Below, piece after piece: positions 1-32,000 of a DNA stretch of 32,000 nt (positions are counted from its first letter, which is position 1; every line of letters begins with the position of its first letter). Made by a program: the position numbers and the translations under genes. This stretch comes from Nanopusillaceae archaeon (GTDB lineage Archaea; Nanobdellota; Nanobdellia; Nanobdellales; Nanobdellaceae). The notes beneath the pieces were generated by a model. The model searched no databases and had not been told where the DNA came from. It saw only the letters and a program-made list of their open reading frames with translations. Location of the stretch: assembly GCA_049974095.1 (NCBI GenBank), contig JBMFJD010000005.1, forward strand, positions 1 to 32,000, read 5' to 3'.

Positions 1-155
1 GGAAAGAATAATATTGAAACATTTTTAATTAAAATAAATTTATTTTTTTCATTGAACAAATTTTTTACATCTATTATTTTTAAAATATTCAAATATACAT
101 AACCTAAAGATATAGTAAATATAATCCACAATATTAAATAAGTTGTTTCTAACAT
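1..155 (-). CDS. hypothetical membrane protein, N-terminal fragment running off the window start
   Basis: ATG at 155 (minus) opens MLETTYLILWIIFTISLGYVYLNILKIIDVKNLFNEKNKFILIKNVSILFF with no stop before position 1. The N-terminus is hydrophobic. It is absent from the ORF track because it is truncated. Confidence 0.25.
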   Translation of the reverse strand, partial: MLETTYLILWIIFTISLGYVYLNILKIIDVKNLFNEKNKFILIKNVSILFF

Positions 156-217
156 AAGATTAATTTTTATAGAAAATTTAAAAATCTAGATAAAGTATCT
201 TAATTTTTTATTTTTAT

Positions 218-292
218 TAGCGGGGCCCGGATTTGAACCGGGGACCTGGGGGTTATGAGCCCCCCGGGCACTCCTAGCTGCCCTACCCCGCT
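218..292 (-). tRNA. initiator tRNA-Met (anticodon CAT), contiguous, no intron, CCA not encoded
   Basis: The minus strand reads AGCGGGG-TA-GGGC..GCCC-G-GGGGG-CTCATAA-CCCCC-AGGTC-CCCGG-TTCAAAT-CCGGG-CCCCGCT-A. A1:U72 and the all-G:C anticodon stem are archaeal initiator hallmarks. It forms a GC-rich island in AT-rich DNA. Confidence 0.9.
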
Positions 293-332
293 ATAAAATT
301 AATTAATTTCTAACAATATTTAAAAATCTATA

Positions 333-350
333 AAAATAAAAAAGGAAAAA
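333..350 (-). terminator. oligo-T tract immediately after the alba stop codon
   Basis: Directly after the TAA at 351-353, the minus strand reads TTTTTCCTTTTTTATTTTTA. Archaeal terminators are oligo-T runs. Confidence 0.35.
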
Positions 351-638
351 TTATTTCTTGGATATTACAATCTCTATTGTTGATACTCTTCTTTTCTTTC
401 CGCTCTGATCTACTTGTCTTTCTTCAGAATCTATTTTTATTGAAGATATTTCTACTTGTCCTGCCAAGAATTTTTTCCTTACAACTTCTGCTACATCTAC
501 TGCTCTAGATATAAATCTTCCTCTTGCCTTTATTACAACTTCCTTTGCTTCTTGGCTTGTAAATTGCATTACTACTGCTGTTACATAGTTCATAAAAGGT
601 TTGTTTCCTATGTATATTACACTTTGTTCTGCCATCAT
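351..638 (-). CDS. albA: Alba (Sso10b) chromatin/RNA-binding protein
   Basis: The 95-aa ORF resembles Alba over its full length: VIYIGNKPFMNYVTAVV..KARGRFISRAVDVAEVVRKKF. Confidence 0.93.
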   Translation of the reverse strand: MMAEQSVIYIGNKPFMNYVTAVVMQFTSQEAKEVVIKARGRFISRAVDVAEVVRKKFLAGQVEISSIKIDSEERQVDQSGKKRRVSTIEIVISKK

Positions 639-829
639 GAAGATTGTAATTTCTTAATTTGCCTTGTAATATATCCAGCCAACATATTTCTTAATCTTTT
701 TGATGGCAATACTGTTATAGCTTCCAATATTTTTATATTTTTTCTATAATCTGTTGTAAATAAATCTCCATATTTTTCCAATATTTTTTGAGCTTCTCTC
801 CTAAATTTACCATGAAGTATTCTTCCCAT
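635..829 (-). CDS. rps17e: 30S ribosomal protein eS17
   Basis: MGRI..EKYGDLFTTDY..SKRLRNMLAGYITRQIKK matches the eS17 pattern. Its stop overlaps the alba start (ATGA at 635-638). Confidence 0.9.
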   Translation of the reverse strand: MGRILHGKFRREAQKILEKYGDLFTTDYRKNIKILEAITVLPSKRLRNMLAGYITRQIKKLQSS

Positions 830-852
830 AATTTAACAAATTATTAGATAAA

Positions 853-860
853 TTTATAAA
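853..860 (+). promoter_or_regulatory. TATA box for ppa (leaderless geometry)
   Basis: TTTATAAA is centred about 26 nt upstream of the ppa ATG at 883. The same element and spacing recur upstream of tfe. Confidence 0.4.
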
Positions 861-882
861 AAGTACCCTTAAATTCTATAAA

Positions 883-1398
883 ATGAAAATCGGAAAGAAT
901 CCTCCAGAGGATATAAATGTTTTTATAGAAATACCAAAAGGAAGCAATATAAAATATGAATTTGATAAAGAAGAAAATGCAATAAAGGTAGATAGAATAT
1001 TATATACCGCAATGTTTTATCCATTCAATTATGGATTTATTCCAGAAACATTAGAAGAAGATGGAGATCCATTAGATTGCTTAGTAATAACATATGATAC
1101 ATTTGTACCTGGAGTATTAATTAGAGTAAGACCAATAGGAGTATTAATTACTGAAGATGAAGAAGGAGTTGATAGAAAAATAATTGCAGTTCCACATGAA
1201 AAAATTGATCCAAGATTTTCAAATGTAAAAGATATAAAAGATTTACCAGAAGCAATATTAAATCAAATAAAACATTTTTATGAACATTATAAAGAATTGG
1301 AACCTGGAAAATTCGTAAAAATAAAAGAATTTAAAGGAAAAGAAGAAGCATTAAAAATAATAAAAGAAGCTGCTGAAAGATATAAAAATAAAAAATAA
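883..1398 (+). CDS. ppa: inorganic pyrophosphatase (family I)
   Basis: 171 aa. [37 protein letters not shown] and [12 protein letters not shown] are typical soluble PPase motifs. Confidence 0.93.
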
Positions 1399-1411
1399 AA
1401 TATATTTTTTA

Positions 1412-1460
1412 GTGAAGAAGCATTACGCTACTGAAATATGATGAACTTCGCCGATACTGA
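1412..1460 (+). ncRNA. C/D-box sRNA (2'-O-methylation guide)
   Basis: GTGAAGA (box C, 1 mismatch) at 1412-1418; 12-nt guide AGCATTACGCTA; CTGA (D') at 1431-1434; AAT; ATGATGA (C') at 1438-1444; 12-nt guide ACTTCGCCGATA; CTGA (D) at 1457-1460. TATAAAAA at 1381-1388 lies about 26 nt upstream of the 5' end. Confidence 0.65.
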
Positions 1461-2530
1461 TGATAATTAAAGAGAGTTTTGAGAAACATTTTAGAGAATT
1501 ATTAGGAGATAAATATGAATCATTTTTACAATGGTCATTTAAATTATTAAAAAAATCAATAAGAATTAATACAATAAAAGTAAAGGATGATATAAATTTT
1601 GAAAATTTAAAAGAAATATTATTGGAAAAACAGGACCATTTAAGGGAAAAAGAATTAAAAGAAATATCTGAAAAAATAGATAATTTATATAATTTAAAAC
1701 AAAATCCTTTTAAATTAGATATTTCTGCAAAGGAAATATTATCTAGATTAAAAGAATATGGATGGGAAATTGAAAGAATTCCATTTTATAAATATGGTTT
1801 CTGGGTTAAGGGGGAAAGAAGGGATATTGGAAATATTATAGAATTCCAATTAGGATATTATTATCCACAGGAAGCTGCTTCAATGATACCTGTTATTGCA
1901 TTGGATCCAAAGAAAGATGATTTGGTATTAGATCTTGCAGCAGCTCCAGGTTCTAAAACAACACAAATTGCAATGCATATGGAAAATGAAGGATTAATAA
2001 TTGCAAATGATGCATCAATTGATAGAATAAAAGCATTGGGAGAGAATTTACAAAGACAAGGAGTATTAAATACTATTGTTACAATGATTGATGGAAGAAA
2101 AATAAATAAATTAAATCTAAAATTTGATAAAATATTGTTAGATGCTCCATGTTCAGGAACTGGTGCAATAAGGAAATCTTATAAAACTGTCCAAATGTTT
2201 AATGAAGATACAATAAATAGATTAAGTAGATTACAGAAACAATTAATATTATCTGCATTTGATTCATTAAAAGATAACGGTACCTTAATTTATTCTACAT
2301 GTTCTATAGAACCGTTTGAAAATGAATTTGTAATAGATTATTTATTAAAGAAAAGAGAAAATGCAAAAATAGAAAAAATAAATATTCCAAATTTAAAAAG
2401 ATCAGAAATTATAAGCGAATATAAAGGATTTAAATTAGAACATGAGGAAGAAATAAAGAAAACAATAAGGATATGGCCATGGGATAATGATACTGAAGGT
2501 TTCTATATTGCAAAAATAAGAAAAGAATAG
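1460..2530 (+). CDS. NOL1/NOP2/Sun-family RNA cytosine-C5 methyltransferase
   Basis: SAM pocket LDLAAAPGSKTTQIA, and catalytic Cys motifs DAPCSGTGAIRK and LIYSTCSIEPFENE. Confidence 0.9.
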   Translation: MIIKESFEKHFRELLGDKYESFLQWSFKLLKKSIRINTIKVKDDINFENLKEILLEKQDHLREKELKEISEKIDNLYNLKQNPFKLDISAKEILSRLKEYGWEIERIPFYKYGFWVKGERRDIGNIIEFQLGYYYPQEAASMIPVIALDPKKDDLVLDLAAAPGSKTTQIAMHMENEGLIIANDASIDRIKALGENLQRQGVLNTIVTMIDGRKINKLNLKFDKILLDAPCSGTGAIRKSYKTVQMFNEDTINRLSRLQKQLILSAFDSLKDNGTLIYSTCSIEPFENEFVIDYLLKKRENAKIEKINIPNLKRSEIISEYKGFKLEHEEEIKKTIRIWPWDNDTEGFYIAKIRKE

Positions 2531-2562
2531 ATTTTTAAAGATATATTTTAGAATATAAAAAA

Positions 2563-3528
2563 ATGAGTTATTGTTACCCAATAGATACAAATAAATTAGA
2601 CAATATTATTTTCTTTATTTCTCCATTTATGGAATTTAAAGAAAAAGAAGAAATAGAGGAAAAAATAAAAACGACCGCTAAATTAAATGGATGTTCTTTT
2701 ATAAAAAATTTGGAAAGAACATTATTAGAATATTATGTAATAAAATATATAGATATAAATGATTTAGCTAAAAAAATTATTAATAAATTATTTAAATATC
2801 TAGATATAAAAAATTATGTAGATATTTTAAGAAATCTTAGTCCGGAAGAAATAGCAAAGATATTACCAGATAAAAATAACTTAATAGAATATAATAGAGA
2901 ACTAAGAAAAAATTCAAAATTAAATTTATATTCAAATGTTGATTATAGAATATTAAAATATTTATCTTTAGGATTGATTAGGATATTAGACAAAAGTTAT
3001 GGATACAATATTTCAGAAAAAGATCTAAAAACTTTAGAAAATATGTTGGAAAATATATTTAATGATAAAAAAATATTACAAAGATTAGAAAAAATATCAG
3101 ATCTTCTTGAAAAAAGATATGGAAAAGATATAGCAAAAGAATTTATTTCACCTATTATAGATATGATCCTAGATTATAATAATTATAATAAAGCAAAAGA
3201 TTTTATGAATGTAAATATAAATGATTATATACTTTATTATATTAATTTGCTAGAAATATTAGGAGAAGCTTTTAAAGAAAGAATTCCAAGTTTATACAAT
3301 TTCTTAAGCTTTATTAGATATCTATCCTATTATCTACCAGAAGAATATTTAGAAATATCTGGAAAAATTATTTACAAATATGAAAAAAATATTCTAAATA
3401 TAGATATATTAGAAAAAATTGGAGAATATTTCTATAGCTTATTAGAAAGAAGCAGAGGAAATATTGTAGATGATTTAATAACCTTATCTAAAATAGCAAA
3501 AAATGAATTAGACGGATCTTCATTTTAA
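2563..3528 (+). CDS. hypothetical protein (all-alpha, K/E/I/N-rich)
   Basis: 321-aa ORF with coding-like periodicity and no motif I recognise. Its stop (3526-3528) abuts the tRNA-Arg 3' end. Confidence 0.5.
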   Translation: MSYCYPIDTNKLDNIIFFISPFMEFKEKEEIEEKIKTTAKLNGCSFIKNLERTLLEYYVIKYIDINDLAKKIINKLFKYLDIKNYVDILRNLSPEEIAKILPDKNNLIEYNRELRKNSKLNLYSNVDYRILKYLSLGLIRILDKSYGYNISEKDLKTLENMLENIFNDKKILQRLEKISDLLEKRYGKDIAKEFISPIIDMILDYNNYNKAKDFMNVNINDYILYYINLLEILGEAFKERIPSLYNFLSFIRYLSYYLPEEYLEISGKIIYKYEKNILNIDILEKIGEYFYSLLERSRGNIVDDLITLSKIAKNELDGSSF

Positions 3529-3603
3529 CGCCCCCGCGGGGATTCGAACCCCGGATCTCCAGGACCGAAGCCCGGAATGTTGTCCTGGCTACACTACGGG
3601 GGC
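3529..3603 (-). tRNA. tRNA-Arg (anticodon TCG)
   Basis: The minus strand reads GCCCCCG-TA-GTGT-AGCCAGGACA-ACAT-T-CCGGG-CTTCGGT-CCTGG-AGATC-CGGGG-TTCGAAT-CCCCG-CGGGGGC-G, a complete cloverleaf. Confidence 0.9.
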
Positions 3604-5112
3604 TCTATTATATATTTCTTCTAAATATTTTTTATAGTATTCATCAAAATATTGATCAAAATTATAATTTATATTATATTTTCTTGCTAAATAATTGTAT
3701 ATATCAATTACTCTTTTAGGATAATTTTTATTTGGTGAAGAATTTGCTAATTTTTTATATTCAAACATTTTACTAAATATATTTTCTCTTTTAATTTCTT
3801 TTTCAATTGAAAATTCATTTGATACATTATTTATTTCATATGTAGATTCGAATCTTCCAAAATTAAATTTTGCATATTCTTCCGGATTAAATACATTCAT
3901 TAAATAATCTGAAAAATACTTATCATATATTATATTTGGTAAAAATAATCCTAAAGATAGATATGGATTTATTATTGATGAATAATTATCTCCTAAAGGG
4001 ATATAAAATGAAATATCATTTAAATTAAATAAATTTGAAATATATCTAATATTTTTTCCTAAAATTGATAATTCTTCATATGAAATTTTTTCAATTATAT
4101 ATTTTGCTATATTATAATTTTTCTCAGAAGATATATTATTTATATCTAATGAAGGTTTTTCAATATCTTTTATATTTACTTTTCCCAAATTTATTCCTTC
4201 AAATATTAAACCTAAAATATATCCTAAATATAATGTATCTAGACCATATTTGTTTGAAGTATAAATTAAATCTGATATTAATTTTTCATCAAATATTCCA
4301 ATAAATGGTCCCAACATATTAAATGGCTCATATGGATAGTCTTTCTTTAAATTTCTTATTAATGGATCTATATAATCATTAAATAATTTTTTATTTTCTT
4401 CTTCACTTAAATATATATTTCTATAATTTAATAAAGGAATTTTTTCTGGTATTAATTCATATACATCTCTTATTGATTCATGATATTTTTCTTCCTCTCC
4501 AAATTCTAATTTCTTTATTTCAATTTTATTATCTCCTCCAATTGATAATCCTGTAATATTATGATAATTATATAATATTGATCCAATTCCACCTTTTGTT
4601 GCCTTTATTTTATCTCCTTCAAATATTATTAAATTTCCGTATATTGTATATTTTGATCCAAGTCCTTCTAATAAGATAATAAAATCTTTTCCAGAATAAA
4701 TATCCTTTAATGTATTATATAATTCTTCCTTTTTCTTAAAGATATCCTCTTGTATTTCATCTTCTAAAAATATAACATTATCATTTTCAATAATTAAAAA
4801 ATATTTCTTATCTGCTCTTCCTTTTAATATTATTAAATCATCTCCTGTTAATTTAATATATTTTCCAAATGAAGATAAACTTATATCTAAAGAATTTGTT
4901 ATTGGAGACCTATATATTATTAATGAATTTATGTTTTCTCTATCTTTTATATATCCTAAAGAAAATATTGTTAAATTATTTTCATATGGTTCCTTTTCAT
5001 ATGTTTTATATATATCTGTATGTAATTTTATTGAATAATTTAATGTTTTTTCTTCAATTAATTCATTTTTTATTTCTTTCTTATCAAGATCTATAAGCAA
5101 TGTTCTTATCAT
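3589..5112 (-). CDS. aldehyde:ferredoxin oxidoreductase (AOR)-family-like protein, cysteine-free
   Basis: N-terminal RTLLIDLDKKEI resembles the AOR N-terminal strand. TKGGIGSILYNYHNITGLSIGG resembles GGLGAVMGSKNLKAI.V.G. LGPFIGIFDEKLISDLIYTSNKYGLDTLYLGYILGLIFEG resembles the ..GLDTIS.G..IA.AME region. The 507 aa contain no Cys at all. Confidence 0.5.
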   Translation of the reverse strand: MIRTLLIDLDKKEIKNELIEEKTLNYSIKLHTDIYKTYEKEPYENNLTIFSLGYIKDRENINSLIIYRSPITNSLDISLSSFGKYIKLTGDDLIILKGRADKKYFLIIENDNVIFLEDEIQEDIFKKKEELYNTLKDIYSGKDFIILLEGLGSKYTIYGNLIIFEGDKIKATKGGIGSILYNYHNITGLSIGGDNKIEIKKLEFGEEEKYHESIRDVYELIPEKIPLLNYRNIYLSEEENKKLFNDYIDPLIRNLKKDYPYEPFNMLGPFIGIFDEKLISDLIYTSNKYGLDTLYLGYILGLIFEGINLGKVNIKDIEKPSLDINNISSEKNYNIAKYIIEKISYEELSILGKNIRYISNLFNLNDISFYIPLGDNYSSIINPYLSLGLFLPNIIYDKYFSDYLMNVFNPEEYAKFNFGRFESTYEINNVSNEFSIEKEIKRENIFSKMFEYKKLANSSPNKNYPKRVIDIYNYLARKYNINYNFDQYFDEYYKKYLEEIYNRAPVV

Positions 5113-5147
5113 AATAAGATAAAAGTTCTAAAACAATATTAATTTAA

Positions 5148-5230
5148 GGACCCGTGCCCGAGTGGTCGAAGGGGCTCGGTTCAGGTCCGAGTGGCGAGAG
5201 CCTTCCGGGGTTCGAATCCCCGCGGGTCCA
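5148..5230 (+). tRNA. tRNA-Leu (anticodon CAG), class II with long variable arm
   Basis: GGACCCG..CTCGG-TTCAGGT-CCGAG-TGGCGAGAGCCTTC-CGGGG-TTCGAAT-CCCCG-CGGGTCC-A. Confidence 0.9.
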
Positions 5231-5267
5231 TTACTTTTTTCTATTAATTATAAAATATAATATATAT

Positions 5268-5350
5268 GCGGCGGTGCCCGAGAGGCCAAAGGGGGTCGGT
5301 TGAGGTCCGACTGGAGAGATCCGTCAGGGGTTCGAATCCCCTCCGCCGCA
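5268..5350 (+). tRNA. tRNA-Leu (anticodon GAG), class II with long variable arm
   Basis: GCGGCGG..GTCGG-TTGAGGT-CCGAC-TGGAGAGATCCGTC-AGGGG-TTCGAAT-CCCCT-CCGCCGC-A. It sits in tandem with the CAG isoacceptor behind a 37-nt AT-rich spacer. Confidence 0.9.
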
Positions 5351-5354
5351 AAAA

Positions 5355-5852
5355 TTAACTTTTATTATTTTCTGAATCTTTTTTATTTAAACTATTTGTT
5401 ATTTTTAATTTTGTTACATTTTTCTTTTTATTAAATCCTAATAAAAAGTAAAGGTTTAAAATAAATAAAATATCACTAATAATTAATAATATAACTCCTA
5501 ATTCAAACATATTTAATTTAAATAATGGAGCTATTGTTGCTAATAATATTGCAAAAGATCCTGTTCCACATCCAACTAAACATCCTTGTAATCCAACAAA
5601 ACCAAATAATGCAGAAATAAATGAAACTAAACTTCCTTTATGGAATTTCTTATAATTTATTATAATAAATGTAATTAAAGAAAAGTTTAAAGAAAATAAA
5701 ATAACAAACAAAATAGCAAAAATCTCAACATATAGAAATTCTAAAATTAATCCTAAATAAATACTCCTTATATATAAATAACCAATTATTGCAAAAACTA
5801 TTAATGATATAATTCCATATTTATTTTTTATCATTTCCTTAATTAAATTCAT
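5355..5852 (-). CDS. hypothetical integral membrane protein (about 4 TM helices)
   Basis: 165 aa with long hydrophobic segments, a GLQGCLVGCGTG motif inside a TM segment and a K/N-rich tail. No family recognised. Confidence 0.55.
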   Translation of the reverse strand: MNLIKEMIKNKYGIISLIVFAIIGYLYIRSIYLGLILEFLYVEIFAILFVILFSLNFSLITFIIINYKKFHKGSLVSFISALFGFVGLQGCLVGCGTGSFAILLATIAPLFKLNMFELGVILLIISDILFILNLYFLLGFNKKKNVTKLKITNSLNKKDSENNKS

Positions 5853-5904
5853 ATAACTAACTTATAATAAAAAAATTTATAAGATAATTAAAAAATAATA
5901 AAGA

Positions 5905-7348
5905 ATGGATAAAAACTCCCGGTGCAATTTACATATATAATACATTAACAAAAGAAAAAGAAATATTTGAACCAATAGAATATCCTTTTGTAAAAATATA
6001 TCATTGTGGGATAACACCTTATGATTTTTCACATATTGGACATCTAAGATCGGAAATATCTTTAGATATAATAAGGAGGATATTTAGATTCTTTGGATAT
6101 ATTGATATAGTAATAAGTAATTTTACAGATATTGATGATAAAATAATAAAAAGAGCTAGAGAAGAAAATTTATTAAATAATTGGCATTCAATTCCAGAAA
6201 AATATATTAAATATCATTTGGAACAAATAAAAAGATTGAGAAATTTACCAATGCATATAAATCCATTAGTTACAGAACATATAAATGATATTGTAAATTT
6301 TGTAAAAGATTTAATTGATAAAGGATATGCATACAAAGGAAAATATAGCATTTATTTTGATGTAGATAAATATCAATATTATGGACAATTATCTGGAACA
6401 AAAAAAGAACAATGGAATCAGGAAAATGAATTTTTAGAAGATAAAAAACATCCATATGATTTTGCACTATGGAAATTTAAAAAAGAAGGAGAACCATATT
6501 GGAATACTGAAATTGGAGAAGGAAGACCTGGTTGGCATATTGAATGCTCTACAATGTCTTCAAAATATTTAGGAACCCAATTTGATATTCATTCTGGAGG
6601 TCAAGATTTAATATTTCCACATCATGAAAATGAAATTGCACAATCTGAATCAAGATTTAATATTCATCCATGGGTTAGATATTGGTTACACTTTGGATTT
6701 GTAAAAATTAAAGGAGAAAAAATGTCAAAATCTTTGGGAAATATTATCCCTGCAAAAGAATTTTTAGATAAATATGGAGAAGATATAACAAGATTTTATA
6801 TAAGTTCTTATCATTATAGAGAACCAATTGATATAAATGAAGAAAGTATAAACCAAGCTAAAGAAAATTATAAATATATAAGTTCAACAATAAAAACAAT
6901 TGTAAATGAGATAAATTCTTTAGATAGAGCATTCTATTTAGATGATAATAAACAAAAGATATGGAAAGAAATGTTAAATTATGAAAAAGAATTTGTAGAT
7001 AGTTTGAAAGATGATTTTAACACAGAAAAAGCAACAAAGATATTATTAGAATTTACAAAATATGTAAATAAAAATGTTATTGGATCTGAAACATTTACAT
7101 TATATTATACTGCATATGAATTTTATAATATTGCAAGTAAAATTTATGGATTATGGGAGGATATATTTTATGGAAAAGAAAGAGATAATAATCTAATCAA
7201 TAATTTAATAAATATAATAATAGAAGTTAGAAAAGAACTTAGAAAAAACAAAAATTATGAATTATCTGATAAAATAAGAGAAATGATGAGAAATATTGGT
7301 ATTGATCTATTAGATAAGGGAGAAGAGACAATATATAGATTTATATAA
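5905..7348 (+). CDS. cysS: cysteinyl-tRNA synthetase; the 5' end needs a 1-nt shift or a non-canonical start
   Basis: The frame of ORF 6218..7348 stays open back to 5888 and encodes IYIYNTLTKEKEIFEP..CGITPYDFSHIGHLR (HIGH at 6032-6043). KMSKS lies at 6719-6733, with GWHIECS and HHENEIAQ also present. The only ATG (5905) is one frame off. Confidence 0.88.
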
Positions 7349-7464
7349 TTTAATTTTGTAATATATTCTATGGCCTGTGGAAGAGGTAGAAAAAAATCTT
7401 CTAGTTCTGAGAACAAAAAATAAAGCCAATAACAATTTTTAATTTTTTTATCAATTTTTAAAAA

Positions 7465-8664
7465 ATGGATGAAATAATATATCCAGATCTATCAATAATA
7501 ATATTGGGACATGTTGATCATGGAAAAACAACACTAGCAAAAGCATTAACTGGTGAATGGCTATCAAAACATTCTGAAGAAATAAAGAGAGGATTAACAA
7601 TTAAGTTAGGATATTCTGATTTTACAATATATAAATGTGAAGAACATGGATATTTTACTGAAAAAATATGTCCAATATGTAATAAGGAAAATAAACCTGT
7701 TAGAAGGATATCAATTGTTGATGCTCCAGGTCATGAAAGTTTATTAATGGTAATGCTAACTGGTGCTGCAATTGTAGATGCTGCAATATTAGTAATTGCT
7801 GCAAATGAACCTGTTCCTCAACCACAAACATTAGAACATCTGGTTGCATTTAAATATTTAGGAAATAAACCATTAATTATTGTACAAAATAAAATTGATC
7901 TAGTAACAAAGGAAGAAGCAATAAAAAATTATAAAGAAATATTAAATCTTTTGGATAAATTAAACATTGATAAAAATAAAGTAAAAATAATACCAATTTC
8001 TGCAATAAATAATGTAAATATGAAATATTTATTAGAAGAATTAGTAAATTTACCAAAACCTGAAAAAGATGAAAATTCAGATCCCTTATTTTTAATTTCA
8101 AGATCTTTTGATGTAAATAAACCAGGTACTGATATTGAAAAACTAGCTGGAGGAATACTAGGTGGAAGTTTATTAAAAGGAAAGATAAAGAAGGGAGAAA
8201 TAATTGAAATAAGACCTGGATTGTTTTTAAATAATAAATGGGTACCAATTAAAACAAAAGTTGTATCTTTAAAACAAGGAGATAAAGATGTAGATGAAAT
8301 ACTACCAAGAGGAACTGCAGGAATTGGAACAGAATTAGATCCATTTGTTACAAAAGAAGATACATTATCTGGACAAATTGCTGGATATGAAAATAAATTA
8401 CCTCCACAATATGATAATATTAAAGTAAAATATGAAGTAATAAAGGAATTATTTAATGAAAATGAAAAAATGCAAAGGGGAGAGGAAATAATGGTTGGAG
8501 TTTATAATATTATTTCTGATGGAATTGTAAAAAATGTTGAAAAGAATAATATAATTGAAATAAAATTAAACAAACCTATTTTAGGATATAAAGGAGATAA
8601 AGTAATAATTTTAAGAAAAATAAATAAAAGATGGAAAATATTTGCAGTTGGTAATTTATTATGA
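7465..8664 (+). CDS. eif2g: translation initiation factor aIF2 gamma subunit
   Basis: GHVDHGKTTL (G1), DAPGHE (G3), QNKIDL (G4) and the Zn-knuckle insert CEEH..CPIC. 399 aa. Confidence 0.93.
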   Translation: MDEIIYPDLSIIILGHVDHGKTTLAKALTGEWLSKHSEEIKRGLTIKLGYSDFTIYKCEEHGYFTEKICPICNKENKPVRRISIVDAPGHESLLMVMLTGAAIVDAAILVIAANEPVPQPQTLEHLVAFKYLGNKPLIIVQNKIDLVTKEEAIKNYKEILNLLDKLNIDKNKVKIIPISAINNVNMKYLLEELVNLPKPEKDENSDPLFLISRSFDVNKPGTDIEKLAGGILGGSLLKGKIKKGEIIEIRPGLFLNNKWVPIKTKVVSLKQGDKDVDEILPRGTAGIGTELDPFVTKEDTLSGQIAGYENKLPPQYDNIKVKYEVIKELFNENEKMQRGEEIMVGVYNIISDGIVKNVEKNNIIEIKLNKPILGYKGDKVIILRKINKRWKIFAVGNLL

Positions 8665-9068
8665 AATATAAAATATTAATTGATTCTAATATGTTTTTCT
8701 TACCATTCTCTGAAAATTTTGATATAATAAATGAATTAAAAGAATTTTTAGAAAAAAATAATATTGAATATGAAGGATTTTATACATTAAGAAAAAATAT
8801 AATTGAAATTGAAAATAAGATAAAAACTGCAAAATCTGAAAAATGGAAAAGAAAATATAATATGGTATTAGAGTATATTAAAAGGAATAATATAAATATA
8901 ATTGATACGGGAAAAAATTGGGAGAAAACTGATAGATTAATTGTTGAAACTTCATTATCTGACAAATTTATAGTGTGTACACAGGATAGAAACTTGAGAA
9001 AAATATTAAAAGGATTAAAAATACCTGTAATTTTTTATTCAAATAAAGAATTACATATAATATGGTAA
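8661..9068 (+). CDS. PIN-domain protein, Fcf1/COG1412-like
   Basis: 135 aa. The pattern ILIDSNMFF..IVCTQDRNLRKILKGLKIPVIF fits the family. An ATGA overlap couples it to eif2g, a conserved archaeal neighbourhood. Confidence 0.7.
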   Translation: MKYKILIDSNMFFLPFSENFDIINELKEFLEKNNIEYEGFYTLRKNIIEIENKIKTAKSEKWKRKYNMVLEYIKRNNINIIDTGKNWEKTDRLIVETSLSDKFIVCTQDRNLRKILKGLKIPVIFYSNKELHIIW

Positions 9069-9907
9069 CAAATGCAGGACCTGAATTTTATGCTGCAAAA
9101 GAAAAATATGAAAATGCTAAAACTCCTGAAGAAAAATTAAAATATTTATATGAAATGCTAAAATATGCTCCTAAACATAAAGGATCTGAAAATTTAATTG
9201 CATGGATTAGGAAAAAAATATCTGAATATGAAAAATTAACTGAGGAAAGAGAAAAGAAAAAAGGAGGAGGGATAAAAATAATTGAAAAATCTGGAGATTT
9301 ATTAATTAGTATATTAGGTATAGAAAATTCTGGAAAAAGTTATTTTTTAAAAAAATTTGTTAATAAAAATATTGAAGTAAGTGATATACCATTTTATACA
9401 AGAGAACCTGCAATTGGTACAATATTTTATAATTGTATATATTATCAATTTATAGAGATACCTGCTACATTTGAAAGAAGATTTAGATCTATATTATCAC
9501 TATCAGATTATTTTATTATTATTCTAGATAATAGAAAAGATATAAAAGAACAACTGGAAAGAATAAATAGTTTTTCTGAAGGAATAATTGAATTTAATGA
9601 AAGGGAAGATAAAAAATATACAGTAATATATAATAAATTTGATGATTTTAAAGATATAAATTTTGAAGAAATATTGGAAAATATAATAAAAAAATTAGAA
9701 TTAATTAGGGTAAAACCTATTGATTCTGATCATTGTATTTTATTAAATAAAGATTCTACTGTAAAAGATTTTATTGAAAAAATAAATAAAAAATGGATGG
9801 AAAAATTTAGATATGCAAAAATATATAGAAAAAATAATATTATAAGAGCAGGATTAAATTATAAATTAGAAGATAGAGATATCGTAGAGTTAAAGTTATC
9901 TATATAA
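9062..9907 (+). CDS. DRG/COG1163-like GTP-binding protein with C-terminal TGS-like domain and degenerate G3
   Basis: N-terminal PKHKGSENL..KKKGGG motif. G1 is GIENSGKS, G2-like is PFYTREP and G4 is NKFD. G3 reads EIPA instead of DxPG. The C-terminus ends ..LEDRDIVELKL. Confidence 0.65.
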   Translation: MVTNAGPEFYAAKEKYENAKTPEEKLKYLYEMLKYAPKHKGSENLIAWIRKKISEYEKLTEEREKKKGGGIKIIEKSGDLLISILGIENSGKSYFLKKFVNKNIEVSDIPFYTREPAIGTIFYNCIYYQFIEIPATFERRFRSILSLSDYFIIILDNRKDIKEQLERINSFSEGIIEFNEREDKKYTVIYNKFDDFKDINFEEILENIIKKLELIRVKPIDSDHCILLNKDSTVKDFIEKINKKWMEKFRYAKIYRKNNIIRAGLNYKLEDRDIVELKLSI

Positions 9908-10096
9908 TTAACTTTATTAAAGAGAATATTTTTCTATAAAATTTATTTTAGATTTATTACTATCTATAGTTCCACCAAAAATCTTATAATATACTTCAAC
10001 TATCCTAATTTTCCTTAATTCCTCAAGCTATTAAATATATGCTTGTAAAAAGTTTCCTTTCTTAAAAGAAAAAAATATTTTTATATAAACTAAAAA

Positions 10097-10336
10097 CTAT
10101 TCTGCAGAGATTAATGTAACTGTCCTTTCTACAAAATCTAAAGATCTTATTTTATCCAATACAAATTTTCTTATTTCTTCTAATGTTTCCCCCTCTATTT
10201 TTACTATTACATCATATTCTCCATAAACAACACTACTTTCCAATATTTTTATATTATTCTGTGATTTCTTAATACCTTCTAATACTACATTTTCCTTTCC
10301 AGGTTTTACATTAACTAATATATATGCTGTAATCAT
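10097..10336 (-). CDS. stand-alone Lrp/AsnC ligand-binding (RAM) domain protein
   Basis: 79 aa. AYILVNVKPGKE..VYGEYDVIVKIEGETLEEIRKFVLDKIRSLDFVERTVTLI fits the RAM fold pattern. There is no HTH. Confidence 0.75.
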   Translation of the reverse strand: MITAYILVNVKPGKENVVLEGIKKSQNNIKILESSVVYGEYDVIVKIEGETLEEIRKFVLDKIRSLDFVERTVTLISAE

Positions 10337-10587
10337 TTTTCTAATTTTTCTTTTAATTCTTTTATATCTTTCCTCATATATTCAATCACCAATGCTATTA
10401 CAGATAACCATAATACAGATAACCATGTAAATAATGAAGTTATAGTCATTGATGCAGTACCCTCTGCTGCCAATGGTAATTGGATGCTTTTAAACAATAG
10501 TACATATCCTAAAACCATGTTAATGAAAAAGCCTACTAACAATATTATTTCTAACAGATCTGGTACTTTGTAATCAAATGATACCAT
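10333..10587 (-). CDS. hypothetical 2-TM membrane protein
   Basis: 84 aa with two hydrophobic helices and a charged coiled tail. An ATGA overlap couples it to the RAM gene. Confidence 0.5.
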   Translation of the reverse strand: MVSFDYKVPDLLEIILLVGFFINMVLGYVLLFKSIQLPLAAEGTASMTITSLFTWLSVLWLSVIALVIEYMRKDIKELKEKLEK

Positions 10588-10624
10588 TATTTATTTTTTT
10601 AAAAAAACTTTATATATATTATTA

Positions 10625-11098
10625 ATGATACCTTTAGATAACAAAAGAAAAAAAGAATTAATAGAAAAATTAAAAAATAATTATAAAATTGAATGCGATG
10701 AACTAAAAAAAGAAAATATTTTCTTTGATGAAAAAAATAATTTATATATTTATGATAAAACACCAATTGCATTTTTAAAAGATAATGAAATATATCCAAC
10801 AATATTTTTAATAAATAAATATGGAACCGATATGAATTATATAAAAGTAAATATGGGAGCAAAGGATAAAGTATTAAATGGCGCAGATATATTTAGACCT
10901 GGAATAATCGAATTTTCAGATTTTAAATCTGGAGAAACAATACTAATTATTTCTGAAGATAACAAATTATTAGCAATAGGAAAAGCATTATATGATTCTG
11001 AAGAAGCTAAGAAAATGGAAAAGGGAAAAATAGTAGAAAATATACATTATTTCGGAGATAAAATTACAAAATATTATCTAGATTTTAAAGAAAGTTAG
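10625..11098 (+). CDS. PUA-domain RNA-binding protein (COG2016, MCT-1/Tma20-like)
   Basis: VLNGADIFRPGIIEFSDFKSGETILIISEDNKLLAIGKALYDSEE..KGKIVENIHYFGDKI is the typical PUA C-terminal half. Confidence 0.75.
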   Translation: MIPLDNKRKKELIEKLKNNYKIECDELKKENIFFDEKNNLYIYDKTPIAFLKDNEIYPTIFLINKYGTDMNYIKVNMGAKDKVLNGADIFRPGIIEFSDFKSGETILIISEDNKLLAIGKALYDSEEAKKMEKGKIVENIHYFGDKITKYYLDFKES

Positions 11099-12226
11099 AA
11101 TACTTTGTTTTAATATATTACTATGTTTTCTTAATCTAAAATATGAAATATTATATTTATTATGGAACTTATTATTCAAATATTCTATTAATTCATTATA
11201 ATTATCAAATTTTTCAATCAAATTATTTAACATATATTTTGTTCCCTCTCTTACAACCCATACTCCTAAAGGAATTTTGTAATTTGGAGTAACAAATCTA
11301 AATACTACTAAATCTCCTTTTAATTTATAATTTTTCATAAATTCTGCAAAAGATAATCTTAATGCATAATATCCACCAGATTTATCATCCCTTCCAATTA
11401 TATAATTTTTACCATGTAAATTATATATAGAACCTGGAATTAATGTTTCAATTAATTCTACTTTTCCATTTCCAGGTAATAATATTCCATAAAAATCATT
11501 TCCATATAAAGAATAATAGAATAAATAATATTTATCTACCTTTTTAATTTTATCCTTTATTTCTTCCTTTATTTTCTTTTCTAAAATACTATGAACTGCA
11601 GTAATCGACCACTTACTTGGTACCAATTTCCTATTAATTTTATATCCAAAAAATCCTATTGAAAATAATCTTGAAATATAATAATCTGATAATCCTTCTT
11701 TATATAAATAATAAACTGCATCTCCAGCTTTTATTTCATTAATATTATCAACTTCTCTTGGTATTTTTGGATTTTCATTTATTTTTATTTTATCAACAAT
11801 TCCAGAATATCCATAATATCCTATTACTTTTGATATCCCTCCATTTTCTATTATTTTCTTTAAATATAATTCAATATTTATTGATTTAATTGATAACATT
11901 GCTTCCAATATTTCTTCATATAATCTATCATTTTTCCTTGGTAAATTTACATCCGTAATTTTCTTTGCATTAACAAAACTAACTCTATTTTTTATTATTT
12001 CTTCTTCAGGAAGATTATATTTCGCCCAATATATAGGATTATCATATAAATCTATATTTTCATTATATGAAGTTAATATTCCTAAAGAAACCTTTGGATA
12101 ATTTATTGAAGTAATTAAATTTGAGGGAGGAGTAAATCCATTTATTTCATTTTTTAATAATATAGATTTACCATAAAGTTTTTTATATTTCTCAGCAAGT
12201 TTTTTTGCATTTACAACATCAATCAT
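11078..12226 (-). CDS. nreA: NreA-like DNA-repair protein with C-terminal PCNA-interacting (PIP) box
   Basis: GFTPPSNLITSINYPKVSLGIL resembles the Nre sPPsvfvG..gYP.v.vG motif. The last residues KQSILTFFKI contain the canonical PIP motif Qxx[ILM]xxFF. There is no N-terminal Cys cluster. Confidence 0.6.
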   Translation of the reverse strand: MIDVVNAKKLAEKYKKLYGKSILLKNEINGFTPPSNLITSINYPKVSLGILTSYNENIDLYDNPIYWAKYNLPEEEIIKNRVSFVNAKKITDVNLPRKNDRLYEEILEAMLSIKSINIELYLKKIIENGGISKVIGYYGYSGIVDKIKINENPKIPREVDNINEIKAGDAVYYLYKEGLSDYYISRLFSIGFFGYKINRKLVPSKWSITAVHSILEKKIKEEIKDKIKKVDKYYLFYYSLYGNDFYGILLPGNGKVELIETLIPGSIYNLHGKNYIIGRDDKSGGYYALRLSFAEFMKNYKLKGDLVVFRFVTPNYKIPLGVWVVREGTKYMLNNLIEKFDNYNELIEYLNNKFHNKYNISYFRLRKHSNILKQSILTFFKI

Positions 12227-12260
12227 TATTTTTTATTCTTTTTCTTTATTATAAATTTTA

Positions 12261-12938
12261 ATGGATATAATAAATATCCCAACAAAATATAAAATAAAAG
12301 AAATAAAAAAATTGGAAGAATTAAAAAAATATTTACCGAAAAAATTTGGTTTAGTATCTATTACTCAATATAGAGATTATGCTAAAAAAATATATGAAAT
12401 ATTAAAAAATGAATATGAAATAATATTAAAGGAAGGATTATATGGAATAAATGTTTTAGGATGCTATTCTGAACCCGCAAATATTAATGATGTAGATACA
12501 ATATTATTAATTGGAAATGGAAAATTTCATGCAGAAAATATAATTAGAAAATTAAAGAAAAAAGTAATTGTATATGATCCAATATATGGAGAAATAAGAA
12601 TATATGAACCAGATTACAAATTTGATAATATTATTCAGTTTTTATTAAATAAATTAAAAAATTCAAATAATATTGGAATAATTTTATCAATAAAACCTGG
12701 TCAATATTATTATTTAGAAACATTAAAAGTAAAAGAAATATTAGAAAAAATGGGAAAAAATGTATATTTATTTATAGGAGATACAATAGATTTCTTACAA
12801 TTATTAAATTTCCCATTTATAGATTTTTGGATATTTTCTGCATGTCCAAGGATAATAGATGATGTAATTGATAGTAATATAAATGGAATAACAATAGATA
12901 TATTAATTAAAAATTTAGATAAAATTAGAAATACTTAA
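12261..12938 (+). CDS. dph2: diphthamide synthesis protein Dph2, short form lacking domain 1
   Basis: VLGCYS..ILLIGNGKFHAENI..IGIILSIKPGQ..FIDFWIFSACPRIIDD aligns to domains 2-3 of archaeal Dph2. It is 225 aa, versus about 340 in Pyrococcus Dph2 as I recall it. Confidence 0.7.
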   Translation: MDIINIPTKYKIKEIKKLEELKKYLPKKFGLVSITQYRDYAKKIYEILKNEYEIILKEGLYGINVLGCYSEPANINDVDTILLIGNGKFHAENIIRKLKKKVIVYDPIYGEIRIYEPDYKFDNIIQFLLNKLKNSNNIGIILSIKPGQYYYLETLKVKEILEKMGKNVYLFIGDTIDFLQLLNFPFIDFWIFSACPRIIDDVIDSNINGITIDILIKNLDKIRNT

Positions 12939-14924
12939 TATAGACTTTACAAATAGATATAAAGCTACAGATGATATTGCTGAAAATATTACAAATAATA
13001 ATGTATTAATAACATAGTATTTTGAAATATCGTAAAAAAATGATAACTTATCTCCACTATTTTCAATAGAGTTTATTGCATATATTATTATTAATGCCGT
13101 TAATTCATTAAATAATCCAATAATTATAATAATTGTTGGTGGGGAAACTATTCCATTTAAATTAAACATATTTAATATCATTGTAGGCAAAGAACTAACA
13201 TATGACGAATATTGAGAAGCACTAGAAGAGAATTGAGTTAATTGTTTTATTTGAATTGATAATGAATATAATATTTCAATTGTCATTATTGTAACTGCAC
13301 TTACTATTCCCAAAATTACTGGAGCCAACATCCTTAATAAAGATTTTAATTGAGAGATATCCTCTGCAACAAGATCTTTTATTCTTTCTTTTACTTTTTC
13401 TAATAATATAAAATATTTAGAAACTACAGCACCTACTAAAGAAGCTTCTGATGAAGATACTTTACTTGCTTCATATAATATTTCCATAGATGCTTTTAAT
13501 TGAGAAGATGGAACTTTCATTATTGCACCAACTTTTGGATCAAATATTGCATCATAAAATGGTAATCCTGATCTTAAATTCTGATATAATTTTGCTATTA
13601 CTTTACCTATAGGACTATCTTTATATCTAGGATATACATATGCTAATGCTTTTTCTAATGGATAACCTTCATTCAAAGCATTTCCAACAGATAATAAAAA
13701 AGATGGAAGATCTACCTCTATTTTTATCAGATCTTTATATAATTCTCTAAAATCATTATAATATAAAAAAGAACCAAAACCAATTGTTAATCCTATTAAT
13801 AAAACAAAAAATTCTGAGAAAATAATTCCAGCTAAATTATAATTAGAAATATAATTATATATCACTAGAACAATTAAGAAAAATAAGAAAATTGATAATG
13901 AAACTGCAGTAGAAAAAGCAATTAATTTGTTCTTTATATCCTTTTTCTTAATATAATAAAACAAATATATATCATCTGACGAAAAAATATTTAACATTTT
14001 TGAAGAAACAGAGTAATTTAAGAAGAAATATGAAAGAAAAGGAATTAATATATCAAATAATATAAATAATAATAATGGAGAAAACAAATTACTTAAAAAT
14101 ATTGATGCCAATGGAAATATTGTCAAAAGCATAACAGGTAAAGTAATTCCTAACATGCTAACTAAATTTACAGATGATCTAATCTCTCTTGCAAAAGCAT
14201 ATAATTCATTAATTAATTCTTCCAGAGATTCTTCTATAGATTTATCTATTTGGAAATTCCTCCTATCTTTATCAGGATCTAACAATGCTCCTTCTATTAA
14301 CATTATTCCTAAATAGAAAAATCTAGCATCAATTTCCCAATTTTTTGCATATTCTAATAATGCCTCTGATGCTGAAACATATTTTCTATTATATATATCT
14401 CTTAATAATCTTAGCAAATCTATTTTTAATGGCAAACCTATGTTTCTTGCAGAATAAATTAGTGCTTGTTCTACATTTGGATTTTGTCTTAATTTAATTG
14501 CTAAAAGTAACAAAAGATTAATTAATTGGGATTTTTTCCTTACTTTCAAACTATTATATAAAATTATATAATAATAATCAGTTAATATATATCCTAGTAT
14601 ACCTAAAAATAAAAAAAATACAAAATATATTGGAGAAATAAGCATTGAAAGGGCAATACCAAAGATTAAAGAAATAGTTAATAAAAATATTGACGCAGAA
14701 TCTATTTCATCAATACTTACATTTAATAATAATTCTGAATTTATTTTTTCAAATTCTTTTCTCTTTTTATCACTGCTTTTTAATTTAATTATATTTCCAA
14801 AAAATTTTACAATTTCTTCATAATATTTTACTTTATTTCCAAAATAAAAATATTTAAATAATTCTATTTTTTTATCTAGATTATTTAAATCTAAACCTAC
14901 TAGCTCAGTTTCTGGTATATCCAT
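12915..14924 (-). CDS. FlaJ/TadC-like polytopic membrane platform protein (two T2SS-F-like repeats)
   Basis: 669 aa with many TM helices and two cytoplasmic helical repeats (..ALIYSARNIGLPLKIDLLRLL.. and ..LSVGNALNEGYPLEKALAYV..LRSGLPFYDAI..). A 25-nt overlap couples it to the upstream ATPase gene. Confidence 0.75.
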   Translation of the reverse strand: MDIPETELVGLDLNNLDKKIELFKYFYFGNKVKYYEEIVKFFGNIIKLKSSDKKRKEFEKINSELLLNVSIDEIDSASIFLLTISLIFGIALSMLISPIYFVFFLFLGILGYILTDYYYIILYNSLKVRKKSQLINLLLLLAIKLRQNPNVEQALIYSARNIGLPLKIDLLRLLRDIYNRKYVSASEALLEYAKNWEIDARFFYLGIMLIEGALLDPDKDRRNFQIDKSIEESLEELINELYAFAREIRSSVNLVSMLGITLPVMLLTIFPLASIFLSNLFSPLLLFILFDILIPFLSYFFLNYSVSSKMLNIFSSDDIYLFYYIKKKDIKNKLIAFSTAVSLSIFLFFLIVLVIYNYISNYNLAGIIFSEFFVLLIGLTIGFGSFLYYNDFRELYKDLIKIEVDLPSFLLSVGNALNEGYPLEKALAYVYPRYKDSPIGKVIAKLYQNLRSGLPFYDAIFDPKVGAIMKVPSSQLKASMEILYEASKVSSSEASLVGAVVSKYFILLEKVKERIKDLVAEDISQLKSLLRMLAPVILGIVSAVTIMTIEILYSLSIQIKQLTQFSSSASQYSSYVSSLPTMILNMFNLNGIVSPPTIIIIIGLFNELTALIIIYAINSIENSGDKLSFFYDISKYYVINTLLFVIFSAISSVALYLFVKSILSISNFI

Positions 14925-17143
14925 CTTTTTAAATTTTCTAATATATATTCTTTATTTATTTCGCCATATTCTTTTATACTTTTATCTATAAATTGATAAA
15001 AAACTTCATTATATGGAGAAACAAACTCTGCTTCCAATATATCTTTTCTTCCTTTTTCTCTAGCAATATCTACTAATAATTTTTTAGATAATCCTATTGT
15101 TTCTACCATATTCCAAATTCTTTCCCATGATTTGGATAAATATTTTACTCTAGATGCAACTGCTTTTAATATATCAGAATCTCCATTTATTAACTCTAAT
15201 GTAGGTTCTAAATTATCTTTTTCAGGATCATAAACCATTAAATCTACAAAACCTCTTTCTCTCAATGGATCTTCTTCCCATAATTTTCTAACTTCTGTAA
15301 TTCTTAATACCCTTCTATATCTTTTTAATCCAGAAGGTTCCCTTATTGGATTAACCGTTACAATTATATCTGTAGCCTTAAAAGATGTTTTAGGAACACC
15401 TAAATCATTTACAACTCTATCATAAACACCATAAGGACTCTCAGCATGTAAAGTACCCATCACAGCATTTGCCATTGCACCAATTCTCATTGCTTCATAT
15501 AATGTTTGTGCTTCTTTAGATCTAACTTCTCCAACAATTATTGCACTATCACCCATTCTTAAGGAAACCCTTAATCCTTCATCAGCAGACAATTCTGCAG
15601 ATTTTAATGAAAAAGGACTTCTTACTTTCATTGGAACAATATTATATCCCAATGATCTAAAATAATCAGTAGGTATTTCTAATGTATCTTCCACAGTTAT
15701 TATTCTTACTTTTTTTGGTAATTCTAACATTAAAGAAGTTAATAAAGAAGTTTTTCCACTTCCTCTGGTTCCAGCAATTAATATTGCTCTTCCATTTGCT
15801 ACTAAAAATGATAATAAACCAGCAGCTAAATAATTTAGCATTTTATTATCTATAAACAATGGTAATGTCCATGGTTTACTTCTATGTCTTCTAAATACAT
15901 AGGATATTCCAAATGCTGATAGAGGAGGTGATAATGCTGCAACTCTTAATAAGATATTTTTTCCTATCATTAAATCTGTATCTAAAACAGGGTTTGCTTC
16001 ATCAAATGGTCTTCCAGAAACTAATCTTAATTTTGTAGCCCATGATTCAACTTCCCTTCTTGTTGGAGTTACATTTGTTATACACATTTCATAATCTGAA
16101 TGCTGTAATGAAATTGGAGTAATACCTGGAGGAGGATTAACAAATAAATCTTCCAATCTTTCATCTAATACTATTTTTTCTATAATTCCAAGCCCAATTG
16201 TATATCTAACTATTATACTTTTTAAAATATTATATTTATCCTCATTTAACTTTATATTATATAAAGAAACAAGTTTTGATAATATATTATCTAATAAATT
16301 ATCATATATTTCTCTTAATCTTTCTACATCTAAATAATCTTCCCTTTTAGGTTCATATTGTTGTAATATTTCTATTGCTTTATGCGCTAAAAATGTTTCT
16401 TCAGAAAATATTTTATATTCCTCTGGAAAAATATAATATCTAAAAACAGTTTCTTCAGGATTTTTTAATATAAATACTTCAGTATATTTATCTAATCTAT
16501 AAGATTCTATAACATTATAATTTTCCTCGATTTTACTAATATATTTTGTATCAATAAACCTTGGTTTTATATCTCCTAAAAATAATCTTCTATATATTTC
16601 CCTATTTCCAATTTCATACCCAACTAAGAATGGTTTAATATATTTAAAAAATGGTTGAGATTCAAATTTAATTAAAAAATTATCTACTAACGATAATATA
16701 TCCGATATTTGTTTTTCTAATTCTTTGTTATCTTTTAAAATTGCTAATAATTTTCTTTTAATTCTTTTTATATAAATATAAGTACCTATCGGATCCTTTA
16801 AATAATTTTTATCTAAAGCATTTATTATATTTTTAATTTCAGAATATAATATATGACCTGCCAATAAATATTGATAATATGATTTTACATTTTCTCTAAT
16901 TGAAAAATAAACATCTAAAAATGATAAAAGTATTTTTATTGTATCTTCATAATATGATATATTTTCATCTTGTTCAATTATTATTGTATTAACTGATGGA
17001 TCATTAGCTAATATATTTAAAATATATTCCATTATAACAGGATCATCTTCAATTGTTGCAATATTTTGATAGTTTTTAGCATCTATATATAATATTCTTT
17101 CTTTTCCATCTTTTCTTACCTCATATTGCAAATTTTCATACAT
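14900..17143 (-). CDS. FlaI/VirB11-family type IV filament/secretion ATPase with a long N-terminal extension
   Basis: Walker A GTRGSGKTS at about aa 458-466, Walker B/Glu AIIVGEVR and His box GTLHAESP. It is 747 aa, versus roughly 510-540 for typical FlaI. Confidence 0.85.
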   Translation of the reverse strand: MYENLQYEVRKDGKERILYIDAKNYQNIATIEDDPVIMEYILNILANDPSVNTIIIEQDENISYYEDTIKILLSFLDVYFSIRENVKSYYQYLLAGHILYSEIKNIINALDKNYLKDPIGTYIYIKRIKRKLLAILKDNKELEKQISDILSLVDNFLIKFESQPFFKYIKPFLVGYEIGNREIYRRLFLGDIKPRFIDTKYISKIEENYNVIESYRLDKYTEVFILKNPEETVFRYYIFPEEYKIFSEETFLAHKAIEILQQYEPKREDYLDVERLREIYDNLLDNILSKLVSLYNIKLNEDKYNILKSIIVRYTIGLGIIEKIVLDERLEDLFVNPPPGITPISLQHSDYEMCITNVTPTRREVESWATKLRLVSGRPFDEANPVLDTDLMIGKNILLRVAALSPPLSAFGISYVFRRHRSKPWTLPLFIDNKMLNYLAAGLLSFLVANGRAILIAGTRGSGKTSLLTSLMLELPKKVRIITVEDTLEIPTDYFRSLGYNIVPMKVRSPFSLKSAELSADEGLRVSLRMGDSAIIVGEVRSKEAQTLYEAMRIGAMANAVMGTLHAESPYGVYDRVVNDLGVPKTSFKATDIIVTVNPIREPSGLKRYRRVLRITEVRKLWEEDPLRERGFVDLMVYDPEKDNLEPTLELINGDSDILKAVASRVKYLSKSWERIWNMVETIGLSKKLLVDIAREKGRKDILEAEFVSPYNEVFYQFIDKSIKEYGEINKEYILENLKRWIYQKLS

Positions 17144-17176
17144 CTAATAAAATTAATATATTGCAGAATATTATAA

Positions 17177-17557
17177 ATGTATATGCCAGAGACAGATCTT
17201 TTGAGAAGATTAAAATATTTAGAAGAGAAAGTATCTATGTTCAATAATATAATACAAACTATTGACGTAACAACAAGAAACTCTTTGGAAGATATGAAAA
17301 GAGAACTAGAAGATATTAGAGAAGAAATAAAAGAAATAAAAAATGAAATAAATGATCTGGAAATAAAAGTAAAAGCAATAACTGATCAATTATCATTATT
17401 TGCTACTGTAGATCAAGTTAAAACAATAAGTTCTATTATAGATTATATAAATCCATTTGATTTCGTTACAAAAAAAGAAGTAGAAAAGATTGTTAAAGAA
17501 AAAATAATGGAGTATCTAAATGATGTATACAATATTGATAATCAAAAAACTCAATAA
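17177..17557 (+). CDS. coiled-coil protein, possibly FlaC/ArlC-like
   Basis: 126 aa. A heptad-rich segment is followed by LSLFATVDQVKTISSIIDYINPFDF, reminiscent of the ..NPF ending of FlaC_arch domains. This assignment is tentative. Confidence 0.35.
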   Translation: MYMPETDLLRRLKYLEEKVSMFNNIIQTIDVTTRNSLEDMKRELEDIREEIKEIKNEINDLEIKVKAITDQLSLFATVDQVKTISSIIDYINPFDFVTKKEVEKIVKEKIMEYLNDVYNIDNQKTQ

Positions 17558-17588
17558 ATTTATATACTTCAATGGTTTTATATAGATT

Positions 17589-18260
17589 ATGAGAGGTATA
17601 TTAGGATTATTTGGAGGAAAGAAAAATCAACAAAAAAGAACAGATCAAAATCAAGAGCAAGAGATATCATCATTATTTCAAGATTTTACAAATCAAGCAC
17701 CAATAAACCAGCAAAATTTTAACCAAAACTTTGGAAATAATTTATTTAATCAAGTACCGCCTCCATCATTTAATCAAATGCCTCAGCCACAACAACAAAA
17801 CCAATTTCAAAATTTTCAACCACAACCACCATTTAATTTACCTCAGCCACAACAAAATGTTCCACAAATAGTTCCTTCATCACCAAAAGAAGAAAATAAT
17901 TTAGATACTAGATTAGAAGAATATGTAAACACAACTGTAGAAAATATTGTAGGAGAAAAATTATCGGAAATAAGAGATGAGTTAACACAAATAAAAGTAT
18001 GGAAAGAAAAAATAGATTATTTAGTAAATAGATTGCAAGAACAAATAGATAAATTAGATAATAAAATACAAGAAATGGATAATATGGCTACTAAAAAATT
18101 AGAAGAATATGATAAAAGTATGCAAGAAACTTCTACAGAAATTCAAGCATTACATAGATTAATTAGAACAATGATACCTGCTATTTCTGAATCTACAAAA
18201 GAATTAAAAGAGACAATTGATGAATTAAAATCCTTAAGAGATTATATAAAGAGACCATAA
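17589..18260 (+). CDS. Q/N/P/F-rich low-complexity plus C-terminal coiled-coil protein (paralogue A)
   Basis: 223 aa. MRGILGLFGGKKNQQ is followed by about 90 aa of Q/N/P/F repeats (NQFQNFQPQPPFNLPQPQQN) and then about 125 aa of heptad coiled coil. Confidence 0.6.
   Translation: MRGILGLFGGKKNQQKRTDQNQEQEISSLFQDFTNQAPINQQNFNQNFGNNLFNQVPPPSFNQMPQPQQQNQFQNFQPQPPFNLPQPQQNVPQIVPSSPKEENNLDTRLEEYVNTTVENIVGEKLSEIRDELTQIKVWKEKIDYLVNRLQEQIDKLDNKIQEMDNMATKKLEEYDKSMQETSTEIQALHRLIRTMIPAISESTKELKETIDELKSLRDYIKRP
17796..17819 (+). repeat. 24-nt exact repeat shared with 26638..26661 (opposite strand)
   Basis: CAAAACCAATTTCAAAATTTTCAA encodes (Q)NQFQNFQ in both paralogues. Confidence 0.9.
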
Positions 18261-18289
18261 TTTTTTAATTTTTCTATCAATTTTTATTA

Positions 18290-18691
18290 ATGGATAAAAA
18301 TAAGGAAATAATTATTACAGCAATTACTTTATTAGCTTTATTAGGAGGTGGATTTATAATAGCACCATTTTTATATCCTATTTTCAATAGTCAAAATATA
18401 AATTTAAATCAGAATCAAATTTATCAAATATATCAAATAGAACAATATTGCCAATCTTTATGTTTATATGCAAAATATAATCTATCTGTTCAAAATCTAT
18501 TAAATTCCTGTTTATCATCTCCAAATTCAATACTATATAACTATTGGATTTCTGCAGGAGTAAATAATTGGGGATGTGAAGTATCTGAAAACTACTCAAA
18601 TCTATGCAACATAAATAATTATATTGTTTTAGATAATAATTGCAATATAATTGGTGTATTTTATAATAATAAGCAATTAAATATAACATGA
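18290..18691 (+). CDS. N-terminally anchored, Cys-rich putative surface protein
   Basis: 133 aa. MDKNKE is followed by the TM segment IIITAITLLALLGGGFIIAPFLYPIF. The ectodomain has 6 Cys and 3 N-x-S/T sequons (NLS, NYS, NIT). An ATGA overlap couples it to tatD. Confidence 0.55.
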   Translation: MDKNKEIIITAITLLALLGGGFIIAPFLYPIFNSQNINLNQNQIYQIYQIEQYCQSLCLYAKYNLSVQNLLNSCLSSPNSILYNYWISAGVNNWGCEVSENYSNLCNINNYIVLDNNCNIIGVFYNNKQLNIT

Positions 18692-19419
18692 AAATTATTG
18701 ATGCTCATTGTCATTTTGATAAATTTAGCAATATTGAAATAAAGAGAATTTTAAATAAATATGACAAAGATATAATAATTTTAACCGTTTCTGAAGATTT
18801 AGAATCTTCAATTAAAAATTTGACATTTAGTAAACTATATGAGAACATAATTCCTGCAATTGGCATACATCCTTGGAAAGTTGATAATGTTAAAGAAGAA
18901 GATATAAAATTTATTGAAAAAATAGTTAAAGAAGAAAAAATAAATATTCTTGGAGAAATTGGATTAGATAAGAAATTTAAACCAGATACATATGAAAAAC
19001 AAAAAGAAATTTTTGAAAAATTTTTAAAAATTGCAAAGGATTATGACTTAAAATTAAATCTTCATGCCCCAAATGCTTGGGATGATGTATTTAATCTATT
19101 AATAAAATATGATATTAAAAAAGCATATTTTCATTGGTATAGCGGAGATGAAAAGTTATTAGAAGAAATAGAAGAAAAAGGATATTTCATTGGTATAAAT
19201 GTATCTGCATTAATAAATAAAAAATATGAAAAATACATAGAAATAGCTAAAATAGATAATATAATAACAGAATCTGATGGCCCATATGAATATAAAGGAA
19301 TTATTCTTCATCCAGAAATGATAGAAAAGTTATATGATAAAATATCTGAAATTAAGAAAATAAAAAAGGAAAAATTATATGATATAATATTGAATAATTT
19401 TTCAAGATTTGTATATTAA
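18688..19419 (+). CDS. tatD: TatD-family metal-dependent hydrolase/nuclease
   Basis: IDAHCHFD, GEIGLD, NLHAP, FHWYSG and ITESDGPY are the TatD metal-ligand motifs, in order. Confidence 0.88.
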   Translation: MKIIDAHCHFDKFSNIEIKRILNKYDKDIIILTVSEDLESSIKNLTFSKLYENIIPAIGIHPWKVDNVKEEDIKFIEKIVKEEKINILGEIGLDKKFKPDTYEKQKEIFEKFLKIAKDYDLKLNLHAPNAWDDVFNLLIKYDIKKAYFHWYSGDEKLLEEIEEKGYFIGINVSALINKKYEKYIEIAKIDNIITESDGPYEYKGIILHPEMIEKLYDKISEIKKIKKEKLYDIILNNFSRFVY

Positions 19420-19515
19420 CATAGTGTTAAGCTCCTTTAACATATAGTTAATATTTATAAATTTTAGCATAGATAATAATTAACGTTATGTTAACATGTT
19501 TTAACATAAGGTTAA
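19416..19515. promoter_or_regulatory. array of four phased 15-bp palindromes, TTAACA-N3-TGTTAA
   Basis: 19416-19430 TTAACATAGTGTTAA (perfect); 19437-19451 TTAACATATAGTTAA; 19480-19494 TTAACGTTATGTTAA; 19501-19515 TTAACATAAGGTTAA. Start-to-start spacing is 21, 43 and 21 bp. Confidence 0.6.
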
Positions 19516-19524
19516 TCAATAATG

Positions 19525-19532
19525 TTTATAAA
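19525..19532 (+). promoter_or_regulatory. TATA box for tfe (leaderless geometry relative to the ATG at 19555)
   Basis: TTTATAAA is centred 26.5 nt upstream of ATG 19555, the same element and spacing as at ppa. Confidence 0.4.
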
Positions 19533-19554
19533 TACCAAAAAACCTTATATAGGT

Positions 19555-20067
19555 ATGAGCTACTTACTCAACGAAAACTATATAAAGATATTGGAATATA
19601 TAGCTAATAAAAAAGAATTTACAGAAAAAGAAATAAAAAGAGAATTAAAGATTAAAGAAGATGAAATTAGGAAGTTATTATATATATTAGAAGAGAATGG
19701 AGTTGTATATCCAATAAACATTATAAATAACAATGGAAAATTTGATTTCAGATGGGGTAATAAAATAGTTGGAGAAAAAGAGCTATTTTCATTTTTAGTA
19801 AAAAGAGAAATAGATAAATTTAAAAAAGAATTAGAAAAAACTCCAAGAACAATATATTATTGTGAAGAATGTAATATTGGTTATACACTTGATGAAGCAG
19901 AAGAAGATGATTTCAAATGTAAGGAATGTGGATCATTATTAGTAGAAAAAGAAAATTTCAGAATTTTCGAATTAGAAAATATAATAAATAATTTACAATC
20001 ATTGTTAGAAAAATATACAAAAGAGAAAAAAGAGAAAAAAGTTGCAAAGGCAAAAGGAAAGAAATAA
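19555..20067 (+). CDS. tfe: transcription factor E (TFE, TFIIE-alpha homologue)
   Basis: Winged helix (ILEYIANKKEFTEKEIKRELKIKEDEIRKLLYILEENGVV) plus Zn ribbon CEECN..CKECG. The ORF is open from ATG 19522, but the TATA geometry favours 19555. Confidence 0.85.
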   Translation: MSYLLNENYIKILEYIANKKEFTEKEIKRELKIKEDEIRKLLYILEENGVVYPINIINNNGKFDFRWGNKIVGEKELFSFLVKREIDKFKKELEKTPRTIYYCEECNIGYTLDEAEEDDFKCKECGSLLVEKENFRIFELENIINNLQSLLEKYTKEKKEKKVAKAKGKK

Positions 20068-20095
20068 TTTTTAATTTTTCTCTTAATATTTTTTA

Positions 20096-21253
20096 ATGAT
20101 ATATAAGACAAGAATATATGATTTAACTGATATATTTGAAAGATCAAATTCTAATTTAATAAGGAAAAATTTAGAGAAAGGATATAAAGTATATGGAATA
20201 AAGTTGGAAAAATTAAAAGGATTAATTGGTTTTGAAATATTACCAAATAGAAGAATTGGAACTGAATTATCTGATATAGCTAAAAGATTTGGACTTGGAG
20301 GAATATTACATTCTGACGAACTTCCAGGATATGGGATTAGTAATGAAGAAGTAGAAAAAATAAAAGAAAAATTAAATTGTAATGATAATGATGGATATGT
20401 ATTATTAATTTCTCCAAATTATGAAATTTCTAAAAAAGTATTTTCATTAATAATAAATAGAATAAATGAAATGATTATAGGAGTACCAAAAGATACAAGA
20501 CAAGCAAATGAAGATGGAACTACATCTTTTTTAAGACCTCAACCAGGTTCTGAAAGAATGTATCCAGAAACTGATCATCCATATATATTTATTGATAAAG
20601 AGATTGAGAATAAAGGAAAATATGAAATTATAAGATATAAAATAAGTTATGGAGATATAAGAGATATTTATGAAATATATAGATTAAAAGATTTTGACAA
20701 AGATTTATATTTAGAATTAATAAAAGAAGGAAAAGAAGTTTTAAATTCTATAGATCCAGAATTTATTAAAAAATTATTAAAAGAAATTGGCTTTAATGAT
20801 AAACAAATAGAAAATATAATATGGAATGAAAATATTTATCATATATTAAAATTATCAATAGACTTGGATCCTCAAACAATATATTATTTATTTTTTCAGA
20901 TGATTGGAGAAACAGAGAATTTATATAAAGAAAAAATAGAGGAATTAGATATAGATTTTATATATAAAATAAAGGATTACTTAAAAGAAAAAAAGATAGT
21001 AAGAAATGCTTTACCAATAATATATTATGAATATATAAAAAATAAAAAAGAAATAGAGGAAATAATAAAAGAAAAGAATTTATATAAAAGAAATACAGAA
21101 GAATTAGAAAAAGAAATAAAAGAATTCTTAAAAAATATAAATATAAATGATAAAAAGAATATTTATTCTAATGTATTTAGCAAATTTAAGTATGTAGCAG
21201 AAAGTGAAGATATTAAAAAAGTATTAGAGAAAATATTAGAAAATAAAAATTAA
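20096..21253 (+). CDS. gatE: Glu-tRNA(Gln) amidotransferase subunit E, C-terminal part only (split or truncated gene)
   Basis: IFERSNSNLIRKNLEKGYKVYGIKL..ILPNRRIGTELSD..GGILHSDELPGYGISNEEVEKIKEKL..GVPKDTRQANEDGTTSFLRPQPGSERMYPETDHP aligns from about residue 275 of full-length GatE. An in-frame stop at 20084-20086 closes the frame upstream. Confidence 0.85.
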   Translation: MIYKTRIYDLTDIFERSNSNLIRKNLEKGYKVYGIKLEKLKGLIGFEILPNRRIGTELSDIAKRFGLGGILHSDELPGYGISNEEVEKIKEKLNCNDNDGYVLLISPNYEISKKVFSLIINRINEMIIGVPKDTRQANEDGTTSFLRPQPGSERMYPETDHPYIFIDKEIENKGKYEIIRYKISYGDIRDIYEIYRLKDFDKDLYLELIKEGKEVLNSIDPEFIKKLLKEIGFNDKQIENIIWNENIYHILKLSIDLDPQTIYYLFFQMIGETENLYKEKIEELDIDFIYKIKDYLKEKKIVRNALPIIYYEYIKNKKEIEEIIKEKNLYKRNTEELEKEIKEFLKNININDKKNIYSNVFSKFKYVAESEDIKKVLEKILENKN

Positions 21254-21277
21254 AAATATTTTTAAAAAATATTATTC

Positions 21278-21697
21278 ATGGAAAATTGCATATTCTGTAA
21301 AATTGCAAGAAAAGAAATACCTGCATATATATTATATGAAGATGAATATTCTATAGCATTTTTAGATATAAATCCATTAAATAAAGGACATACATTATTT
21401 ATACCAAAAAAGCATTTTGAAAGATTATCATCAATGGATGAAGAGTATTCTAAGAAATTTTATGAAAGTTTTCAAAAATTCTTGAAATTATTTGAAGAAA
21501 AAATATCAAAAGATTATAATATAATAATAAATAATGGAAAAAAAGCAGGACAGGCAGTATTCCATGCTCATATACATTTAGTACCACAATATGAAGATAA
21601 TGGATATAAAAAAATATTTTTATGGAATACAAATAAATTGACTGAAGAAGAAGCGAAAGAAATTATTAAAAATTTCAATAATTTGAATTCAAAATAG
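21278..21697 (+). CDS. HIT-family (histidine triad) nucleotide hydrolase
   Basis: CIFCKI..; the HAHIHLVP triad; 139 aa. Confidence 0.9.
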   Translation: MENCIFCKIARKEIPAYILYEDEYSIAFLDINPLNKGHTLFIPKKHFERLSSMDEEYSKKFYESFQKFLKLFEEKISKDYNIIINNGKKAGQAVFHAHIHLVPQYEDNGYKKIFLWNTNKLTEEEAKEIIKNFNNLNSK

Positions 21698-21734
21698 TAA
21701 TATAATACTACTTTTTACAATACTAAAATTTTTT

Positions 21735-22427
21735 CTATAAATCTTTGTATTCTATTATTCCATCATTAACAATCTTAAATTTAACAGATACACCTTCTGG
21801 TAGATATCTATGTTTTCTTAATATTGCTTCCCTAATTCCATTATCATATACTTTTAGTTCTACTAAGCATTTAGACCAATATTTTATTAAATCTCCTCCA
21901 ACAATCCCAATCTTATCTTTTTCCTCTAATAAAGAATATACATGATTTGTAACTAAGACTGAGATATTATATTTCCTTGAAATTTCAGATAAAATCTGTA
22001 ATTGTTTTGCTAATTCTATATTTACTTCATTAACATCTTCGTCTCCTTTCTCTAATCTATATAGCATAGAAACAGAATCTATAACTATTAATCCAATATC
22101 ATTTGAATTTTCTTTTACTTTTTCATATGTCAAAAATATTGCTTTCTTTTGTTCTAAAAAATTCATTGGTTTATATAATAAGATATTTTTTAATACATTT
22201 TCAAATTCTTCTTTTGAAATTTGTTTTAATCTTTCAAATGAAAATCCTCCCTCAGTATCTACAAATATTACTTTTTTATTTAATCTTGCAACATTATATG
22301 AAGAAATTAGTGCTATATTTGTTTTTCCTGAAGCAGAAGGACCATAAAATGAAGTAATTATATCTGTTTCCAATCCTCCATCTAATAATTTATCTATTGG
22401 ATATATTCCAGTAGATATTTTTCCCAT
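21735..22427 (-). CDS. radB: DNA repair and recombination protein RadB
   Basis: 230 aa, RecA core only. Walker A GPSASGKTN, VIFVDTEGGFSFERLKQI and Walker B LIVIDSV. Confidence 0.85.
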   Translation of the reverse strand: MGKISTGIYPIDKLLDGGLETDIITSFYGPSASGKTNIALISSYNVARLNKKVIFVDTEGGFSFERLKQISKEEFENVLKNILLYKPMNFLEQKKAIFLTYEKVKENSNDIGLIVIDSVSMLYRLEKGDEDVNEVNIELAKQLQILSEISRKYNISVLVTNHVYSLLEEKDKIGIVGGDLIKYWSKCLVELKVYDNGIREAILRKHRYLPEGVSVKFKIVNDGIIEYKDL

Positions 22428-22593
22428 CTCTATTTTTTAAATTTTAATAATTATTTAAAAAACAAACATATATATGTATTAAAAATCTATCTTTAAATGA
22501 TCTTTTAATTGTAATATCTTGTAATATTAAAATATTCTCCAGAGAGTAATAAAATATCTTTTTATCTAATTGACTAGGAATTTTTTATTAAAA

Positions 22594-23880
22594 TTAAGAT
22601 ATATTTTTATATCTGTATTCTTTATCCCCAACTTTTATTAATAAATAATTTGCTTTTTCTTTTATACTATCATTATATTTTTCAATAATATATTTTATAG
22701 CATCATCCATATTATTTATTTTTCTTTTTGTTATAGAATATATCTTAGAATTTTTAATAAACAATTCTTCATTCTTATGCTTTTCATAGAAATTTTCAAA
22801 ATCTTTCATATCCCAAATATTTGGTCCCTCTCTAATTTCATATTCTGGTAATTTCTCTGGATAATATAATATAAATCCATGTAATTTATCATCTCTAAAA
22901 TAATAATATGAATTAAATATTTTAAATCCTAAAATATTAATATTTTTCTTAATAAAATTAAATAATTTTAATGCCTTAGTATTTTTTATATCCTTATTAT
23001 TTGAATTTCCTTCTATTTCTATATAAATCATATTTGTCTCATATTTTTTAGATAATTCCAATAATTCTTCATATTCTTTATAGAATTTCCTTTTGAAATA
23101 TTTTTCTTTATCTTCATCATTTAAAAATAACCTTGAATAAAATATCATTTCTGAAAATTTTTGTATAGATACTGATGCTCCAACATTTCTATACTTATTT
23201 ACAGGATCTATAATTATTATTGGAGATTTTAATTTATCTTTTGATAAATTTTTCTTTATTTCATCATAATTTTTATAATATTTTTCAATATCAATTATAA
23301 TCTTTGGTTTCCATTTAGATGCATTTTCTATTAATTTAATAAATGAACCATAATGTATTACTAATAATTCTACTGCATATCCAGAAAATCCATTTATATA
23401 AGATTCTGCTCCATATACATTTATATTTTTCATAAATATTTTTGCTAATCTTATTTCATCATTTAAATTAGTATTCTTTATTTTTTCTTTTATATATTTT
23501 ACATGAAATGGAGATAAATCTGTAACATTTTTTGCTTCTTCAACATTTTTTATTTCTAATACAGGTACTAACTCGAATATATATCCCTTATAATTTACCC
23601 TAAAATAATCTCTAGATCCATGTATTCTTATATAATTAAAATTTTCTTTTTTTAATACTTCCTCTACCTTATCAGATATTTTTTCATCTTTATCAAATAA
23701 AATAAATGTATCTATATCAAAATCTCCTTTTAACCATGTATTTTTCGCAAAAGATCCTCCCAAAAATGGTTTTAAATTATTTTTCTTTAATATTTCAAAA
23801 AATTCATCAATTATATTAAATACTTTTCTCTTTTCTTCTTCACTAGGTTTTATTTCTTTTAATATTTTTTCAAAATCCAT
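22594..23880 (-). CDS. cca: archaeal class I CCA-adding tRNA nucleotidyltransferase
   Basis: LGGSFAKNTWLKGDFDIDTFILF nucleotidyltransferase signature. The 428-aa length fits. Confidence 0.88.
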   Translation of the reverse strand: MDFEKILKEIKPSEEEKRKVFNIIDEFFEILKKNNLKPFLGGSFAKNTWLKGDFDIDTFILFDKDEKISDKVEEVLKKENFNYIRIHGSRDYFRVNYKGYIFELVPVLEIKNVEEAKNVTDLSPFHVKYIKEKIKNTNLNDEIRLAKIFMKNINVYGAESYINGFSGYAVELLVIHYGSFIKLIENASKWKPKIIIDIEKYYKNYDEIKKNLSKDKLKSPIIIIDPVNKYRNVGASVSIQKFSEMIFYSRLFLNDEDKEKYFKRKFYKEYEELLELSKKYETNMIYIEIEGNSNNKDIKNTKALKLFNFIKKNINILGFKIFNSYYYFRDDKLHGFILYYPEKLPEYEIREGPNIWDMKDFENFYEKHKNEELFIKNSKIYSITKRKINNMDDAIKYIIEKYNDSIKEKANYLLIKVGDKEYRYKNIS

Positions 23881-24965
23881 TAATATATTCTAAATCTTAA
23901 TATTGCGCCTATTCTAAAATTAGCAAATTGCTCTCCTTCTGGATGATTTTTCGATATAATTTCTACTTTTGCATTTGTTTGTTTTATTAATTCCAATATT
24001 TCATTTATCTTATCTTTATAATCTTCAGAAATTAATATTGTATCTACAGCTCCCATTTCTAATGCTTTTTTAACATCATCAAATCCATAAACAACAAGTC
24101 CTGTATTTTTTCCCAAATGCTCAAAGAAAGTTTTAACTAATTCTACTTCCTTTACATACTCTGTTTTTTCCAATATATCTTTAGCCTTTTCTATAAGTTC
24201 TTTTAATCCATATTCATTTGAATATGCAGTATCAAATATCCCTAAAACTTTTTGTTTTAGATTATATGGTAAATAATCTTCTTTTACAAATTCTTCTTTC
24301 AACAATCCAGGTCCTCCTACTAATATTCCAACTAATTTATCTAAGTCTTTTTCAAAAAAATTCCTTAATTCATCTGCTAAATATTTTAACCATAAATGAA
24401 CATCCTGTTCAATTAATCTTTGAAATCTAACAGAAGACTGTCCTCCAGCTCTCATTTTTCCAGGAACCCAGGATTGTTTATTTTCTAATACAATTAATCT
24501 ATTTCCTTTTAAAATTCCTATTGTAGCTTCTCCTCTATCTAATACGATCAATCCATATAATTGTTTTGGAGTAACTAAATCTTTTAACGGATCTAATAAA
24601 AATCTTGAATCACATCGGTAAATCCTAATATTTAATTTATCGGGAGGCTCGATTGCCCATAATCTTATATCAACATCACCAGGTTTATTTGATATATTTC
24701 CACAAAATACTATTAAACCATTTTCTGGTAATTTTTTCAATCCTTTTAAATAATTTAATATTTTTGCTAAAGCATCCATTACATGTTGTCTAGTATTTTT
24801 ATCCTTAATGTTCTGCGCAGTTGAATATTCGTAACTTAAATGGTCTAATACTTTTGTTAAATCATATCCTGCTGGAATATAATAAGAAATTAGTTCAGTA
24901 GCTCTTCCTTCATATTTTTCAAGTTCTTCCATTAACATTTGTAATTCAAGTTCTTTAACATCCAT
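23880..24965 (-). CDS. prf1: peptide chain release factor aRF1 (compact, NIKD variant)
   Basis: GGQ motif (MRAGGQSSVRFQRL), YxCxxxF (IYRCDSRF) and TAQNIKDKNTRQ at the NIKS position. 361 aa. Confidence 0.9.
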   Translation of the reverse strand: MDVKELELQMLMEELEKYEGRATELISYYIPAGYDLTKVLDHLSYEYSTAQNIKDKNTRQHVMDALAKILNYLKGLKKLPENGLIVFCGNISNKPGDVDIRLWAIEPPDKLNIRIYRCDSRFLLDPLKDLVTPKQLYGLIVLDRGEATIGILKGNRLIVLENKQSWVPGKMRAGGQSSVRFQRLIEQDVHLWLKYLADELRNFFEKDLDKLVGILVGGPGLLKEEFVKEDYLPYNLKQKVLGIFDTAYSNEYGLKELIEKAKDILEKTEYVKEVELVKTFFEHLGKNTGLVVYGFDDVKKALEMGAVDTILISEDYKDKINEILELIKQTNAKVEIISKNHPEGEQFANFRIGAILRFRIY

Positions 24966-24989
24966 TATATGAAAAAATAATCAATATTT

Positions 24990-25682
24990 TTAAATACCAA
25001 TATATTCCTTAATATATCGAATATCAATATTTATTCCAAGCTTTTTTGATATATTTAAGATATTATTTAGATCTCTACTTAAAAACTCTTCTGAATATGA
25101 AGAATTAATTGGAATTGATTGAGAAACATCAATTATATATGGAAAATTTTTATATACAATTATATTATATTCTGAAAAATCTCCATGAATTAATTTTGCT
25201 TTATTATATATCTTTTTATATTCCTCTAATATATTATTGAAAAATTTCTCCTTATCCTCAATAAAATCATAATAATCATGTAAAACTTTTGGTCCATCTT
25301 CATCTCCAATATATTCCATAACTAAAATATTTCCTTTAAATACATAAGGAGCAGGAACTTTTACTAAACTTTTATACATTTTCTTTAAATTCATATATTC
25401 TTTTTTTACCCATGTATAAATTATCCCAATTATTGTTCTTGGAAAATCTTTTATTCTAGGATCTGCTTTTAAATATCTGACTTGTTCTTTATAACTTCTA
25501 GCCATAACTTTATATATTTTTATTGCAGAATTCACAGATCTAAATACAATTGCTTCTTTTCCTTCAGATAACAGAACTAATTCTTCCTTTATATATTTAT
25601 CATAATATAACATTTCTAAATATTTGAATGTATTTTGATCAAATACTTTTCCATATACTTTCCATATTTCTCTATACTTCAT
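24990..25682 (-). CDS. RIO-type serine protein kinase (Rio1-like, no wHTH)
   Basis: GKEAIVF..AIKIYK (ATP site), HGDFSEYNIIV (catalytic loop) and IDVSQS (metal loop). Confidence 0.88.
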   Translation of the reverse strand: MKYREIWKVYGKVFDQNTFKYLEMLYYDKYIKEELVLLSEGKEAIVFRSVNSAIKIYKVMARSYKEQVRYLKADPRIKDFPRTIIGIIYTWVKKEYMNLKKMYKSLVKVPAPYVFKGNILVMEYIGDEDGPKVLHDYYDFIEDKEKFFNNILEEYKKIYNKAKLIHGDFSEYNIIVYKNFPYIIDVSQSIPINSSYSEEFLSRDLNNILNISKKLGINIDIRYIKEYIGI

Positions 25683-26434
25683 AATAATATATCTATAAAA
25701 CTATTTCTTATGCCTGGTAAGAATCCCAAGTAAAATAACATTAAAAATAATACATCCTGTAGATCTTTATCTTTTATCCAATATTTTATATAAATTGCTG
25801 AAATAATTGTTAAAGATAATTTAATTGAATAAAAAATAAAGGGATTATGATATTGATAAATTAATAAATTTAATAAATTATGTTCTGAAGGTAAATTAAA
25901 TATAAATACTGATAAAATAGAAAAAACAGTTTCATATATTTCCCCAAGAAATGATAAAATAAACATTTTTTCTTTAAAAGAAAAATAAATAATTATAGAA
26001 ATTAAGAAAAAGAAAAATATTAAAGGAATTATATTAATTGGCCTTCCATATATAAAAAAAGGAATTTCTAAAATTAAAACAATTATTAAAAAATAAAAAT
26101 AAAATTCTCTATATTTATAAAAGAATAAAACTGGTAGAAATGCCAATAATATCCATAATTCTAATAATGGAGTAAAAAGTAGATATGTTTTAATTGTATA
26201 TCCTAAATCTATATTTACTCTAGGTATAATAAATATAATTGTTAAAAGAATTAAATCTAGCAAAAAATATTTGTCTATTAATACTTTCCTTTTTTTCACA
26301 AAGAAATAATAAAATAAAATAAAAACAAGAATAAATAAAAAACCATATAATAATGTATTATAGAAGTTATATTGATATTGGTAACCGATTACAGGATATA
26401 TAAAATATTTATAAAAAAACTCTTGTAAATTCAT
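25679..26434 (-). CDS. polytopic membrane protein, possibly DUF63 family
   Basis: 251 aa, about 7 TM helices. N-terminal FIYPVIGYQYQYNFYNTLLYGFLF resembles the DUF63 ..P....gYN.vnTl.Ya pattern. Confidence 0.5.
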   Translation of the reverse strand: MNLQEFFYKYFIYPVIGYQYQYNFYNTLLYGFLFILVFILFYYFFVKKRKVLIDKYFLLDLILLTIIFIIPRVNIDLGYTIKTYLLFTPLLELWILLAFLPVLFFYKYREFYFYFLIIVLILEIPFFIYGRPINIIPLIFFFFLISIIIYFSFKEKMFILSFLGEIYETVFSILSVFIFNLPSEHNLLNLLIYQYHNPFIFYSIKLSLTIISAIYIKYWIKDKDLQDVLFLMLFYLGFLPGIRNSFIDILL

Positions 26435-26769
26435 TAACGTCTAAACATATACTGATAATATTGCAGTAAAGTATTTAACAATGTAATTATATTATCTAAT
26501 TTATTTGCAATTAAATCTAACTTTGAATTTAATGCTTGAACCATTGTATTTAAATCATTTTGTGGTTGAGGTGGAAGATTTGGTAAATATGCTTGTGGAT
26601 TCAACTGACCAGGTTGCTGAAAATTATTTCCTTGAAATTGAAAATTTTGAAATTGGTTTTGAGGGAAATCATATGGAGGATTTGGCATTCCTTGTCCAAA
26701 TGGTTCATTAAGTGGTGGAAGATCTTCCTCATTTTTTTTAAATATATTCTTTATAAAGTCTAGTGCCAT
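26434..26769 (-). CDS. Q/N/P/F-rich low-complexity plus coiled-coil protein (paralogue B)
   Basis: 111 aa. MALDFIKNIFKKNEED is followed by PQNQFQNFQFQGNNFQQPGQLNPQ..PPQPQN and then the helical LNTMVQALNSKLDLIANKLDNIITLLNTLL. Confidence 0.55.
   Translation of the reverse strand: MALDFIKNIFKKNEEDLPPLNEPFGQGMPNPPYDFPQNQFQNFQFQGNNFQQPGQLNPQAYLPNLPPQPQNDLNTMVQALNSKLDLIANKLDNIITLLNTLLQYYQYMFRR
26638..26661 (-). repeat. 24-nt exact repeat shared with 17796..17819
   Basis: The plus strand reads TTGAAAATTTTGAAATTGGTTTTG, which is the reverse complement of CAAAACCAATTTCAAAATTTTCAA. Confidence 0.9.
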
Positions 26770-26800
26770 ATAATATAAAAAAACTTATTTATATATAAAT

Positions 26801-27424
26801 TTATTCTTCTTCTTCTTCAGCTCCTACTTCCATAAATTCTTCATAAGAAATTGGTAGATCTTTTCTTTTTGATAATAAACCTTTATTTCTAAGATATTCT
26901 CTCGTTAAAATATAGTATAACAATGCCAAGGATCTTGCTCCTCTATTATTTGCTGGAATTGCAAAATCTATATATCTTAATGAATTATTTGTATCAACAA
27001 AGGCAACTGTTATTTTTCCTGTCCTATATGCATCCATTAATGCATTTCTATCTAATATAGGATCCGTTACTATAACTACTTCTACATCTTTAAATATTTC
27101 TAAATCTGGATTTGTCAATAATCCTGGAGGATATCTCTTTGGATATACATATATTCCTGTATATTTATTTAACATTTGTAATGGTCTTCTTGCAGTTTCT
27201 CTTCTTCCAACTGCTAATATTTCATATGGTTCATATTTAGCTAATAATTTTGATACCAATCTTAATCTTTCATCAACTTTCATTATATCTATTATTACCA
27301 ATCCATCAGATCTTACTCTTGCAATAAACTTTTTTGTATCTTTTGTTTTTATCTTTGTTCCTATATGTACTCCTGCTTTTATATATTCTTCAAGATCTAC
27401 TAACCAAATATCTTTTTGATCCAT
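26801..27424 (-). CDS. rps2: 30S ribosomal protein uS2
   Basis: LVDLEEYIKAGVHIGTKIKTKDTKKFI..RSDGLVIIDI plus an acidic tail. The ORF is open to 27475, but starting at MDQKD (27424) removes a 47-nt overlap with rpl2 and matches archaeal uS2 N-termini. Confidence 0.9.
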   Translation of the reverse strand: MDQKDIWLVDLEEYIKAGVHIGTKIKTKDTKKFIARVRSDGLVIIDIMKVDERLRLVSKLLAKYEPYEILAVGRRETARRPLQMLNKYTGIYVYPKRYPPGLLTNPDLEIFKDVEVVIVTDPILDRNALMDAYRTGKITVAFVDTNNSLRYIDFAIPANNRGARSLALLYYILTREYLRNKGLLSKRKDLPISYEEFMEVGAEEEEE

Positions 27425-27428
27425 TTTA

Positions 27429-28160
27429 TCATGAAGTTTTCTTTCTTCCAGTTCTCTTTGAGCCATATTTACCATATTTTATTGGATAACCATGCTTTGG
27501 TAATGGAGTCATTCCACCTTTATTTCTCTTATGTTTTCCTCCTAATGGATGATCTGCAGCATTTCTTGCAACAGCAGCACTCATTGGCCATTTTCTATGA
27601 TGAGCTCTTTTGAAGTAGTATTTATTTCCTGCTTTTACAAATGGTTTATCTATTCTTCCACCACCAGCAACAACACCAATAATTGCTCTAGAATATAAAT
27701 CTACCATCCTAGTTTTTCCAGAAGGTAATCTTAATATAGCATATTTATCTGTCTTTTGAACTAAGATACATGAGGTACCAGATGTTCTTGCAATTTTTCC
27801 CCCATCTCCGGGATGTATTTCAACCATAGAAACCGGAGTACCATCAGGAATTGCTTTTAATGGTAAAATATTCCCATTTTCAATTGGAGAATTTACTCCA
27901 GCATATATTTCTTTACCTACATAAATTCCTTCAACAGCAGGAACTAATATTTCAGTTCCATCTTCAAATTTAATTTTTGCAATTGGAGCATAATGAACTT
28001 TATCCTTTAATATATCAACAACAACTCCTTTTATTCTATCCTTTATCTCTTTTTCATCCAAATTCCTTAAAGATAATTGGCCAATTGAGAAGAGATCAGG
28101 TATTTTATATATGTTTTTTCCCTTACCACTTCTTTGCTGTGGTAATGTATTTCCCCCCAT
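27429..28160 (-). CDS. rpl2: 50S ribosomal protein uL2
   Basis: GGGRIDKPFVKAGNKYY..RKWPMSAAVARNAADHPLGGKHKR and full-length similarity. Confidence 0.95.
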   Translation of the reverse strand: MGGNTLPQQRSGKGKNIYKIPDLFSIGQLSLRNLDEKEIKDRIKGVVVDILKDKVHYAPIAKIKFEDGTEILVPAVEGIYVGKEIYAGVNSPIENGNILPLKAIPDGTPVSMVEIHPGDGGKIARTSGTSCILVQKTDKYAILRLPSGKTRMVDLYSRAIIGVVAGGGRIDKPFVKAGNKYYFKRAHHRKWPMSAAVARNAADHPLGGKHKRNKGGMTPLPKHGYPIKYGKYGSKRTGRKKTS

Positions 28161-28161
28161 T

Positions 28162-28422
28162 TTACATTAATCCCATTTTTGATAAAATATCTTGAGCCTT
28201 GTAATTTTTATCAATTGTAATATATGCTTTCTTTTTTCCTTCAGATGTAATTAAAGTATTTACTTTTCTTACTTTAACATTAAACAATTTTTCTACAGCA
28301 TTTTTAATATCTTTTTTTGTAGAATTTCTATTTACAATTAAAACAATTTTGTTATATTTATCTAATAAAAACAAATCTTTTTCTGTTAATTCAACATTAA
28401 TAATTATATCTTTTAGATCCAT
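28162..28422 (-). CDS. rpl23: 50S ribosomal protein uL23
   Basis: 86 aa. ..TEKDLFLLDKYNKIVLIVNRNSTKKDIKNAVEKLFNVKVRKVNTLI. Its position between uL4 and uL2 supports the call. Confidence 0.9.
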   Translation of the reverse strand: MDLKDIIINVELTEKDLFLLDKYNKIVLIVNRNSTKKDIKNAVEKLFNVKVRKVNTLITSEGKKKAYITIDKNYKAQDILSKMGLM

Positions 28423-29257
28423 TTTCTATCTTTATATATAAACTTCTTAAATCTTCTATTGCCTTTTCACTCCAAATAATATATCTACCAACTTTTCCAC
28501 CAGGTGCCAATTTATCAATATTTAACTCATTTACTCTTGTAAATTCTAATCCATCAATAGATATAGATGGCAAATTAGAATCCTGAGACAAAACAATTAA
28601 TATTCCTCTTCCTTTAACAATTCTTCTTCCTCTTCTCTTTCCTTTTCCAGCTCTTTGTCTCTTTGTTTCTTTTACATATTCAATAAAATCTATTAATTTA
28701 AATTTTTCTAATAAATTTTCATATTCTTTTGCTTTCTTTAATTCTTCTAATCCAGAAATAACTAATGGTAATCCAAAAGAATCTGTAGCTTGTTTTAGAT
28801 AAATAAATGATTTTGTATATCTTTTAGAAATATAATTAATATCTGAAGATGCAGAAATAGCAGATAATATTGCTAATCTTTTTTCTTTTTTATTTATTTT
28901 TCTACTCCAATCCTTTTCTACTTTTGGAGGATGTGCCCTTCTACCTTTTACAGCATGAGGAACAATTCTTGCAATCCATGCAAATCCTCCACCAATCTTT
29001 GCCAATATTGCTCTAGGATCTCTTGAAATTCCTCTTCCATATGATGATCTATATGTCCTTCTTCTTTTAGATGTCCATGCGGATGCTTCCAATCCTGCAA
29101 ATTTATATGACCCGTATGGTTGCCTTGAATTAAACATATATACCCTAAATGCCCTCCATATAATATCCTCTCTTACTCCGTAACTAAAGTGTTCTGGTAA
29201 ATTTATTTCTTTTATTTTATTCCCTTCTTTATCATAAACTGGTATTATTTTTTCCAT
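28397..29257 (-). CDS. rpl4: 50S ribosomal protein uL4
   Basis: VYDKEGNKIKEINLPEHF..RQPYG..AGLEASAWTSKRRRTYRSSYGRGISR..GRRAHPPKVEKDW. The ORF is open to 29311. ATG 29257 (MEKIIPVYD) fits homologue N-termini and leaves a 63-nt divergent promoter region. Confidence 0.9.
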   Translation of the reverse strand: MEKIIPVYDKEGNKIKEINLPEHFSYGVREDIIWRAFRVYMFNSRQPYGSYKFAGLEASAWTSKRRRTYRSSYGRGISRDPRAILAKIGGGFAWIARIVPHAVKGRRAHPPKVEKDWSRKINKKEKRLAILSAISASSDINYISKRYTKSFIYLKQATDSFGLPLVISGLEELKKAKEYENLLEKFKLIDFIEYVKETKRQRAGKGKRRGRRIVKGRGILIVLSQDSNLPSISIDGLEFTRVNELNIDKLAPGGKVGRYIIWSEKAIEDLRSLYIKIENGSKRYNY

Positions 29258-29320
29258 GGCTATATTTTTTATATAAAAAACATTTAAATCTTTATAATAG
29301 TTTAAGTCCAATACTTAAAT

Positions 29321-30973
29321 ATGTATGAAATTTTAAATGACATACTTAAAAGAAGCATATGGGAAATTACTTTAATCTTTATAGTTTCTCTCATAGCAAT
29401 TATATTGATTGGAATATATTTCCCAGTTTTAAAAGTATATTATCCAGTTTTATATGTTTTTGCAGTATCTCTTTCATTAGAAGTAGTCTTTATTAAATAT
29501 TATAAACTAAAGAATTCTTTAGATAAGGATTTACTTTATTATATTTCATATCTTTACTCATTATCATTTTCAACTTATAATATTAAAAATCTATTAGAAA
29601 TGTCAATTGAAGAAAAAAGAGAATTTAAGGAAATAAATAGTTATATGGAAAGAGTAGTTAATTTAGTTAAAAAATATAATTATACAATTCCAGAAGCTAT
29701 TAGATACGTTTTACCTTATGTTCCAAAGGATAATTTTAGAAGTTTTTTAGAGAGATTTGCTACTTCAATAGATATAGGGGAAGATATATCAGATTTTTTA
29801 TATAAAGAATATGAAAACGCTATTGCAGTTTATGAAGCAAATTATGAAAAAGGATTAGAAAATATAAGATTATTGGAAGATTTAATATTATCTTTAATAT
29901 CTTCTACAGGTTTTGCCTTTTCTTTAATACTTTTTATACCTTTTCTGGTAAATATAAACCTAGTTATCCTTTTATCAGATTTTTTTATAATATTTATTGT
30001 AGTAAATATTCTGATATATTATGTTTCCAAATATTATATACCTGACGATAGTATATGGTCAAGATCAAGTGAAAAACCAAAAGAATATAAAAATATTATA
30101 TATATGTTTTATTTTTTAGTCCTTCTATCTTATTTTTTATTCTTAATATTATTTTTAATTACAAAAATTCCTTTTTTAGCCTCTGTGGCAATTGCAATTA
30201 CTCCTTTAACATATGTAGGTTATAGAATGATAAACCTTGAAAAAATATTAAAAAATAAAGAAAATAAATTTCCAGCATTCTTTAGCAGTATAATTGAATA
30301 TTCTCAAATTTTTGGGAATAATCAAACAAAAATATTGGATAATGTAGTAATGCATGATTTTGGACAATTAAATGAGGATATAGATAAATTAAGAAAAAGA
30401 ATAAATATTACAAAAAATTATGAAAAATCATGGAGCTATTTTGTAGGAGAAATAGGAAGTAGATTATCTGAAAGAATAATTAAAGTATTTGAAAGAATAT
30501 TAGAATATAGTGGAGATACAAAAAAAGCTGGAGATATGCTATATAATATATTAATAAAGATTATTAATTTAAGAACTAGAAAAGAACAATTTATATCAAG
30601 TTTAAGGGGAATAGTATATGGTACATATATTGCTTTTGTTTCCATTTTATTTATAATGTTACAAATTACTTATAGTATGAATCAAATGTTTCAAGGAATA
30701 TCTACAGCACTAGGATCTACAACAATTACCCAAATAGGTATTAATTTATATACATTAAATATACCAATAGTTATCTTAAATATGTATGTATTTATTTTAT
30801 CTATAATTGAAGCTTTTATATTATCTTTTACAATAAAAAATATTGATGGAGGATCTAAATTTGGAGCTTTTATGGATATAACAATATTAATCTGGATTGC
30901 AGCATTATTAAATATAGGAATACACTACACATTTACATATATATTCTCTGGTTTATCCTTTGTAAAATTATAA
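29321..30973 (+). CDS. flaJ: FlaJ/ArlJ-type archaellum or pilus assembly platform membrane protein (orphan copy)
   Basis: 550 aa. Two T2SS-F-like cytoplasmic repeats (..YTIPEAIRYVLPYVPKDNFRSFLERFATSIDIGEDISDFL.. and ..FPAFFSSIIEYSQIFGNNQTKIL..) separated by TM bundles. Confidence 0.75.
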   Translation: MYEILNDILKRSIWEITLIFIVSLIAIILIGIYFPVLKVYYPVLYVFAVSLSLEVVFIKYYKLKNSLDKDLLYYISYLYSLSFSTYNIKNLLEMSIEEKREFKEINSYMERVVNLVKKYNYTIPEAIRYVLPYVPKDNFRSFLERFATSIDIGEDISDFLYKEYENAIAVYEANYEKGLENIRLLEDLILSLISSTGFAFSLILFIPFLVNINLVILLSDFFIIFIVVNILIYYVSKYYIPDDSIWSRSSEKPKEYKNIIYMFYFLVLLSYFLFLILFLITKIPFLASVAIAITPLTYVGYRMINLEKILKNKENKFPAFFSSIIEYSQIFGNNQTKILDNVVMHDFGQLNEDIDKLRKRINITKNYEKSWSYFVGEIGSRLSERIIKVFERILEYSGDTKKAGDMLYNILIKIINLRTRKEQFISSLRGIVYGTYIAFVSILFIMLQITYSMNQMFQGISTALGSTTITQIGINLYTLNIPIVILNMYVFILSIIEAFILSFTIKNIDGGSKFGAFMDITILIWIAALLNIGIHYTFTYIFSGLSFVKL

Positions 30974-31411
30974 ATCTAGTTTTCTTTCTTTAGGTATAAA
31001 ATCCTTTAATTCTTTATTTTTTATATAAACACTACCTAATATATCTTTACCATCTTTTGCAATATAATATCCATCTTCAGCATCTATTAAGATTCCCTTT
31101 TGATTTTCACTTTTATAAAATAGTTTATTCTTTTCAATATTGATTATTTTACTTGCATTTAATCCAAATAATTGTGCTCCTTCTATACTAAATCTATAGT
31201 TATTTTTTTCTATCTTTATTATATATAATCCATTATTTCTTATATATTTTTCATCTAAAAAATCTGGAAAATTCCTATTAAACATATATATTTTTTCTTT
31301 TGTTGAAAAAAATCTATATTTCTTTAATATTTCTCTATCTATTTTTATTCCATAATATTCTTCTATTTTTTTAAATATTTCTTCAACTTCTCTTTTATTT
31401 AATTCCTTCAT
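30968..31411 (-). CDS. Nip7-like pre-PUA/PUA RNA-binding protein
   Basis: 147 aa. L.KREVEEIFKKIEEYYG.. at the N-terminus and ..DILGSVYIKNKELKDFIPKER at the C-terminus resemble archaeal Nip7 homologues. The assignment is moderate. Confidence 0.45.
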   Translation of the reverse strand: MKELNKREVEEIFKKIEEYYGIKIDREILKKYRFFSTKEKIYMFNRNFPDFLDEKYIRNNGLYIIKIEKNNYRFSIEGAQLFGLNASKIINIEKNKLFYKSENQKGILIDAEDGYYIAKDGKDILGSVYIKNKELKDFIPKERKLDL

Positions 31412-32000
31412 AACTTCTTTATAGCTTCCTTTATAAATTCTATTTCCTCATCTTTAAATCCAAGATCTTTTGCATATTCTTCTCCTATTTTTTGATTCTT
31501 TTCCATAAGATATATTAACATATTTATATAAACGTCTCTTATCCTTTTTGTGGAAGTATGTACTCTTTGTTTTAAATTTTTAGATAATTCCGCAATCTTA
31601 TCTCTTATTTCTTTATTTTGTGATAATTTTCTAACATATGTTGGCATTCTATATTTTGTAAATTTATTATATCTTTTCTCTTTAGATAACGAAACTCCTG
31701 CATACATTAATGTAGTAAAATATTTTAGTAAATCCCAATATTGTCTTTTAAATATCCTTCCATAAAATGTTATTGCAATAGATAACCAATTATATGCACT
31801 AAATATTTCCCTTATATCTTCATACTCATTAGATATATTTTCCTCAATCCATGGTTTTATTTCTTCAGGATCCATATCTACATTAACAAATGGAATTGTA
31901 GCACCAGAGATTGTTGATGCCTTAAACATTTGTCCCAATGCTTGGAATATTGTAATCTCTCTTTCTCTATATCCTAATACTTCTAACTCCTTTATTGTAA
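31408..32000 (-). CDS. rfcL: replication factor C large subunit, C-terminal part (continues beyond the window end)
   Basis: WIEENISNEYEDIREIFSAYNWLSIAITFYGRIFKRQYWDLLKYFTTLMYAGVSLS matches the RfcL C-terminal region. The frame stays open upstream of the TTG at 31938 through position 32000. Confidence 0.8.
   Translation of the reverse strand, partial: TIKELEVLGYREREITIFQALGQMFKASTISGATIPFVNVDMDPEEIKPWIEENISNEYEDIREIFSAYNWLSIAITFYGRIFKRQYWDLLKYFTTLMYAGVSLSKEKRYNKFTKYRMPTYVRKLSQNKEIRDKIAELSKNLKQRVHTSTKRIRDVYINMLIYLMEKNQKIGEEYAKDLGFKDEEIEFIKEAIKKL

Follow-up and report, generated by a model that had tools for sequence, protein, structure and literature searches.

A candidate Nanoarchaeia-specific subtype of type IV filament assembly machine with a divergent coiled-coil operon in a Nanopusillaceae archaeon

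Earlier work had already reported non-archaellar ATPases of the type IV pilus kind, and homologues of TadC, in nanoarchaea (PMC4858521, PMC6142677). These ATPases fall outside the archaellum clade and have no identifiable cognate pilins, and two nanoarchaea reportedly lack the prepilin peptidase (PMC4858521). In the classification of archaeal type IV pilus (TFF) systems by Makarova, Koonin and Albers (2016), nanoarchaeal ATPases are placed in Clade 2 and subclade 4F, and the supplementary tables spread those of Nst1 and N. equitans across Clades 2, 3 and 4. Subclade 4F has a dedicated cytoplasmic coiled-coil protein, arCOG07564 (Makarova-Koonin-Albers 2016). The pilin-less subsystem 4D of Thermoproteales combines an ATPase and a platform with no adjacent pilin gene (Sivabalasarma & Albers, 2026 preprint), and accessory proteins have been suggested to dock on N- and C-terminal ATPase domains that are subsystem-specific (preprint 10.64898/2026.04.22.720090). 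The archaellum motor, ArlI/ArlJ with ArlX/ArlCDE, draws on the same ATPase and platform superfamilies as the locus described here and likewise has cytoplasmic coiled-coil accessories.

We analysed a stretch of 32,000 nucleotides (the window) from a Nanopusillaceae MAG (GCA_049974095.1, JBMFJD010000005.1:1-32000), kin of strain YN1 and Nanobdella. Nanopusillaceae and Woesearchaeota both belong to Nanoarchaeia, a class of the DPANN archaea. The window encodes an ATPase and a platform protein, divergent from genes for three small proteins that we call CC1, CC2 and P3; all five open reading frames, the 25-nt overlap of the first pair and the 33-bp divergent gap are present exactly as a preliminary description of this DNA had stated. 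With somewhat better than even confidence, we read the region as encoding the core, cytoplasmic and membrane-bound, of a pilus-type and non-archaellar machine for type IV filament assembly, of a Nanoarchaeia-specific subtype. On this reading, a machine of known kind is present in a lineage-specific version, not a wholly new apparatus. With other non-archaellar TFF systems it shares a VirB11/FlaI-superfamily ATPase with extra terminal domains, a single-gene TadC-like platform and a cytoplasmic coiled-coil accessory protein, and those systems too have nanoarchaeal members without identifiable cognate pilins. It differs from them in the divergent operon of the two genes CC1 and CC2, which is DPANN-restricted and matches no Pfam family. 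The CetZ and S-layer-like neighbours typical of subclade 4F are absent here. Tad systems (TadB/TadC), by comparison, split the platform between two genes of half size and have a TadZ/CpaE ATPase in place of coiled-coil partners, and subsystem 4D is narrow and linked to a TFIIB-like factor, whereas the family in the window is widespread in Nanoarchaeia and has pilin clusters at some of its loci.

On profile evidence, the ATPase (14900-17143, minus strand, 747 aa) is a genuine member of the T2SSE class (T2SSE/VirB11/PilB) with an intact catalytic core. It matches Pfam PF00437 (T2SSE) over aa 329-591 (E=2.3e-21, 76.3 bits), above the gathering score of 24.9 bits. The Walker A, Asp box, Walker B and His box motifs are all intact, and K464, E485/D486, D532, E539 and H566 are invariant in a 15-sequence alignment spanning 42-89% identity. 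Walker A (GTRGSGKT) was found at aa 458-465, in agreement with the position near aa 460 given earlier, and the proposed extra N-terminal stretch of approximately 190 residues relative to canonical FlaI is borne out by the NCBIfam FlaI profile (NF058587), which aligns only with aa 194-645 and also leaves approximately 100 C-terminal residues uncovered. This profile is the top NCBIfam match (E=1.6e-36, 126.2 bits). In a PDB sequence search, the closest solved relatives are the A. fulgidus GspE-like ATPase afGspE (2oap, 4e-39) and the Tad ATPase CpaF (3e-30), with FlaI at 1e-19; the solved GspE and CpaF proteins are 420-510 aa long and do not have the N-terminal beta-alpha and helical-bundle domain. 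The window protein can be divided into a family-specific N-terminal domain (aa 1 to approximately 193), a FlaI/GspE-like core with its own N- and C-terminal domains (approximately 194-645) and a conserved helical extension (approximately 650-747). An AF2 model of aa 1-210 is confidently folded (pLDDT 89.9) and has no fold match in the PDB. The ATPase had been described as atypical for being oversized, but approximately 750 aa is the norm of its family, whose members are spread over no fewer than 595 species genomes. The 80 best loci of this family are all of Nanopusillaceae or Woesearchaeota type and are conserved over the full length, and the YN1 protein is 89% identical to that of the window.

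The platform gene (12915-14924, minus strand, 669 aa) overlaps that of the ATPase by 25 nt and is translationally coupled to it; in 56 of 67 loci the platform gene immediately follows that of the ATPase on the same strand. Its match to Pfam PF00482 (T2SSF; aa 409-512, 19.6 bits, E=9.6e-4) is below the cutoff of 25.2 bits, only 2 of 30 platform relatives match T2SSF at E<0.01, and precomputed PF00482 assignments are present on 2 of 87 database relatives. Since an hhalign comparison of the platform profile with the ArlJ of the window gave no signal and a PDB sequence search gave no match, we turned to AF2 and Foldseek. The model is all-helical (pLDDT 80.7), with local matches to the cytoplasmic domain of EpsF (2vmb/3c1q; probability 0.85-0.91, TM 0.59-0.66). 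The predicted topology, in which a TM segment, a soluble part of approximately 130 aa, a second TM segment, a soluble part of approximately 140 aa and 3 TM segments follow each other, parallels that of the window's ArlJ. The JGI annotation is TadB-type Flp pilus assembly protein. Taken from topology and modelled fold, the platform is a polytopic and highly divergent protein of the GspF/PilC/TadC/FlaJ class.

CC1 (17177-17557, plus strand, 126 aa) and CC2 (17589-18260, plus strand, 223 aa) are predicted cytoplasmic proteins, neither of which has a TM segment. CC1 is a coiled-coil protein with a conserved C-terminal motif, KYI-x-x-W/F-x-P-x-x-FVT-x-x-EVE, and E16 and P93 are invariant in a 33-sequence alignment. 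All 513 matches of a CC1 profile search are hypothetical Woesearchaeota, Nanoarchaeota or DPANN proteins without Pfam domains, and a Pfam scan of CC1 with its 33 relatives returned only sub-threshold coiled-coil noise; as far as these searches reach, CC1 is a DPANN-restricted family without annotation. CC2 starts with the motif M-x-(G)LFGKK and has a Q/N/P-rich linker, followed by a conserved C-terminal helical domain of approximately 115 aa. The linker had been singled out in the preliminary description, and counting agrees, with 22 Q, 16 N and 14 P in 90 aa. K124, W138/K139, Y174/D175 and A187 are conserved in a 35-sequence alignment. Searches of Pfam (35 relatives) and the PDB with CC2 gave no meaningful match; PDB matches to a phage tail fibre and a phosphoprotein were set aside as coiled-coil noise. 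The two proteins are probable paralogs, given an hhalign match of CC1 to the CC2 C-terminus (probability 65%, E=6e-5, 95 columns), a score that coiled-coil composition can inflate. A FlaC-like identity of CC1 was rejected after Pfam scans of 33 CC1 and 35 CC2 family members: the FlaC_arch and Arch_fla_DE profiles have no match in the window proteins and none that is consistent across the relatives, and the INPF motif with which CC1 was said to end is located at aa 90-94 of 126.

The 33-bp AT-rich intergenic region (17144-17176) separates the start codons of the ATPase and CC1 and presumably holds back-to-back putative promoters for leaderless transcripts. This gap is short in Nanopusillaceae too (14-92 bp), and in Woesearchaeota loci the ATPase/CC1 gaps are commonly 30-350 bp. 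All 7 Nanopusillaceae loci, and 35 of 51 of Woesearchaeota type, have CC1 and CC2 upstream of the ATPase in divergent orientation, which makes 42 of the 58 loci with enough flank. Woesearchaeota-type ATPases are only 42-45% identical, so that linkage kept at this distance indicates that the CC1/CC2 operon is functionally tied to the ATPase/platform pair. A link between the small-gene operon and the pair had been put forward before, to be given up if relatives did not keep the divergent layout; they do keep it. Of the three dedicated partners proposed, however, only CC1 and CC2 are conserved outside Nanopusillaceae; the Cys-rich P3 is Nanopusillaceae-specific and not part of the core. The core is four genes, encoding the ATPase, the platform, CC1 and CC2, and extends from thermoacidophilic Nanopusillaceae to groundwater Woesearchaeota.

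No canonical class III signal peptide is present among the ORFs of the window. This part of the earlier proposal, which was of a pilin-less system of undescribed composition, is correct, but orthologous Woesearchaeota loci do have such genes. Five of them (L059, L055, L084, L029 and L082) contain 2-10 prepilin-like genes with class III signal peptides (KKG|/KRG|Q), immediately downstream of the platform gene and on the same strand, against a background of 4.5% of genes. Of the 44 loci whose sequence continues for 3 kb or more past the platform gene, only 4 contain a cluster of at least 2 pilin-like genes; L082 is a fifth cluster locus whose downstream flank is too short for this count. Three tandem Woesearchaeota membrane proteins of approximately 190 aa were rejected as pilins because they have approximately 4 TM segments and lack both a basic leader and a match in Pfam. 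The clusters in orthologous loci suggest that the missing pilin most likely reflects scattered genes in this organism and not a filament-free machine.

A repurposed, filament-free ATPase/platform pair, acting in secretion, membrane remodelling or host contact with the coiled-coil proteins and P3 as its working parts, is nevertheless the best-surviving alternative, although we consider it unlikely. It is in essence the reading of the preliminary description, and the pilin-less subsystem 4D would be a comparable case. Such a device would fit the lack of pilins in the window and in most orthologous loci, the novel ATPase N-terminal domain without known fold relative, and the dedicated, conserved cytoplasmic partners; pilin-less ATPase/platform pairs have also been read as repurposed remnants in a preprint, and the components of the attachment organelle of YN1 and Nanobdella are yet to be named (PMC11420986). 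It is harder to reconcile with operonic class III pilin-like clusters next to ATPases of the same architecture. Archaeal pilin genes are commonly scattered, and scattering is usual in the scrambled genomes of nanoarchaea; the ArlJ gene of the window, for example, stands alone (29321-30973), and several extra archaellin-like proteins are encoded elsewhere in Nanobdella (preprint 10.1101/2023.10.27.564410).

P3 (18290-18691, plus strand, 133 aa) has an N-terminal TM helix (aa 7-25) and a predicted Cys-rich extracellular domain. The 6 Cys and 3 sequons (N-x-S/T) originally noted for this protein were confirmed, and C54, C58, C74, C96, C106 and C118 are invariant. It is found in 9 loci only, all Nanopusillaceae. 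The order of TM helix, CxxxC and further Cys is collinear with a small Woesearchaeota family of class III pilin-like proteins, with a weak hhalign match (probability 20%, E=1e-3), and P3 is possibly a leaderless pilin-like subunit. The attachment organelle has been imaged by cryo-ET in YN1 and Nanobdella aerobiophila, and its protein components are still to be named (PMC11420986); the cryo-ET papers on YN1 and Nanobdella make no mention of this ATPase. That the module is the assembly engine for the gate and host-penetrating filament of this Nanobdellota organelle, with CC1/CC2 as cytoplasmic gate or scaffold and P3 as a leaderless disulfide-rich pilin, is in our view a distinctly long shot. 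The idea of a leaderless P3 pilin is set in organisms without a recognisable prepilin peptidase.

A competence-like or nucleic-acid-scavenging pilus, which would import DNA from the host or the environment into a cell that cannot make its own nucleotides, appears very unlikely. The P3 gene overlaps a downstream TatD-family nuclease gene of the same operon by 4 nt, the TatD gene also adjoins in Nanobdella and Nanoclepta, and in 27 Woesearchaeota loci an SSB-like OB-fold gene comes shortly after the platform gene. However, the whole 20-kb neighbourhood is syntenic in Nanopusillaceae, so that a neighbouring TatD gene is weak evidence in that family; outside it, TatD lies close to the system in just 2 loci, the SSB gene is on the opposite strand, and no ComEC/ComEA-type channel was seen. 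The same synteny means that adjacency of the CC genes in Nanopusillaceae proves nothing alone, and it would suit a coiled-coil operon that is an unrelated neighbour kept by inherited gene order. We regard this explanation as very unlikely. The housekeeping neighbours seen in Nanopusillaceae are not retained in the Woesearchaeota-type loci. Linkage of ATPase, platform, CC1 and CC2 is the most widely retained, with the platform in 77, CC1 (upstream and divergent) in 52 and CC2 (after CC1) in 47 of 81 loci; the next families are Woesearchaeota-specific and are found in 33 and 27 of the 81. In addition, divergent orientation and the order CC1-then-CC2 are both kept in 42 of 58 loci.

An archaellum motor (ArlI/ArlJ) can be dismissed almost entirely: the submitters of YN1 and Nanobdella annotate the ATPase as 'flagella-related ATPase FlaI', FlaI is its top NCBIfam match and archaella are present in these organisms (PMC11104419, PMC11420986), but the 126 bits fall far below the curated equivalog cutoff of 550, afGspE and CpaF are closer than FlaI, the relatives carry the label 'type II/IV secretion system ATPase subunit' from the NCBI pipeline, the nanoarchaeote Nst1 has a distinct ATPase of the archaellum clade (clade 3; Makarova tables), genes for ArlH, ArlF, ArlG and ArlB are all missing from the vicinity, CC1 and CC2 match neither FlaC nor FlaD/E profiles, and a separate full-length ArlJ/FlaJ (E=1.6e-92), the second flaJ of the preliminary description, is located 12 kb away, so that its view of the pair as something other than the archaellum motor was justified.

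The family membership of the ATPase, the conserved gene linkage and the pilin clusters of orthologous loci are observed. For the pilus-type assembly machine that we favour, we infer complex formation, a scaffold role and a filament output in this organism along the following lines. The ATPase would form the usual ATP-driven hexamer, docked on the cytoplasmic domains of the platform, and the two together would extract membrane-anchored subunits and then polymerise them, or present them, at the cell exterior. CC1 and CC2, transcribed divergently from a short control region that they would share with the motor, may constitute a hetero-oligomeric scaffold or regulator around it, comparable to ArlX/ArlCDE or PilM/N/O by function though not by sequence. 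The basic-hydrophobic N-terminal motif of CC2 could bind the membrane or the extra N-terminal domain of the ATPase. Filament subunits would be encoded elsewhere in the scrambled genome, and P3 may be one of them. Points against reading the locus as a pilus machine are the lack of a class III gene in the window, the small share of loci with a pilin-like cluster (4 of 44), the weak sequence evidence for the platform, the reported lack of the prepilin peptidase in two nanoarchaea and the possible inflation of the match between CC1 and CC2 by coiled-coil composition.

New here are the CC1/CC2 module, the extra domain at the N-terminus of the ATPase and the connection with pilin clusters. DPANN archaea live attached to other cells, and their contact machines are almost entirely unidentified; the locus provides concrete candidate genes for the cultivable YN1 and N. 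aerobiophila. If the CC pair is a new motor scaffold, or if the system builds the attachment filament, a real gap would be filled. Otherwise, the locus would represent a well-delimited new subtype for classification schemes of type IV filaments.

All five open reading frames of the preliminary description were recovered in the window: on the minus strand a 747-aa ATPase (14900-17143) and a 669-aa platform protein (12915-14924), and on the plus strand the coiled-coil proteins CC1 (17177-17557, 126 aa) and CC2 (17589-18260, 223 aa) and the Cys-rich P3 (18290-18691, 133 aa). Re-reading gave the same 25-nt ATPase/platform overlap, the same 33-bp divergent gap between ATPase and CC1, and Walker A (GTRGSGKT) at ATPase residues 458-465; P3 indeed has 6 Cys and 3 sequons, and 90 consecutive residues of CC2 include 22 Q, 16 N and 14 P. 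The platform has an exact match (100% identity) in a "Nanopusillaceae archaeon" MAG and shares 71% identity with YN1_0750, and the ATPase shares 89% identity with its counterpart in strain YN1 and 77% with the one in Nanobdella aerobiophila. The window has a G+C content of 22-24%, and gene splitting is typical for Nanoarchaeota genomes. Housekeeping genes at 6218-7348(+), 12261-12938(+) and 20096-21253(+) are apparently split or truncated, the fragments being of CysRS (profile match beginning at position 86), Dph2 (profile positions 78-279 of 308 covered) and a GAD-domain protein, GatE-like in appearance. A 507-aa ORF at 3589-5112(-) weakly matches the aldehyde:ferredoxin oxidoreductase N- and C-terminal domains (1.5e-9 and 4e-6), a metabolic enzyme unexpected for such a genome and possibly degenerate. 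A 101-aa antisense ORF lying wholly within P3 (18384-18689(-)) has almost certainly arisen by chance from the AT-rich sequence.

We consider it fairly probable that this module supplies the core motor of a type IV filament system specific to Nanoarchaeia. The ATPase, as a hexamer, would drive the GspF/TadC-like platform, CC1 and CC2 would form a cytoplasmic scaffold or regulator co-expressed from the shared 33-bp divergent control region, and filament subunits would be encoded elsewhere, with P3 perhaps one of them. Family membership, conservation and linkage of the genes are what the data show; complex formation and filament output are what we infer.

The module had been proposed to lack a pilin. 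This holds for the window, where no ORF has a canonical class III signal peptide, but not for all relatives. Among 80 loci collected around ATPase orthologues, five from Woesearchaeota have prepilin-like genes immediately 3' of the platform on the same strand (ten in L059, six in L055, three each in L084 and L029, two in L082), whose products have hydrophobic helices and the cleavage motif KKG| or KRG|Q; the background of class III-type signals is 4.5% of genes. Since CC1, CC2 and a long ATPase of the same kind are also present in these loci, the system is probably a filament-type machine, with subunit genes that lie beside the motor genes in some lineages and are scattered in others. A filament-free, repurposed device, for which the pilin-less window would speak and the prepilin-like clusters would not, seems rather unlikely. 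Inside the L059 cluster, downstream of the platform, the protein encoded at 15934-17055(+) has both a class III signal peptide (MVKG|Q...) and a Peptidase_M23 domain (E=7e-8); it might be a cell-wall hydrolase that the pilus machine secretes or displays. In one further Woesearchaeota locus (L044, 602-9835(-)) the long ATPase stands back-to-back with another type IV pilus-like cluster, comprising a 511-aa ATPase, a TadC-like protein of half size (269 aa) picked up by the platform profile search, an adjoining 339-aa protein and class III proteins.

P3 is confined to nine Nanopusillaceae loci among the 80. It has the same order of features (TM helix, CxxxC, further Cys) as one family of small Cys-rich pilins from the pilin-cluster loci, and its Met1 aligns at that family's cleavage site, both with weak support (hhalign probability 20%, E=1e-3). 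This alignment, combined with a report that two nanoarchaea lack prepilin peptidase (PMC4858521), raises the idea, not established, that P3 might be a leaderless pilin. The second flaJ of the preliminary description (29321-30973(+)) is a full-length ArlJ/FlaJ homologue (E=1.6e-92) that lies by itself next to the operon of ribosomal protein L4, with no other arl gene in the window, and illustrates the scatter of filament-system genes in this genome. The last 4 nt of P3 are shared with a TatD-family nuclease gene (18688-19419(+)), and CC1-CC2-P3-TatD is therefore the probable order of the divergent operon; P3-TatD adjacency also occurs in Nanobdella (L001) and Nanoclepta (L003). A DNA-scavenging pilus, suggested by TatD and SSB genes as neighbours, is a reading that we regard as improbable.

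In an iterative search of the ORFs of the 80 loci, CC1 and CC2 are, platform aside, the most widely kept neighbours of the ATPase. Both are present, upstream of the ATPase and divergent from it, in 7/7 Nanopusillaceae loci and in 35 of the 51 Woesearchaeota-type loci that offer 3 kb or more on that side, whose ATPases share only 42-45% identity with the query; the next two neighbour families are Woesearchaeota-specific (33 and 27 loci). The divergent arrangement, whose loss in relatives would have counted against the original proposal, is thus conserved, and its retention beside such divergent ATPases indicates that CC1/CC2 are functionally linked to the ATPase/platform pair. That their operon is an unrelated neighbour is very improbable. 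CC1 has a coiled coil and then a conserved KYI..W.P..FVT..EVE motif; CC2 has an M-x-LFGKK N-terminus, a P/Q-rich linker and a conserved C-terminal domain of approximately 115 aa, with an additional small helical domain in Woesearchaeota. No TM segments are predicted in either. Their profile-profile alignment (probability 65%, E=6e-5, 95 columns, with possible coiled-coil bias) suggests that they are probably paralogs. The likening of CC1 to FlaC is unsupported, because Pfam and PDB searches of CC1 and CC2 returned no consistent relative; the 513 CC1 relatives from a profile search are all unannotated and belong to Woesearchaeota, Nanoarchaeota or DPANN.

Elsewhere in the window, a 111-aa ORF (26434-26769(-)) flanked by ribosomal protein S2 and a DUF63 membrane protein has a CC2-like architecture (N-terminal MALDFIKNIFKK motif, Q/N/P-rich stretch, short C-terminal coiled coil) and is not detected by the CC2 profile; equivalents of 114 and 90 aa occupy the same position in Nanobdella and Nanoclepta. 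Just past CC2, on the ATPase strand, 33-34 Woesearchaeota loci carry a tandem family of membrane proteins of ~165-200 aa, without Pfam match and absent from Nanopusillaceae loci; L005 (3611-5389(+)) has three paralogs with ~4 TM segments and the N-terminal motif G-x-x-DVLLPFLLIFTIVFA-LQKTK-LG. A ribbon-helix-helix-like ORF of 46-53 aa (..ISATIDE.LI.WI...YRNKSHLIE.A...L), likely a dedicated transcriptional regulator, lies immediately 5' of the ATPase on the same strand in 19 Woesearchaeota loci (e.g., L005 7766-7906(+), L006 166-309(+)) and is missing from the window.

Judged by sequence, the ATPase is a true secretion-superfamily ATPase: it scores 76 bits against Pfam T2SSE (cutoff 25), and its catalytic core is invariant among relatives. 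It is not an ArlI: the NCBIfam equivalog reaches 126 against a cutoff of 550, aligned to residues 194-645 only, and the closest solved structures are the A. fulgidus GspE-like ATPase 2oap (4e-39) and CpaF (3e-30), with FlaI (1e-19) far behind. In agreement with the preliminary description, the pair can hardly be the archaellum motor. The size of the ATPase, initially seen as an oddity, is shared by its homologues: the best 120 of more than 4,000 matching database proteins have ~740-775 aa at 99-100% coverage, bar two truncated partial sequences (667 aa) and the intein-bearing P0025 (917 aa). P0025 contains an intein-splicing Pfam domain; P0338, P0345, P0357, P0360 and P0379 have 1264-1783 aa, several proteins of 1.2-1.8 kaa start with the same N-terminal domain, and all these long homologues are probably intein-containing versions. 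Scanning one genome per species found a relative in at least 595 species, the best 80 being all Nanopusillaceae or Woesearchaeota-type MAGs. The extra N-terminal 210 residues have a confidently predicted fold (pLDDT 89.9) of a small beta-beta-alpha-beta-beta unit and a helical bundle with no match in the PDB (best E=0.64), and exhaustive phmmer of 1.84 billion representatives gave only 90 matches, nearly all at the target N-terminus.

The platform is sub-threshold against Pfam T2SSF, which matches 2 of 30 relatives, and profile-profile comparison with the window's own ArlJ gave no match. Its AF2 model is all-helical (pLDDT 80.7); the modelled soluble domains locally match the EpsF (GspF) cytoplasmic domain (probability 0.85-0.91, TM 0.59-0.66), and the TM/soluble alternation resembles that of ArlJ. 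The gene lies directly 3' of the ATPase on the same strand in 56 of 67 loci, frequently overlapping it. We treat the protein as a very divergent GspF/TadC-class platform because of model structure and gene context, despite thin sequence evidence.

Makarova, Koonin and Albers placed nanoarchaeal ATPases outside the archaellum clade, their tables assigning those of Nst1 to Clade-2 (three), Clade-3 (archaellum; one) and Clade-4 (one) (PMC4858521). Type IV pilus ATPases of non-archaellar type and TadC homologues had already been described in nanoarchaea in which cognate pilins could not be recognised (PMC4858521, PMC6142677). A 2026 preprint proposes subsystem-specific terminal domains of such ATPases as docking sites for accessory proteins. 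The literature consulted describes neither the CC1/CC2 pair, nor the ATPase N-terminal domain, nor the link to Woesearchaeota pilin clusters. Cryo-ET of YN1 revealed an "attachment organelle" formed by cone, portal and 6.6-nm filament, in a paper that gives its protein components as unknown and makes no mention of the ATPase (PMC11420986). If the module does build the filament of this organelle, its importance would be far greater.

Follow-up and report, generated by a model that had tools for sequence, protein, structure and literature searches.

The spacer between tatD and tfe in a Nanopusillaceae archaeon, a tiny nanoarchaeon of hot springs, raises a simple question. The genome is reduced and has few transcription factors, yet its only four clustered exact copies of one palindromic motif stand at the promoter of tfe, the gene of a general transcription factor; what are these palindromes for? 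TFE helps RNA polymerase to open promoter DNA, and the need for it varies with temperature and promoter (PMC5861453). Sulfolobus has less of the TFE complex in stationary phase, which led to the suggestion that it serves as a lever of global control (PMC4495717). As far as our literature search went, no description of the control of tfe itself was found for any archaeon. An operator cluster at this position could show how DPANN archaea regulate transcription globally.

Palindromes and promoter elements between tatD and tfe

The window is the whole stretch of DNA that was analysed, 32,000 nucleotides of contig JBMFJD010000005.1. The features that concern us are as follows, with a strand where one applies.

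18688..19419, + strand: tatD, encoding a TatD-family hydrolase (Pfam TatD_DNase, E=2e-53)
19415..19516: two-module layout found by repeat search, a 38-nt site-6 bp-site unit present twice (19415-19452 and 19479-19516)
19416..19430: site 1, TTAACATAGTGTTAA = TTAAC-ATAGT-GTTAA, perfect, centred at -132 from the tfe ATG
19431..19436: 6-bp linker between sites 1 and 2, drifting freely among species (column agreement 57%)
19437..19451: site 2, TTAACATATAGTTAA = TTAAC-ATATA-GTTAA, one mismatch to TTAACA-N3-TGTTAA, centred at -111
19454..19462: TATA1, TTTATAAAT, candidate distal TATA-like element between the site pairs (columns 19452-19466 agree at 95% in 14 orthologues)
19480..19494: site 3, TTAACGTTATGTTAA = TTAAC-GTTAT-GTTAA, one mismatch to TTAACA-N3-TGTTAA, centred at -68
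19489..19497: extra half-site TGTTAACAT, overlapping site 3 and forming a GTTAAC box, read from the sequence
19501..19515: site 4, the proximal one, TTAACATAAGGTTAA = TTAAC-ATAAG-GTTAA, one mismatch to TTAACA-N3-TGTTAA, centred at -47
19516..19524, + strand: BRE-position element TCAATAATG, nearly invariant (97% agreement)
19525..19533, + strand: TATA2, TTTATAAAT, the TATA box of the tfe promoter, starting 30 nt before the ATG (98% agreement)
19555..20067, + strand: tfe (TFE alpha), winged helix plus zinc ribbon (Pfam TFIIE_alpha, E=7e-7, above cut-off; NCBIfam TFE alpha over its full length, E=9e-19)

Reading the sequence bore out much of what the first-pass annotation had described. The four 15-bp inverted repeats have the coordinates and mismatch counts that it gave, their start-to-start spacings of 21, 43 and 21 bp are reproduced, and both TTTATAAAT elements and the extra half-site were located. 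Two of its statements stood only in part. The repeated unit had been given as TTAACA-N3-TGTTAA; the palindromes are real, but the conserved unit is TTAAC-N5-GTTAA, a core that 4/4 sites match exactly. The fuller consensus, TTAACAT-N-ATGTTAA, holds less firmly at positions 6, 7, 9 and 10, with A, T, A and T at only about 65-68%. Similarly, a gap of 102 bp between tatD and tfe holds only up to an ATG at 19522, which lies in the BRE/TATA region and, in most orthologues, in another reading frame; up to the conserved start, ATG 19555, the gap is 135 bp (19420-19554).

The tatD stop codon, TAA (19417-19419), falls inside the left half of site 1. The two 38-nt modules are 64 bp apart and 76% identical, and the TTAA centres lie at relative positions 2.5, 13.5, 23.5, 34.5, 66.5, 77.5, 87.5 and 98.5. 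The right half of site 3 is ATTAA in most members of the genus. Several orthologues, among them L005, L007 and L011, have GTTAAC boxes at other sites too.

The tfe gene has a single homologue in most genomes of the family. Across the source genome, the octamer TTTATAAA is most frequent 32 to 29 nt before start codons (43/104 occurrences, mode -30); the distance of TATA2 from the ATG thus implies a leaderless or near-leaderless tfe mRNA. Site 4 lies directly upstream of the BRE/TATA of this working promoter and ends 2 nt before the BRE-position hexamer. The element TCAATAATG is atypical by the promoter profile of the genome, in which BRE positions are A-rich and G occurs at -1 in 3% of promoters. 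As for TATA1, its core TTTATAAA is palindromic, its BRE position consists of the right half of site 2 plus a T (GTTAAT), and a start about 23-30 bp downstream of it would land inside site 3. No ORF starts at the canonical distance from TATA1, a putative promoter element.

Exact copies of TTAAC-N5-GTTAA number 5 in the whole 764-kb genome, where half-site counts predict about 1.2, and 4/5 are in the tatD-tfe spacer. Allowing up to one mismatch to TTAACA-N3-TGTTAA yields 9 sites genome-wide, 4/9 of them in the same spacer. Shuffling the window gives an expectation of 0.59 matches, and 0/100 shuffles reach 4. The chance expectation of about 0.04 copies of TTAACAT per 100 bp, put forward in the first-pass annotation, agrees with measured values of 0.026 on one strand and 0.049 on both. 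Hence, chance is excluded as the source of the cluster. Random scatter through the genome, named beforehand as one outcome that would speak against an operator, is likewise excluded: the motif is essentially unique to this spacer. Each of 13 genomes of the genus has no more than 4 exact copies at tfe, with 0-2 in the rest of the genome.

The fifth exact site, at C6:8709, precedes a winged-helix+AAA gene that exists as two copies in the source genome only and in 0/18 family genomes. This gene is ruled out as that of the conserved regulator on that ground, and it is probably part of a mobile element.

Conservation of the sites and TTAAC boxes at other promoters

The sites are kept upstream of orthologous tfe genes in 13 genomes of the genus and in two sister genera, with half-sites fixed and inner bases and linkers variable. 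Absence from the orthologous regions, another outcome named beforehand as speaking against an operator, is thereby excluded too. Over 14 orthologous spacers, column agreement is 86-100% in the half-sites, 63-91% in the inner 5 nt and 57-69% in the linkers. At site 1, the half-site columns agree at 96-100% and the inner 5 nt at 63%; at site 4, the half-site columns agree at 99-100%. Judged by alignment, this is a classic phylogenetic footprint. The closest relative (G001) shows that the constraint is less than absolute: it has no exact copy at tfe, since each of the four sites there carries a single mismatch. In genus g2, the tfe sites are absent, yet GTTAA boxes still precede tmcA, which encodes an RNA acetyltransferase.

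The geometry is conserved as well. Site centres are at -132, -111, -68 and -47 in the genus of the window and in genus g4, and at -123, -102, -70 and -49 in genus g3; site 4 itself stays at -47/-48 in the former two and at -49 in g3. Sites within a pair are always 21 bp apart. From pair to pair, two genera have 43 bp and the third (g3) has 32 bp, a difference of 11 bp, or one helical turn. A gap that changes by one turn fits dimers cooperating on one face of the DNA. The four-site layout, with strict inverted orientation within every pair, is common to all three genera.

Two further promoters carry the boxes. Comparing the source genome with a closed relative of 605,887 bp (G004) by reciprocal best hits and a weight matrix, we obtained as the top four tfe (17.7 bits), tmcA (13.0), a third-place site (10.2) that is doubtful and may lie in coding sequence, and histone (7.4), against a noise floor below 6. 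Scans for exact and one-mismatch sites, run over the source genome, its genus and the whole of the closed relative, added no conserved promoter to tfe, tmcA and histone. The spacer from a reverse-gyrase half-gene to tmcA holds 14 TTAAC boxes and 5 near-palindromes, and in G004 it has a palindrome at -49. It shares with tfe the TTAAC(A/T) box and a phasing of 10-11 bp, but its 14 copies are mostly same-strand direct repeats rather than four discrete palindromes. At the histone promoter, 9 genomes of the genus have a near-palindrome at -47 with a half-site 21 bp upstream, and the source genome has a one-mismatch site centred at -69. The histone gene module, with two sites at -68/-47, thus repeats the geometry of the proximal tfe pair. 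Most likely, one protein acts at tfe, the histone module and the tmcA ladder, which would form a very small regulon of core information processing; since the tmcA boxes are direct repeats, it has to be assumed that a single protein can read both arrangements.

Phased, flexible TpA steps could in principle fix a histone oligomer (hypernucleosome) upstream of tfe, and no sequence-specific regulator would then be needed. The eight TTAA cores together with TATA1 do recur about every 10.5 bp, the tmcA spacer also has roughly one box per turn, and the source genome encodes two histone homologues. However, the flanking C and G of TTAAC/GTTAA are 90-100% conserved in a genome of 25% GC while neighbouring bases drift, which points to base-specific reading, something that contacts between histone and DNA do not provide. 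The strict inverted orientation kept in three genera also tells against positioning of this kind, and elsewhere positioning works through statistical preferences rather than through invariant pentamers. We consider this explanation improbable.

No better placed is the proposal that the cluster is an element of chromosome structure, that is, a centromere-like partition site or an SMC-stalling or domain-boundary site for a filament former such as a TrmBL2-like protein, with the tfe spacer merely offering free DNA. In Thermococcus, closely spaced TrmBL2 sites mark a domain boundary and stall SMC (PMC11840125). Outlier clusters of half-sites are indeed only two per genome, the tfe and tmcA spacers, in both the source genome and G004, and in the latter they are about 40 kb apart. 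The proximal site, however, stands at a fixed distance from the TATA box and from the start codon across three genera, and a purely structural element would have no need of the -47/-68 geometry recurring at histone or of the palindrome at -49 before tmcA in G004. Moreover, the clusters lie away from the GC-skew extremes and from cdc6.

It is highly improbable that the palindromes act as RNA hairpins governing how the tfe mRNA is translated or how stable it is, with sites 3 and 4 borne by transcripts from the distal TATA (and sites 1 and 2 by antisense ones). The distal TATA is conserved and the strand folds better than its shuffles (-29.3 kcal/mol, z=-2.8 at 37 C), but such a fold is a trivial consequence of the palindromes. 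The stems are conserved in sequence with no compensatory change, inner bases that would pair between sites do not co-vary, and A/U-rich stems of 5 bp are unstable at hot-spring temperatures. Since the canonical promoter lies downstream of all four sites, the main tfe mRNA does not contain them, and a search of Rfam gave no match.

Finally, a replication origin with ORB-like repeats bound by Orc1/Cdc6 is scarcely credible: repeated inverted elements unique in the genome and set in an AT-rich spacer would suit one, but the motif is unlike ORB or mini-ORB dyads, orc1/cdc6 is not adjacent but on another contig (C1:76391-77623), beside polD and with its own AT-rich upstream spacer bearing an ORB-like G-string element, and in G004 tfe (398.6 kb) sits at no turning point of GC skew (extremes at about 0/590 kb and 300 kb, cdc6/polD at about 0 kb).

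A putative operator cluster and its candidate binders

With a probability of about 0.78, we read the tatD-tfe spacer as a conserved cluster of operators, all for a single sequence-specific DNA-binding protein with two-fold symmetry. The operator reading of the first-pass annotation thus gains support from the uniqueness of the motif, the footprint in orthologues and the conserved paired phasing, from which we infer binding by a regulator. Because related species keep the palindromes, they are predicted to be docking sites for a regulator that sets the amount of TFE.

One dimer would occupy each 15-bp palindrome, with half-site centres 10 bp apart, and two pairs with 21 bp within a pair would bring all four sites onto one face of the helix, where the dimers might touch each other as a dimer of dimers or a higher oligomer. 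As the proximal site (-47) abuts the BRE/TATA of the canonical leaderless tfe promoter, the bound protein would set how easily TBP and TFB load. From position alone, we favour a protein that stimulates the proximal promoter and at the same time blocks initiation from the distal TATA; the latter is proposed because site 2 overlies the BRE position of the distal element and site 3 its expected start. If the protein spread as a filament, repression would be expected instead.

The source genome encodes about 15 winged-helix or related candidates. The first-pass annotation had seen no cognate DNA-binding regulator gene nearby, and indeed the window contains none. Its sole related gene encodes a stand-alone Lrp-type ligand-binding domain with no DNA-binding part. 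Our tentative best guess at the binder is a TrmBL2-like protein of 277 aa (G000 C4:25807-26640), which matches Pfam TrmB (1.5e-20), PDB 5bpd (3e-22) and NCBIfam NF041141 (4e-25, below the equivalog cut-off). Present in 18/19 family genomes, it is the best-conserved regulator of the source genome. A wHTH+V4R protein (C3:21703-22443) is an unlikely choice and a DUF2250 wHTH protein (C4:5937-6263) a somewhat poorer one still; something else takes the rest of the probability.

Genus g2, in which tfe has no sites, has all three of the TrmBL2-like, wHTH+V4R and AAA+wHTH proteins (the last at C2:23318-24238 in the source genome). Profiling of candidates against g2 is uninformative, since they occur there and g2 keeps its boxes before tmcA. 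The motif was not found in the candidates' own promoters, and for the TrmBL2-like and wHTH+V4R proteins no site precedes the gene in any of 17-18 orthologues. A literature search on Nanopusillus promoters and on DUF2250 found nothing relevant.

A wider proposal, which we hold to be doubtful, is that of a minimal master switch, in which one conserved protein would use TTAAC boxes at three promoters to set the dosage of TFE, histone and TmcA jointly. That protein may be the TrmBL2-like chromatin protein, acting as a sensor of temperature or growth state. If so, transcription, chromatin and RNA stability would be tuned globally through a three-gene regulon in reduced, host-dependent hyperthermophiles. 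Two relatives, Nanobdella aerobiophila MJ1 and Nanopusillus acidilobi, have been cultivated with their hosts, which makes the operator prediction directly testable.

Comparison with known archaeal operators

The HSR1 operator of Archaeoglobus fulgidus is CTAAC-N5-GTTAG (PMC9133787, PMC2396416). HSR1 sites and those of Phr from Pyrococcus, which stand in promoters of archaeal hyperthermophiles and are read by a symmetric winged-helix dimer (PMC9133787, PMC2396416), share with the tfe sites inverted pentamers, N5 spacing and four of five bases per half-site (TAAC...GTTA); 4/4 tfe sites take the form xTAAC-N5-GTTAx. Their placement differs: HSR1/Phr sites are downstream of BRE/TATA, over the start, and repress hsp20, AAA+ ATPase genes and the regulator's own gene, whereas all four tfe sites are upstream of the working TATA (-132 to -47), and only relative to the candidate distal TATA would one of them, site 3, cover a start. 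Upstream of hsp20 (C1:66859-67308) and the thermosome gene (C3:19500-21155), there is no site with fewer than three mismatches. No Phr/HSR1 homologue was recognised among the winged-helix genes, all of which are listed by scans with the general models HTH_20, HTH_24, TrmB, HTH_45 and PadR. PDB searches with three winged-helix candidates did not return the Phr structure, and an NCBIfam scan of the 246-aa and 284-aa candidates named no Phr-like family. The 246-aa protein is ArsR-like, with a V4R domain instead of the coiled coil of Phr.

In Thermococcales, TrmBL1/Tgr activates from upstream and represses from downstream of BRE/TATA through the glycolytic motif TATCAC-N5-GTGATA (PMC4706686). An extended winged-helix dimer reads this motif, whose ..AC-N5-GT.. 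frame recurs in the tfe palindromes; the half-sites differ (ATCAC versus TTAAC), and the tfe motif has no sugar-metabolism regulon. TrmBL2 binds as a tetramer to about two helical turns and forms cooperative filaments (PMC4877046), and it gives discrete AT-rich ChIP peaks (PMC4877046, PMC11840125). It is described as largely non-specific, with AT-rich ChIP motifs. The TrmBL2-like protein of the source genome is a candidate binder of the tfe sites. This member of the TrmB family is kept throughout the range of the sites, and also in g2, which has none at tfe.

The Ss-LrpB box, with a SELEX optimum of TTGCAA[AAT/ATT]TTGCAA (PMC2715240), has the same 5-5-5 geometry as the tfe sites. The Lrp-type proteins of the source genome suit them less well. 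The recognition residues S34, E35, G36, A37 and R39 of Lrp1 (C14:10378-10809) predict TACGA-WWW-TCGTA by the published code (PMC2715240), and TACGAAATTAGTA, which fits this pattern, stands before the gene of Lrp1 itself; Lrp1 is rejected as the binder, as the code assigns it TACGA sites, not TTAAC. Lrp2 is a fused pseudo-dimer with two unlike helix-turn-helix units, and hence a poor fit to a symmetric palindrome. Lrp-type clusters have sites two to three helical turns apart and an activating site a few bp upstream of BRE (PMC2995911), and those of Ptr2, Ss-LrpB, LysM and FL11, like the tfe cluster, consist of imperfect 13-17 bp inverted repeats with AT-rich centres on one helical face. With 15-bp sites, a 21-bp spacing and a proximal site beside BRE, the tfe cluster has the arrangement that PMC2995911 describes for the Lrp/FFRP family.

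Palindromes and start codon in the tatD-tfe spacer

The first-pass annotation had described four palindromes and two identical TATA-like elements ahead of tfe, a basal transcription factor gene, and all six are present:

18688-19419: tatD (Pfam TatD_DNase, 2e-53)
19416, 19437, 19480, 19501: starts of four 15-bp palindromes between tatD and tfe (sites 1-4, distal to proximal)
19454 and 19525: two TTTATAAAT elements in the spacer (TATA1 and TATA2)
19555-20067: tfe (TFIIE_alpha above the Pfam cut-off, with a full-length NCBIfam TFE-alpha match)

All four palindromes match the core TTAAC-N5-GTTAA exactly; they form two [site-6 bp-site] modules, which share 76% identity and repeat at a distance of 64 bp. 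The gap had been given as 102 bp, a figure that counts to ATG 19522; the spacer measures 135 bp up to the conserved ATG 19555. The former, the ORF-finder start of tfe, lies within the BRE/TATA region in a frame that differs from that of the gene in most orthologues; thus, 19555 is the real start. Downstream, 28 bp separate tfe from a 385-aa protein (20096-21253, + strand) that has a GAD domain only and resembles a single fragment of a split GatE; after a further 24 bp comes a HIT-family gene. All three may be transcribed as an operon from the tfe promoter. Elsewhere in the window, the proteins at 17589-18260 (+) and 26434-26769 (-), for which no clear family was found, have N-terminal halves that consist of long low-complexity sequence rich in Q, N and P (NQQNFNQNF... 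and QNQFQNFQFQGNNFQQ..., respectively), and the C-terminal half of the former is a coiled coil.

The source genome (764 kb, 25% GC, 48 contigs) has Nanobdella aerobiophila MJ1 and strain YN1 among its same-genus matches, which places it with the hot-spring Nanoarchaeota. Shuffles of the window give an expectation of 0.59 sites, and at least four occur in 0 of 100. Genome-wide, about 1.2 exact sites would be expected from the numbers of half-sites (946 x 953 over 763,811 bp); five are found, four of them in the spacer. Half-sites per 150-bp window single out two loci, with 12 at 24.7 kb of contig C10 (the tmcA promoter) and 9 at tfe, while all others hold at most five, and the same two stand out in the closed relative G004 (605,887 bp, compared in full). 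Random scatter, which the first-pass annotation had named as a possible objection, is evidently not the case.

Conservation, geometry and promoter context

Among 41 related genomes, 37 yielded a tfe gene. All 12 other genus members, and likewise the sister genera g3 and g4, keep the boxes in the tatD-tfe spacer, which answers the further concern that orthologous upstream regions might lack them; the boxes are absent in g2, the fourth genus of the family, and in ten more distant lineages. Over 14 alignable spacers, agreement is 86-100% for half-site columns, 63-91% for the inner five bases and 57-69% for the 6-bp linkers. The 44 distinct sites give the consensus TTAACAT-N-ATGTTAA, with TTAAC/GTTAA 90-100% conserved and A6/T7/A9/T10 65-68%. 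In the closest relative, strain YN1, each of the four sites carries exactly one mismatch and none is exact; the system may be weakening there.

Site centres lie at -132, -111, -68 and -47 relative to the ATG in the window's genus and in g4, and at -123, -102, -70 and -49 in g3. Spacing within pairs is always 21 bp; from one pair to the next it is either 43 or 32 bp, values that differ by one helical turn. Hence, the four sites stay on one DNA face despite the 11-bp change, as interacting bound proteins would demand.

The octamer TTTATAAA is concentrated 32-29 nt upstream of start codons in this genome (43 of 104 occurrences, mode -30), and TATA2 starts at exactly -30, which makes this a canonical leaderless-type promoter. 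Between the end of site 4 and TATA2 lie nine bases, TCAATAATG, which are 97% conserved and also unusual for this genome, where BRE positions are rich in A and G occupies -1 in 3% of promoters. TATA1 is 95% conserved; its BRE position is filled by site 2 and its expected start point is covered by site 3.

It is conceivable that the phased TTAA steps serve to position histones, although neither the invariant flanking C/G nor the strict inverted orientation is accounted for in this way. A structured RNA is rejected: the predicted fold (z=-2.8) consists of the palindromes pairing only, its stems keep their sequence and show no compensatory changes, the main tfe promoter lies downstream of them, and a search of the spacer for known RNA families gave no match. 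A replication origin is rejected, since orc1/cdc6 lies beside polD on contig C1 and, in G004, cdc6/polD sits at about 0 kb at the GC-skew turn and tfe at 398.6 kb. The spacer before orc1/cdc6-polD (C1:75004-76390) is itself a probable origin region; an ORB-like element, TTTCCTCTTTGAAATGGGGGT, lies there at roughly 76140-76165, and some 1 kb of this spacer looks like coding sequence that lacks an ATG start.

The tmcA and histone promoters

C10:24702-24929: TTAAC ladder between a reverse-gyrase helicase half-gene and tmcA
C14:13416-13643, minus strand: histone gene
C14:13644-13730: its promoter (orthologous loci L128-L145)

The ladder, the sole further half-site cluster in the genome, comprises 14 same-strand TTAAC boxes, five of which read as near-palindromes TTAAC-N5-(A/T)TTAA. 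The histone promoter has a one-mismatch site, TTAAGATCATGTTAA, centred at -69. In nine further members of the genus, this promoter reads GTTAA-6 bp-TTAAACAAATGTTAA-10 bp-TATA, with a GTTAA half-site 21 bp upstream of TTAAACAAATGTTAA; the positions, -68 and -47, match tfe sites 3 and 4. A regulon scan against G004 (reciprocal best hits and a weight matrix, 543 orthologue pairs) ranked tfe at 17.7 bits, tmcA at 13.0, one doubtful match at 10.2 and histone at 7.4, with the 99th percentile at 3.9. The hsp20 and thermosome promoters of the source genome were searched and contain no site.

Separately, a 243-aa gene specific to this strain, which combines a winged helix with an MCM-like AAA part, exists in two 93%-identical copies (C6:7931-8740 and C9:353-1160) and in 0 of 18 family genomes. 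Its promoter carries GTTAAC-N4-GGTTAAC and a CATGTGT-N3-ACACATG palindrome between two TATA boxes, and the gene is probably part of a mobile element.

Candidate binders and proposed working

Five winged-helix Pfam models, together with Pfam, NCBIfam and PDB searches, yielded the following.

Candidate DNA-binding proteins
TrmBL2-like protein, 277 aa
wHTH+V4R protein, 246 aa
Winged-helix protein with S-layer-like domain, 284 aa
AAA+wHTH protein, 306 aa
DUF2250 winged-helix protein, 108 aa
HTH_3/Cys protein, 109 aa
Three winged-helix-Cys and three membrane-anchored winged-helix paralogues, inside surface-protein operons
One canonical Lrp and one fused double Lrp

Own-promoter sites and presence/absence profiles picked out no single candidate. 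The canonical Lrp (C14:10378-10809) was rejected: to its recognition residues, S-E-G-A..R, the published FFRP code assigns TACGA-WWW-TCGTA (PMC2715240), which is present before its own gene as TACGAAATTAGTA. The fused Lrp has two DNA-reading heads, unlike each other. A 79-aa protein (10097-10336, -), judged by its sequence to be a stand-alone Lrp-type ligand-binding (RAM) domain that lacks a DNA-binding domain, could act as a modulator of either Lrp protein.

As a judgement rather than a result, we rank the TrmBL2-like protein first, because the TrmB family reads ..AC-N5-GT.. palindromes and exerts positive control from sites upstream of BRE/TATA and negative control from sites downstream of it (PMC4706686); because TrmBL2, a tetramer with cooperative spreading and discrete AT-rich peaks in vivo (PMC4877046, PMC11840125), could serve four palindromes and a 14-box ladder alike; and because, of the family's regulators, this one shows the strongest conservation (77-89% identity within the genus).

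Most likely, dimers of one regulator would fill the palindromes, cooperating in two pairs along a single face of the DNA. The dimer at the proximal site would contact the TBP/TFB-BRE/TATA complex at a promoter whose BRE is off-consensus, thereby setting initiation frequency, and occupancy would simultaneously shut the distal TATA. Activation, to which we give a probability of roughly 50%, is argued from the site that abuts from upstream, by analogy with TrmBL1, Ptr2 and LysM (PMC4706686, PMC2995911). Repression, which would instead follow from spreading across the TATA, seems only somewhat less probable, and an effect in neither direction improbable.

Among known systems, the HSR1 operator (PMC9133787, PMC2396416) differs from the tfe motif by a single base in each half-site; however, site position and regulon differ, and the winged-helix Pfam, NCBIfam and PDB searches recognised no Phr/HSR1 homologue in this genome, which argues against membership. 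The site layout fits both Lrp-type and TrmB-type operator clusters, and the element is thus of a familiar kind. What is new is that it targets a basal initiation factor, that the motif is used almost exclusively at the tfe promoter, and that the tfe boxes are linked to the histone and tmcA promoters.
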